Assembly (NCBI GenBank): GCA_964504725.1
Contig: CAZDFI010000004.1
Coordinates: forward strand, 1 to 46,591
Reading direction: 5' to 3'
DNA: 46,591 bases
Origin: an uncultured Enterobacteriaceae bacterium
GTDB lineage: Bacteria; Pseudomonadota; Gammaproteobacteria; Eutrophobiales; Eutrophobiaceae
Shown: positions 1 through 46,591 of the stretch, piece by piece
How the letters are laid out: every line of letters begins with the position of its first letter
Numbering within the stretch: the stretch's first letter is position 1
The notes under the pieces: generated by a model
The model's database searches: none
The model's input: only the letters and a program-made list of their open reading frames with translations
What the model was told of the DNA's origin: nothing
Translations under genes and position numbers: made by a program

Positions 1-664
1 TCGCGAGGACATGGGTAAAGGTGCGAGCCGCCGCCTGCGTCGTGAGGGTAAAGTTCCCGGAGTTGTTTATGGGGGAGCGAAAGAGGCAGCTTCGATCATG
101 ATTAGTCACAATGAGATTTATCATCATCTTGAGAATGAAGCTTTTTATTCTCACATCCTGACGCTACAGCTAGGAAAGGCGAAGGAGAAAGTCGTACTCA
201 AAGACTTGCAACGCCATCCATACAAACCCACAGTACTTCACTTTGATTTACAACGTATTGATGAAAAAGAGAAGTTAACTATGCGTGTGCCATTGCATTT
301 TATTAATGAAAAAAAATGTATTGGTGTCAAGGAAAGTGGTGGTGTGGTTAGTCGCGTGATGAATGAACTGGAAGTTAGCTGTTTACCTAAAGACTTGCCC
401 GAATATATTGAAGTTGATTTGGCTGAGGTTAATATTGGTGAGGGGATCCACCTCTCTGATCTTATAATGCCTGAAGGTGTCGAAATTACTGCTTTGGCAC
501 ATGGTGGCGACGCAGCGCGAACGGTAGCAACTGTTCATATACCTAAGGTTATCGTAGAGGAAGAAGAAGAAGAAGAGGTTGTAGAAGGAGCTGAGGTTGG
601 TGTTGAGGCAGAGGAAGGGGCTGAGGAAGCAGCCACTGATGAAGGTGCTGATGCAGGCGAGTAA
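1..664 (+). CDS. rplY: 50S ribosomal protein L25 / general stress protein Ctc, 5' end cut by the window edge
   Basis: GKGASRRLRREGKVPGVVYG motif is typical of the L25/Ctc N-terminus. The frame is open back to base 2, so the listed ATG at 11 is probably internal. Long Glu-rich C-terminal tail. Confidence 0.9.
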   Translation, partial: REDMGKGASRRLRREGKVPGVVYGGAKEAASIMISHNEIYHHLENEAFYSHILTLQLGKAKEKVVLKDLQRHPYKPTVLHFDLQRIDEKEKLTMRVPLHFINEKKCIGVKESGGVVSRVMNELEVSCLPKDLPEYIEVDLAEVNIGEGIHLSDLIMPEGVEITALAHGGDAARTVATVHIPKVIVEEEEEEEVVEGAEVGVEAEEGAEEAATDEGADAGE

Positions 665-702
665 TTCCTTTATTCGGAATCACCTCGCTTCAAGGGCACA
701 TC

Positions 703-1296
703 GTGCCATCAGCATTTAAATTAATCGTTGGTCTGGGCAATCCAGGCCCTGAACATTCCGCAACCCGGCATAATGCCGGGTTCTGGTTTGTTGAGTCACT
801 TGCAGAAAAATATTCCCTTACGTTCAGATCTGAATCTAAATACAACGCTGAGATATGTCGAATACAAACAGCAGATATTGATTGCTGGCTTTGTAAGCCG
901 ATGACTTTTATGAACAGAAGTGGTTTTTCGGTTCAAGCGATGGCCGGCTTTTATAAAATACCTGTTGAAGAGATCCTGGTAGCACATGATGAACTGGATC
1001 TGGAAGCCGGAATTGCCCGCCTGAAAAAAGGTGGCGGTCACGCTGGTCATAATGGATTGCGAGACATCATTGCACAGATGGGTGATAAGACTTTCACACG
1101 GCTACGCCTGGGGATTGACCATCCCGGGAGTCAGGATAAAGTGACACCCTATGTATTGGGTAGACCATCTCAGGAAGATCGTCAGTTAATCGAAATCGCG
1201 ATCAAGGAGTCGGTGGATGTGATGCCTCTGGTGCTAGAGGGGGAGATGCAGAAGGCGACACATGCCTTGCATCAAAAAAATACCATTGACGAATAA
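703..1296 (+). CDS. pth: peptidyl-tRNA hydrolase
   Basis: LIVGLGNPG...TRHNAGF and GHNGLRD motifs. GTG start. Conserved rplY-pth-ychF order. Confidence 0.95.
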
Positions 1297-1313
1297 TAAC
1301 GCAGAATAATTTT

Positions 1314-2405
1314 ATGGGTTTTAGATGTGGCATTGTTGGTCTACCAAATGTGGGCAAATCAACCTTATTCAATGCTTTGACGAACTCGGGCATTAATGCT
1401 GAAAACTATCCTTTTTGCACAATTGATCCGAATGTCGGTGTCGTGCCTGTGCCTGATCCTCGGCTGGATCGTCTGGCTGAGATCGTTTCTCCTCAGCGAG
1501 TTTTGCCGGCAACCATGGAGTTTGTTGATATTGCCGGATTGGTTGAAGGTGCCTCAAAAGGAGAAGGTCTGGGGAATAAATTTCTGGCGCATATTCGTGA
1601 AACACATGCGATTGCTCAAGTGGTGCGTTGTTTTGACGATGATAATATCGTCCATGTCTCAGGTAAGGTTGATCCACTCGCTGATATTGAAGTCATCAAT
1701 ACAGAGTTATGTTTAGCAGATATGGAAAGCCTTGATCGTGCTCTGCAGAAGGTACTCAAAATTGCCAAAAGTGGAGATAAAGTCGCACGCAGACAGCAGG
1801 GGTTGTTCGAAAAAGTCATTGCACATGTGGATGAGGGTAATCCGGTACGGTCTATGGAATTGAATGAGCAAGACATTGAAGATTTATATCCACTGCATTT
1901 ACTGACGCAAAAGCCTACGCTTTATATTGCGAATGTTGAAGATGAAGGCGCTATCAGTAATCCGTGGATAGAAAAACTTAAAACACTTGCAGCGGATGAA
2001 GGCGCGGAAGTGATTCCGGTGTGTGCCGCAATAGAATCCGAGATTGCCGAACTGGATGATGAATCAAAGCTGGAGTTTTTGCAGGAGATTGGACTTGAAG
2101 AGCCAGGGCTGAATCGCATTATTCGTGCGGGTTATGCATTGTTGAATCTACACACCTATTTTACAGCGGGGGAAAAGGAAGTTCGTGCCTGGACTCTACA
2201 TAGAAGCGACTCAGCCCCGCGTGCCGCAGCTGTCATTCATACTGATTTTGAAAATGGCTTTATACGTGCAGAAGTGATTGCTTATGATGATTTTATTCAG
2301 TATCAGGGCGAGCAGGGAGCGAAGGACGCAGGTAAATGGCGGCTGGAAGGCAAGGAATATATCGTGCAAGATGGTGACGTTATGCATTTCCGTTTCAACG
2401 TTTAA
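1314..2405 (+). CDS. ychF: ribosome-binding ATPase YchF (Obg-family)
   Basis: [19 protein letters not shown]-loop, 363 aa, C-terminal ...[11 protein letters not shown]. Confidence 0.95.
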
Positions 2406-2610
2406 AAGCTGAAGTTGGTAAAATACTTCGTTATCTATCGGCTCAAAACCCCCATTTTCTATTAGTAAATTCCGCTTTTGACCAATTTCTACCTTGTCTT
2501 TCACTCACCTTTAACTTTTAATGTTTCTTCTGGAGTGCAGCGCTATTTATTGATAATACTGTATCTCGTTCCGAAGCAATTATTTGAGTTTTAGGTTGAT
2601 AACAAAGAAA

Positions 2611-3249
2611 ATGAATTCTTCAAAAATACGCAAGCAAATTATTGAAACAGCTATCGCGTTTAACACGTCTGGTCTGAGTGTTGGGACTTCGGGAAATCTC
2701 AGTGCGCGAATATCCCAAGGTTATCTGATCACCCCAACGGGGATCCCTTATACCCGGCTTAAGGAAGCAGACATCGTTGAAATGGATCTGCAAGGCAATG
2801 TGGTACATAGTGATCTGAAACCATCCAGCGAATGGCATTTCCATCAGGATATCTATCTTGCTCGTGAGGAAGTTAGTGCGATTGTCCATGTGCATTCCGA
2901 TTATGCAACAGGGATAGCTTGCACACGACAGGACATTCCTGCGTTCCATTATATGGTGGCAAAAGCGGGAGGAGATTCAATCCATTGCGCGGAATACGCA
3001 ACTTTTGGCACGGATGCACTGTCACAAAATGCAGTCAAGGCACTCCAGGGAAGGAATGCATGTTTGCTGGCAAACCATGGCATGATTGCACTTGGCGAGA
3101 GTATTGATTCAGCTTATAAACTCGCCGAAGAAATTGAGAACATCGCCAAACAATACTATATCAGTAAGCAGCTTGGAGAAGTTGTATTGCTGGATGGTGA
3201 CGAGATGAAAATAAATCTAGAGAAATTTAAAACATACGGCAAGCAATAG
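2611..3249 (+). CDS. class II aldolase/adducin-family protein (FucA / methylthioribulose-1-P dehydratase-like)
   Basis: GTSGNLSAR, PSSEWHFH and VHVHS metal-ligand-type motifs. The ORF opens at TTG 2584, but ATG 2611 (MNSSKIRKQ) is the more plausible start. Confidence 0.8.
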   Translation: MNSSKIRKQIIETAIAFNTSGLSVGTSGNLSARISQGYLITPTGIPYTRLKEADIVEMDLQGNVVHSDLKPSSEWHFHQDIYLAREEVSAIVHVHSDYATGIACTRQDIPAFHYMVAKAGGDSIHCAEYATFGTDALSQNAVKALQGRNACLLANHGMIALGESIDSAYKLAEEIENIAKQYYISKQLGEVVLLDGDEMKINLEKFKTYGKQ

Positions 3250-3362
3250 AGGGCAGAAGGATGAATAGCAACCCCCTGATTTTGTTAATCGACAATTAAT
3301 TCAATCAGCCATACTTTATTGATTCCCTGAATTAATTCCTGCGTAATATAGTCTTTCAGCCA

Positions 3363-4307
3363 TTATTTGATTTTGTAAGCTAACAACTTGTCGTTTTTCA
3401 TCATGGGTATCAGTATTAAGTTATGTTCAAGAATCACTTCATGATCAGCCATGCCTTGTTCCAGTTCCAGCAAAAGTGTCGCTTCGCCATTGGAATTGAT
3501 TTGGAATAATTTCCCTGTCATCCAGTCAGTGACGTAATAGCCATCTTTACCATCACTCTCCACACCATCCAGATTGCCGATGGGGGAACCACCAAGGCTG
3601 GTAATGGATTTATCTTTAAGAGAAATAGATTTTAAATGGCCAGGGATTTCTGTGGCAAAACCATCGGTCATCACACCCCATGCACCGAGAATCAGGTTAT
3701 TATCTTCTGTATGTAGACCGTTAGGGTTCTCAAGTTCAGGGCTTTCAAGCCATATGTTGAATTCATCATTGTCTAAACGATGAATACGATTAAGCAACAT
3801 ATCAGAGACGAAGATTTCACCCTCTTTATTTGCAGCAACATCATTAAGAAATTTTGCATCATCCACTTTATATGTATTGATGATAGTGCCAGATAGAATA
3901 TTTATCGTAAGCAATGTATCTATATCGGAGACATAAAGGGTGTTGTTATAAATCGCAAGTCCTTTCGGTGCATTTAAACCAATGATCCACTTTCTGCTTA
4001 GCATTGTGCCATCAAGTAAGACCTTCGAGATATAACCATTGCCATCTTTTTCGACGGGTGAACCATTAACATTGGAAACAAATAAGGTATCGCTTGGTTC
4101 ATGATAAATTACTGATTCGGGATTATTAAAGCCTGTCGTTTCCCAGGCCAGTTCAAGTTCAGCCCCAATCTTTTGAGACTTATCACTAGCTACTTTTTCA
4201 GATGACGCAGTGTCATTTGTAGCGTCCTGTGGTGGTTGAGCTTCTTCTGAACAAGCACTAAGGACAAAGGCGGTGAGTATCAATAAGGTATAACTAAGTT
4301 TTGTCAT
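3363..4307 (-). CDS. lipoprotein with probable beta-propeller fold (SMP-30/gluconolactonase/strictosidine-synthase-like)
   Basis: Signal peptide with lipobox LSAC. Repeated hydrophobic-strand/Gly-Asp patterns (LFVSNVNG, LYVSDIDT, IFVSDM, YYVTDW). The product call is tentative. Confidence 0.65.
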   Translation of the reverse strand: MTKLSYTLLILTAFVLSACSEEAQPPQDATNDTASSEKVASDKSQKIGAELELAWETTGFNNPESVIYHEPSDTLFVSNVNGSPVEKDGNGYISKVLLDGTMLSRKWIIGLNAPKGLAIYNNTLYVSDIDTLLTINILSGTIINTYKVDDAKFLNDVAANKEGEIFVSDMLLNRIHRLDNDEFNIWLESPELENPNGLHTEDNNLILGAWGVMTDGFATEIPGHLKSISLKDKSITSLGGSPIGNLDGVESDGKDGYYVTDWMTGKLFQINSNGEATLLLELEQGMADHEVILEHNLILIPMMKNDKLLAYKIK

Positions 4308-4353
4308 GATTTTTCTCAGATGGAATATATAAGGTGGAACTAATAGTTAATAA

Positions 4354-5157
4354 CTATAGGTTAAATAACTCTTGGAGTTTTTTACCCGGATCTTCTGCAC
4401 TCATAAAAGCTTCGCCAACAAGGAAACCATTAACACCATGTTTACGCATCGTTTTAACTTGTTCTATGCTATGAATACCACTTTCAGTAATCACTGTACG
4501 ATCATGAAAAACATCAGGTAATAAACCGATAGTCGTTTCAATATCGGTTTCAAATGTATGTAAGTTGCGATTGTTAATGCCGATTAGCGGTGTGCGTAAC
4601 ATTAAGCCACGCTCAAGCTCTTCACGATTATGTACTTCGACAAGGATATCCAGCCCAATTTCCTGTGCGGTGCCAACCAACTCCTGCATTTGCATATCGG
4701 ACAAGGCAGAGACGATGATGAGAATACAATCGGCACCTAAAACTCTGGACTCATAAATCTGGTACGGATCAATCATGAAGTCTTTTCGCAATACCGGCAA
4801 TGTACAGGCTGCTCGTGCACTTTGCATATACGCATCTGAGCCTTGAAAAAAATCCACATCAGTCAGAACTGAAAGGCAACTTGCACCTGCATCCTCATAA
4901 GACCGGGCAATAAATTCAGGATCAAAATTTTCACAAATAACCCCCTTGCTCGGAGAAGCTTTTTTAATTTCCGCAATGACAGCGGTTTTGCCTGCACTAA
5001 CAGCCTTCTCGATTGCAACGCTGAAACCACGAGTCGGGGGACAATCATCGGCTCTGTGTTTTAATTCCTGTTGCGGCATTTTTGGTTTACGTTCGCTGAT
5101 TTCTTCAGACTTACGTGCCAGAATTTTCTGTAGAATATCAGGGGTGTTTTGTGCCAT
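4354..5157 (-). CDS. trpC: indole-3-glycerol phosphate synthase
   Basis: [12 protein letters not shown] and LPVLRKDF motifs. Sits in a trpE-G-D-C run. Confidence 0.95.
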
Positions 5158-5185
5158 GGTTTAAATGTTTTGAGAAAGATTGAGC

Positions 5186-6202
5186 CTAAAATGATTGTGT
5201 GAGCTTTGCCAGTTCATCAAGTTTGGATCTGGCCGAACCGTTTTCAATAACATGTTTTGCAGACTCAATACCTGCTGCCAACGAGTCTTCGATGCCAGCG
5301 GTATAAATCGCAGCACCCGCATTTAACAAAACGATATCCAGAGTTGGGCCACTCTGATTGTCCAGTACGGCATACATCACCTGTAGACTCTCATCGACAC
5401 TTTCGACAGCCAGTGTGCTGATATCGGCTCGTTGTAGTTTGAACTGTTCCGGCTCTATTTTATAAGTATTGATTTCGCCATTTTTCAACTCGGCAATGTT
5501 GGTAGGCGCCGAAATACTGATTTCATCCATGCCGTCATGGGAATGTACAATCATCACTTGTTCGCTACCGAGATTTTTCAGAACATTTGCTAATGTCTCC
5601 AGCCAGTCATGATTAAACACACCCATCACCTGACGTTTTGCCCCGGCGGGGTTGGTTAAAGGTCCCAGAACATTAAATAAAGTACGTACACCAAGTTCAC
5701 GACGTGGACCGATTGCGTATTTCATCGCACTATGATGCATAGGCGCAAACATAAAGCCTATGCCAAGTTTTTCGACGCACTGCGCAACTTGTTCGGGTGT
5801 AAGATCAAATTTTACACCTGCAGCTTCCAGCACATCTGCACTGCCTGATTTGCTTGAGACAGAGCGATTACCATGTTTTGCAACATTTCCACCAGCCGCC
5901 GCAACCACAAAGGCTGCTGTTGTGGAAATATTAAATGTGCTGGATCCATCTCCACCGGTTCCACAAGTATCAATCAGATTTTCCCGATTGATGTGAACGC
6001 GACTGGCGAGTTGTCGCATGATTTGTGCGGCAGCAGTGATTTCTTCAATCGTCTCGCCTTTACTTCTTAGCCCGACCAGAAAACCTGCAATTTGAGCATC
6101 TGTGCATTCTCCAGTCATGATGTTTTGCATGACACTGCGCATCTCATCATTGTTGAGATGTTTTTTATCGATGACGGATTGTATTGCGTTTTGGATGTCC
6201 AT
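5186..6202 (-). CDS. trpD: anthranilate phosphoribosyltransferase
   Basis: CGTGGDG, NISTTAAFV and KHGNRSVSSKSGSADVLEA motifs. Confidence 0.95.
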   Translation of the reverse strand: MDIQNAIQSVIDKKHLNNDEMRSVMQNIMTGECTDAQIAGFLVGLRSKGETIEEITAAAQIMRQLASRVHINRENLIDTCGTGGDGSSTFNISTTAAFVVAAAGGNVAKHGNRSVSSKSGSADVLEAAGVKFDLTPEQVAQCVEKLGIGFMFAPMHHSAMKYAIGPRRELGVRTLFNVLGPLTNPAGAKRQVMGVFNHDWLETLANVLKNLGSEQVMIVHSHDGMDEISISAPTNIAELKNGEINTYKIEPEQFKLQRADISTLAVESVDESLQVMYAVLDNQSGPTLDIVLLNAGAAIYTAGIEDSLAAGIESAKHVIENGSARSKLDELAKLTQSF

Positions 6203-6230
6203 TAATTAACCGTTCTAATTAGTATTGGTG

Positions 6231-6812
6231 CTACGCAATTTTCAGAAAATTATTCAAGAGCTCATGTCCATAGGAAGTCAAAATGGATTCCGGATGAAAT
6301 TGTACGCCTGATATGGCATATTCTTTGTGCCTTACGCCCATGATTTCGTCCACTTCACCTTGCTCTGTTTGTGTCCATGCAGTGACTTCAAAACAATCAG
6401 GTAAGGTTTCCTGTTCAACGACCAGTGAGTGATAACGTGTCGCGGTGAATGGATTATCAAGACCGGCAAACACATCATGATTATTATGGTGAACTTCAGA
6501 AGTTTTACCGTGCATGATTTCCTTTGCATGTACAATTCTTCCGCCAAAGGCCTGGCCGATACTCTGGTGACCAAGACAAACACCCAGTAACGGCAGTTTA
6601 CCTTTGAAGTGTTCTACTAACTCGAGTGAGATACCTGCTTCGTTAGGTGTGCACGGACCTGGTGAAATAACGATTCGTTCAGGTGACAGTGCTTCAATCT
6701 CAGGAATGCTTATTTTGTCATTGCGATAGATGAGTATTTCTTCGCCCAGCTCACCAAAGTATTGAACCAGGTTGTAGGTAAAAGAATCGTAGTTGTCTAT
6801 CATCAATAACAT
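6231..6812 (-). CDS. trpG: anthranilate synthase component II (glutamine amidotransferase, TrpG/PabA type)
   Basis: [22 protein letters not shown] catalytic Cys, FHPES. Confidence 0.9.
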
Positions 6813-6829
6813 AATTAATAGCGGTATCC

Positions 6830-8302
6830 TTAATTTAAACCTTTTTCAGCCATGGTAACGGCCCTGAAAATGGCACGGCCTTTATTCATTGTTTCCTTCC
6901 ATTCATTCTCAGGCACGGAATCTGCCACGATGCCTGCGCCCGCCTGAATGTGCAAGGTATCACCTTTAATTACTGCCGTGCGGATGGCAATGGCTGTGTC
7001 CATATTACCATTCCATGAAAGGTAGCCCACGGCACCGGCATAAACGCCACGTTTAACAGGCTCCAATTCGTCAATGATTTCCATTGCCCTTATTTTAGGT
7101 GCTCCTGAGACAGTTCCAGCCGGGAAAGTCGCCCTGAAAACATCAATGGCAGTTTGTCCGCTTTTGAGTGTACCAACCACATTGGAAACGATATGCATCA
7201 CATGGGAATAACGTTCAACGATCATTTTATCTGTGACCTTGACGCTGCCCATCTCAGCGACACGACCCGTGTCGTTACGACCCAGATCGATCAACATTAA
7301 ATGTTCCGCCAGTTCCTTTGGATCAGCCAGTAACTCTTCTTCCAGTGCCAGGTCTTCTTCTGCATCAGCCCCTCGAGGACGGGTGCCTGCGATCGGTCGA
7401 ACCGTGATTTCATTATCTTCCAGGCGTACCAGTATTTCCGGTGAAGAACCGACAATATGAAAATCCTTTAAATTCAGGTAAAACATATAAGGTGATGGAT
7501 TTAAACAACGTAAGGCACGATAGAGGTCTATCGGTGGCGCGTTAAATGGAATCGACAGGCGTTGCGAAAGTACAACCTGCATGGCATCTCCTTCAACAAT
7601 GTAATCTTTTATTCGATCAACACCCTGTTGAAATTTTTCTTGCGTGAACCCGGAGATAAAATCTTTCTCCTCAACGTTTCTTGTATTTCCATTAGGCGTA
7701 TCATTTATGGCTACAGTTAGTTTTTTGGCAAGTTCATCAAGCTGTTGTTGGGCTTTTTCATAGGCATCGCTCTGTTCCGGGTTTGCATGGACAATAAGGT
7801 AAAGTTTGCCGCTCAGATTATCGAACACGATCAGTTGTTCTGAAACCATTAGCAAAATATCCGGACAATTGAGTGGATCGTCCTTATCAGAAATATCCAG
7901 ACGCGTTTCAATATAGCGGACGCAGTCATAAGCAAAGTAACCTACCATGCCACCGGAAAATCTTGGCATTCCAACTATCTCAGGAACACGGAATTCCTGT
8001 TGATATTGTTCCACTGCTTGCAACGGATCCTCGACTGTTTCCTCCCTGATAATTTTTCCATTTTCTTCGATGGTTAGTTGATGACCGGAAACACGGAGAA
8101 TCGTGCTGGAACCCAGACCAATAATGGAATAACGACCCCATTTTTCTCCGCCATGTACCGATTCAAGCAAGTAGGTGTAGGGTTCGTCAGCCAGTTTTTT
8201 GTAGGCACTCAGCGGTGTGTCCATATCTGCGAGTACTTCTCGCATCAGTGGAATTCGGTTGTAATTGCCTTCGGCAAGTTGTTTGTATTGTTCCGGTGTC
8301 AT
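6830..8302 (-). CDS. trpE: anthranilate synthase component I
   Basis: LLESV, GAVGYLS and chorismate-binding C-terminal motifs, 490 aa. Confidence 0.95.
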
Positions 8303-8998
8303 CTAAGCTGCTACCTGAAAGACGTCTGGAAACGCCGCCAACGAGTCAACGACAAGATCCGGGTTGTTAAGGCGAATGTCCTGACCCAGATTATACCCAT
8401 AGCTGACACATAAAACCTGAAATCCAGCAGCACGTGCGGCACTGACATCATTGATTGAATCACCCACCATTAAAGCTTGCGAGGCACTGACGCCAAAAAA
8501 TTTAGCGGCATGCAGTAGTGGCAGGGGATCAGGTTTTTTCTTTGGCAATGTGTCTCCACTAATGACGATGCCAAATGCATTTTGAATACCCAGGGTTTCA
8601 AGTATTGTCTGTGTGAACTGGCTGTGTTTGTTAGTGACACAGGCGAGTTTGAATTGATTGCTTATCAGATAATCCAGGCCTTCTTTTACACCATCGTATA
8701 AGCGACTATGTTTACAGGCATTTTGCTTATATTCGCTGATGAATAAGGGTAAGGCTTTAGCAAAAAGTGATGCTAATGGTTCTTTATCGAAATCATTCGG
8801 CACAAAATTATTACTTAGGGCACGTTTCACCAGTCGTTCAATGCCATTGCCGACCCATTCTCTGGTTTTCATTTCCCCGGCTTCAGGCATCCCCAGATTT
8901 TGCAGCATGCTGTCCAGACAATAAGCAAGATCGGGAACGGTATCGACCAATGTTCCATCCAAATCCAGCACGACCATTTCAGGTTGATTTAAAAACAT
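8303..8998 (-). CDS. gph: phosphoglycolate phosphatase (HAD superfamily)
   Basis: VVLDLDGTLVDT HAD motif I and GDSINDV motif. Conserved rpe-gph-trpE context. The stop abuts the trpE start. Confidence 0.85.
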   Translation of the reverse strand: MFLNQPEMVVLDLDGTLVDTVPDLAYCLDSMLQNLGMPEAGEMKTREWVGNGIERLVKRALSNNFVPNDFDKEPLASLFAKALPLFISEYKQNACKHSRLYDGVKEGLDYLISNQFKLACVTNKHSQFTQTILETLGIQNAFGIVISGDTLPKKKPDPLPLLHAAKFFGVSASQALMVGDSINDVSAARAAGFQVLCVSYGYNLGQDIRLNNPDLVVDSLAAFPDVFQVAA

Positions 8999-9013
8999 GG
9001 GATAGGGGACAGC

Positions 9014-9688
9014 TCAGGCTTGCGAAGTGGCCAGCTCAGTACGCATGGCATTAATGGTTGCCTGATAATCGTCACTGCCAAAGATGGCAGAGCCTGCGAC
9101 GAAGGTATCAGCTCCGGCTTCAGCAATCTCACGAATATTATCTACCTTAACGCCACCATCTATTTCGAGACGAATATCGTAATCACTGTCATCGATGATT
9201 TGACGCGCCTGTTTCAGTTTATCCAGGACCGACGGAATAAATGATTGTCCACCAAACCCAGGGTTAACGGACATGAGAAGCACCATATCAACCTTGTCAA
9301 TCACGTTGCTTAGAATATCCAGTGGTGTCGCCGGGTTAAATACGAGGCCAGACTTACAGCCATTGTCGTGGATCAGTTGCAAGCTTCTGTCCACGTGTTC
9401 GCTGGCTTCCGGGTGGAATGTGATATAGTTGGCACCAGATTTGGCAAAATCAGGGATGATTCGGTCAACCGGTTTGATCATCAAGTGCACATCAAGTGGT
9501 GCCTCAATGCCGTAATCACGCAAAGCTTCTACAATCACCGGGCCGAAAGTCAGGTTTGGAACATAGTGATTATCCATCACATCAACATGGACAAAATCTG
9601 CGCCTGCCGCCAGAACCTTGGCTGTGTCATCGCCCAGGCGGGCCATATCTGCCGACAATATTGAGGGTGCAATGATGAAATCAGTCAT
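9014..9688 (-). CDS. rpe: ribulose-phosphate 3-epimerase
   Basis: [21 protein letters not shown] and [10 protein letters not shown] motifs. Confidence 0.95.
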
Positions 9689-9815
9689 AATTAGTTACAT
9701 CTGTTGTAGTACAGGCTTTTAAAGGCCGCAACTCTACCCGATCATGCCAATGATAGCCACTGGAGCCAAGCGCTCAGGCCAGGAATTCAGGGTACGAATC
9801 CATTAGACTAAGGGC

Positions 9816-10682
9816 ATGATACGGGCCGATCTTTTTATCGTCATTTTTCTGCTGGGTTTCATGTTCAATGGTCAAGTTGCAGCGAAGGACATTCAGCAAC
9901 TGAACCGGGAGCAGGAAATTGCACAAAAATTAGTACGGATCGCAGATGCTGACGAAATTGTCAGCTTAAAGGCATCAGGGACTCGGTTTATTGGATTATA
10001 TAAAAGCGCCAGAGACGACGCAGTAAACGAAACGAGTGGTGTTGTGATCCTGGTGCATGGCATGGGCGCACATCCAGACTGGCCAGATGTGATTTCGCCA
10101 CTGCGAACGCGACTAACAAAATCTGGCTGGTCAACACTTTCAATACAGATGCCAATCCTGTCACCGGAAGAGTCCGTTGCCGAATATGGTAAGACGCTGA
10201 AAACTGCAAATCGTCGGATACAAGCTGCGGTTGATTATCTGCATGCCTGGGAGATGGATCCAATTATTCTACTGGGTTACAGCTTTGGGGCGGCACAGTC
10301 AGCAAGTTATCTGGCAAGCGACCAGCCTGAAAATGTCGCGGCCTTCGTGTCTGTGAGTGTGTTGTCTCAAAAGTTTATCAAACCGAAACTGGATGTATTT
10401 AAATCGATTGGTGGGATAAATATTCCCATACTTGATATATATGGTGAAGAAGATTTAGCAGATGTCAGGCGCGGGATTGACGACCGTCGTCTGGCAGCAA
10501 GTAAAAACGGCCATAATTCATTTCAACAGATAGAATTGCAGCAGGCAGGACATAATTATTTAGGCGCCGAAAAGGCGTTGGCAGAGCAAATTCAACAGTG
10601 GTTGCAACAAATTACTGAAGTCATTGGCGAATCCAGTGAAATTCCTGAAATTTCGACTGAAATTTCTAATGAAAAACAATAG
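9816..10682 (+). CDS. secreted alpha/beta-hydrolase-fold protein (DUF3530-like)
   Basis: N-terminal signal peptide, VILVHGMG...PDWP, GYSFGA nucleophile-elbow-like motif. The family assignment is from memory only. Confidence 0.6.
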   Translation: MIRADLFIVIFLLGFMFNGQVAAKDIQQLNREQEIAQKLVRIADADEIVSLKASGTRFIGLYKSARDDAVNETSGVVILVHGMGAHPDWPDVISPLRTRLTKSGWSTLSIQMPILSPEESVAEYGKTLKTANRRIQAAVDYLHAWEMDPIILLGYSFGAAQSASYLASDQPENVAAFVSVSVLSQKFIKPKLDVFKSIGGINIPILDIYGEEDLADVRRGIDDRRLAASKNGHNSFQQIELQQAGHNYLGAEKALAEQIQQWLQQITEVIGESSEIPEISTEISNEKQ

Positions 10683-10741
10683 ACTGATGGACAAGATAGA
10701 TTGGTAATAAGCTGCTCTGACAGTAGAGGGGGGGAGGGGCA

Positions 10742-11110
10742 ATGAATCAGGAAGTTGATACCGTTCACGTTCCGGATAAAGAAGAACGTACCTGGGGGAT
10801 GTTTTGTCACTTGGTAGTTTTTTTAGGTTTAATTATCCCATTCGCAAGTATTATTGGCCCGCTTGTCATCTGGATGATTAAAAGAGACGAGATGCCTTTT
10901 GTTGAGGATCAGGGAAAAGAATCCCTGAATTTTCAGATCACCATGATGCTTGCAACGATTGTGTCAGCACTGTTGATGTTTGTGCTCATTGGCTTTGTAC
11001 TCATTTTCGTCGTAATAATCTTTCAATTCATTGTTGTCATCATAGCCTCAATCAAGGCAAATGAAGGGGTATGTTATCGATATCCTCTTAGTATCAGATT
11101 TATTAAATAA
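10742..11110 (+). CDS. small integral membrane protein (DUF4870-like)
   Basis: EERTWGMFCHL... followed by 3 hydrophobic helices and ESLNFQIT, typical of DUF4870 proteins. Confidence 0.6.
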   Translation: MNQEVDTVHVPDKEERTWGMFCHLVVFLGLIIPFASIIGPLVIWMIKRDEMPFVEDQGKESLNFQITMMLATIVSALLMFVLIGFVLIFVVIIFQFIVVIIASIKANEGVCYRYPLSIRFIK

Positions 11111-11147
11111 TAAAATTATTAATACGGGTAATTGAAGGAGAAACATT

Positions 11148-12107
11148 ATGGATGGAGGAACAATTTTTACTTTTATCTTTCTGGGACTGATATTTATCGG
11201 CTTTTTCAAAGCGGTCAATACAGTTAACCAGGGTTACGAATACACAGTAGAGCGTTTCGGAGAATATCGAAGAACACTACGCCCGGGACTGCACTTTATT
11301 GTGCCTTATTTCGATGCAATCGGTGCCAGGATGAACATGATGGAATCCGTGATGGAGGTACCATCCCAGGAAGTGATCACCAAAGATAATGCCATGGTCA
11401 GAGTAGATGGCGTGGTCTTCTTCCAGGTACTGAATGCGGCGAAGGCGGCTTATGAAGTGAATGATTTGACCAGAGCGATAATGAATCTGACCACGACCAA
11501 TATTCGTACAGTGATGGGTTCGATGGATCTGGATGAGTTGTTATCAAAAAGAGATACCATCAACGCACAATTACTCTCTGTTGTCGATGAAGCCACAGGA
11601 CCCTGGGGTGTGAAAGTCACGCGTATTGAGATCAAGGATATTACACCACCGCAAGACTTGGTCGAATCCATGGCCAGACAAATGAAGGCAGAGCGAGACA
11701 AACGCGCGAACATTCTTGAGGCAGAAGGTTTCAAACAAGCTGAAATTCTCAAAGCAGATGGTGAAAAGAGAGCAGCCATCCTTGAAGCAGAAGGTCGTAA
11801 GGAATCAGCCTATCGTGATGCGGAAGCCAGGGAGAGACAGGCAGCAGCAGAAGCCAAGGCAACCACCGATGTTTCCAATGCCATCGCCTCTGGTAATATT
11901 CAGGCGATCAATTACTTCGTTGCAAATAAATATATTGAGGCACTGAAAGATATCGCTGCTGCGCCAAATCAAAAAGTGATCTTGATGCCACTGGAAGCCA
12001 GCAATGTGATCGGTGCGCTTGCAGGTATTACCGAGATTGCCAGGGAAACATTTGGACAGGAATCATCTTCCAGGGCGACAAATGATGATGGCTCTAATAG
12101 AGGGTAG
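11148..12107 (+). CDS. SPFH/band-7 (stomatin/prohibitin-like) membrane protein
   Basis: N-terminal TM, SPFH core, and Ala/Glu-rich EAEG(F/R)K repeat coiled coil. Followed by NfeD. Confidence 0.9.
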
Positions 12108-12112
12108 TTCAG

Positions 12113-12556
12113 ATGGAATGGATTAACGATATTATATATTGGCATTGGCTTATCCTGGCGGTTGCATTGATTATCCTGGAAATACTTATGCCTGGTGCCT
12201 ATTTTCTATGGATGGGAATTTCAGCTGCGGCAGTGGGCGGCGCGATGTTTATCTTTACCGAAATGCCATTTTTGACTCAGATTTTAATTTTTGCAGTGTT
12301 ATCGGTCATCACTGTGGTGATATATAAAACTCATCAAAAGAAAAATCCAATCGTCACAGATGAACCCGCATTAAATCGCAGAGGTGAGCAATATATTGGT
12401 CGAACGGTTATCCTGACAGAAGCCATTGTCAATGGAGTGGGCAAGACAAAGGTGGATGATTCAACATGGAAAGTCACCGGTATTGATATGGAGATGGGCG
12501 TAACTGTCCGTGTTGTCGCTGTAGATGGCACGACATTTAAAGTAGAGGCTACTTAA
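12113..12556 (+). CDS. NfeD-family membrane protein
   Basis: 3 TM helices plus a C-terminal OB-like soluble domain (GKTKVDDSTWKV). Canonical SPFH-NfeD gene pair. Confidence 0.8.
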   Translation: MEWINDIIYWHWLILAVALIILEILMPGAYFLWMGISAAAVGGAMFIFTEMPFLTQILIFAVLSVITVVIYKTHQKKNPIVTDEPALNRRGEQYIGRTVILTEAIVNGVGKTKVDDSTWKVTGIDMEMGVTVRVVAVDGTTFKVEAT

Positions 12557-12586
12557 AGGAGCAGAGCAATAAACTCAGGCGAAGAG

Positions 12587-13048
12587 GTGGTGAGAAATGT
12601 TGATGCTTTGCTGAATGCGTATAGCGAAAGTCATCAGCACAAGACGAACAAGAAAATTCACTGGGTTTGTGTACCCGCAATTATGATCAGCTTGCTTGGA
12701 ATACTTTGGTCATTACCGTTCCCTGTTAAAGTGTCACCTCTTATTAACTGGGCAACTGCCCTGATAATACTGTCAGTTGTCTATTATTTTTTTATATCCT
12801 GGCAGTTGGCACTAGGCATGCTGTTTAATTCACTATTAATGATTATGATTTTGCAATGGATAGATGGCTTTCCGCTACCGTTATGGCAGATCGCCTGTGC
12901 TGTTTTTATCGTTGCCTGGATTGGTCAGTTTTATGGTCATCACATCGAAGGTAAACGGCCTTCATTTTTCAAAGACATACAGTTTCTATTAATAGGCCCT
13001 GTGTGGTTGCTTGCTGATGTCTACAGAAAATTTAATGTGAAATACTAA
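12587..13048 (+). CDS. DUF962 / Mpo1-like membrane protein
   Basis: YSESHQHKTNKKIHWVCVP...GHHIEGKRPSF pattern is typical of the YGL010w/Mpo1-like family. Non-ATG (GTG) start. Confidence 0.6.
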   Translation: MVRNVDALLNAYSESHQHKTNKKIHWVCVPAIMISLLGILWSLPFPVKVSPLINWATALIILSVVYYFFISWQLALGMLFNSLLMIMILQWIDGFPLPLWQIACAVFIVAWIGQFYGHHIEGKRPSFFKDIQFLLIGPVWLLADVYRKFNVKY

Positions 13049-14130
13049 AGATCAAAAGTTTGATTTGTGAGTATTCTTTCAAGATTTAATTTCTTGCCTG
13101 CATTCTTTGCATCGTAGCCAGGATAGGTATTAACCTTTGTTTTAAATTCTACTGAAGAGAGAAGCTTGCGTAATAATGATTTTATGTTCGTCGGCGTCTG
13201 TTTATTAACTGCCAATATATAGGCTTCTTTTATTACCGGGATAAAAGTCAGATCAAACTGACTAGCGGCGGCCTTGATTCCAAAGCCGGTATTTGCTGCA
13301 CCTGATGCGATCATTGCTGCGACAGCGACATGGGTAAATTCTTCATTACCATAACCATCAATCTCTTTTGCATTTAGATTTGATGCGGTTAGAAGTTGAT
13401 CGAGGATTATTCTTGTGCCTGAATCGTGTTGTCGGTTAATAAATTTAACCGCGGATCCGCTTAAGTCTTCCAACGTTGTAATGTTAGCGCTGTTGCTTTT
13501 ATCGGTAATAATCCCTTGTTCACGGGTGGCAACAAGTAAGAGTTCATGTTTATCAGGATTGAGATATTGGCGATAGACAGGCGCGAGTGTTGCGCTAAAA
13601 TCACCCAGGGGATAATGAAAACCAGCAACATCGTAACTGTATTGATTGAGTAAACGCAGGCTTTCAATGCTGCCATGGGTATCAAACCCGGTTTTTATAT
13701 TATTATTCTGTAATAACTGATTCAGAAAATTAATTGCCATGCCATGGCTGGCACTGATTTTTAACGTATACCCTTTATCCGATTTTATTTCTTCCTGCAA
13801 AGACAGACTGATCTCCTCGCCAATGGTTTGGTACTCAGACTGGAATTTTTTCGATAGTGACAGGTGAGCTTGAACCAGTTTTGCTCCCAAAGGAGTCAGG
13901 TTAGCGCCATGATTACGGCCCCGTTGTAGCCTAGCCAATGGACTATCAAACTCGATCTCCCATTTTTTAAGCAATCCCCAGGCGTGTCTGTAAGATAGTC
14001 TGGTTTCCTCAGCTGCACGTCTTAGCGACCCCTTTTCCTTTATAGCCTCCAGCAAGCGGAGCAATGCTTCGTCAATGGTTTGCCGATTATTTTCACCGTA
14101 AAACCAGCTTAGTCCAAATGATATATGCAA
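13045..14130 (-). CDS. ModE-like winged-helix regulator fused to a periplasmic-binding-protein-like (oxyanion-binding, COG1910-type) domain
   Basis: N-terminus LRLLEAIKEKGSLRRAAEETRLSYRHAWGLLKKWE...LTPLGAKLV matches the ModE N-terminal HTH. ~250-aa PBP-like C-terminal domain. TTG start. Divergent from the porin-tup operon. Confidence 0.7.
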   Translation of the reverse strand: MHISFGLSWFYGENNRQTIDEALLRLLEAIKEKGSLRRAAEETRLSYRHAWGLLKKWEIEFDSPLARLQRGRNHGANLTPLGAKLVQAHLSLSKKFQSEYQTIGEEISLSLQEEIKSDKGYTLKISASHGMAINFLNQLLQNNNIKTGFDTHGSIESLRLLNQYSYDVAGFHYPLGDFSATLAPVYRQYLNPDKHELLLVATREQGIITDKSNSANITTLEDLSGSAVKFINRQHDSGTRIILDQLLTASNLNAKEIDGYGNEEFTHVAVAAMIASGAANTGFGIKAAASQFDLTFIPVIKEAYILAVNKQTPTNIKSLLRKLLSSVEFKTKVNTYPGYDAKNAGKKLNLERILTNQTFDL

Positions 14131-14131
14131 A

Positions 14132-14164
14132 TAAATACCTATTTAATATTTTCTAAATACCTAT
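14132..14164. promoter_or_regulatory. candidate operator: two 11-bp direct repeats TAAATACCTAT spaced 22 bp start to start, in the divergent regulator/porin promoter region
   Basis: TAAATACCTAT at 14132-14142 and 14154-14164. A small dyad ACAAT-GAT-ATTGT at 14170-14182 follows. Function is inferred. Confidence 0.3.
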
Positions 14165-14215
14165 ATTATACAATGATATTGTTCATAAATATGTAAATAA
14201 AAACATAATATATAT

Positions 14216-15625
14216 ATGGGAAAGAAGATAAAAAAACAAACAATTATTCTCAATTTATTGGCCATTCTGTCTTTATGTGTCATCTCTCCTGTTCAAGCTG
14301 AAAATCAGGCATTGATGGAGTTATTAAAAGCCCTTCAGGAAAATGGTGTTATTGATGAGCAAACTTACGAGCTAGTCAAAAATGTTGCTCAATCCGAGGT
14401 AGAAAATGAAAAGAAGGTTGTGCAGGAAATTACGCGGGAAGAAGTCAGCCAATCAATAGACCAGGTAGCAGACAAGGCAGCAGCCAGGGCAGTTAAGGAA
14501 GAAATTGAACTTGCAAAAAAAGATCAGCAGAAGAGAGAGGTAGCAAAATCAGAGAACAGTTTAAAGGTTGGCGGACGTATTCAGGTTGATGCTACAACAT
14601 ATAGTGAGGATATTGCGGGACATAGTGACGGTACAGAAATTCGTCGGGCTCGATTATTTGCACAAGGGAACCTCGGCGAGGCATGGGGATATAAGTTGCA
14701 ATATGACTTTAGTGATAGTGGTGCCGGCATAGATGGAATACGAGATGCATATCTGGATTATAAAGGGTTCGAGAGTTTTAAAATTCGTATAGGTCATACC
14801 AAAGAGCCATTCAGTTTACAAAACATGACCAGTTCGAAATATGTGTTATTTGCAGAAAGAGGACTACCGATAGTTTTTTCGAGAGGCCGTAATCTTGGTT
14901 TGCAAGTTAGTCAAAATGGTGAAAACTGGAGTGGCGCAGTTGGTATATTTGGTGATGGAGTTAATGGAGCTGATGTTGATAATGATGAAGGTTTCGGTGC
15001 ATCTGGCCGTTTTACTTATGCGCCTCTTTATGAGAATAACCGCGTATTACATTTGGGGGCAAGCGCGGCATATGGTTCTACGGGTTCAAGAGATATTTTG
15101 CGCTTTCGCCTACGCCCTGAATCACACCAGACAAATACGCGTTTAGTAAATACAGGGATCTTTGATGCAGATTCTTATGCCCGATTTGTTGGTGAAGCTG
15201 CATTTGTCTACGGCCCATTTCATATGCAAAGCGAATATTACTATACAACGGTAGATCGTGAGATCAGTGCGAATCAAGACCTGGATTTCAGTGGTTTCTA
15301 TGTCGAAGGTGGATGGTTCCTGACGGGAGAATCCATGAACTATAAAGCATCATGGGGTAGTTTCAGTCGTGTGACACCTAAAGGAATTATTGGCAAAGGT
15401 GGTATCGGTGCGTGGCAACTCGCATTACGTTTTAGCAGTCTTGATCTTACCGATGAAGATATCACGGGGGGTGAAGAAGATAACTTTACTGTTGGCTTGA
15501 ACTGGTATGCGACACCGAATATTCGATTTATCGCAAATTATGTCAATGTGCTGGATGTGGAGGGTGGTGCAAATGACGGTGATGAACCTGAGTCATTTCA
15601 GCTAAGAACCCAGGTTGAATTCTAA
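14216..15625 (+). CDS. OprO/OprP-family (phosphate-selective porin O/P) anion porin
   Basis: Signal peptide, N-terminal coiled-coil extension, alternating beta-strand pattern, C-terminal ...QLRTQVEF. Confidence 0.8.
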   Translation: MGKKIKKQTIILNLLAILSLCVISPVQAENQALMELLKALQENGVIDEQTYELVKNVAQSEVENEKKVVQEITREEVSQSIDQVADKAAARAVKEEIELAKKDQQKREVAKSENSLKVGGRIQVDATTYSEDIAGHSDGTEIRRARLFAQGNLGEAWGYKLQYDFSDSGAGIDGIRDAYLDYKGFESFKIRIGHTKEPFSLQNMTSSKYVLFAERGLPIVFSRGRNLGLQVSQNGENWSGAVGIFGDGVNGADVDNDEGFGASGRFTYAPLYENNRVLHLGASAAYGSTGSRDILRFRLRPESHQTNTRLVNTGIFDADSYARFVGEAAFVYGPFHMQSEYYYTTVDREISANQDLDFSGFYVEGGWFLTGESMNYKASWGSFSRVTPKGIIGKGGIGAWQLALRFSSLDLTDEDITGGEEDNFTVGLNWYATPNIRFIANYVNVLDVEGGANDGDEPESFQLRTQVEF

Positions 15626-15657
15626 ATAAATATTATGGATATCGGAGCGGGCACATC

Positions 15658-16461
15658 ATGAAGAAGTTAATCTACTTATTCCTTATAGTGAATAGTTGTT
15701 TCCCAGGCTTATTGAATGCTCAGGAGCGACTACGACTGGCCACAACAACCAGTACCGATAATTCTGGCTTACTTGCCGTGCTACATCCGCTGTTTGAAAA
15801 GCAATATGAAATCTATGTCGACGTAATTGCGGTGGGTACGGGCAAGGCATTACGTCTTGGTGAAAATGGTGATGTCGATGTGGTGATGGTGCATGCCCCT
15901 GCTGCCGAGATCAGCTTTGTTGAAAAAGGTTATGGTGTTGAGAGATTACCGGTAATGCACAATGATTTTGTCATTCTGGGTCCGCAGAATGACCCTGCTG
16001 GTCTTGGTGATGCAACAACATTAAATCAAGCGCTGCAAAAAATATCAGCCTCCGGTAGTTATTTTGTATCCAGGGGTGATGATTCGGGCACGCATAAAAA
16101 GGAAATGTCGCTTTGGCGTGCTGCGGGGATAAGTCCGGAAGGTAACTGGTATATGGCTGCAGGGCAAGGAATGGGCGCTGTTATACAGATAGCTAATGAC
16201 AAGCACGCCTACACGCTATCTGACAGGGGGACATATCTTGCTCATAAAGACAAGATTGAGTTAATACCTGTATTCGAAGGAGATCCTGAATTGTTTAATC
16301 CCTATCACGTAATTATTGTGAATCCCGAAAAGCATCCTCATGTGAACACCGGATGGGCCCAAAAATATGTCGATTTCATTCGTGGTGATGTCGGCCAGAA
16401 AATTATCAGGGAATTCAAGAAAGGTGGTGAATTATTGTTTAAACCGGATGTGATTGAATAA
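15658..16461 (+). CDS. tupA: tungstate ABC transporter substrate-binding protein
   Basis: RLATTTSTDNSGLL and SRGDDSGTHKKE motifs are characteristic of TupA-type binding proteins. Confidence 0.8.
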   Translation: MKKLIYLFLIVNSCFPGLLNAQERLRLATTTSTDNSGLLAVLHPLFEKQYEIYVDVIAVGTGKALRLGENGDVDVVMVHAPAAEISFVEKGYGVERLPVMHNDFVILGPQNDPAGLGDATTLNQALQKISASGSYFVSRGDDSGTHKKEMSLWRAAGISPEGNWYMAAGQGMGAVIQIANDKHAYTLSDRGTYLAHKDKIELIPVFEGDPELFNPYHVIIVNPEKHPHVNTGWAQKYVDFIRGDVGQKIIREFKKGGELLFKPDVIE

Positions 16462-16485
16462 ATATTCAAGTAAGACTTATTAGTC

Positions 16486-18027
16486 ATGCTTAACATAAAA
16501 ATAACCTTAGCTCTTTTACTTCTGGCTTTTATTGCTGCGTTCCCTGTTGCGGCGAATGAAGATCGTTTACGTCTCGCCATTACTACCACCACAGAAAATT
16601 CAGGCCTGATGTCGCGATTAAATCCGGTGTTTGAAGAAAAATATAATGTAAAACTGGATGTGGTGGTAGTTGGTTCCGGCCAGGCGTTTCGTTTGGGGGC
16701 TAATGGCGATGTAGATGTGATCCTGGTTCATGCCCCGGAAGCGGAAAAAAACTTTATTGACGCGGGTGACGGTATTCACCGTACTGCGGTGATGCATAAT
16801 GAGTATGTTTTACTGGGGCCAATCGATGATCCATTGCGAATAAAAGACGCGACTTCGGTTAAAGAAGCCTTCACTCTGATCAAAAAACGTAAAGCAGCGT
16901 TTGTTTCACGGGGCGACGAATCCGGTACACATAAAAAAGAACAGAAGCTATGGCAGTCGGCAAATATTCATGAATACGGAGACAATTACCATTCATCAGG
17001 CCAGGGCATGGGCGCTACCCTGTTACTCGCTAATGAGCTACGCGCATATACATTAAGTGACAGAGGAACGTTTCTGGCCATGCAGGATAAGCTGAATATG
17101 AATGTGATCTACGAAGGTGAAGCGATTCTGCATAATCCATATCATGTCATTGCAATAAATCCGGAAAAACATTCGCACATCAACGACACAGGTGCCAGTC
17201 AATATATCGAATTTATCACGGGGGAAGAAACTCAAGGCTTGATAGAGGCATATCAGGTTAATCAGCAACAATTGTTTCACCCAGTAGTGGAAGTGGTGAC
17301 CGAAAAACGAATGGTTTCCAAAGATAAAATAAAACGCAGCTTTTTTGTTGATGCGATAGATAAGTCATTCAGTCTTATATTTCACTTTGATAAGAACCTT
17401 TTCCTGGTCGTTTGGACCTCTTTAAGAATCTCACTAGCCGCTGTGTTTATTGCATCGATCATTGCGGTGCCACTGGGGATTCTCGTCGCATTAAAATTAT
17501 TTCCCGGCCGTGGTTTTTTATTGAGCATATTAAATACATTGATGGCGCTACCAACGGTTATCGTTGGACTCTTGTTATATGGTTTGCTGAATCGTCAGGG
17601 TGTCCTGGGTGAGTTTGGATTGTTATATACCCCCGCAGCGATGGTAATGGGTCAATCGATTTTAATTATTCCAATTATATGGAATTTATCTATTGCAGCA
17701 GTAAACGGGGCAGATCCAAGATTGAGGTTAACCTGTTTATCATTAGGCGCTAATGTGTACCAACAAGGGCTGATTTACATCAACGAAGTCAGGTTTGCTT
17801 TAATGGCAGCGATTGTTGCCGGATTTGGCAGAGCGATTGGTGAAGTGGGTGTCGCCATGATGTTAGGTGGAAATATCGCAGGTTTTACCCGAACCATGAC
17901 CACAGCAATCGCACTTGAAACCAGTAAAGGTGAATTTGAATTTGCACTGGCAATCGGCATGATGCTGTTGCTGGTAGCACTTGCAGTGAATATTGTTTTG
18001 CAACAATTTCAGGAATTGAAGTTATGA
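16486..18027 (+). CDS. tupB: fusion protein: second TupA-like substrate-binding domain plus TupB ABC permease
   Basis: Residues ~1-265 repeat the TupA motifs (ITTTTENSGLM, SRGDESGTHKKE). After a ~15-aa linker there is a multi-TM permease with an EAA-like loop. One uninterrupted frame. Confidence 0.8.
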   Translation: MLNIKITLALLLLAFIAAFPVAANEDRLRLAITTTTENSGLMSRLNPVFEEKYNVKLDVVVVGSGQAFRLGANGDVDVILVHAPEAEKNFIDAGDGIHRTAVMHNEYVLLGPIDDPLRIKDATSVKEAFTLIKKRKAAFVSRGDESGTHKKEQKLWQSANIHEYGDNYHSSGQGMGATLLLANELRAYTLSDRGTFLAMQDKLNMNVIYEGEAILHNPYHVIAINPEKHSHINDTGASQYIEFITGEETQGLIEAYQVNQQQLFHPVVEVVTEKRMVSKDKIKRSFFVDAIDKSFSLIFHFDKNLFLVVWTSLRISLAAVFIASIIAVPLGILVALKLFPGRGFLLSILNTLMALPTVIVGLLLYGLLNRQGVLGEFGLLYTPAAMVMGQSILIIPIIWNLSIAAVNGADPRLRLTCLSLGANVYQQGLIYINEVRFALMAAIVAGFGRAIGEVGVAMMLGGNIAGFTRTMTTAIALETSKGEFEFALAIGMMLLLVALAVNIVLQQFQELKL

Positions 18028-18677
18028 GAAAACAATATCAGTTGAATAACATAAAATTTAGTTATGCTAATAAAACAATTCTGGATATAGAACAACAACA
18101 TTTCGAGCAAGGAAAAATAACGGCACTGATTGGTGAAAATGGTGCAGGTAAAAGTACGTTGCTGGGATTATTGTCATTTATATTGATAGCGGAACCGGGT
18201 GAAATTGAGTTTGCCGGTGAAAAGGTGAATAAAAACAAACTGGGTCCATTGATAAGATCGATTGGTCTGGTTCAGCAGAATCCTTACTTGCTCAAAGGCA
18301 GTGTCATCAGGAATATCGAACTCGGCCTCAAGTTTCGAGGCGTTGACTCTGTAGAAAGAGAGGCCAAGGTAAGATATATGCTTCGCTTACTCAAGATAGA
18401 AAGCCTGGCCGATCGTTCCGTCAAATCATTATCCGGGGGGGAATCACAAAAAGTAGCTATAGGTAGAGCACTCGTCCTTGACCCTAAAGTGATACTATTC
18501 GATGAACCGTTTACCTATCTTGATAGTGACTTTGTTGAAGAGTTTGAGAGTTTGATAAAACAATTAAGAGATAAGCATAATAAAACGATCATATTTACCA
18601 CGCACAATCAATCACAGGCGCAGGCATTGTCTGATCAGGTATTCAGACTCAGGGAAGGTTGCCTGGAAGCAGTGTGA
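18024..18677 (+). CDS. tupC: tungstate ABC transporter ATP-binding protein
   Basis: Walker A GENGAGKST, signature LSGGESQKV, Walker B ILFDEP. 4-bp overlap with the permease gene. Confidence 0.8.
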   Translation: MRKQYQLNNIKFSYANKTILDIEQQHFEQGKITALIGENGAGKSTLLGLLSFILIAEPGEIEFAGEKVNKNKLGPLIRSIGLVQQNPYLLKGSVIRNIELGLKFRGVDSVEREAKVRYMLRLLKIESLADRSVKSLSGGESQKVAIGRALVLDPKVILFDEPFTYLDSDFVEEFESLIKQLRDKHNKTIIFTTHNQSQAQALSDQVFRLREGCLEAV

Positions 18678-18692
18678 TAAGCTGTTTTTATT

Positions 18693-19055
18693 GTGATGGA
18701 GGAGAGATCAAGAATGGAAGTCGAATTATTTAAATCACTATTGCTAGAGAAAAAATCATCTTTAATAGATGAAGAAGAAGCCGGTAAGGAAGCGGCGCAA
18801 ATTGTTGAACTAGACCAGGCCAGTGTTGGCAGGGTTTCCCGTATGGATGCTATGCAAGGGCAGGCGATGGCTATCGCAGCAAATCAGCGTAGACAGAATG
18901 AGTTGCTAAAAATTGAAGCGGCATTGAAAAGAATTGAACAAGAAATATATGGTTACTGTCTTGAGTGTGATGAAAAAATTTCGGAACCAAGGTTGAAACT
19001 GGATCCGGCATCGCCACTGTGTATTGATTGTGCGAGTAAAAAAGAAACACTTTAA
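18693..19055 (+). CDS. DksA/TraR-family C4 zinc-finger protein
   Basis: CLECDEKI...CIDC four-Cys finger preceded by a coiled coil. The start may be ATG 18696. Confidence 0.8.
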   Translation: MMEERSRMEVELFKSLLLEKKSSLIDEEEAGKEAAQIVELDQASVGRVSRMDAMQGQAMAIAANQRRQNELLKIEAALKRIEQEIYGYCLECDEKISEPRLKLDPASPLCIDCASKKETL

Positions 19056-19074
19056 ATCTGAATATTAATTGAAA

Positions 19075-20205
19075 CTAAGTACGTTGTTGAAGCGCCCACT
19101 CAACATGCTCTCTGACGATTGTAGACGGGTGAGATTTTTTTTCCTCAAGTACGTTAATGACTTCTTCATAGGTATTTTCCTGGGATATTTTGATACCAGC
19201 AGGCATATCTTTTGTCAGATTGTCCACAAGATTAGCCAGGAGATTGCCCAGGGCTACAGCGATATTTCTCAACCATGTTTCATATCCGATACGGCGAATC
19301 GCAGAACCTTCTGTTTTTTTCATAAAATCTTCTTCTGTCCAGTTAAACAAATCGATCAGTGTGGAGGAGTCCAGATTGTTTCTGATCATAAAATCTTTCT
19401 CGGGTGTATGGTGTGTAAATTTATTCCAGGGACAAACCAGCTGACAATCATCACAACCATAGATCCGGTTGCCAAGTTTCTTTCTGAATTCTTCCGGGAT
19501 TGATTCACGTAATTCAATCGTCAAATAGGAGATACAGCGTCTGGCATCGAGTTTATAGGGTTCGATAATGGCCTGCGTGGGACAGACATCGATGCAAGCT
19601 GTGCATGAGCCACAATGATCTGTTACAAATGGCTCATCGACTGGTAAAGGTAAATCTGTATAGATTTCTCCAAGGAAAAACCACGAACCCGCCGCAGGAT
19701 TAATCAAATTAGTATGTTTGCCTATCCAGCCCAGCCCTGAATTCCGGGCGATTGCCTTCTCCAGTACGGGGGCACTATCAGTAAAGGTACGATAATCATA
19801 TTCGCCCGTTATAATTGTAATTTTTTCTGCCAGTTTTTGTAGTCGGTTGCGAATAATTTTGTGATAGTCACGCCCGGTAGCGTAACGTGAAACATAAGCC
19901 TGTTGAGAATTATTTAGTGTGGCCTCCGGATCCTCTCCCTCATCAGGCATGTAATCCATTCTGACAGAGATAATTCTGATGGTCCCAGGAATGAGATCGG
20001 CAGGGCGTGTACGTTTTCTGCCATGCCGCTGCATATAATCCATTTCACCATGCATGGCTTGATCCAACCACTTTAATAAATATTTTTCATCCTCGGCCAA
20101 ATCGGTATCTGTGATCCCTACTTGTTGAAAGCCAAGCTCAAGCCCCCAATCTTTTATGCTTTCAGCCAGATTCTTGTAATCTGTTTTATTTAAAGGTGTA
20201 TTCAT
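19075..20205 (-). CDS. queG: epoxyqueuosine reductase
   Basis: Two ferredoxin-type CxxCxxCxxxCP motifs (CGSCTACIDVCP, CDDCQLVCP) and a C-terminal HEAT-like region. Confidence 0.9.
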   Translation of the reverse strand: MNTPLNKTDYKNLAESIKDWGLELGFQQVGITDTDLAEDEKYLLKWLDQAMHGEMDYMQRHGRKRTRPADLIPGTIRIISVRMDYMPDEGEDPEATLNNSQQAYVSRYATGRDYHKIIRNRLQKLAEKITIITGEYDYRTFTDSAPVLEKAIARNSGLGWIGKHTNLINPAAGSWFFLGEIYTDLPLPVDEPFVTDHCGSCTACIDVCPTQAIIEPYKLDARRCISYLTIELRESIPEEFRKKLGNRIYGCDDCQLVCPWNKFTHHTPEKDFMIRNNLDSSTLIDLFNWTEEDFMKKTEGSAIRRIGYETWLRNIAVALGNLLANLVDNLTKDMPAGIKISQENTYEEVINVLEEKKSHPSTIVREHVEWALQQRT

Positions 20206-20313
20206 TGCTTGGACTGATTTAGAGAATATAGTGTTGATCCATTGATATTAATATACAGGGTATAGCGATCAAGATAATATTAGCGATGATTACACGGTAA
20301 TGGTTAAAGTTAA

Positions 20314-21408
20314 ATGTTTGAATATCTAAACTCTTGGTATCGCCGATACTTTACTGATCCACAGGCGGCTTTATTAGTCGTCTTGTTGGTACTTGGTTTT
20401 GCGATTGTATTCACCATGGGGAAAATGCTGGCGCCATTAATTGCAGCCATCATCATTGCCTATATGCTTGAATGGCCGGTACAAAAAACCCAAAAGATTC
20501 ATGCCTCAAGGTCGCTGGCAGTATATATCGTCTTTATTCTGTTTATGACCTTCCTGGGATTCCTGTTGATTGGTTTGTTGCCTATCTTATCAAGGCAGTT
20601 AAGTCAGTTCTTTCAAGAAGTTCCTTACATGATAGCCAATGGTCAGGAGCTGTTGCTAAAGCTTCCACAACAATATCCGGAAATTATTTCTGAAGATGCG
20701 GTCTGGGAAGTTATTCTTGCCATCAAAAGTGGTGTCAGTGATCTTGGCCAGAATGTACTCTCGGTATCCCTGGCATCAATTCCTGCCATTATCACTGTAT
20801 TGGTTTATCTCATCCTTGTGCCTGTAATGATCTTCTTTTTCCTGAAAGACAAGGAAACCATTCTTTCCTGGCTAATCCGCTTCCTGCCAACGGATCGACC
20901 ACTTATTACAGAAATCTGGCACGAGATGGATGCACAGATTGGTAATTACATTCGTGGAAAATCAAATGAAATACTTATCATTTTTGCAGTATCTTTCATC
21001 CTGTTTAGATTAATGGATTTAAATTATGCTTCCTTGCTGGCATTAACAGTAGGCTTCTCTGTTTTGATTCCATACATAGGTGCTGCTGTAGTGACACTAC
21101 CCGTAGCATTGGTTGCTTATTTTCAATGGGGTCTGGACAGTCATTTCATGTGGCTAATGATCAGTTATCTGATTCTGCAATTTCTGGATGGCAATGTTCT
21201 GGTGCCAGTACTTTTTTCAGATGCCGTCAATCTTCATCCGATCGCCATTATCGCGGCTATTTTGGTGTTTGGTGGTCTATGGGGGTTCTGGGGTGTATTT
21301 TTCGCGATTCCTCTGGCGACGCTGGTCAAGGCATTGATTAATGTCTGGCCTACGACGGCGGATTATTTGCAGGAAGCTTCTGAGGGCGAAGGTACTGTTG
21401 AGGTTTGA
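20314..21408 (+). CDS. AI-2E family transporter (PerM/YhhT-like permease)
   Basis: 8 predicted TM helices. Conserved LIPYIGA and NVLVP motifs. Confidence 0.85.
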   Translation: MFEYLNSWYRRYFTDPQAALLVVLLVLGFAIVFTMGKMLAPLIAAIIIAYMLEWPVQKTQKIHASRSLAVYIVFILFMTFLGFLLIGLLPILSRQLSQFFQEVPYMIANGQELLLKLPQQYPEIISEDAVWEVILAIKSGVSDLGQNVLSVSLASIPAIITVLVYLILVPVMIFFFLKDKETILSWLIRFLPTDRPLITEIWHEMDAQIGNYIRGKSNEILIIFAVSFILFRLMDLNYASLLALTVGFSVLIPYIGAAVVTLPVALVAYFQWGLDSHFMWLMISYLILQFLDGNVLVPVLFSDAVNLHPIAIIAAILVFGGLWGFWGVFFAIPLATLVKALINVWPTTADYLQEASEGEGTVEV

Positions 21409-21415
21409 GATGGAC

Positions 21416-21555
21416 TCGTCATACCGGCCTTGAGCCGGTATCCAGTCAATGTTAGATATCTTTATTCTTCTTGAGTCTTGATTTCGCCTTTGACCGGCGA
21501 GGTACTTTTCTTTGTACAGACTAAAGAAAAGTAACTTGCCGATAAAAGGCGAAAC
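21416..21555. repeat. MITE/REP-like element, copy A
   Basis: First 35 bp (21416-21450) are identical to 42349-42383. Contains hairpin ATACCGGC-cttga-GCCGGTAT (21421-21441) and a long imperfect hairpin 21482-21554 (11-bp inner stem 21503-21513/21523-21533, 10-bp outer stem 21482-21491/21545-21554). Lies between convergent genes. Confidence 0.7.
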
Positions 21556-21617
21556 AAAAACTTAATAAATACTTGGTGTAAAAATTTGGCTTACTTTTTT
21601 ATAAAAATTAATAACAC

Positions 21618-23027
21618 TTACAAATTAACACTGGCATAATCCGCCAACCTAGATCTCTCCCCTCTCATCAAAGTAACATGCCCGCTATGTTCCCAGGTTT
21701 TAATCTTATCGATGACATAAGTTAAACCAGAAGTGGTTTCAGTAATATAAGGCGTGTCAATTTGTCCGACATTACCTAAACAAATCATTTTACTGCCGGG
21801 ACCTACGCGTGTGATCAAAGTCTTCATTTGTTTAGATGTCAGGTTCTGGGCTTCATCGACAATGATGTATCTATTCTGAAAAGTGCGACCGCGCATGAAA
21901 TTGAGTGAGCGTAGTTTAATGCGCTTGCTTAATAAAGTTTCTGTGACTGCACGTCCCCACTCATTACTCTCTTCAGTTTCTGTCAACACCTCAAGATTGT
22001 CCAGCAGCGCGCCCATCCATGGGGCCATTTTTTCTTCTTCTGTGCCGGGCAGAAAACCAATGTCTTCGCCGACTGGAATGGTGACTCGGGTAATGATGAT
22101 TTCACGATAACGTTTTAACTCCATCACTTGTTCAAGCCCTGTGGCAAGTGCCAGCAGTGTCTTGCCTGTTCCGGCAACTCCCAACAGAGTGACCAGATCA
22201 ACATCCATGTCCATCATCATATTCAGTGCAAAGTTCTGTTCACGATTACGGGCATGAATGCCCCAGACAGAACTGTGTCCTCCGTGGTAGTTTGTTGCCA
22301 GGGTCAGTGTTGTCTGATTGTCTTCTACAGTGGCGACCATTGCCTCGAAGTTATCACCGGTTTCACTGTATAAACATTGGTAGGGGTAACAATCTTCTTC
22401 CACAGGTTTCCCGTTAATTTTGTAATAAGTCTTTTTCCCATCCTGCCATGAGTCCAGGTTTTCAGTATGGCTATCCCAAAAATTATCGGGTAATTTGTTC
22501 AGGCCGGTGTACAACAGATCAACGTCATCCAGCACCTTGTCATTGTAATAATCTTCTGTGTGGACACCGACAATATGTGCCTTGATACGCAGGTTGATAT
22601 CCTTGGATACCAGGGTGATTGTTGTGTCTGGATATTTTTCCTGAAGCGCAAGGGCAGTTCCCAGAATTGTATTGTCCGCATTATTTCCGGGTAGATTTTC
22701 CGGTAGGCGCGAGTCCAGGGTACTGGTCTGTAAAAAAAGTTTCCCATGAGGATTGGCATATCCGTTGTGAGATGACAATGAAGATAATGGCAGGCCTTTT
22801 TCGATAGTATCTGTATCTGCTTCAGTCATCAGTTCATCGAGAAAACGACTGGTTTGTCGAACATTACGAGCAACCTCTGACATGCCTTTTTTTGCGGCAT
22901 CCAGTTCTTCCAAAACCATCATGGGGATGAACAGATCGTGTTCCTGAAATCGGAAAATTGCTCCAGGATCGTGCATCAGGACATTGGTGTCCAGCACGAA
23001 AAGACGTTTAGGTGTTTCTACGTTCAT
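21618..23027 (-). CDS. PIN-domain plus PhoH-like ATPase (YlaK-type)
   Basis: N-terminal LFVLDTNVLMHDP PIN motif. GVAGTGKT Walker A and IIVDEAQN Walker B in the C-terminal PhoH module. Confidence 0.9.
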   Translation of the reverse strand: MNVETPKRLFVLDTNVLMHDPGAIFRFQEHDLFIPMMVLEELDAAKKGMSEVARNVRQTSRFLDELMTEADTDTIEKGLPLSSLSSHNGYANPHGKLFLQTSTLDSRLPENLPGNNADNTILGTALALQEKYPDTTITLVSKDINLRIKAHIVGVHTEDYYNDKVLDDVDLLYTGLNKLPDNFWDSHTENLDSWQDGKKTYYKINGKPVEEDCYPYQCLYSETGDNFEAMVATVEDNQTTLTLATNYHGGHSSVWGIHARNREQNFALNMMMDMDVDLVTLLGVAGTGKTLLALATGLEQVMELKRYREIIITRVTIPVGEDIGFLPGTEEEKMAPWMGALLDNLEVLTETEESNEWGRAVTETLLSKRIKLRSLNFMRGRTFQNRYIIVDEAQNLTSKQMKTLITRVGPGSKMICLGNVGQIDTPYITETTSGLTYVIDKIKTWEHSGHVTLMRGERSRLADYASVNL

Positions 23028-23051
23028 CTAATATTTATTGATTGCCAATAT

Positions 23052-23546
23052 TTAATTTTTACCCCTTAGGGCAGGCTTCGTGCTCTGTTTTATCTCTTCA
23101 AGGATTTCTTCGACATGCCCCTTTACTTTTACCTTACGCCACTCTTTGATCACTAGTCCTTTCTCATCTATCAGGAATGTACTGCGTTCGATCCCCATGA
23201 CTTTTCTGCCATACATATTCTTTTCCTTGATGACATTAAATTGCTTGCATAGTTTTTCATCAGGGTCAGATAACAGATCAAAAGAAAAAGATTGTTTGCT
23301 TTTAAAATTCTCGTGTGATTTAACGCTATCGCGAGAGACACCAAGGACGATAGTATTCCTTGCACTGAATTTTCTTTTATTGTCGCGGAAATCCTGGCCT
23401 TCGAGTGTACATCCCGGCGTGCTGTCTTTGGGATAGAAGTATAAAACGATTTTTTTGCCTCTGAAGTCGGATAGTTGGAGGATTTGATTGCCGGTAGCAA
23501 CTAATTTTATATCTGTAACTTTTTTACCAATTTTTGCCAGTGCCAT
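23052..23546 (-). CDS. bcp: thioredoxin-dependent peroxiredoxin Bcp
   Basis: YFYPKDSTPGCT peroxidatic Cys motif. Confidence 0.9.
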   Translation of the reverse strand: MALAKIGKKVTDIKLVATGNQILQLSDFRGKKIVLYFYPKDSTPGCTLEGQDFRDNKRKFSARNTIVLGVSRDSVKSHENFKSKQSFSFDLLSDPDEKLCKQFNVIKEKNMYGRKVMGIERSTFLIDEKGLVIKEWRKVKVKGHVEEILEEIKQSTKPALRGKN

Positions 23547-23601
23547 ATTAAAGCTACGCCATTTTGTGTTTATTATAAATTATCGTTGTTTGCTATTGAG
23601 A

Positions 23602-24138
23602 TTATTTCACGGGTTCCATTATCGCATCAAGGTTTAGCCGATCACAAAAATCATTAAATTCACCGCGAATTACGGAGATAGAAATATCAGCGGGAATATC
23701 GATGGTGGCATGTAAAGAAAACATCGGCGTACCACTGTGTGTCGTTTTATAGGTGTTTGTGAACATATCCTGGATATCAATATCGTTATTTACCAGAAAA
23801 TCAGTGATGTCATGCACGATGCCAATGCGATCCATAGAGACGATTTCGATGGCGTAGGGCATGCCGTTGCCGGTTTTATCTGGTGGGTCTGTTCGACGAA
23901 AATGGAAATCAATCTTCAATTGTTTTTTCAGTGACGGCAGCATGTGTTCAAGCTTGGCAACAGCATTCCAGCTACCACTGAGCATCATGGATAATGAAAG
24001 TTCCTGTCCCAGAACGATGACTCGGCTATCGACAATGTTACAATCACTTTCTTTAATCGCTTTTGAGCATTTTTCGATGATTTGAGGGTGGTTCTTCCCC
24101 AGAGCGGTTAATACGATGTAATTCAGCATTTCATCCAA
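23602..24138 (-). CDS. gcvR: glycine cleavage system transcriptional repressor-like tandem ACT-domain protein
   Basis: Two ACT-like halves (LTALGKNHPQII; IVSMDRIGIVHDIT). Conserved bcp-gcvR / dapA divergent context. Confidence 0.75.
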   Translation of the reverse strand: MDEMLNYIVLTALGKNHPQIIEKCSKAIKESDCNIVDSRVIVLGQELSLSMMLSGSWNAVAKLEHMLPSLKKQLKIDFHFRRTDPPDKTGNGMPYAIEIVSMDRIGIVHDITDFLVNNDIDIQDMFTNTYKTTHSGTPMFSLHATIDIPADISISVIRGEFNDFCDRLNLDAIMEPVK

Positions 24139-24404
24139 TGGTTTTTAATGGATTACACTTCATTGTCCGGTTTTGTTCTCACCTCTGCAAGGCCTATATG
24201 ACTGTGTTTTCGGAAAAAATCCCGGGAACGGGAAAGATGGTTATTTGTCGGATTTATTGTCAGTGTGTAGCTGTAGTATACTGTGCCGCTTTTCCGCTGA
24301 GTGGCCCATAGGAATGCTTGTGAGATAGGGCATCGCTAGTGAAAAAATGGTTTTAGTGGAGTTTTTAGAAGATAGTGAAGATAGAGAGATGAAGGACTTA
24401 AACG

Positions 24405-25292
24405 ATGTTTCAAGGTAGTATGGTCGCGGTTGTTACCCCAATGCAGAAAGGAAATGCTCCGGAGACTCCGCTGGATAAAGAAAGTCTGGCTGGATTGGTT
24501 GAATTCCATATTGAGAATAAAACGGAGGCTATTGTGGCCGTTGGCACTACGGGGGAATCCGCAACCCTGGATAATGAAGAACACTGCGAAGTGATTCGGC
24601 AGGTAGTGGACTTTGTCAATGGCCGAATCCCTGTGATTGCTGGCACCGGGGCAAATTCAACAACGGAAGCCATTCATCTAACACGATGCGCAAAAGACAT
24701 GGGTGCGGATGCATGTTTGTTGGTCACTCCTTATTACAACAAGCCTACACAGGACGGTTTATATCTGCATTACAAGGCAGTGGCAGAGGCGGTGAATATC
24801 CCGCAGATTCTATACAATGTACCGGGACGTACGGCCTGTGACATGCTGCCAGAGACTATCGGTAGATTGTCGAAGATAGATAATATTATCGGTGTTAAGG
24901 AAGCGACGGCCGATTTAACCCGAATTGACATGATCAGGTCGTTATGTGGCGATGATTTCATGTTGGTCAGTGGCGATGATGCAACCACTAACGAATTTAT
25001 ATTACAAGGGGGGGATGGCGTGATTTCTGTGACAGCGAATGTAGCCCCCCGGGCAATGCATGAACTATGTGACTTGGCTAAAAAGGGGGATCGTGAAGCT
25101 GCAACTAAAATTGACGAGACTTTGGCTGGTTTACATAATCATTTGTTTATTGAATCAAATCCAATTCCTGCCAAGTGGGCATTACACAAGATGGGATTGA
25201 TACAGGCAGGTATCAGACTTCCGCTAACCTGGCTAACAGAGAAATCGGAAGACGCCGTTATCAATGCTATGAAGCAAGCCAGTATTATTTAA
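24405..25292 (+). CDS. dapA: 4-hydroxy-tetrahydrodipicolinate synthase
   Basis: GSMVAVVTPM, VGTTGES, YNVPGRT and catalytic-Lys region IIGVKEA. Confidence 0.95.
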   Translation: MFQGSMVAVVTPMQKGNAPETPLDKESLAGLVEFHIENKTEAIVAVGTTGESATLDNEEHCEVIRQVVDFVNGRIPVIAGTGANSTTEAIHLTRCAKDMGADACLLVTPYYNKPTQDGLYLHYKAVAEAVNIPQILYNVPGRTACDMLPETIGRLSKIDNIIGVKEATADLTRIDMIRSLCGDDFMLVSGDDATTNEFILQGGDGVISVTANVAPRAMHELCDLAKKGDREAATKIDETLAGLHNHLFIESNPIPAKWALHKMGLIQAGIRLPLTWLTEKSEDAVINAMKQASII

Positions 25293-25331
25293 ACCAGGGC
25301 AATATAGGCATACAATCTAGAATTTAATATT

Positions 25332-26417
25332 ATGTTACGAAAAAACTTATTTTTATTATTCATTACTTTATTTTCAATCCACGGTTGTGGCTCACTTCCT
25401 AGTCTGGATGAAGTACTACCTGATAACAGAACTAAATATCAAAAGAGCAGAGCACTCCCTGATTTGGAGGTGCCACCGGATTTAACCAGGGAGGCTCTCA
25501 ATGACCCAATGGTTATTCCGGATGAAGAAGACGCAAACACGCTGTCAGAATTCCAAAGAAGAAAACTTATGCGTGAAGGTGGGCAGTTATCAGATGCAGA
25601 AATGGCTCTGCTTAATAATGCTGATGAGAAATGGTTGGCAGTACAGGGAACAACGTTAACTGTTTGGCCGAAGTTGCGCGAATTCTGGTTAATAAAAGGT
25701 TTCGAGATGGATCTTGATGATGCCGAGCTTGGTGTTCTGGAAACGAATTTCAAGGATATATCGGTCGATGGAGTAGTATTATACAGAGAAAAATTCAAGA
25801 TATTTTCGGAAGAGGGTGGAACACCAGGTAAACTGATCTTGTTTCTTTCAAGCGAAAGACAGGAAAAAATTTCAGGTAGTGAGGGTAATGTTGACTGGAT
25901 AGGTCAGGAGAGTGATGACGAACAGGAAAAAGAACTGATTGGTGAACTGAATCTGCATTTCTATGGGGTCTCTGCAACAGCAAGTTCAACTTCATCGCCT
26001 TCCGGCTCAAAGCGAACAGGTGGCTCAAAAAATCGAGAGATCAGGGCCGAGATATTGAGTGCGGGCGAGGACAAGGAATATTTAGCCATTCCTGAGGAAT
26101 TTTCCAGAGCATGGCGGAATATAGAAGATGCGATTAGTAAATCCGGAATGTATATCGATAGTAAAGATAAAGAAAAGGGTATTTACACAGTCCTTTATTT
26201 TGCTGATACAAGTGAAGAAAAAAAGGGTCTATTAAGCAGGCTTAAATTCTGGGAAAGTGATGAAGATGATGGAACAGAATATCACCTTAGCCTGACCGGG
26301 GTAGGTGACAAAACCGAAGTCGTTGTTCTGGATGACAAAGATGAATGGTCAGCTAGTCGGGATGCCAGCCGCATATTGAGTATGCTGCAAACTCATTACA
26401 ATAGATTACTCAGGTAA
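25332..26417 (+). CDS. bamC: outer-membrane protein assembly factor BamC (NlpB)
   Basis: Lipobox IHGC, LPDLEVPPDL motif, position directly after dapA. Confidence 0.75.
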   Translation: MLRKNLFLLFITLFSIHGCGSLPSLDEVLPDNRTKYQKSRALPDLEVPPDLTREALNDPMVIPDEEDANTLSEFQRRKLMREGGQLSDAEMALLNNADEKWLAVQGTTLTVWPKLREFWLIKGFEMDLDDAELGVLETNFKDISVDGVVLYREKFKIFSEEGGTPGKLILFLSSERQEKISGSEGNVDWIGQESDDEQEKELIGELNLHFYGVSATASSTSSPSGSKRTGGSKNREIRAEILSAGEDKEYLAIPEEFSRAWRNIEDAISKSGMYIDSKDKEKGIYTVLYFADTSEEKKGLLSRLKFWESDEDDGTEYHLSLTGVGDKTEVVVLDDKDEWSASRDASRILSMLQTHYNRLLR

Positions 26418-26501
26418 CTTATCTGGTAAAAATTACCACGTAATAAAATATCCAGGGAAGAAGGATTAGCAATCAGTCGTTTGTAAATAAATCACGGTCA
26501 T

Positions 26502-27899
26502 TTAATTCTTTTTTACATGACGCATCAAGCGTCTGCGTTTTTCGATTTGTCTGTTCGTCAGAATATTCTTCTTATGCTTATAAGGATTTTCTCCTTGCTT
26601 GAATTCAATCAGGACGGGGGCACCTACCAGTTTTAATTGCTTTCGCATCTGATTAGCCAGATACCGTTTGTAGGATTCTGGTACACGATTGGTCTGGTTA
26701 CCATGTACAATAATTCGTATTGGATCATGCCCGCCTATGTGCGCGTATCGTAATTTGATGCGTCTGCCATGCACCAAAGGTGGTGAATGAGCTTGTGTCG
26801 CCTTTTGCAAGATTGCTGTTACCTTTGAAGCTGAAGGGTCAATTAAAATTGATTTTGAAATCTTGTTGATTGAGACGAACAGCTTGCCAACGCCACTACC
26901 ATACAGTGCTGAGATAAAGTGAACACACGCATAATCAATAAATCCCAACTTACGATCCAGTTGTGCCTTTATTCTGGTTCTTTGTGATATTTCCAGGCCA
27001 TCCCATTTGTTTACCGCGATAATTAATGCTTTGCCGCTATCAACAATCAACCCAAGCAAGGTGGCATCCTGTTCGGTTACAGCTTCATGTGCATCTAGTA
27101 CAAGAACAACAATTTGTGTGCTATCAATTGCCTGCAGTGATTTAACGACACTAAATTTCTCAATAGCATCATTAATTTTTGAGCGCCTTCTTATGCCAGC
27201 TGTATCAATTAGCGTGTAAGGGATTCCATCGCGCTCAAAAGGAATGGCAATACTGTCTCGGGTAGTTCCTGGTTGATCAAAGATGAGCATGCGTTCTTCG
27301 CCAAGAATTCTATTGGTTAGTGTAGATTTCCCAACATTTGGCCGACCAAGCACGGTGATACGTAAACCATGTTCTAAGAGACCTTCATTATCTGAATCAA
27401 CAGGTAACTGCTTGATAACTTCATCCATGAGATGGCTGATACCATCACCACGTTTTGCCGAGATGGCTGAGGGTTCGTTAAAACCAAAGCGGTGGAAATC
27501 AGAAAGGACAATATCCGAATTAAGCCCTTCTGTCTTGTTAGCAGATAAAAAGATATGGTCACACATCGGGCGTAGTATTTTGGCTAGATGTTCATCTTCT
27601 GTAGTCAGGCCATCACGTCCATCGACCAGCCATATCAGCACATCCGCCTCTTCTATTGCACGTAAAGATTGATCAGATATCAAATTGGAAATATTTTCTG
27701 AATCTTTATCGTTTCGGCCTAAACCACCGGTATCAACCAGAATAAATTCACGACCCTGATAACTGCCAAATCCATATTGGCGATCGCGAGTTACTCCAGG
27801 CCGATCACCGACAAGTGCATTTCGACTACGTGTAAGAAAATTAAATAAGGTAGATTTGCCGACATTGGGACGGCCAACGATGGCAATAACGGACTTCAT
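26502..27899 (-). CDS. der: ribosome-associated GTPase Der (EngA)
   Basis: Two G domains ([12 protein letters not shown] twice-type, DTGG/DTAG) plus a KH-like C-terminus. Confidence 0.95.
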   Translation of the reverse strand: MKSVIAIVGRPNVGKSTLFNFLTRSRNALVGDRPGVTRDRQYGFGSYQGREFILVDTGGLGRNDKDSENISNLISDQSLRAIEEADVLIWLVDGRDGLTTEDEHLAKILRPMCDHIFLSANKTEGLNSDIVLSDFHRFGFNEPSAISAKRGDGISHLMDEVIKQLPVDSDNEGLLEHGLRITVLGRPNVGKSTLTNRILGEERMLIFDQPGTTRDSIAIPFERDGIPYTLIDTAGIRRRSKINDAIEKFSVVKSLQAIDSTQIVVLVLDAHEAVTEQDATLLGLIVDSGKALIIAVNKWDGLEISQRTRIKAQLDRKLGFIDYACVHFISALYGSGVGKLFVSINKISKSILIDPSASKVTAILQKATQAHSPPLVHGRRIKLRYAHIGGHDPIRIIVHGNQTNRVPESYKRYLANQMRKQLKLVGAPVLIEFKQGENPYKHKKNILTNRQIEKRRRLMRHVKKN

Positions 27900-27913
27900 A
27901 TTTGTCTTCCTGC

Positions 27914-29092
27914 CTAATGCGAGGTATATGCACTCAGTATTCCATCGCTACTATATGCGTAGACGATGTCTTCAACAGCAATGGGGGGCGCTAAGATTGC
28001 GCTCTCTGAAACCCGTGTACGAGCAACAAATTGACCATTGTCCTTGTCCATCCAGTGTAAATACCCTTCGAGATCTCCCACAACAACAAGATTGCCAATG
28101 GTGGCAGGTGCCGTTGCCTGCCTGGCATATAAATTTTCCTGCTTCCATACTGAATTACCAGTTGCTCTATCCAGGGCCCAGACGTGACTTTGGTCATCCG
28201 TAATATAGATAATGTCTCCATCAGAGGTTAAACCTGCGTAGGACGATATATCCCGGGCCCAGGTAATACGGCCATCTTCCAGGGCAACCGAGGCAAGGCG
28301 TCCCTGAAAAGTTGCCACATAGATATCATTACCTATGATTATAGGGTCAGAATCAATATCAACCATTCTTTCCAATTGCGTACGACCGGAGGAGAGAGAT
28401 ATACTTGTTTCCCAAATCAATTTGCCGGTGAACAGTTCGATAGCGGATAGTCGACCACCATCAAAACCAGCAATCACAATATCTCCTGTGATGACCGGGT
28501 TACTGGTGCCGCGCAGGGTTAATGCAGGCATAGTGCGCTCATAGATCCAAAGACGGCTTCCATCATTAGCATCGAGCCCGAAAATTCTCCCATCAATGGT
28601 ACGAACAACAACGATGTCATTCCCTTCCTGAGGAGCTGCTAATATTTCACTGGAGACCTTGGCTCGCCAAATGAACTCCCCGCTTTCGCTTGCGTATGCC
28701 AGTACGTCACCTTCATCAGACCCAATCATGGTCAGTTTTTCGCTGGCACCTGGTCCGCCAGAAATGGTCAGGCCTGCATCATTTTTCCAAAGGGTGTTGC
28801 CATTGTTCGCATCAAGACTTGCCAGATTCCCACGGGTATCCGCAACAAATACTTTGCCCTGACTATGAGAGGGAGTGAGCTTGAGAAATTGTTTGGTTGA
28901 GCCTTTGCCCGTATTTTTAGACCATAGTTCGATAATCTCGGCGAGTGTCTCTATTTCAACTAAAGGTGTTGGTGGTTCAGTATTGTCCGTACCAGACCCA
29001 GTCATATTTTTAATAAAACTTTTGGTACTGCTGCATCCCGATAACAAAATTAATATTGAAACGAATAAAAGAAAACGGGTGGTTGATCGCAT
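27914..29092 (-). CDS. bamB: outer-membrane protein assembly factor BamB
   Basis: Lipobox LSGC. PQQ-like beta-propeller repeats (LWK/IW... patterns). yfgM-bamB-der order. Confidence 0.9.
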   Translation of the reverse strand: MRSTTRFLLFVSILILLSGCSSTKSFIKNMTGSGTDNTEPPTPLVEIETLAEIIELWSKNTGKGSTKQFLKLTPSHSQGKVFVADTRGNLASLDANNGNTLWKNDAGLTISGGPGASEKLTMIGSDEGDVLAYASESGEFIWRAKVSSEILAAPQEGNDIVVVRTIDGRIFGLDANDGSRLWIYERTMPALTLRGTSNPVITGDIVIAGFDGGRLSAIELFTGKLIWETSISLSSGRTQLERMVDIDSDPIIIGNDIYVATFQGRLASVALEDGRITWARDISSYAGLTSDGDIIYITDDQSHVWALDRATGNSVWKQENLYARQATAPATIGNLVVVGDLEGYLHWMDKDNGQFVARTRVSESAILAPPIAVEDIVYAYSSDGILSAYTSH

Positions 29093-29730
29093 CAGAGTTG
29101 ATTAGATCCAATATCATCCAGCTTCATTTGCACAACAGATTGATTGCCTCGAATGCTATTCTGAGTTGATAGCGCTTGCGTGTAAGCATCCTGAGCAGCC
29201 TTTGAGTCACCTTGCTGTAGCAATATATCACCACGTAACTCATGATAGCTTGATGCAAATTTCCCCGTATAGACGTTTTCTATTAAAGACAATGCAAACT
29301 CTTTATCACCCTCTTCCAGCAACAAGCGTGACAGTCGTAACCTGGCGAGATGCCTGAATTCATCACTGTCTGTATTATCAAGAACCCACTGAAGATGATT
29401 TTTAGCAGCATCAATATCATTTTTCTCAACGGCTTCACGAGCCAGTAGCAATGATGAGAAAGTTGAGTAAGGCGTTGATTTGTAATCTCGATTCAACTGG
29501 TCAGCAATTTCTTCAGCGTGCTTTCCTTTTTCCCTGCTTATATCATTTGTCATATGCTCATACAGGTCGGAGGCATTTTTTCCCTGCGTCACGAGATGGT
29601 CTTGCCAACCTCGCCAGCCGAATATTGCGATCAGGCCGATGGCGATACCACCAATGATCGATTTACCATTCTCGTCCCACCATCTTTTCAGGTGTTCTAC
29701 CTGTTCTTCATCTGTTCTGTAGCCTTCCAA
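29092..29730 (-). CDS. YfgM-like membrane-anchored TPR protein
   Basis: EEQVEHLKRWWDENGK followed by a TM helix and a TPR-like domain. Located between hisS and bamB. Confidence 0.75.
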   Translation of the reverse strand: MEGYRTDEEQVEHLKRWWDENGKSIIGGIAIGLIAIFGWRGWQDHLVTQGKNASDLYEHMTNDISREKGKHAEEIADQLNRDYKSTPYSTFSSLLLAREAVEKNDIDAAKNHLQWVLDNTDSDEFRHLARLRLSRLLLEEGDKEFALSLIENVYTGKFASSYHELRGDILLQQGDSKAAQDAYTQALSTQNSIRGNQSVVQMKLDDIGSNQL

Positions 29731-29950
29731 AATTTACTCCTTAAATGGGGATTAATAAACTTAGCTGCCGGATAGTAATGATGCTTTGCTCTTAGTTCAA
29801 GAGACCATTGCACAAAGCGACCTTTTTGCCACAGCATCGTTAGAAAAAGTCTCAAAATGCTCATTTACTACATGTAAACTGCGCTTTTTCGACTATTTTT
29901 TGCCTTGCTCTGACAAAAATTTCACATCATGCAATGGTCTCATCAAATAG

Positions 29951-31225
29951 CTACTCGATGTTTTTTGACAATATTTCACCGATTTCGCTCCACGCCACAG
30001 TTTCCTGTTCAGATTTGTCTCTCAATGACTTGAAGCCTATGGTCTGGTTTTCCAGTTCTTCGCTACCAAGGATTAGCCCAAATAGTGCACCGGATTTATC
30101 AGCGCGCTTGAACTGATTCTTAAAACTTCCTCCGCCACAATGGGTAATGAGCCTGAGTTGAGGTAGCTGATCACGTAATGACTCGGCAAGTTTCATACCG
30201 GCAGCAATGACTTCATCTTCAGCAGAGAGGATCAAATAAACATGCAGTGGCTGTTGTTCTATGTCACAGCCATTGGTTTCAATCAGCGCTATCAGACGTT
30301 CCAACCCCAGTGCAAAGCCACAGGCAGGTACAGGTTTGCTACCAAAGTGCTCGACGAGCCCATTATAACGGCCACCCGCACAAACAGTGCCTTGAGCGCC
30401 GAGTTGATCGGTGACCCATTCAAATACGGTTTGTCCATAGTAGTCCAGGCCACGTACAAGTCGCGGTTTGATCTCAAACTCAATCCCAGCCTCATTCAGT
30501 ATGTGTTGTAACTGATCAAAGTGGGCCCTGGACTCCGCATCCAGATGATCCTTCATCAGCGGTGCAGCGTTAATCAATTCCTGCATCTGCGGATTTTTAC
30601 TGTCCAGAATACGTAACGGGTTGGTGTGGAGTCTACGTTGGTTATCTGTATCCAGCTGATCTTCAACTTTTGAAAAATAATCGATCAGTATTTGACGATA
30701 TTCATTTCTTGCCTGTACGGAACCCAGAGAATTTAATTGCAGACTAATATCCTTGAGTCCCAGTTCGCGCCACAGGCGCGCACTCAATATGATAAGCTCA
30801 GCATCAATATCCGGGCCAACAAAGCCAAATGCCTCGACACCGATCTGGTGAAATTGTCTTTGCCGGCCCTTTTGTGGTCTTTCATGTCTGAACATGGAGC
30901 CCATATACCAGAGTTTTTGTGTCTGGTTGTGGAATAGGCCATGTTCGAGTCCGGCTCTTACACAGCTTGCTGTTGCTTCCGGCCGTAGGGTCAGGCTGTC
31001 GCCATTGCGATCTTCAAAGGTGTACATTTCCTTGGAAACAATATCTGTCTGCTCGCCAATAGAGCGCGCGAATAATTCAGTTTTTTCAAGAATGGGCAAA
31101 CGGATTTCCTGATAACCATAGTTATTCAGGATCTGTATTATTTTTTTTTCAACAAATTGCCAGCGATATGATTCTTCTGGCAATATGTCAGACATGCCAC
31201 GTATGGCTTGTAACTTCTCAGACAA
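29951..31225 (-). CDS. hisS: histidine--tRNA ligase
   Basis: [10 protein letters not shown], class II motifs ([22 protein letters not shown]-type CAGGRYNGL). Confidence 0.95.
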
Positions 31226-31332
31226 TGGGTTCTCCCAGGAAATGATTTATTTTAAGTTTTGTGTGGGTCATATTAATTTAGGGCGTCATTATAACAGCGT
31301 GTCAATAAATATGAGTCATTACGTCATGGGTG

Positions 31333-31360
31333 AAAAGGACCATCTCCGGTTAACGGAGAT
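31333..31360 (-). terminator. weak candidate intrinsic terminator after rodZ
   Basis: On the minus strand: ATCTCCG-ttaac-CGGAGAT (7-bp stem), then ggTCCTTTTC. A near-palindrome CCGGGGAATTCCCTGG lies next to it at 31361-31376. Confidence 0.3.
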
Positions 31361-31422
31361 CCGGGGAATTCCCTGGGGATAATGGTTGCAGGCTGACGCT
31401 TTATTTAAAATTATGCTGAAAA

Positions 31423-32343
31423 TTATTCTAGCAGAAAACGGGCGACACCTGCTTTGGTATGTTTGTTTGTATCAAAGGCTTTACCATTGAAGTTGACAGA
31501 AACGGCACTGGCGTTACCAATTTTGACTGACAAGGGGAGGGTGCCCGTTAAACTAATTTTTTCTCCAGGTTTTGCAAGGTCAATATAGAGCTTTTCACCC
31601 AGGGCGTCATAGACTTCAATCCAGGATTCAGCCGTTAATTCCATTTTCAAGGTGTCCGGGTTTGTTTGAGCACTCAGGTTTGAAAAATCGTCTATTGATA
31701 ACTGATCACTGGACTTAGGTTTATTTGATCCTGGATTACTGGTTTCAGGTAATTCTAGAATATCCGGAGAAACTGTTACTTCCATGTTTTCAGACATGTA
31801 TTCAGTGTCTTCGATTTTAGCCACGGTCAGTATCTCTGGATGCGTAACGATGTCATAGGTGTAGGTAAAGCCACCTGGGTATTCGCCCCCCTCGCTGGTT
31901 TTAACCTTGTTTAAGAAGAGATCAGTATCAACAATGTTTTTTCCTTGCCACCAGGCAATGATCAATATCACTAATGTGAACGTAATTAGATAGGTCATTG
32001 CCTTTACTGGTGTATCTTTACTGCTTGCCTGAACCTTAGGTTTAACATCAGGAAGAATTTCCGGTGGTGCATCGGCTGAGCCCTGGTAAATTTTAATTAT
32101 ATTATCTGCGTCCAGGTTGACAGCACGTGCGTAACTTCTGATATATCCCCTTACATAGGTTGGAGCGGGTAAGTCATCGAAACTATTGGCATCCAGTGCT
32201 GCAATAATTTCTTCCTTCAGATTGAGTCTGGACGCAATATCTTTTTGAGATAGCTCCAACTTTTCTCTGGCCTTGGTGAGCAAGCCCCCAAGGTTAATAC
32301 TGTTATCCAGCTGATCTTCGTTATCACTTATATATTTTAACAT
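31423..32343 (-). CDS. rodZ: cytoskeleton protein RodZ
   Basis: N-terminal Xre-type HTH (LGGLLTKAREKLELSQKDIASRL), single TM, C-terminal DUF4115-like domain. Confidence 0.85.
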   Translation of the reverse strand: MLKYISDNEDQLDNSINLGGLLTKAREKLELSQKDIASRLNLKEEIIAALDANSFDDLPAPTYVRGYIRSYARAVNLDADNIIKIYQGSADAPPEILPDVKPKVQASSKDTPVKAMTYLITFTLVILIIAWWQGKNIVDTDLFLNKVKTSEGGEYPGGFTYTYDIVTHPEILTVAKIEDTEYMSENMEVTVSPDILELPETSNPGSNKPKSSDQLSIDDFSNLSAQTNPDTLKMELTAESWIEVYDALGEKLYIDLAKPGEKISLTGTLPLSVKIGNASAVSVNFNGKAFDTNKHTKAGVARFLLE

Positions 32344-32346
32344 TTC

Positions 32347-33129
32347 TTATCGGGCCATCCTGTCTTTTAACAAGTCTGCTTCATTGCTAGTAGAAAATTT
32401 ATTTTTCAGCAATAGTTCGTAGCTCGAACGTGCGTCTTTGTCACCGAGTTCTGTTTCTATATTGATGCCGAGCCAGAGGCTTTTTGCTGTATGTGCACTT
32501 ATTTCAAGGTATCGTTGCAAATAGGCTCTTGCCGACAGGTAATTGGCAGTTGTATATGAAATCTGCGCCATTTGTATCAGGGCAACTGCGACCCTGGGGT
32601 TTTTTTCAAGTGCAATTCTAAAATGTGTTTCAGCAACATCTAACTTATCCTGTTTAAATGCACAGGTACCGGCGTTCGAAAGTGCAATTTCCGGCGTCGA
32701 ATATAATGGATTTTGTGCAGCTTTCAGGAAAGCCGCTTCTGCTTCTTCAAAGCGCGAATCCTGACAAAGAAATTGACCATAGTTATTCAGGGTTGGAGAA
32801 TCATTGCCATTCAAAGCAAGGGCCTGCTTGAAAAAACTTTCTGCTCTTACTTTGTCTCCAAGTCGTTGGTATAAAACGCCCATTGTATTGTATGTAGGCG
32901 GATAGTTTTTATCTGACTCTTGTGCCTTTTGTAATTTAACCAGTGCTTTTTCGTATTCGCCTCTTTTTAAGTACTCGATACCTAGTTTAAGATTAAGCCT
33001 CGTAATGTCGTTAGTTGTGGCAGTTGGTCGAATGGTTTCTGAACTTGTGCCTGATCCTACAGTCGTCGGAGTACATCCAGTCAGGCCTAGACACGTGATA
33101 ACAAGACAAATGAGAGTAAGTTTTCTCAT
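32347..33129 (-). CDS. pilW: type IV pilus biogenesis/stability TPR lipoprotein PilW (PilF of Pseudomonas)
   Basis: Lipobox LTGC. Tandem TPRs. Conserved rlmN-pilW-rodZ order. Confidence 0.8.
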   Translation of the reverse strand: MRKLTLICLVITCLGLTGCTPTTVGSGTSSETIRPTATTNDITRLNLKLGIEYLKRGEYEKALVKLQKAQESDKNYPPTYNTMGVLYQRLGDKVRAESFFKQALALNGNDSPTLNNYGQFLCQDSRFEEAEAAFLKAAQNPLYSTPEIALSNAGTCAFKQDKLDVAETHFRIALEKNPRVAVALIQMAQISYTTANYLSARAYLQRYLEISAHTAKSLWLGINIETELGDKDARSSYELLLKNKFSTSNEADLLKDRMAR

Positions 33130-33143
33130 GGTTTATTTTCCAA

Positions 33144-34229
33144 TCAATGATGTTGATGTTTTTTTGCACGGGCCATCACCTTGCCGACCAACTGACCGCA
33201 GGCTGCATCGATATCTCTACCTCTGGTTTTCCGCGTGACGGTAAAAACACCGCCCTTGATCAAGATGTCTCTGAATTTGTCAATCACCAATGTGCTGGAG
33301 CATCTGTAGTCAGTTCCAGGAAATGGATTGAATGGGATCAGGTTAATCTTTGCGGGGATTCCATGCATTAGCTTAACAAGCATACGAGCCTCGGTTTCAC
33401 TATCATTAATGCCATCCAGCATAACATATTCGAAAGTGATGGTATCCACAGCACGGATTTTTGCGTATCTTTTGCATGCCTCCATTAACTTTGCAATTGG
33501 AAAGCTTTTGTTAATAGGTACCAGTTTATTGCGTAGTTCATCATTGGTTGCATGCAATGAAATAGCCAGACTGACGTCACTTGTTTCTGCCAGTTTATCA
33601 ATTGCCGGAACCAGTCCCGATGTGCTCAGGGTGACCCGTTTGCGCGAAAGTCCATAAGCATGATCTTCCATCATCAGGTTCATGGCGCTAACAACATTAT
33701 CAAAATTGAGCATGGGTTCGCCCATGCCCATCATGACGATATTACTGATGGTGCGGTTTTTATGTTGGTAAACTCCCAGTGCCTGGTTGGCAATCCATAA
33801 TTGGCCAATGATTTCACCGGTCGTCAGGTTGCGGTTAAACCCCTGCTTGCCGGTAGCGCAGAAGCTGCATTCCAGTGCGCAACCCACCTGAGAAGATATA
33901 CATAAAGTTCCTCTGTCTTTTTCCGGGATAAATACGGTTTCTATGCTGTTGTTGTTATCAAGCTGGAGTAACCATTTGCGCGTGCCATCTTCTGATATTT
34001 GTTCAGAGATTATTTTTGGAAGTTCTATCCTGGCGATGTCAGATAATTTTTCACGAAGTGCTTTACTTAAAGTTGTCATCTCCGAGAAATCGGTGATTCC
34101 GTGCTGATATATCCACTTTAGTACCTGGGCGGCACGAAAAGGTTTTTCACCCATGTCGGCAAAATAGGCCTCCATGGATTGTCGATCCAGATCAAGCAGA
34201 TTTGTTTGCTTGCCCACGTCTATGCCCAT
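33144..34229 (-). CDS. rlmN: 23S rRNA/tRNA adenine-C2 methyltransferase RlmN (radical SAM)
   Basis: [11 protein letters not shown] radical-SAM cluster motif, MGMGEP, C-terminal ACGQL. Confidence 0.95.
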
Positions 34230-34259
34230 ATTTCAGGCTCCACGTTTCATGGTTATAGG

Positions 34260-34697
34260 TTACCGTCTGCGTTCGCAGATTTCCTCTGGCTTGAAGAAAA
34301 ACTTGATTTCTTCCACCGCTGTTTCCGGCGCGTCAGATCCATGTACTGTATTTTCGTTGGCCCTGCCATCTCTTGCCAGATCATAGCGGATGGAACCAGG
34401 AGCAGCGAATTCTGGCATGGTTGCACCCATTAAGGTACGGTAATTTGCAATCGCGTCTTCACCTTCGAGGACTGTGATCATCACTGGGCCAGAGGTCATG
34501 AATTCAACCAGCAGTGTATAGAAAGGTCGCTCTTTATGAATAGCATAAAATTCTTCGGCCTGTTCTTTTGTTAGATGTGCCATTTTGGCAGCAACGATTG
34601 TCAGGTCATTTGCCTCAAATCGTGAAAAAATCTCTCCAATATAATTCTTCGCTACGGCATCAGGCTTGATTATCGATAGCGTACGTTCAACAGCCAT
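34260..34697 (-). CDS. ndk: nucleoside-diphosphate kinase
   Basis: [19 protein letters not shown] active-site His. Confidence 0.95.
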
Positions 34698-34764
34698 TTA
34701 CTTACTTGCTCCAAAAAGGGTGCTTAAAGGGGAAATCAGGCTTAGCTGATTAATTAAACGCGCG

Positions 34765-34792
34765 ATTATACGTGCTTGGAATCAAGCGTAAA
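34765..34792 (-). promoter_or_regulatory. candidate sigma70 promoter for ndk
   Basis: Minus strand: TTTACG (34792-34787), 16 nt spacer, TATAAT (34770-34765). Located ~70 nt upstream of the ndk start. Confidence 0.3.
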
Positions 34793-34844
34793 GCCTTTAT
34801 CTCACCTCATGTGACGTAAATACGAATAAGCAGTAAATAATCTA

Positions 34845-35183
34845 TCAATCCCAACGATCATCACGTGTTTGAACGATACCGTCTATGATTTGAACAGGAA
34901 AAATCGGAATATCTTCATAGGCAGGAGGTGTGAGAGCGGCACCTGTTTTCAGGCAAAATCTCGCACCATGTCGTGGACAGATAATTTGATCGCCATCAAG
35001 CAATTGTTCTGTCTCCAGTCCACAGCCCAACAAGGGGGAATTGTCATGGCTGCAGGTATCTTCGATAGCAAAATATTCACCACCGAGATTAAAAACGGCA
35101 ATTTGTACATCACCCAGATCAACCAGTCTGGCCTGACCCGGGCCAAAGAGTTCTGTGGGTTCTATATTAATCCAGTCTGACAT
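34845..35183 (-). CDS. Rieske [2Fe-2S] ferredoxin-type protein
   Basis: CSH...CPRH Rieske ligand motifs, 112 aa. Last gene of the suf run. Confidence 0.85.
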   Translation of the reverse strand: MSDWINIEPTELFGPGQARLVDLGDVQIAVFNLGGEYFAIEDTCSHDNSPLLGCGLETEQLLDGDQIICPRHGARFCLKTGAALTPPAYEDIPIFPVQIIDGIVQTRDDRWD

Positions 35184-35222
35184 AACAGGGATCTCTAGAA
35201 GGAATTATATAAATAATGGGTG

Positions 35223-35780
35223 TTAATAAAGGCCAGTTTGTAATCTGGCAGCTTCTGACATCATGGTTTGATTCCATGGTGGATCAAAAGTCAGTTCGAC
35301 ATTGACCTGGGTGACATTAGGTAAGCTACTAATTTTGCTGCGAACATCATCGGCCAGAAATTCACCCATGCCACAGCCGGGGGCAGTCAGTGTCATGGTG
35401 ATATCGACCTGATTACCCGCTTCGACAGGGGTGATGCTGCAATTATAAATCAGACCGAGTTCGACAATGTCGATAGGAATTTCCGGGTCGTAGCAGGTAC
35501 GCAGTTGATCCCAGATTAATGTTTCTTCAACACTGCCATCCCCTGTTAACTTATGTGCAGATTCGGAATCAATATTCTCTTCTTCAACCTCAAATCCCAG
35601 TGCGTCAGTATCTTTACTGTCCACGCGCGCAAGATTGCCATTGATATTCACCGTATAGCTTCCACCTAATGCCTGCGTTATATAGACGATACTGTCTTTT
35701 TCAAGTTTGATGGGTGTGCCATCGGGGATCAGTGCAGCGTCACAGTCTCGTAACAGCGTGATTGGATCATTATGTTGCAT
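35223..35780 (-). CDS. sufT: SufT-like Fe-S assembly protein (DUF59/MIP18 domain with N-terminal extension)
   Basis: DPEIPIDIVELGLIY and LTAPGCGMG DUF59 motifs. Confidence 0.8.
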   Translation of the reverse strand: MQHNDPITLLRDCDAALIPDGTPIKLEKDSIVYITQALGGSYTVNINGNLARVDSKDTDALGFEVEEENIDSESAHKLTGDGSVEETLIWDQLRTCYDPEIPIDIVELGLIYNCSITPVEAGNQVDITMTLTAPGCGMGEFLADDVRSKISSLPNVTQVNVELTFDPPWNQTMMSEAARLQTGLY

Positions 35781-35797
35781 GATTAATTCTCAATTTA

Positions 35798-36253
35798 TCA
35801 TTCTGTAGTCGCAGCACATGTATCACCTTGCATCGCGGAGTGCAGAGTGTGCCAGCAAAGTGTCGCGCATTTGACGCGTGCGGGGTATTCCTTAACACCC
35901 GCAAGGGCAGCAAGCTTTCCAAGTTTTTGCATTTCATCATTATCGGGATTCTGTTCTTCCATGATGAGATTGTGAAAATTCTGAAACAGCTGTTCGGCTT
36001 CTTCAGTGGTCATGCCTTTCAAGGAATCTGTCATTAAAGAAGCAGAAGCGACGGATATAGCGCAACCGGAACCATCAAAACTGACATCGGTGATGACATC
36101 ATCTTCTGTTTTTAAATAAAGATTTAATTTGTCGCCACACAGCGGGTTATAGCCTTCAGCGACCTGGGTCGCATCCTCGAGTTTGCCAAAATTTCTCGGG
36201 CTGCGATTATGGTCAATGATGACTTCCTGATAGAGATCTTTTATGTCGAACAT
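35798..36253 (-). CDS. sufU: SUF-system NifU/IscU-like sulfur acceptor SufU
   Basis: LYQEVIIDHNRSPRNFG, NPLCGD, GSGCAIS and KCATL motifs. Confidence 0.85.
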   Translation of the reverse strand: MFDIKDLYQEVIIDHNRSPRNFGKLEDATQVAEGYNPLCGDKLNLYLKTEDDVITDVSFDGSGCAISVASASLMTDSLKGMTTEEAEQLFQNFHNLIMEEQNPDNDEMQKLGKLAALAGVKEYPARVKCATLCWHTLHSAMQGDTCAATTE

Positions 36254-37509
36254 CAGGCAAACACCTCTCTGGCTTTTTCCATAGCCTGAATCAATCTATC
36301 AACTTCTGCAAAGGTATTGTAGAAAGCAAAGGAAGCGCGAGCAGTTGCAGGCACATCAAAATGAGTCATCACCGGCATGGCACAATGATGCCCTGTGCGT
36401 ATGGCGACGCCTTCATGATCAAGGATAGTGCCGATGTCATGTGGATGAACACCATCCATGACGAAAGATAAAATACTCGCCTTCTGTTCAGCAGTGCCTA
36501 TTAAGCGCATGCCTTCAATTTGCTTAGCTTTGTTTGTCGCGTATTCAAGCAGCTCATGTTCATAAGCGCCAATGGCATCGAGTCCTATGGTGTTGACATA
36601 GTCAATGGCTGCACCCAGCCCAACGACACCGGCAATATGCGGCGTGCCTGCTTCAAACTTGTAGGGCAGATCGGCATACATTGTTTTTTCGAATGACACC
36701 ATCTTGATCATATCGCCACCGCCTTGCCAGGGAGGCATGGCTTCGAGCAACTCTGTCTTGCCGTAAAGTACGCCGACACCCGTGGGGCCGAATAACTTGT
36801 GTCCGGAAAATACATAAAAATCGCAATCCAGTGCCTGTACATCTACGATAGTGTGTGGCGTCGCCTGTGCACCATCAATAATGGTAATAGCATTATGTTC
36901 GTGGGCACGGTCGATAATAGTTTGAACCGGATTGATTGTTCCCAGGGCATTTGAGATATGAACCACCGAAACAATCTTTGTCTGCGAGCTGAGTAATTTC
37001 TCAAACTCTTCAACCATCAGTTCACCGTCATCGTTAATCGGAATAATCTTCAGGATCGCGCCTGTTTGTTCACATAATAATTGCCAAGGCACGATGTTCG
37101 AATGGTGTTCCATTTCAGAAATAATAATTTCATCGCCGTCTTTAAGATTTGTTCTGCCAAAACTCTGAGCAATCAGGTTGATGCCTTCAGTCGCCCCGCG
37201 CACAAAAACAATCTCTTTCTCCGAGCCGGCGTTAATAAAGTCACGTACCTTGCCCCGGGCTTGTTCGTAGTCAGCGGTCGCTCTCTCACTCAAGGTATGT
37301 ACACCCCGGTGGATATTGGCATTGTCTTGCTGATAATATTTATCCAGTGCCTCGATCACCTGCCTGGGTTTTTGCGAGGTCGCAGCGTTATCAAGGTAGA
37401 CAAGCGGGTTGCCATTGACCTCTTGATGCAGGATCGGAAAATCCTGACGAATATTTTCAACATCCAAAGTAGATGTTTTAATATTATTTGCTGTGCTGGT
37501 GCTAGACAT
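36253..37509 (-). CDS. sufS: cysteine desulfurase SufS (class II)
   Basis: FSGHKL PLP-Lys motif, RTGHHCA active-site Cys loop. Confidence 0.95.
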   Translation of the reverse strand: MSSTSTANNIKTSTLDVENIRQDFPILHQEVNGNPLVYLDNAATSQKPRQVIEALDKYYQQDNANIHRGVHTLSERATADYEQARGKVRDFINAGSEKEIVFVRGATEGINLIAQSFGRTNLKDGDEIIISEMEHHSNIVPWQLLCEQTGAILKIIPINDDGELMVEEFEKLLSSQTKIVSVVHISNALGTINPVQTIIDRAHEHNAITIIDGAQATPHTIVDVQALDCDFYVFSGHKLFGPTGVGVLYGKTELLEAMPPWQGGGDMIKMVSFEKTMYADLPYKFEAGTPHIAGVVGLGAAIDYVNTIGLDAIGAYEHELLEYATNKAKQIEGMRLIGTAEQKASILSFVMDGVHPHDIGTILDHEGVAIRTGHHCAMPVMTHFDVPATARASFAFYNTFAEVDRLIQAMEKAREVFA

Positions 37510-38892
37510 TTATTTGCCTTCCTTAATACTATTGGCCGAATTCAAATTGGCCTTGATTAAATCAGCGTCAGGTAAGCGGCCACCGACGTTGAATTCCAGT
37601 TGCTCACGAACAGGCGCAAACTTGATGCGACGAATGACTTCATCAGCAAAGGCAAAGGTTAATAAACTTTTGGCTGTTTCTTCATCGAGACCACGTGAGC
37701 GAAGATAGAACAACATGTTTTTGTCTAGCTGGCCAACGGTTGCACCGTGACTACATTTCACATCATCGGCATAGATTTCCAGTTCAGGTTTGGTATCAAT
37801 CTCGGCGTGATCAGATAACAAAAGATTGGCATTAGATTGTGCTGCCTCTATTTTCTGTGCATCTTTATGCACAATGACCTTGCCATTGAAGACGCCATGC
37901 GCACGGCCATCCAGCACGCCGCGATAATTTTCGTCACTTTGAGTATGAGGTCTGGAATGATTTACCAGTGTGTGGTTATCGACATGCTGGCTACCATTGC
38001 CCATGTAAAGCCCGTTTAAAATAATCTTGGCACCATCACCGGCCAGTTCCGTAACAATGTCATTGCGTACGATTGCACCACCTAATGAGATTGAATGTGA
38101 TTCAACACGGCTGTTACGATGCTGTTTCAGATGTGTGCCACCGATATGAAAACTATCAGTGTTTTCCTGTTGTATTTTGTAATGTTCAAGTACTGCACCA
38201 TCAGCTGTTTCAATCTCGGTAATGGTATTGGTAAAACCAACAACGCCTTCCAGCCCATGAAAACTTTCAATAACGTTGGCCTGAGAATTTTTACCCAGAA
38301 CAATTAAATTGCGAGGCACAGTGGCAAGTTTTGATTCTGTAGACGCGGAAACAAAATAAACGACGATAGGATCTTCTATGACGATATTGTCCGGAACATA
38401 GATAAATGCACCATCATTAAAGAACGCTGTATTTAAGGCAGCGAATACATGATTATTCGAATCGAGACACTGGTTGAGGCTGGATTCAAGAAGTGCTGGA
38501 GTATTGACCAGGGCATCCCGCAGGCTGCCAAGCACAACGCTATCTGGTAACGAGCCTATATTAGAATGTTCGGACGAATACTGACCGTTGATAAAGACTA
38601 GTTCATGACTGTTTTCCGCATTAAATTTCAGCTTATCCAGATCAGCAGCTTGAATTACATTGTCTGTCGAAGCTGCTGTCACGAATCCAGTTTTGGTAAT
38701 ACGAGAGACATCCGTATATTTCCAGTTTTCATGACGACGTGTTGGGAAACCCGCTTCCTGAAACTGATCAAAGGCAGATTGTCGATGCGCAGCTAACCAT
38801 GGCAAGGTGTCATTACCCTGTTGTGCGGAAAAAGCCGACTGATAATTTTTTGCCAGCTTATTGGCCAAATTATTTACTTGAGGCGAACTCAT
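37510..38892 (-). CDS. sufD: Fe-S cluster assembly protein SufD
   Basis: Beta-helix region with ...[12 protein letters not shown] and LFYLRSRGL motifs. Overlaps sufC by 4 bp. Confidence 0.9.
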
Positions 38893-39644
38893 GCCGCGTC
38901 AGCCTCCTCGCGTACCCAGTAATAACCTTTTTCTTCGAGTTCCAGAGCCAGTTCCTTACCACCAGATTTAATGATCTTGCCATCAGACAAGACATGTACA
39001 TAGTCAGGGACGATGTAATCCAGAAGGCGTTGATAATGGGTCACAATGACAATGGCACGGTCTTCACTGCGCAGGCCGTTGACACCACTGGCAACAATCT
39101 TCAGGGCATCGATATCCAGGCCAGAATCGGTTTCATCGAGAATGGCCAGTTTAGGTTCAAGTAATGCCATCTGAAAAATTTCATTTCGCTTTTTCTCGCC
39201 GCCAGAGAAGCCTTCATTCACAGCACGATTTAAAAGTTCTTCTTTCATATTGACGACTTTCATTTTTTCTTTAATCAGCGCCAGAAATTCAAAGGCATCT
39301 AGCTCAGCTTCGCCCCGGTGTTTGCGTATGGCGTTCATTGCTGCCTTTAATAAATAAACATTATTCACGCCCGGTATTTCGACAGGATATTGAAAGGCCA
39401 TGAATATGCCTTCGCGCGCACGAATTTCAGGCTCTATTTCGGTAAGATCCTTGCCTTCATAAATGATCTCGCCACTATCGATCTTATATCCATCGCGACC
39501 AACAATGACATTTGCCAAAGTACTTTTTCCAGAACCATTCGGCCCCATGATGGCATGAACCTCACCGGCTTTAACTTCGAGGTTAAGTCCCTTGAGAATT
39601 TGTTTATCTTCCACTGAAGCCTTCAGGTTTTTTATACTTAGCAT
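38889..39644 (-). CDS. sufC: Fe-S cluster assembly ATPase SufC
   Basis: [31 protein letters not shown]. Confidence 0.95.
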
Positions 39645-39670
39645 AATGTCATTTCTCTAATAATTCGCTT

Positions 39671-39694
39671 GACCGCCATGGATGGCGGAAATAC
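39671..39694 (-). repeat. REP-like hairpin in the sufB-sufC spacer
   Basis: The reverse complement GTATTTCCGCCATCCATGGCGGTC matches 46568-46591 (GCATTTCCTCCATCCATGGAGGTC) at 21/24. Two of the three differences are compensatory within the stem. Confidence 0.45.
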
Positions 39695-39777
39695 TAGCAA
39701 TGCAGGAGCAATTGCTTGTGATAGATTTTTAATGCTTAACATAATTTTATTTGCTTAATATTTTTGAAAATAATTCG

Positions 39778-41259
39778 TTATCCCACCGCACCTTCAAGGG
39801 TGATGCCTAATAATTTTTGTGCTTCAACCGCAAACTCCATGGGTAATTCCTTAAACACTTCTTTACAGAAACCATTGACGATCATATTTATCGCATCTTC
39901 TTCCGAGATGCCGCGTTGCTTGCAATAAAACAACTGGTCTTCGCCGATCTTCGAAGTCGTGGCTTCGTGTTCCACCGTCGCAGTTGAATTTTTCACTTCG
40001 ATATAGGGAAAGGTATGCGCACCGCACTTATCCCCCATCAATAAAGAATCACACTGGGTATAATTGCGAGCGTTCTCAGCGGTTTTGGCAATTCGAACCA
40101 GTCCTCTGTACGCATTCTCGGCAAATCGAGCAGAGATGCCCTTGGAGATGATCGTGCTACGAGTATTCTTACCGATATGAATCATCTTGGTGCCTGTGTC
40201 TGCTTGCTGGTAGTTGTTGGTCACAGCGACGGAATAGAATTCACCGACAGAATTATCACCACGTAAAATACAACTGGGATATTTCCAGGTAATGGCAGAA
40301 CCGGTCTCAACCTGTGTCCATGAGATTTTTGAATTAACACCACGACAATCACCGCGCTTGGTGACGAAGTTGTAGATTCCCCCAACACCATTCTCATCAC
40401 CGGGATACCAGTTCTGTACGGTGGAATATTTAATTTGCGCATCATCCAGTGCGATTAATTCTACGACCGCTGCATGTAACTGGTTCTCGTCGCGCATGGG
40501 TGCGGTACAGCCTTCCAGATAACTGACATGGCTGCCTTCTTCGGCAATGATCAAGGTGCGTTCAAACTGCCCTGTGTTGGCAGCATTAATTCGGAAATAA
40601 GTAGATAGTTCCATGGGGCAGCGAACACCTTTAGGGATAAAACAAAAAGAACCATCGGTAAACACAGCAGAGTTAAGTGCTGCAAAAAAATTATCTCCGG
40701 TCGGCACCACTGTACCCAGATATTTTTTAACCAGCTCAGGATGATCCTTAACGGCCTCTGAAAAGGAACAAAAAATGACTCCAGCATCAGCCAGTTTACC
40801 CTTAAATGTGGTGGCGACAGAAACACTGTCAAATACGGCATCAACCGCGACGCCAGCAAGCATCATTTGTTCCTGCAGGGGGATGCCCAGTTTTTCATAG
40901 GTCTCGAGCAATTTAGGATCAACTTCATCCAGACTCTTCGGCCCGTCGTCTTTGGATTTTGGTGCTGAATAATATGAGATGGCCTGATAATCAATCTCTT
41001 CATGATGCACATGCGCCCATTCAGGTGTTTCCATGGTTAACCAGTGCCGGTAGGCATCAAGACGCCATTGCAGTAGCCACTCTGGCTCTTCTTTCTTTTT
41101 CGATATCAGTCGTATGACATCCTCGTTTAAACCAGGGGCAACGGTATCGGTTTCAATGTCGGTCACAAAACCATGTTCGTATTCGGCATTGACCAGTGTT
41201 TCAACCTGGGCATTTTCGGCCGTGGTTGATTCGATATTTTCTGATTGTGATGTCATCAA
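39778..41259 (-). CDS. sufB: Fe-S cluster assembly scaffold SufB
   Basis: 493 aa. [21 protein letters not shown] and [15 protein letters not shown] motifs. Confidence 0.95.
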
Positions 41260-41287
41260 TATTTCCTGATTAATTTATTCACCTGGT

Positions 41288-41632
41288 TTAAACGCTAAAA
41301 CTCTCACCGCAGCCACAGGTTTCCTGTGAATTCGGATTTTTAAACTGGAACTCTTCGTTCAGTCCTTCGCGGACGTAATCCATTTCCGTGCCTATCAGTA
41401 AAGGCAGGCTGAGTTTATCGACGAAGATCTTCACGCCCTTGGATTCGAATATTTCATCTTGTTCTGTCGTTTGTTCAGCTGCTTCGACGATATACTGATA
41501 GCCAGAGCAACCGGTGGTCTTGGTAGCAAGACGTAAGCCAATACTGGTATCGTTCTTGGCCAGAAAATTTTTAACATGCTCTGCTGCCTTGTCGGTCAGC
41601 GTGATGTCTTTTGAAAGTGTTGTTTCGCTCAT
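41288..41632 (-). CDS. sufA: A-type Fe-S carrier (SufA/IscA/ErpA family)
   Basis: GCSGYQY...CGCGESF three-Cys signature. Confidence 0.9.
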   Translation of the reverse strand: MSETTLSKDITLTDKAAEHVKNFLAKNDTSIGLRLATKTTGCSGYQYIVEAAEQTTEQDEIFESKGVKIFVDKLSLPLLIGTEMDYVREGLNEEFQFKNPNSQETCGCGESFSV

Positions 41633-41664
41633 AAATCTATTTGCTCTATTTAATTCCTAATGCC

Positions 41665-42153
41665 TTAATGTGTGGTATCTGATTGTGTGATGGCCTGGTG
41701 AGTAAAATCTTTGATCATGATGGCATCCTGTCGATCAGCCACCTTCTTTACATTATTCGTTCGGATCAGTTCATCAAGGCTAATACTGTTCAAATAATCA
41801 GCGACATGACGGTTCAGGTCCAACCACAGATCATGGGTCAGGCAACGTACATCGCCCATGCAGTTTTGCTGACCACCACAACGGGTCACATCAATATGTT
41901 CATCAACGGCATACATCACGCGTGCGATGGTAATTTCGTCTGCACTGAGTGCCAGGCGGTAACCTCCCCCCGGCCCTCGGATACTCTCGACCAGGCCTTT
42001 TTTACGCAGTTTGCCGAACAACTGTTCTAGGTAGGTCAGAGAAATTTTCTGTCTGGCTGAAATCTCCGCCAGATTCACCGGTGCCTGATCATTGTGTAAT
42101 GCCAGATCCAGCATGGCGGTGACGGCGTAGCGGCCTTTTGTTGTCAGTTTCAT
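41665..42153 (-). CDS. iscR: Rrf2-family regulator, IscR-like
   Basis: [21 protein letters not shown]. Three-Cys cluster region C-x7-C-x5-C ([17 protein letters not shown]). GAGG RBS upstream. Confidence 0.85.
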
Positions 42154-42190
42154 CGTTTTTTACCTCGGGTGTATCCCGAAAAAGGGGGTG

Positions 42191-42248
42191 ATTTTCTCTT
42201 TTCAGACTAATTTAGTCAAGTATATAGTTGATAAGTTTAGTCGGGATT
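42191..42248 (-). promoter_or_regulatory. suf operon promoter with two tandem IscR type-1-like boxes
   Basis: Box 1 at 42199-42223, ttttcaGACTAATTTAGTCaagtat, fits ATASYYGACTRwwwYAGTCRRSTAT. Box 2 at 42224-42248 has the weaker core GATAAGTTTAGTC. Minus-strand -35 TTGACT (42219-42214) lies inside box 1, with a 17-nt spacer to -10 GAAAAT (42196-42191). Confidence 0.6.
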
Positions 42249-42348
42249 TGGGGTTTGTCTATTATTTGTTTATTAGTAATACTATTAATATAAGTGAATG
42301 CTTACATTTATAGTGTATTTTGAGAGTAGTTTTGCCTACTAGCGGCAT

Positions 42349-42480
42349 TCGTCATACCGGCCTTGAGCCGGTATCCAGTCAATATTAAACTTTTATGTCT
42401 TTTTAAATTGATTTCGCCTTTACCCGGCGTGTACCTTTTCTTTGTACGAACGAAAGAAAAGGTACGAAAAGAAAGCCGCC
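42349..42480. repeat. MITE/REP-like element, copy B
   Basis: 42349-42383 are identical to 21416-21450. Shares TTGATTTCGCCTTT and an inner hairpin, here a perfect 13-bp stem (42431-42443/42453-42465). Relative to copy A, a C insertion in one arm is matched by a G insertion in the other. Confidence 0.7.
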
Positions 42481-42576
42481 CCCAATATCGTGTCCTGCGG
42501 ATACCCTCACAGCTGTATGATTTTTTAAGGTCGCGCCTACATGCCTTCCTAGCATGAAGCCCCTCATTTAAACATC

Positions 42577-42627
42577 CCTGTTTAAATGACCTTAAAATCA
42601 TTCAACTGCTCGGCACGATTTAGGGGG
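42577..42627. repeat. left copy of a ~51-bp inverted repeat bracketing the accessory segment
   Basis: The reverse complement of 42577-42627 matches 46491-46541 at 43/51 positions, aligned by hand. Confidence 0.65.
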
Positions 42628-42808
42628 TTAAAAACCACGCCCAAAGTGGCGGATCTATGAAAACAGGTTTATCCTGAAACTCCACAAACAAATACCAATG
42701 GAATAGGTATGAAAGTACAGCACTTATTAATCTTATCTGAAAAAAAGACACGCTTTACCCCTTTAATTTCCAATATACGCGTCCTTCGAAGGACTGCTTA
42801 TTAACTAG

Positions 42809-44257
42809 TTAGGCGACAAAATAAAATTATAAGAATCTCACAAAACGGAGACTAAAAAAGGAACGAATGCGGTGATGAAGAAATTCTTACTTAATCCTTT
42901 CGAAGAAGCAGAACGCCAAGTTCAAGAGCGCGGGGATTGGGTCGTTGCTACAGTAGATCCCCGAATGAGCTGGCCAACACAACAACAGATAGTTGAGTTT
43001 GAAGGAAAAGACTTTGTATTGATTCCCCAGTCCACAGATGCTGATCAAACTGCCGCTGTTGCCCTGAGATCTGATCGCTATGAACTAAGTATGGAGGAAG
43101 TGCGGCGTGAAATTATGCGCTTCTGTAGTGCGCTCTCATGGTCGGAGGGAAGTGGATTATCAGTTCTTGCCTGGAGCGGGGGGAACTTACCTAGGCCAAT
43201 TGGTATTCGAAGAGGGAGAGTTGTAACAAACTTCCTTGATACCGAGCACCTCCCAATAGCCCAAACCCAAGAGGAAAGAGCAGCGATTGCCTTGTATCGA
43301 GAGGGGGTGTCTCTAGACAATCCTTTCTATGCATTTTTAAGCTTGTATAAAGCCATAAGTGTACTTCTACCAAAGGGTAAAGCGCGCGGCGCTTGGATCA
43401 CCGACGCCTTGGATCGCCTTGATGATCATCGAGCAAAAGGACGATGTGATGAAATTAGAAATAGCGGTGCCGATGTGGGCCTATATCTATTTGAGGAATG
43501 TCGGAATGCCATAGCCCATGCTGAGCAAGAACCCTTCATAAATCCAGACGAGGTCGATGATCATTTTAGACTCTCACAGGATATTCCTCTCCTTCGAAAC
43601 CTCGCTGAATTAGCAATTGAAGAAAACTCAACCTTAAAAAGGTCTCATACGCTTTGGCGTGAGCATCTCTACGAATTGGCAGAATTCCGAAATCTGTTTC
43701 CTGATGATGTTATTGATATGCTTGTACAATCAGAGCCAATCCCGGAAGGAACAACTGTTGATTTACCTGATCGATACACGGTCTTAGCTCGTCGCGAAGC
43801 TGAAGTTAATAGCTTCGAAGACATGATCCCCGAAATTACGGGACAGGTTGAAGGAGGCATCGTGTTCGACCTAGTAACCGAAGATGGCGCAATAAGAATA
43901 AGAACTGTACTCTCTTTTGCGGATGAGCGGTTGAAGTTTGATCCTTTGGGAGGCATTGGATTCACGCCGAATCGAGATGATCCCAAATATATTCAGTATG
44001 AGATTGATTCTCTTCTCTTTTCTCGTTGTATTCTTAGCAATGGCCATTTAGAGATATGGGATCAAGATGAGGGGTTGATGCTTGGACGTTCAGAAACCTG
44101 CATCCCCGTTAATTGCTTTGTAAACACTAAATATTACGAGTCCGAGTTATCAACGCTGAGGAAGTTACTGGAACCCGATGATCAGACAAATGGCGATAAT
44201 ATCGCCTAACAAATGTATACAGTCGGACGCAGCAGAGCTGCGCCGCTGATGCGAGCG
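42809..44257 (+). mobile_element. putative integron-type gene cassette (1449 bp), single ORF plus attC-like site
   Basis: Starts TTAGGC after G42808 and ends with G44257 of the attC-like R' box. Joining the ends gives GTTAGGC, the perfect complement of the R'' box GCCTAAC at 44204-44210. No intI in the window. Confidence 0.55.
42872..44209 (+). CDS. hypothetical 445-aa protein with R-x4-H (HEPN/MauJ-like) motif
   Basis: Long clean ORF. AAGGA about 12 nt upstream of ATG 42875 (GTG at 42872). Helical segment AIALYREGVSLDNPFYAFLSLYKAISVLL followed by ECRNAIAHAE (R211-H216, nt 43502-43519). I recognise no other family. Confidence 0.8.
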   Translation: MMKKFLLNPFEEAERQVQERGDWVVATVDPRMSWPTQQQIVEFEGKDFVLIPQSTDADQTAAVALRSDRYELSMEEVRREIMRFCSALSWSEGSGLSVLAWSGGNLPRPIGIRRGRVVTNFLDTEHLPIAQTQEERAAIALYREGVSLDNPFYAFLSLYKAISVLLPKGKARGAWITDALDRLDDHRAKGRCDEIRNSGADVGLYLFEECRNAIAHAEQEPFINPDEVDDHFRLSQDIPLLRNLAELAIEENSTLKRSHTLWREHLYELAEFRNLFPDDVIDMLVQSEPIPEGTTVDLPDRYTVLARREAEVNSFEDMIPEITGQVEGGIVFDLVTEDGAIRIRTVLSFADERLKFDPLGGIGFTPNRDDPKYIQYEIDSLLFSRCILSNGHLEIWDQDEGLMLGRSETCIPVNCFVNTKYYESELSTLRKLLEPDDQTNGDNIA

Positions 44258-44263
44258 TTATGA
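44204..44263 (+). other. attC-like recombination site (60 bp)
   Basis: GCCTAAC-aaatgt-ATaCAGtCGGaCGCAGC-aga-GCTGCGCCGCTGAT-gcgagc-GTTATGA. 14-bp stem with three single-base bulges, all on the 5' arm. 6x6 internal loop. Outer 7-mers pair at 5/7. The ORF stop codon lies inside the first box. Confidence 0.6.
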
Positions 44264-44267
44264 CAAC

Positions 44268-44287
44268 AAAAGGGGACAGATTTATTT
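44268..44287 (+). repeat. 20-bp direct repeat AAAAGGGGACAGATTTATTT, copy 1
   Basis: Identical to 46066-46085. Also pairs with CCCCTTTT at 44330-44337. Confidence 0.7.
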
Positions 44288-44399
44288 ATTCATAACGGTT
44301 TAAATGTGAGTAAACACTTACTTAATATACCCCTTTTGTGTGCCCAAAAGAAAGGTTCCAAGTAGTATTATAATTCCCATCTAAATCTACCTGGAAAGA

Positions 44400-45629
44400 A
44401 TGATGTCTGATTCTGATATTCCTGATAAAACCCAAGTATGTATTATCGGTGCTGGGCCAGCGGGTGTTATTTGTGCCTATCTTTTTGCCTTGCGCGGTGT
44501 CTCAGTGGTTTTGCTTGAGGGGGAAAAGGATTTCGATCGGGAATTTCGGGGTGATACTTTGCATGCTTCTTCATTAGAGATACTTGATCAGCTTGGATTT
44601 GCTGATGAAATATTGGCACAGTGTAATAGCAAGGTTACTAACCTAAAACTCAATGCATCTGAACATGTACTCGAAATCGCCGATTTTTCAGGAATGGATT
44701 GCAAATTTCCTTTTGTCGCCATTATTCCTCAGGAAAAGTTTTTAAATTACATCGTAAAAGAAGCAGGAAAGTTATCAGGCTTTTCGTTACATATGGGTGC
44801 TAGAGTCAAAGAGCTCAAAAAAGGTAATGGAAAAGTAACAGGTATAAAGTTCAGCAAAGATGGAGTTGAGCATGAGCTAGATTGTTTATTAACGATTGGT
44901 GCGGATGGTCGGGGATCAACGGTGCGGCGATTGGCTGATATGAAATTAGGTAAAACCTCACCACCAATGGATGTAATTTGGTTCAAGGTTTCAATACCTG
45001 AAAATTCAGGATTAACAGAATCTGTCAATGGCCGAATTGGTTCAGGCACGATGGTTGCCTTGATTAATCGGGGTGATTATATCCAGGCTGGCTATATCAT
45101 CATGAAAGGTTCCTATAAGGAATTACGCGAGCAGGGCATTGAACATTTTCGAAATGAAATAGCAGCTTTGGTCCCTGAGATTACAAGTACAATTTCTGAA
45201 ATTACAGATTGGTCGCAGTGTGCAATATTATCGGTGGTGACTGGACGTGTTGAAAAATGGTATCAGGATGGTTTGTTATTGATTGGTGATGCTGCGCATG
45301 TAATGTCTCCTGTAGGTGGCGTCGGGATAAATTATGCGATTCAGGATGCAGTGGCAACCGCTAATCTTTTGACTGATCCAATAAAAGAAAATTGTTTGAA
45401 TATTACCGATTTGGCCAAGGTGCAAACTCGACGCGAACCTGCTACTAAATTCATTCAGAAATTTCAGATGTTTGTACAACAGCGAATAATCAGTAGTGCA
45501 CTTAAATCGGATAAACCGTTCAGTCCGCCTCTACCTTTAAAAGTGATTTCCAGTTTATCTTTTATGAAAAAACGGGTTGCAAAGTTACTGGCTTATGGGA
45601 GATGTCCTGAACGAGTAGAAGGAGTTTAA
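44400..45629 (+). CDS. FAD-dependent monooxygenase (UbiH/aromatic-ring hydroxylase-like)
   Basis: VCIIGAGPAGV dinucleotide-binding motif, DGRGSTVRR, LIGDAAHVMSPVGGVGINYAIQDA. Confidence 0.85.
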   Translation: MMSDSDIPDKTQVCIIGAGPAGVICAYLFALRGVSVVLLEGEKDFDREFRGDTLHASSLEILDQLGFADEILAQCNSKVTNLKLNASEHVLEIADFSGMDCKFPFVAIIPQEKFLNYIVKEAGKLSGFSLHMGARVKELKKGNGKVTGIKFSKDGVEHELDCLLTIGADGRGSTVRRLADMKLGKTSPPMDVIWFKVSIPENSGLTESVNGRIGSGTMVALINRGDYIQAGYIIMKGSYKELREQGIEHFRNEIAALVPEITSTISEITDWSQCAILSVVTGRVEKWYQDGLLLIGDAAHVMSPVGGVGINYAIQDAVATANLLTDPIKENCLNITDLAKVQTRREPATKFIQKFQMFVQQRIISSALKSDKPFSPPLPLKVISSLSFMKKRVAKLLAYGRCPERVEGV

Positions 45630-45746
45630 AATTCGGATTAATTTTTTATACCTCACTATGACATATAAAGGCATGGTCTCGAATGCATGCAGAGAACTAG
45701 GCTACACTGTTGAGATGAAGCAATAGTTGACTATAGAGGTATTGCC

Positions 45747-46067
45747 ATGAATAACAACGAGCTCCGCTCTCCCAGTATTAATCACATTTCCTGGGGTCAT
45801 ATGGAGGTCGATAATGTCGGTGTTGGTAAGGATTTCAAGCTTTGGCCTGGTGGTGGTCGGGTGTGGGACTGGAGGGAAACCGATACACATCACATACCCG
45901 GGATTCAACCCACTGACGTTGAAGAATTACTCGACAACGGGTGTCAAACGATTGTTTTAAGCCGGGGAATGTTGCTGATGCTGCACACGCGTCGGGAGAC
46001 GCTAGATCTGCTTGATGAGAGAAATATTCCAGTGCATATCGCCGAGACGAAGGCAGCGGCCACATAA
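45747..46067 (+). CDS. Mth938-like (DUF498) domain protein
   Basis: ISWGHMEV...DFKLWPGG...W.W..T.T.H.PGIQ...IVLSRGM pattern is typical of the Mth938/NDUFAF3-like family, recalled from memory. Confidence 0.7.
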   Translation: MNNNELRSPSINHISWGHMEVDNVGVGKDFKLWPGGGRVWDWRETDTHHIPGIQPTDVEELLDNGCQTIVLSRGMLLMLHTRRETLDLLDERNIPVHIAETKAAAT

Positions 46068-46085
46068 AAGGGGACAGATTTATTT
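46066..46085 (+). repeat. 20-bp direct repeat AAAAGGGGACAGATTTATTT, copy 2
   Basis: Identical to 44268-44287. Overlaps the stop codon of the Mth938-like ORF. Confidence 0.7.
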
Positions 46086-46100
46086 TATCTGATATAGAAA

Positions 46101-46463
46101 ATGAGAAACGAAGAAGAAAAAATATTTATAGTGCTTATTCACTTGGGTGGCAACATTCCTACAATGGACAGGATAAGGGAGACCGCGCCCAGAGTTAAAC
46201 AGGCTATTGAAAAGCTTTCTCAGAGTAACTGCCAGTTGGTTAGTGCTTCAGATAGTGGTAATTCGTTTAGTTATTTTTTAAAAACTAAACTTCCTTCAGA
46301 GGTGATACGTGCTGAACTATTTGGGAAAACAAAATCATCAAATATATCTCCTCTACTAAATGACGATAGTGCTCTTATATTGGAGGTTGGTAGTGAATAC
46401 TCAGGTATGGGATTTAGTAAAGCCTGGACATGGTTGCAACACAGACAAAATGGTGGGGACTAG
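46101..46463 (+). CDS. hypothetical protein, 120 aa, no recognisable family
   Basis: Only long ORF in this interval. No obvious Shine-Dalgarno. The stop lies inside the 10-bp palindrome GGACTAGTCC (46457-46466). Confidence 0.5.
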   Translation: MRNEEEKIFIVLIHLGGNIPTMDRIRETAPRVKQAIEKLSQSNCQLVSASDSGNSFSYFLKTKLPSEVIRAELFGKTKSSNISPLLNDDSALILEVGSEYSGMGFSKAWTWLQHRQNGGD

Positions 46464-46490
46464 TCCATAATTTAAACGAAGGGGTTTCCT

Positions 46491-46541
46491 TCCCTTATAT
46501 CGTGCCGAGGAGCTTAATGATTTTAAGGTTATTTGAACAGG
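46491..46541. repeat. right copy of the ~51-bp inverted repeat
   Basis: Matches the reverse complement of 42577-42627 at 43/51. Followed by hairpin AAGGATTG-ttcccga-CAATCCTT (46543-46565). Confidence 0.65.
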
Positions 46542-46567
46542 CAAGGATTGTTCCCGACAATCCTTTT

Positions 46568-46591
46568 GCATTTCCTCCATCCATGGAGGTC
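46568..46591 (+). repeat. REP-like hairpin, cut by the window end
   Basis: GCATTTCCTCCATCCATGGAGGTC matches 39671-39694 (minus strand) at 21/24. Confidence 0.45.

Follow-up and report, generated by a model that had tools for sequence, protein, structure and literature searches.

In the 46,591-nt window (the whole stretch of DNA analysed), positions 42809–44257 are a lone integron gene cassette, most likely inserted when an integrase working in trans used a GTT site of the genome that is not an attI site. The 60 nt at 44204–44263 are a genuine integron attC site, and comparison with other genomes and metagenomes locates the same cassette in arrays elsewhere and indicates that the DNA to its right is native chromosome. 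The features of the region are as follows.

42635–42807, no strand assigned: left flank of 173 nt, origin unassigned, no similarity found; it ends ...TTATTAACTA and is followed by G42808
42808–42814, plus strand: left junction core GTTAGGC; G42808 would come from the target and TTAGGC... is the cassette start (crossover 42808/42809)
42809–44257, plus strand: gene cassette of 1,449 bp, with an untranslated leader at its 5' end, then one ORF, then attC as far as the crossover G (homology breakpoints across contexts, attC model match)
42809–42871, plus strand: cassette leader of 63 nt with no recognisable promoter, kept in L002 (87% nt identity) and partly in L194
42872–44209, plus strand: cassette ORF of the MauJ family, 445 aa if started at GTG, 444 aa if started at ATG 42875 (Pfam 5.9e-29)
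44204–44263, plus strand: attC site, 60 nt (R1 and R2 covariance matches, DNA folds, family alignment and covariation)
44204–44210, plus strand: attC R'' GCCTAAC (sequence)
44211–44213, plus strand: attC spacer between R'' and L'' (sequence, family layout)
44214–44233, plus strand: attC L'' arm TGTAT[A]CAG[T]CGG[A]CGCAGC, with extrahelical A44219, T44223 and A44227
44234–44236, plus strand: attC apical loop AGA (sequence)
44237–44253, plus strand: attC L' arm GCTGCG CCG CTG ATGCG (sequence)
44254–44256, plus strand: attC spacer between L' and R' (sequence, family layout)
44257–44263, plus strand: attC R' GTTATGA, crossover between G44257 and T44258
44258–44399, plus strand: right flank, native DNA upstream of the FAD-monooxygenase gene (91% identity to the cassette-free relative L203 from 44293 on)

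The attC site and its family

The significance of the attC site comes from covariance models and not from fold energy. Two models, R1 and R2, which are our own and not that of IntegronFinder, were built without the window by using only metagenomic sites from cassette arrays, six of them beside integron integrases. The window site scored 67.2 bits (E=4e-17) with R1 and 69.6 bits (E=3.4e-16) with R2, and nothing else in the window matched, confirming at E ~1e-16 what had been proposed in an earlier sequence-only reading of this DNA from a hairpin paired by hand. R2 also picked out attC_aadA1 (59.9 bits) and attC_dfrA1 (33.2 bits) exactly at the expected places in the class 1 integrons of R100 and pSE08-00436-1, and on 1.14 Mb of control loci it returned just three matches at E≤1, one in the window itself and two in L002. 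The bulged hairpin is formed by both DNA strands of the site (−12.4 and −12.3 kcal/mol), with z-scores against shuffles of −2.1 and −2.4, an energy that is only moderately unusual. An Rfam gathering scan and a tRNA/tmRNA scan of the window gave nothing at this position.

The window site belongs to a large family. A hairpin-core scan of metagenomes yielded at least 120 contigs sharing the core CGGACGCAGC-NNN-GCTGCGCCG, about 105 of which have the full R''-L''-loop-L'-R' layout, and arrays of the family hold at least 14 attC sites in L192 and 10 in L103. Compensatory changes are found in 21 of the 23 modelled pairs (142 distinct sites), and 89% of the family cells are paired compared with 22–41% when the partners are slid. 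Six family contigs carry TIGR02249 integron integrases, which score 266–451 bits against a cut-off of 265 and are oriented divergently in the canonical way. The tyrosine recombinase of a Pseudoalteromonas plasmid locus (L067) was considered as an IntI and rejected as Xer-like, with 70 bits to TIGR02249 against the same cut-off.

All bases and coordinates that had been quoted for attC and the junctions proved correct on a sequence check. The 60 nt fall within the ~55–140 nt typical of attC sites. The L'' and L' arms form an imperfect inverted repeat whose bulges lie on the L'' arm only, at family-conserved positions, the extrahelical bases being A, T, A in the window and G, T, A in the family consensus. 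The ORF stop TAA (44207–44209) lies inside R'', which fits RYYYAAC exactly, and the 5/7 complementarity of R'' and R' is the modal class of the family (32 of 93 sites). Two details of the sequence-only reading have to be revised. Where it drew a symmetric 6x6 unpaired spacer, the family consensus has a 3-nt spacer and three further stem pairs (CGCAT/ATGCG); these outer three pairs are weakened in the window by two C-to-T changes in the L'' arm, T44214 and T44216, that show up in comparison with L194 and with the consensus and that would reflect decay after insertion. It also took the misfit of R' GTTATGA to GTTRRRY, at two positions, as diagnostic, yet a strict fit is found in only 28 of the 93 array sites. 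GTTATGA, an ordinary R' in this attC family, is found in 4 of these 93 sites, and 43 of them start with GTTAT.

The cassette in other contexts

A search for the same ORF with its attC in other contexts had been proposed, and the gene is found in L002 and L194, in both cases behind another attC. In L002, a Geopsychrobacter MAG contig, 87% identity over 1395 nt begins exactly at 42808, and the DNA just before this homology start is the attC of another cassette. In L194 the cassette start TTAGGCGACAAA is preceded by an attC and the same attC arms lie downstream of the gene. GTTAGGC stands at the equivalent place with an attC in front in both L194 and L198, and in L198 the ORF homologue lies within an array. 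Because homology elsewhere starts at G|TTAGGC behind another cassette's attC, we place the cassette at 42809–44257, a self-contained unit with a G|TT crossover at each end that recurs in differing contexts, as is characteristic of gene cassettes. A first search had not found the hairpin downstream of homologues in the species representatives L002–L011; this absence, taken as evidence against a cassette, was overturned by the covariance model and by the closer metagenomic homologues L194 and L198.

The cassette ends are complementary, as had been observed, and over a longer stretch than was noted: 9 nt are exact, GTTAGGCGA at 42808–42816 against TCGCCTAAC at 44202–44210 in a repeat search. The G+C content of the cassette is only slightly above that of its flanks in a composition profile and is not diagnostic. 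A promoter scan gave 8 sites against 4.7 ± 2.3 expected, thus nothing above expectation, with no site within the 63-nt leader. With no integrase, attI or Pc promoter nearby, the cassette appears to be stranded, and its expression is predicted to depend on read-through transcription.

Flanking DNA and the origin of the insertion

The cassette is located between the iscR-suf operon and a FAD-monooxygenase gene. In the relative L203, iscR lies directly beside the same FAD-monooxygenase gene and the ORF is absent at the locus; the right flank is therefore assigned by this comparison to the native chromosome. A gapped alignment with L203 extends back to TATGA at 44259, TTATGA being the target-derived half of R'. 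Conserved synteny of the ORF among close relatives, which would have spoken against the sequence-only reading, is not what is seen in relatives of the host such as L203. The left flank at 42635–42807 contains a palindrome, GTCCTTCGAAGGAC at 42781–42794; covariance models and the IntI profile detected no attC, attI-like or intI remnant in it, blastn against 1.79 Mb of fetched loci found nothing that matches it, and it has no significant similarity to L203.

No second attC was detected at E<8 by R1 or R2 in the 46.6-kb contig, which covers 42.8 kb upstream and 2.3 kb downstream of the cassette. No intI had been seen in the window, and our searches agree: phmmer gave nothing at E≤1e-3 within it, and an IntI profile made from six sequences and run against all six frames had a best E of 0.69 and revealed no fragment even at E=10. 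The window thus holds no complete integron (intI with adjacent attI and Pc), and within the contig, which ends 2.3 kb downstream, there is no set of at least two nearby attC sites without intI. What the contig does contain, one attC accompanied by a CDS but by no further att site and no integrase in the vicinity, is the arrangement defined as a SALIN (bioRxiv 10.1101/2022.09.11.507474). An integron could lie elsewhere in the genome, or further attC sites past the contig end. Two alternatives had been offered for this locus, a single cassette captured at a secondary GTT site or the edge of an integrase-less attC cluster; the former is favoured and the latter is not, because the 42.8 kb before the cassette and the 2.3 kb after it contain no second attC and because the right flank is native.

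The most likely history is integrase-mediated insertion at a non-attI site (attG or secondary site). An integron integrase would have cut the cassette out as a circle from an array in another replicon or organism, giving the predicted circular-cassette junction ...CTGATGCGAGCG|TTAGGCGACAAAA...; the attC bottom strand would then fold into the bulged hairpin that is recognised and recombined by IntI. Acting in trans, the integrase would have recombined the circle with a double-stranded genomic G|TT (...AACTAG|TTATGAC...), so that both junctions are hybrids, the left one reading G|TTAGGC and the right one GCGAGCG|TTATGA. There is a GTT in the target as reconstructed, AACTAG|TTATGA, in agreement with the GWT consensus that insertions at attG sites were reported to follow (bioRxiv 10.1101/2022.09.11.507474). 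The empty site predicted by this history is ...AACTAGTTATGAC..., that is ...CTTATTAACTAG|TTATGACAACAAAAGGGG...; the sequence-only reading had proposed a search for it in related genomes, and the exact site was not found among the SufB-cluster relatives L068–L073, among the FAD-monooxygenase relatives L202–L206, or by blastn of the flanks against the 1.79 Mb of fetched loci. The insertion step is for this reason one that we infer, and L203 is the closest approach to an empty site among the fetched relatives. Also counting against the insertion history are the 173-nt left flank, which matches nothing and whose past contiguity with the right flank is presumed, and other rearrangements in the neighbourhood, namely inverted copies of a TwoAYGGAY element, a 20-nt direct repeat and a truncated DUF498 gene.

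An alternative that we consider unlikely is that an array once occupied this locus and that the cassette is all that remains of a chromosomal integron or CALIN in decay, with intI, attI and the other cassettes deleted. The locus is a rearrangement-prone variable hotspot in which relatives carry differing genes, the left flank is of unassigned origin, and the attC has its two C-to-T changes in L'', consistent with age. However, the IntI profile revealed no intI fragment at E=10, no degraded attC was detected on either side, a clean G|TT forms the left junction, and the right junction adjoins sequence native to L203 within ~2 nt of the crossover. Moreover, most CALINs were reported not to lie near intI pseudogenes, and insertion was argued for them (bioRxiv 10.1101/2022.09.11.507474).

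We also regard it as quite improbable that the cassette arrived within a larger mobile or recombined segment, having already become stray in another genome; such a segment might be the 3.9 kb between the inverted TwoAYGGAY copies, or a fragment acquired by transformation and homologous recombination. Inverted 50-nt repeats at 42577–42626 and 46492–46541 do bracket the region, the 20-nt direct repeat and the truncated DUF498 gene lie in the neighbourhood, and the DNA that is extra relative to L203 runs from 42328 to ~44258, so that it takes in not only the cassette but also a TwoAYGGAY element and the orphan segment of 173 nt. Yet the bracketed FAD-monooxygenase and DUF498 genes are native, being syntenic with iscR and valS in L203 and L206 (85–92% nt identity), TwoAYGGAY copies are found upstream of iscR in relatives too, and the segment contains no transposase or recombinase.

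It is very improbable that the contig is an assembly chimera in which a foreign cassette was mis-joined to this chromosome. The window is a MAG contig, and cassette arrays are rich in repeats and prone to mis-joining, but an independent Logan assembly of SRR8799001 (L001, 2634 bp) is 100% identical over 42521–45154 and spans both junctions, although it may share the same reads. Finally, a chance likeness to attC of an ordinary transcription terminator or a host REP/MITE-like palindrome, which the position of the hairpin directly after the stop codon and its fold z-score of only about −2 would allow, can be dismissed, since the stem is followed not by a T-run but by ATGCGAGCGTTATGACAAC, a terminator scan makes no call, the hairpin is single-copy in 46.6 kb, and this reading is refuted by the attC models (E ~1e-16, with all three bulges at family-conserved positions), by the R2 matches to attC_aadA1 and attC_dfrA1, and by the physical linkage of the hairpin family to integron integrases.

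Related elements and the cassette gene

The cassette, preferred here as an insertion in trans, shares with SALINs one ORF and one attC, no intI, attI or second attC nearby, and G|TT junctions. It differs in that it comes from the MAG of an uncultured gammaproteobacterium and is known from sequence alone, in that the same cassette is also found in arrays of other phyla, and in the two C-to-T changes of the attC arm. The attC of aadA1 (the '59-base element' in In2 of Tn21, R100) has the same 60-nt length and layout as the window site and aligns with it column for column in R2, ...CCGACGCCGC/GCGGCGCGG... against ...CGGACGCAGC/GCTGCGCCG..., with the extrahelical A before the apical stem common to both; the window site has three extrahelical bases in its L'' arm, whereas aadA1 is gapped at the middle bulge in R2, and unlike the aadA1 cassette the window has different cargo and no intI1, attI1 or Pc. 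As in the sedentary chromosomal integron arrays of marine and sediment Gammaproteobacteria with their VCR-like attC families, the window attC is part of a large family that shares a core and forms arrays of up to at least 14 sites with adjacent TIGR02249 integrases, but it is a single copy outside any array.

Cassettes at secondary sites of plasmids, with a GWTMW consensus, were reportedly described by Francia et al. in 1993 and Recchia & Hall in 1995, an example being aadB in RSF1010. The window target GTTAT fits this consensus, and a cassette inserted at a secondary site is likewise stranded, since one of its junctions has ceased to be a proper site for recombination; in contrast to the plasmid cases, the window cassette sits in the chromosome of an environmental bacterium and carries no antibiotic-resistance gene. 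Stray cassettes are real and already described, with thousands of isolated cassettes of this kind catalogued in RefSeq genomes, and the window reveals no new mechanism. It offers a clean case from nature of a cassette that lies outside any integron, and the presence of the same cassette in arrays of unrelated bacteria (87% nt identity to the Geopsychrobacter contig) supports the recently proposed spread of cassettes into ordinary chromosomal sites. It also contributes a large attC family from marine and sediment settings, and it extends the list of cassette cargo of unassigned function by a MauJ-family gene.

The cassette protein contains a PF17419 domain at residues 138–250 (Pfam 5.9e-29). 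Its homologues, at 88–30% identity, are spread over very different phyla, and the motif R210-x4-H215 (R210-NAIA-H215) is invariant in 42 of them. An AF2 model of the protein has a pLDDT of 89.6; neither the full-length nor the domain model gave a significant Foldseek match in PDB or BFVD, PADLOC, PHROGs and a sequence profile search of PDB likewise gave no significant match, and the literature retrieved for 'MauJ' was irrelevant. The domain model is all-helical, its best HEPN structure match (2hsb, E=1.8, TM 0.30–0.36) is not significant, and there is no Pfam HEPN match. We tentatively raise the possibility, itself a doubtful one, that the protein is an uncharacterised single-gene toxin or anti-phage effector, such as a HEPN-like RNase; if so, the stray copy would illustrate how a gene of this kind can naturally be seeded into a chromosome by attC x attG recombination. 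Genes of the MauJ family are also found beside P4-like integrase/primase islands, and they are cassette-borne in several phyla.

Structure and family of the attC site

Re-reading of 44204-44263 and 42808-42814 matched exactly the description in an earlier sequence-only reading, which had taken 42808-44264 for a lone integron-type gene cassette ending in an attC site.

Cassette ends and attC site, read from the sequence
42808-42814, + strand: left junction core GTTAGGC
44204-44210, + strand: R'' GCCTAAC, with the TAA stop codon of the cassette ORF (44207-44209) inside it
44214-44233, + strand: 5' stem arm (L''), with single-base bulges A44219, T44223, and A44227
44234-44236, + strand: loop AGA
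44237-44253, + strand: 3' arm (L')
44257-44263, + strand: R' GTTATGA

A repeat search found the cassette ends to be complementary over 9 nt without mismatch (GTTAGGCGA versus TCGCCTAAC). As had been predicted, 44204-44263 folds as DNA into the bulged hairpin, on both strands (-12.4 and -12.3 kcal/mol); however, shuffled controls put the z-scores at only -2.1 and -2.4, and the case for attC could therefore not rest on folding energy alone. Two covariance models of attC were built from metagenomic sites with the window left out. R1, trained on 38 sites of 59-61 nt, matched 44204-44263 on the + strand with 67.2 bits (E = 4e-17), and R2, a rebuild from 150 harvested sites, matched it with 69.6 bits (E = 3.4e-16), bearing out the attC assignment. 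With filters off, no other attC was found in the 46.6-kb window at E < 8 apart from the match to this site's reverse strand. A control search of unrelated loci (1.14 Mb) with R2 yielded just three matches at E ≤ 1, namely the copy of this site in L001, a duplicate of this part of the window, and two sites in a Geopsychrobacter MAG contig (L002). The attC_aadA1 60-mer is present exactly in plasmid R100, directly after aadA1 and beside intI1; R2 recovered this site (59.9 bits, E = 6e-14) as well as attC_dfrA1 in a dfrA1-aadA1 array (33.2 bits), with no further match in those 18 kb better than E = 0.3 besides the reverse strand of aadA1 sites. R2 thus performs as a model of attC sites in general; the site in the window scores above that of aadA1, a classical experimentally studied site. 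In an alignment of 142 distinct harvested sites, itself fitted to the model, 21 of 23 pairs show compensatory changes and 89% of cells are paired, versus 22-41% with partners slid by 1-3 columns; this covariation supports the predicted attC structure.

A blastn search of plasmids with a 77-mer query revealed the same hairpin core in two Pseudoalteromonas replicons, one of which has a compensatory CAG/CTG to CAC/GTG change. Scanning a metagenome collection identified the core, CGGACGCAGC-NNN-GCTGCGCCG, in at least 120 contigs, and about 105 of the matches listed have the complete layout (xxYTAAC, spacer, L'' with bulges, loop, L', spacer, and a GTTRRRY-like end) in length classes of 59-61, 75, and 84-87 nt. 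The window attC falls in the 60/61-nt class, CGCAT[G]CAG[T]CGG[A]CGCAGC...GCTGCG CCG CTG ATGCG, and its three bulges are conserved extrahelical positions of the family. Proteins on six of the listed contigs passed the NCBIfam model TIGR02249 "integron integrase" (266-451 bits; cut-off 265 bits), and each of the six integrases is encoded divergently from the attC strand, the orientation known from canonical integrons. Listed contigs also carry arrays of at least 14 (L192), 10 (L103), 7 (L120), and 7 (L086) sites, spaced in L192 by a few hundred to about 1,800 bp. The end GTTATGA had been read as a sign of a secondary site, but this argument does not discriminate: of 93 family array sites, strict GTTRRRY fits only 28, while 43 start GTTAT and four are GTTATGA.

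T44214 and T44216 are C in the family consensus and in L194, a contig with a related cassette. These C-to-T changes make T·G out of C-G pairs on the top strand and leave A·C mismatches on the bottom strand, the recombinogenic one, a pattern consistent with decay of this copy after stranding. A small hairpin, GGCGAT-AAT-ATCGCC (44192-44206), occupies the final ORF codons and extends into R''. Its L194 counterpart, GGCGAC-AGT-GTCGCC, shows a compensatory change and is complementary over 11 nt to the cassette 5' end (GTTAGGCGACA), so that circular cassettes of this lineage appear to have an extended R-box pairing.

Separately, in the region 4077-8956 of Pseudoalteromonas sp. THAF3 plasmid pTHAF3_a, another member of this attC family stands alone (7985-8044; R1, 61 bits), revealing that stray sites also occur in cultured, closed genomes. 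It lies upstream of an HNH endonuclease gene and downstream of an AAA ATPase and DUF4435 gene pair, which we take to be a PARIS-like defence pair, and it adjoins an unannotated reverse-strand stretch, a putative IS110-like transposase remnant.

Mobility and cargo of the cassette

The closest homologue, on L002, is 87% identical in DNA over 1395 nt, and homology starts exactly at 42808 (GTTAGGCGA...), preceded in L002 by the attC of another cassette (R2, 1792-1890) and in the window by unrelated DNA. L194 (83% aa identity) has an identical cassette start, TTAGGCGACAAA, again preceded by attC, and the same attC arms 3' of the gene with a longer loop (TCGCCTAAC-AAGCGCATGCAGTCGGA...CCGCTGATGCGAGGC-GTTAGAA). 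In L198-L200 the homologue sits in an array of five attC sites and neighbours an Mrr-like cassette. The ORF and its attC thus recur in other contexts, as had been anticipated, and these boundaries establish 42809-44257 (1,449 bp) as a bona fide mobile cassette.

At its other end (region 3283-3712 of L002), the L002 homology stops just before the stop codon, attC is absent, and the next ORF resembles a putative insertion-sequence accessory protein; the cassette 3' end seems to have been replaced or interrupted. In L195-L197 two direct repeats of ACATAAGTCAATAT lie about 60 nt upstream of the cassette start, the junction is degenerate (CTGTAGGCGAC in place of GTTAGGCGAC), and an upstream attC is absent. 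The arrangement may represent an attI-like region whose first cassette is the MauJ one; the contig stops short of any integrase position.

The ORF (42872-44209) encodes a MauJ-family protein (PF17419), whose homologues (88-30% identity) are scattered among Geopsychrobacter, Gammaproteobacteria, Methylophilaceae, Pirellulales, Nitrosomonas, Pseudomonas, and Sphingomonadales. In L201 (3441-6050) and L003 a homologue (77% aa identity) directly follows a P4-like tyrosine integrase and a Prim-Pol/PriCT_2 gene and no attC is present, so another type of mobile element carries this family too. The AlphaFold2 model is confident (pLDDT 89.6, pTM 0.85). Foldseek searches of PDB and BFVD with the full protein and the helical MauJ domain gave no significant match, a profile search of PDB sequences was empty, and PADLOC and PHROGs did not match. 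R210-N-A-I-A-H215, invariant in 42 homologues, conforms to the R-x4-6-H motif that characterises HEPN RNases; the top-ranked HEPN structure was not a significant match, and an HEPN-like RNase activity is a lead only.

Chromosomal setting and origin

The cassette lies in a gammaproteobacterial MAG, to the right of an iscR-sufA-sufB operon. In agreement with the reported absence of intI, a phmmer search of the window with IntI1 found nothing at E ≤ 1e-3, and a six-sequence IntI profile against all six-frame segments of at least 30 aa reached E = 0.69 at best. The relatives compared are without the cassette. In L203, a related locus whose FAD-monooxygenase is 90% (aa) and 89% (nt) identical to that of the window, only 357 nt separate iscR from this gene. 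Two window regions, 42000-42327 and 44293-45674, are homologous to stretches that lie next to each other in L203; with gaps allowed, the alignment on the right side extends back to TATGA at 44259, about 2 nt from the attC crossover, which identifies the right junction as one between cassette and native chromosome.

Isolated cassettes of this kind, termed SALINs (a single attC with an associated CDS and no other att site or integrase nearby), number 3,400 in RefSeq, and integrases have been shown experimentally to insert cassettes at genomic attG-type sites with the consensus GWT (bioRxiv 10.1101/2022.09.11.507474). Removing the cassette would restore a target ...AACTAG|TTATGAC..., the GTT of which fits GWT. 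The attC models, the boundaries across contexts, the lack of IntI, and the native right flank support the lone-cassette interpretation and membership of this known class.

The exact empty site that had been predicted was not found among the relatives and fetched loci examined, and the 173-nt left flank (42635-42807) has no match in 1.79 Mb of fetched loci, L203 included. Furthermore, the interval that separates iscR from the following conserved gene (window 42154-44400) is a hotspot of variable content among the close relatives compared (L068-L073 and L202-L206), which have there a Fic toxin-antitoxin pair, CMAS methyltransferase, MarR, or oxoprolinase genes, or nothing (L203). These three observations leave room for a decayed array, which we consider improbable, and for arrival within a larger segment, which we consider slightly more doubtful still. 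An assembly chimera is unlikely given that an independent Logan contig (L001, run SRR8799001) is 100% identical across both junctions. Readings of the hairpin as a terminator (no T-run, no call in the terminator scan) or as a host repeat (single copy within the window) were rejected.

TwoAYGGAY RNA copies around the cassette
42471-42634, - strand: full-length copy (Rfam RF01731; 47.3 bits versus a gathering score of 43), absent from the output of the whole-window gathering scan
46462-46591 (contig end), + strand: second copy, inverted and partial

The two copies form an inverted repeat of 50 nt (42577-42626/46492-46541, 86%) that encloses the cassette, the FAD-monooxygenase and DUF498 genes, and a 120-aa ORF; copies upstream of iscR are also present in the relatives L072, L068, and L069. 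Additionally, an exact 20-nt direct repeat, AAAAGGGGACAGATTTATTT, occurs at 44268-44287, beginning 4 nt past R' of the attC, and at 46066-46085, 4 nt after the position (46061/46062) where DUF498 homology to L203 and L204 ends, the window protein having 106 aa versus 126 aa in those two. This repeat is an unexplained rearrangement or duplication junction.

Follow-up and report, generated by a model that had tools for sequence, protein, structure and literature searches.

An acquired gene between core genes

The DNA analysed here, which we call the window, is a 46,591-nt stretch that carries a MauJ-family gene at 42872..44209 (+). Calling and translating this ORF gave a product of 445 aa from a GTG start, and the positions that the initial annotation had listed for the ORF, its helical stretch (residues 137-166, AAIALYREGVSLDNPFYAFLSLYKAISVLL) and its R211-x4-H216 motif were exact. 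The database copy of the protein begins at an ATG 3 bases downstream and is 444 aa long; the GTG start codon is also kept in a homologue with 87% identity (locus L009). Within the window the gene is not part of a cassette array, and its flanking genes are core genes: next to it lie iscR/sufA/sufB on one side and an FAD oxidoreductase gene on the other. Comparison with a related genome (locus L044), in which the genes for IscR (77% identity) and the FAD oxidoreductase (90% identity) lie 357 nt apart and the gene is absent, showed that ~2.0 kb of the window are missing from the syntenic iscR-oxidoreductase spacer, and the alignment break points place this acquired segment at 42306..44292. The 445-aa ORF is the sole ORF of the cassette unit. 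Base composition showed no anomaly across the gene, and scans for promoters and terminators around it returned background level only.

The 5' cassette junction is GTTAGGC (42808..42814, +), an R'-type GTTRRRY core with the recombination point between G and TT. DNA homology between the window and L009 begins exactly at this heptamer; in L009 the heptamer forms the end of a complete attC of ~100 nt that opens with GGCTAAC. The 57-nt cassette leader that follows (42815..42871, +), in which a Shine-Dalgarno-like AAGGAA precedes the GTG by 9 nt, has ~85% identity to the leader in L009; the DNA upstream of GTTAGGC is unrelated. This sequence comparison identifies the 5' boundary as a true cassette junction.

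On the 3' side lies a degenerate attC-like site (44204..44263, +) that runs from GCCTAAC, overlapping the stop codon, through a bulged stem (44220-44248) to GTTATGA. Two unpaired bases lie on the R''-side arm of its central stem, and the site folds weakly (z = -1.75 to -2.1) and fails both the strict and the 6-of-7 attC screens because R'' and R' are complementary at just 5/7 positions. The strict attC regular expression found no site flanking the gene, and no other attC-like site was found in the 46.6-kb window. Since the strict and relaxed screens both reject the window attC, it is the 5' junction, together with the homologues, that makes the case for a cassette. A Halomonas homologue (68% identity) sits in a true attC cassette array, better 3' sites (YTATAAC...GTTATAC) lie at the same place in the Halomonas and Methylophilaceae homologues, and the homologue loci L002 and L011 have good attC sites. 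The cassette reading of the initial annotation stands as far as the junction and these homologues go, whereas the 3' site is degenerate, most homologues are not cassettes, and no integrase was found in the window (no Phage_integrase match among the ORFs tested). As the contig ends 2.4 kb downstream, there is still a small chance of an integron nearby. We conclude that the gene is horizontally acquired, mobile, integron-cassette-derived cargo.

A three-domain protein of the MauJ family

The 445-aa protein matched the Pfam MauJ profile (PF17419) at E = 5.9e-29 and 101.7 bits, well over the gathering cut-off of 28, and the MauJ-family resemblance named in the initial annotation was correct. The domain match is full-length (model positions 1-116 of 116, at residues 138-250; 43283..43621, +), and the model spans just 113/445 residues. 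All 45 aligned relatives match PF17419 as well. At E <= 1e-3 the family comprises 1,646 clusters at 50% identity, nearly all of 420-460 aa, and its architecture is uniform (~440 residues, three domains); a family this large and architecturally uniform, in which informative fusions are absent, implies a self-sufficient unit. No extra Pfam domain was recognisable in the longer members (up to 713 aa). A two-domain form was also considered as a candidate and rejected, the short homologues (250-315 aa) being fragmentary or frameshifted versions of the full-length one. The taxonomic spread of the family is patchy and includes Gamma-, Alpha-, Beta- and Deltaproteobacteria, Pirellulales and Bryobacterales. 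A literature search found no published function of, or experiment on, the MauJ (PF17419) family.

The AF2 model of the protein (pLDDT 91.3, pTM 0.86) predicts an N-terminal alpha/beta domain (aa 1 to ~125; 42872..43246, +), an all-helical middle domain (aa ~126-292) that contains the Pfam match, and a beta-rich, acidic C-terminal domain (aa ~293-435; 43748..44176, +). The N-terminal domain, in which W23, W34, P35, W90 and G104 are conserved, is a candidate sensor or regulatory module. In the C-terminal domain, N390, G391, ERLxFDP and IPVN are conserved and the family median net charge is -7. Neither of these two conserved domains is described in any library searched, and neither had a structural match in PDB or BFVD. 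The protein as a whole is strongly acidic (net charge -32; family median -11), and no transmembrane or signal-like segment was found in it (maximum 19-residue Kyte-Doolittle mean, 1.06). The product is a cytoplasmic, self-contained, three-domain MauJ-family protein.

The name of PF17419 comes from mauJ of methylamine-utilisation clusters, and in the mau literature the family founder sits in a metabolic gene cluster. Both the Pfam and the PGAP name would make the protein a genuine methylamine-utilisation protein, orthologous to mauJ. The genomic context does not bear this name out: no mau gene, be it for methylamine dehydrogenase, amicyanin or anything else, lies by the window gene or by any homologue inspected, a survey that took in more than 30 loci with homologues as well as 4 loci on plasmids that are annotated mauJ. 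Mau-cluster orthology is effectively refuted by this context and has hardly any chance of being right; we consider the protein mis-named by annotation.

The R211-x4-H216 motif and HEPN RNases

Within the middle domain, R211-N-A-I-A-H216 (43502..43519, +; part of ECRNAIAHAE) forms a candidate catalytic R-x4-H motif. An R-x4-6-H in one sequence alone is not beyond chance, since at least one occurs in 81% of shuffles of the 445-aa protein, and a second copy, at R385, is not conserved. The conservation of R211/H216, as read from the aligned sequences, is beyond chance: the two residues on which the initial annotation had centred its proposal are fully invariant, and no other column is, in a family alignment of 235 sequences (median identity to the query, 33%).

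In published HEPN domains, four helices form an up-down core that is interrupted by an insert between the second and the third; the motif sits where core helix 3 ends and the loop towards helix 4 begins, its histidine is exposed, the residue following the arginine is typically polar (N, D, H), and many families, though not all, have a second conserved acid within helix 2, usually as part of E-x3-[KR] (Anantharaman et al. 2013, PMC3710099). DSSP on the AF2 model predicted middle-domain helices at 133-147, 151-165, 169-182/186-197, 202-215 and 228-251. In this model, the hairpin 169-182/186-197 precedes the motif helix 202-215, R211 is at the end of the latter, H216 opens the loop that follows, and the next helix is 228-251. 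With the helices numbered by our own assignment, the predicted order is compatible with a HEPN four-helix core and a hairpin insert between helices 2 and 3, and the modelled topology of the middle domain fits the published description. The MauJ family would resemble HEPN RNases in its invariant R-x4-H, in its predicted all-alpha core with the hairpin before the motif helix and the motif at the helix end, and in having mobile-element or defence-associated genes.

Other properties count against a HEPN reading. The helix-2 E-x3-[KR] acid is absent: helix 151-165 (PFYAFLSLYKAISVL) lacks a conserved acid, and the nearest one, E144 (beside R143), ends helix 1, which precedes helix 151-165. Residue 212 is N in the window protein; family-wide it is C in 100, N in 71, H in 39, Q in 14 and S in 5 sequences, so that a polar or small residue follows R211, as would suit a HEPN RNase, but the commonest, Cys, is not one of the typical N, D or H. 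The strong acidity would also be unusual in an RNA-binding enzyme. Finally, no sequence or structure method linked the domain to HEPN. Pfam searches with 45 family members at E <= 10 returned MauJ only and no HEPN family, and PDB sequence and profile searches were empty. Foldseek gave no significant match to PDB for either the full AF2 model (none below E = 0.097) or the isolated helical domain (none below E = 0.39), nor to BFVD for the full model; the only HEPN structure in the top 50 for the helical domain was 2q00, at rank 47 (E = 3.7). The earlier proposal that residues ~130-260 form a HEPN domain was not demonstrated by Pfam, PDB profiles or Foldseek. These searches likewise gave no confident non-HEPN assignment, neither a HEPN nor a non-HEPN fold being assigned.

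One HEPN family is borne on integron cassettes (PDB 3jrt; Table 1 of PMC3710099), and the window gene is like it in encoding a putative HEPN-motif protein as a single-gene integron cassette. The MauJ family differs in being three times larger and mostly outside integrons, and 3jrt did not appear among the listed Foldseek matches.

It is possible that the protein is not a nuclease at all, and that the R/H pair binds a small molecule, a phosphate group or a protein partner in a niche-adaptive cargo protein, whose enzymatic or regulatory task would have nothing to do with cutting RNA. This would be consistent with the lack of HEPN homology by any tool, with the strongly acidic protein, and with the further conserved polar residues R143, E144, Y153, D226, H265 and E268, which suggest a pocket more elaborate than a minimal HEPN site. 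The founder's metabolic cluster points the same way, as does the fact that cassettes and islands carry many non-defence genes; those at L002, for example, include Macro, OsmC, HD and GFA. Nonetheless, motif type, motif position and predicted helix topology match HEPN specifically, and homologues recur near defence genes and integrases with no metabolic operon context at the loci examined. We regard a non-nuclease role as doubtful, though a serious competitor to the HEPN-type reading.

Genomic neighbourhoods and proposed function

Among 127 neighbours at 24 homologue loci, Phage_integrase was the commonest Pfam family (5 occurrences) and no other occurred more than twice. Integrases and IS elements are frequent beside homologues, and the homologues sit in variable or mobile regions and not in conserved metabolic operons, a setting that agrees with the expectation of the initial annotation. 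Also found beside homologues are Mokosh MkoB (1e-107), AbiLi (6e-86), PDC-S11 (2e-173), a ThsB-like TIR protein (1e-66), Mrr, BrnT/BrnA, and DUF4411 together with an M78 peptidase; Mokosh, AbiL and TIR among these are known defence genes. It is this genomic association that suggests a defence or toxin role. Counting against it, many neighbours are ordinary housekeeping genes, known defence genes being found at a minority of loci, and the family is absent from defence and phage resources: the PADLOC-DB v2.0 defence-protein HMMs gave no family at E <= 10, so that the check for a known defence family came back empty, and NCBIfam and PHROGs had no match to the 445-aa protein. A ~288-aa neighbour that appeared common to the Halomonas and P. 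aeruginosa loci was discarded, as the proteins proved unrelated.

The usual partner of a HEPN toxin is an MNT antitoxin (PMC3710099), and the protein might be the toxin of a pair whose antitoxin has escaped recognition, as a small ORF, as an RNA or as a partner gene at another locus. A structured RNA, TwoAYGGAY (42471-42634, -), does lie in the acquired segment 240 nt upstream of the gene; it is outside the cassette boundary, however, and absent beside L009. No conserved neighbour, partner or antitoxin gene was found in more than 30 homologue loci, and no second gene was found in the 57-nt leader. The initial annotation had seen no adjacent antitoxin-sized ORF, and the survey of the 24 loci bore this out. 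Like the HEPN/MNT (HepT-MntA) type VII systems, the locus carries a candidate R-x4-H toxin on mobile DNA, but there is no adjacent nucleotidyltransferase, and the MauJ protein is much larger and has extra domains. A toxin-antitoxin pair of this kind is very unlikely.

Alternatively, the protein may serve the mobile element, or act as an anti-defence or virulence factor, to the benefit of the carrier element and not of the host. Copies do occur on conjugative plasmids, beside IS elements and type III effectors; the one on Xanthomonas pXVH45 lies between a YopJ-family gene and IS3, and plasmid copies are also known from Ralstonia, Agrobacterium and Gemmobacter. A few copies are found in IMG/VR viral contigs too. 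Yet these are rare (7/72,556 plasmid records, 4 loci in 2.9 million IMG/VR contigs, 0/50,697 phage records and no PHROG), and most copies are chromosomal island cargo. We consider an element-serving role improbable, somewhat less so than a toxin-antitoxin pair.

Because R211 and H216 never vary and form an R-x4-H of the HEPN-toxin type, our best guess is a self-contained stress or anti-phage RNase. Specifically, we tentatively propose, with a probability of roughly 40%, that the cassette-derived MauJ protein is a divergent HEPN-type RNase effector that is held inactive until triggered. The central helical domain would be a divergent, metal-independent endoribonuclease of HEPN type with R211/H216 as its active site; other HEPN enzymes complete this site across the interface of a homodimer or oligomer, and the MauJ protein would probably do so too. 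Its two flanking domains, the alpha/beta one at the N-terminus and the acidic, beta-rich one at the C-terminus, may keep the enzyme inactive until they sense a trigger, such as an infecting phage or some other sign of stress. Cleavage of RNA would then lead to growth arrest, in a single-polypeptide abortive-infection logic like that of ApeA and DARNA.

ApeA and DARNA are single HEPN proteins with separate domains or pockets for sensing that have been shown experimentally to defend via tRNA cleavage (bioRxiv 10.64898/2026.01.26.701840, 10.64898/2026.02.22.705581). The logic proposed for the MauJ protein resembles theirs in combining one gene, no antitoxin, an effector motif with non-catalytic domains, and a defence-island setting. 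The proteins differ in that there is no sequence relationship, that neither the HEPN_Apea nor the PADLOC models match the MauJ protein, and in domain order, since the helical domain of the MauJ protein lies in the middle, flanked by two domains unrelated to it.

Extending the proposal to the family as a whole is a bolder step that we hold to be unlikely, if well worth stating: 'MauJ' proteins (~440 residues, >1,600 clusters, annotated either as hypothetical or as methylamine-utilisation proteins) would be previously unrecognised single-gene, trigger-activated, HEPN-like RNase effectors of immunity or abortive infection, with two flanking sensor or regulatory domains, spread as cassettes and island cargo. 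If the HEPN-like reading is true, the widespread 'methylamine utilization protein MauJ' family is mis-named, a compact one-gene RNase effector joins the defence repertoire along with two sensing domains of unmatched fold, and integrons and lone secondary-site cassettes gain a further case of spreading immune or toxin genes. If it is wrong, this is still a large, conserved, mobile family with a sharply defined two-residue functional centre. Truncated or frameshifted copies are frequent in the family, which fits costly or toxic accessory genes, as would be expected.

An invariant arginine and histidine in a three-domain family

The gene occupies 42872..44209 on the forward strand, as the initial annotation had placed it, and comprises 445 codons from a GTG that is also present at the closest homologue locus (L009, from a Geopsychrobacter MAG; 87% identity). 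A public protein collection lists the same product with 444 aa, starting at the ATG one codon 3' of the GTG. The product contains no hydrophobic segment (highest 19-residue hydropathy mean 1.06), in agreement with the earlier view that it lacks a transmembrane segment or signal peptide, and the helix at residues 137-166 (AAIALYREGVSLDNPFYAFLSLYKAISVLL) and the stretch ECRNAIAHAE with R211 and H216 (nt 43502-43519) lie exactly where first reported. The family named initially was also correct: Pfam MauJ (PF17419) matched residues 138-250 over the whole model (E = 5.9e-29; 101.7 bits, cut-off 28). No match came from PADLOC, NCBIfam, PHROGs or the PDB sequence set.

A word-indexed search recovered 135 relatives, nearly all of 430-450 aa and spanning the entire query, and an exhaustive profile search yielded 1,646 clusters (50% identity) at E <= 1e-3 and 481 at E <= 1e-30, almost all full-length. 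Short relatives, considered as a separate form, were rejected as fragments or frameshifts. Since full length is nearly universal and no additional domain can be recognised in the few longer members, the conserved unit of the family is a three-domain architecture of about 440 residues. The family is distributed patchily across taxa, with members in the Gamma-, Alpha-, Beta- and Deltaproteobacteria, Pirellulales and Bryobacterales. The domain family is already catalogued, and the gene studied here is one of many members rather than a new object; what would be new, if true, is the function proposed for a large family that now bears the wrong name, together with its two unmatched flanking domains.

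Pseudogenised, truncated or frameshifted copies were seen at loci L015 (10001-11301) and L018 (10001-10594) and in proteins P0099 and P0101. Distant 'mauJ' genes on Agrobacterium plasmid pAt13-2099-1-2a (L045, 7314-8744) and Gemmobacter plasmid p3 (L040, 6315-7729) have other architectures. One form, of 476 aa, is extended at the N terminus by ~230 residues and lacks the C-terminal domain, and the other has 242 aa and a 225-aa hypothetical gene 8 nt upstream; both genes adjoin IS66/IS3 elements, not mau genes.

An R-x4-6-H motif in a single sequence is unremarkable, because 81% of shuffled versions of the 445-aa protein contain one and a second copy, at R385, is not kept in the family; the weight rests on conservation. 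R211, A215 and H216 were invariant in an alignment of 45 sequences, and R211 and H216 were the only two fully invariant columns among 235 sequences (median identity to the query 33%), where position 212 holds Cys in 100, Asn in 71, His in 39, Gln in 14 and Ser in 5.

Predicted structure and relation to HEPN RNases

AlphaFold2, run with the family alignment, gave a confident model (pLDDT 91.3, pTM 0.86) in which residues 1 to ~125 form an N-terminal alpha/beta domain, ~126-292 a middle domain made up of helices only, and ~293-435 a C-terminal domain rich in beta structure. Foldseek gave no significant match: the best matches of the whole model had E = 0.097 in the PDB and 0.011 in BFVD, with low probability and TM-score in both, and that of the separately predicted middle domain (pLDDT 89.7) in the PDB was not significant (E = 0.39). 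PDB profile searches were also empty, and therefore none of the three domains can be related to any of the structures searched. Among the 50 best Foldseek matches of the middle domain, the sole HEPN structure was 2q00 (PaREP1; rank 47, E = 3.7), and no HEPN Pfam model matched any of 45 family members at E <= 10.

The earlier proposal of a HEPN-like domain finds no link through Pfam, PDB or Foldseek, but motif position and helix topology are compatible with it, and R211/H216 are invariant. The modelled middle-domain helices span 133-147, 151-165, a hairpin at 169-182/186-197, 202-215 and 228-251; R211 lies within helix 202-215 and H216 is the first residue of the following loop. HEPN families place the motif where a helix ends and the next loop starts, typically have a polar residue after the arginine, and have inserts between helices 2 and 3, sometimes a helical hairpin (PMC3710099). 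As modelled, the MauJ-family protein would fit this pattern well, with its R-x4-H at a helix end and loop start, a polar residue after R and a helical-hairpin insert. Many HEPN families also place a helix-2 acidic residue within E-x3-[KR] (PMC3710099), a feature absent here because the conserved R143-E144 ends the first helix and is not in the second. Also counted against HEPN homology are Cys as the commonest residue following R in the family and the strong acidity of the protein (net charge -32; family median -11). The main rival, a conserved R/H pocket with a non-nuclease function, sits easily with these differences and less easily with the position and topology of the motif; we consider it somewhat less probable than a HEPN-type RNase.

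We tentatively prefer, with a probability of about 0.4, a stand-alone HEPN-type RNase effector with regulatory flanking domains, a reading that draws on what was observed: a MauJ-family protein with an invariant R/H dyad and a compatible helix topology, encoded by a mobile gene that stands alone and has the neighbours described below. R211 and H216 would form the RNase centre, probably completed by oligomerisation as in other HEPN enzymes, while the two flanking domains would serve sensing or autoinhibition and activation would cause growth arrest. The evidence is coherent, and from it we infer the HEPN RNase or defence role, with its steps of fold homology, catalysis, regulation and phenotype. 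Among single-protein HEPN defences, ApeA is triggered by deoxydinucleotides and DARNA by phage-SSB-bound ssDNA (bioRxiv 10.64898/2026.01.26.701840, 10.64898/2026.02.22.705581), and by analogy the MauJ-family protein may follow the same logic.

Neighbourhoods of the homologues

No mau cluster or conserved operon surrounds the homologues at any locus examined, including four plasmid copies that PGAP names mauJ, and true methylamine metabolism is essentially excluded by gene context. An unrecognised antitoxin sits poorly with this lack of a conserved partner; it seems to us much less probable than a non-nuclease pocket. Integrases, IS elements and resolvases are recurrent neighbours. To a role serving the mobile element we likewise give a small share.

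In Pseudomonas aeruginosa (L005-L008, 1-11320), a conserved block ending in a variable junction with an integrase runs from a >1,661-aa NERD/kinase/helicase protein through MkoB (Mokosh, E = 1e-107) and two unannotated proteins, the first of 577 aa (between 401 and 587 aa, depending on how the gene is called at each locus) and the second of 289 aa, neither matched in PADLOC, to the MauJ-family gene. In a gammaproteobacterial MAG, the gene lies amid AbiLi (6e-86), PDC-S11 (2e-173) and a ThsB-like TIR protein (1e-66). Both contexts are clear defence islands. A third contains Mrr, BrnT/BrnA and an M78 peptidase with DUF4411. Across 24 further loci (127 neighbours), the top Pfam family was Phage_integrase (5), with all others at <=2, and the few strong PADLOC matches were reverse transcriptases, BrxH, a type I REase and an SNF2 helicase protein that several models (HmaA, DrmD) recognised. 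Many of the homologues' neighbours are housekeeping genes. Viral copies are rare (4 IMG/VR loci), and the phage database contained none.

Acquisition and boundaries of the probable cassette

A related genome without the gene (L044) shares with the window IscR (77% identity), the downstream FAD oxidoreductase (90%) and the DUF498 gene that follows. The iscR-oxidoreductase spacing is 357 nt in L044, and the window carries about 2.0 kb more, at about 42306-44292. DNA homology with L009 starts exactly at GTTAGGC (42808-42814), the left boundary. In L009 this heptamer forms the R' end of an attC that is complete, spans ~100 nt and begins with GGCTAAC. Judged from sequence, this junction is the signature of one integron cassette shared by two different settings. 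On the 3' side, a degenerate attC-like site, GCCTAAC...GTTATGA (44204-44263), forms a central stem that is bulged and leaves two bases unpaired on the correct arm; its core bases are complementary at 5/7, it folds weakly and it fails both attC screens. No Phage_integrase was found in the ten ORFs scanned against Pfam, which included every ORF of ~300-360 aa (integron-integrase size), and core genes make up the window (trpD, rlmN, rodZ, bamC-like, suf, iscR). The cassette assignment of the initial annotation is partly upheld, by the shared 5' junction and by a homologue in an array, but not by the degenerate attC or the integrase scan; the gene is best described as a lone, probably immobilised cassette that occupies a secondary site rather than belonging to an integron array.

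Directly 3' of the L009 homologue (3330-3480), a short remnant stands in place of attC, followed by an ORF with a putatively IS66-family-like start, which points to the loss of that cassette's attC through insertion of an IS. In L002 (Halomonas sp. Mc5H-6, JAMXSI010000013.1), positions 1-9000 hold unrelated single genes on the same strand (unknowns, DUF6624, His_Phos_1, a CopG-like pair and a 68%-identical MauJ-family homologue), and behind most of these genes lies an attC-like site of 70-100 nt whose cores are complementary, for example GCATAAC...GTTATGC. This region resembles a sedentary chromosomal integron array with a MauJ-family cassette among its members; the same-strand genes further downstream (Macro, GFA, OsmC, HD; 9238-11502) showed no clear attC-like site. 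A Methylophilaceae homologue also has a good attC site. Since attC is absent at about 30 of 35 homologue loci, the family spreads by several routes.

Upstream of the cassette, the acquired segment has a non-coding part of ~500 nt, which contains a full-length TwoAYGGAY RNA (RF01731; 42471-42634, minus strand), an orphan RNA motif (Weinberg 2010, PMC2864571). It was detected by a permissive Rfam scan (47.3 bits, E = 1.9e-6; gathering score 43), having been missed by the gathering scan of the whole window. A 19-nt sequence, AAAGGGGACAGATTTATTT, is repeated exactly and in direct orientation, against a chance expectation of 0.02. It occurs between the attC-like site and the resumption of L044 synteny (44269-44287) and again after the DUF498 stop codon (46067-46085), ahead of an orphan ORF; it may mark insertion ends or a recombination hot-spot. 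This forward-strand ORF (120 aa; 46101-46463), which ends 128 nt before the window end, matched nothing in Pfam or NCBIfam and may represent another acquisition, because L044 has a DUF4124/glutaredoxin gene in the same place.
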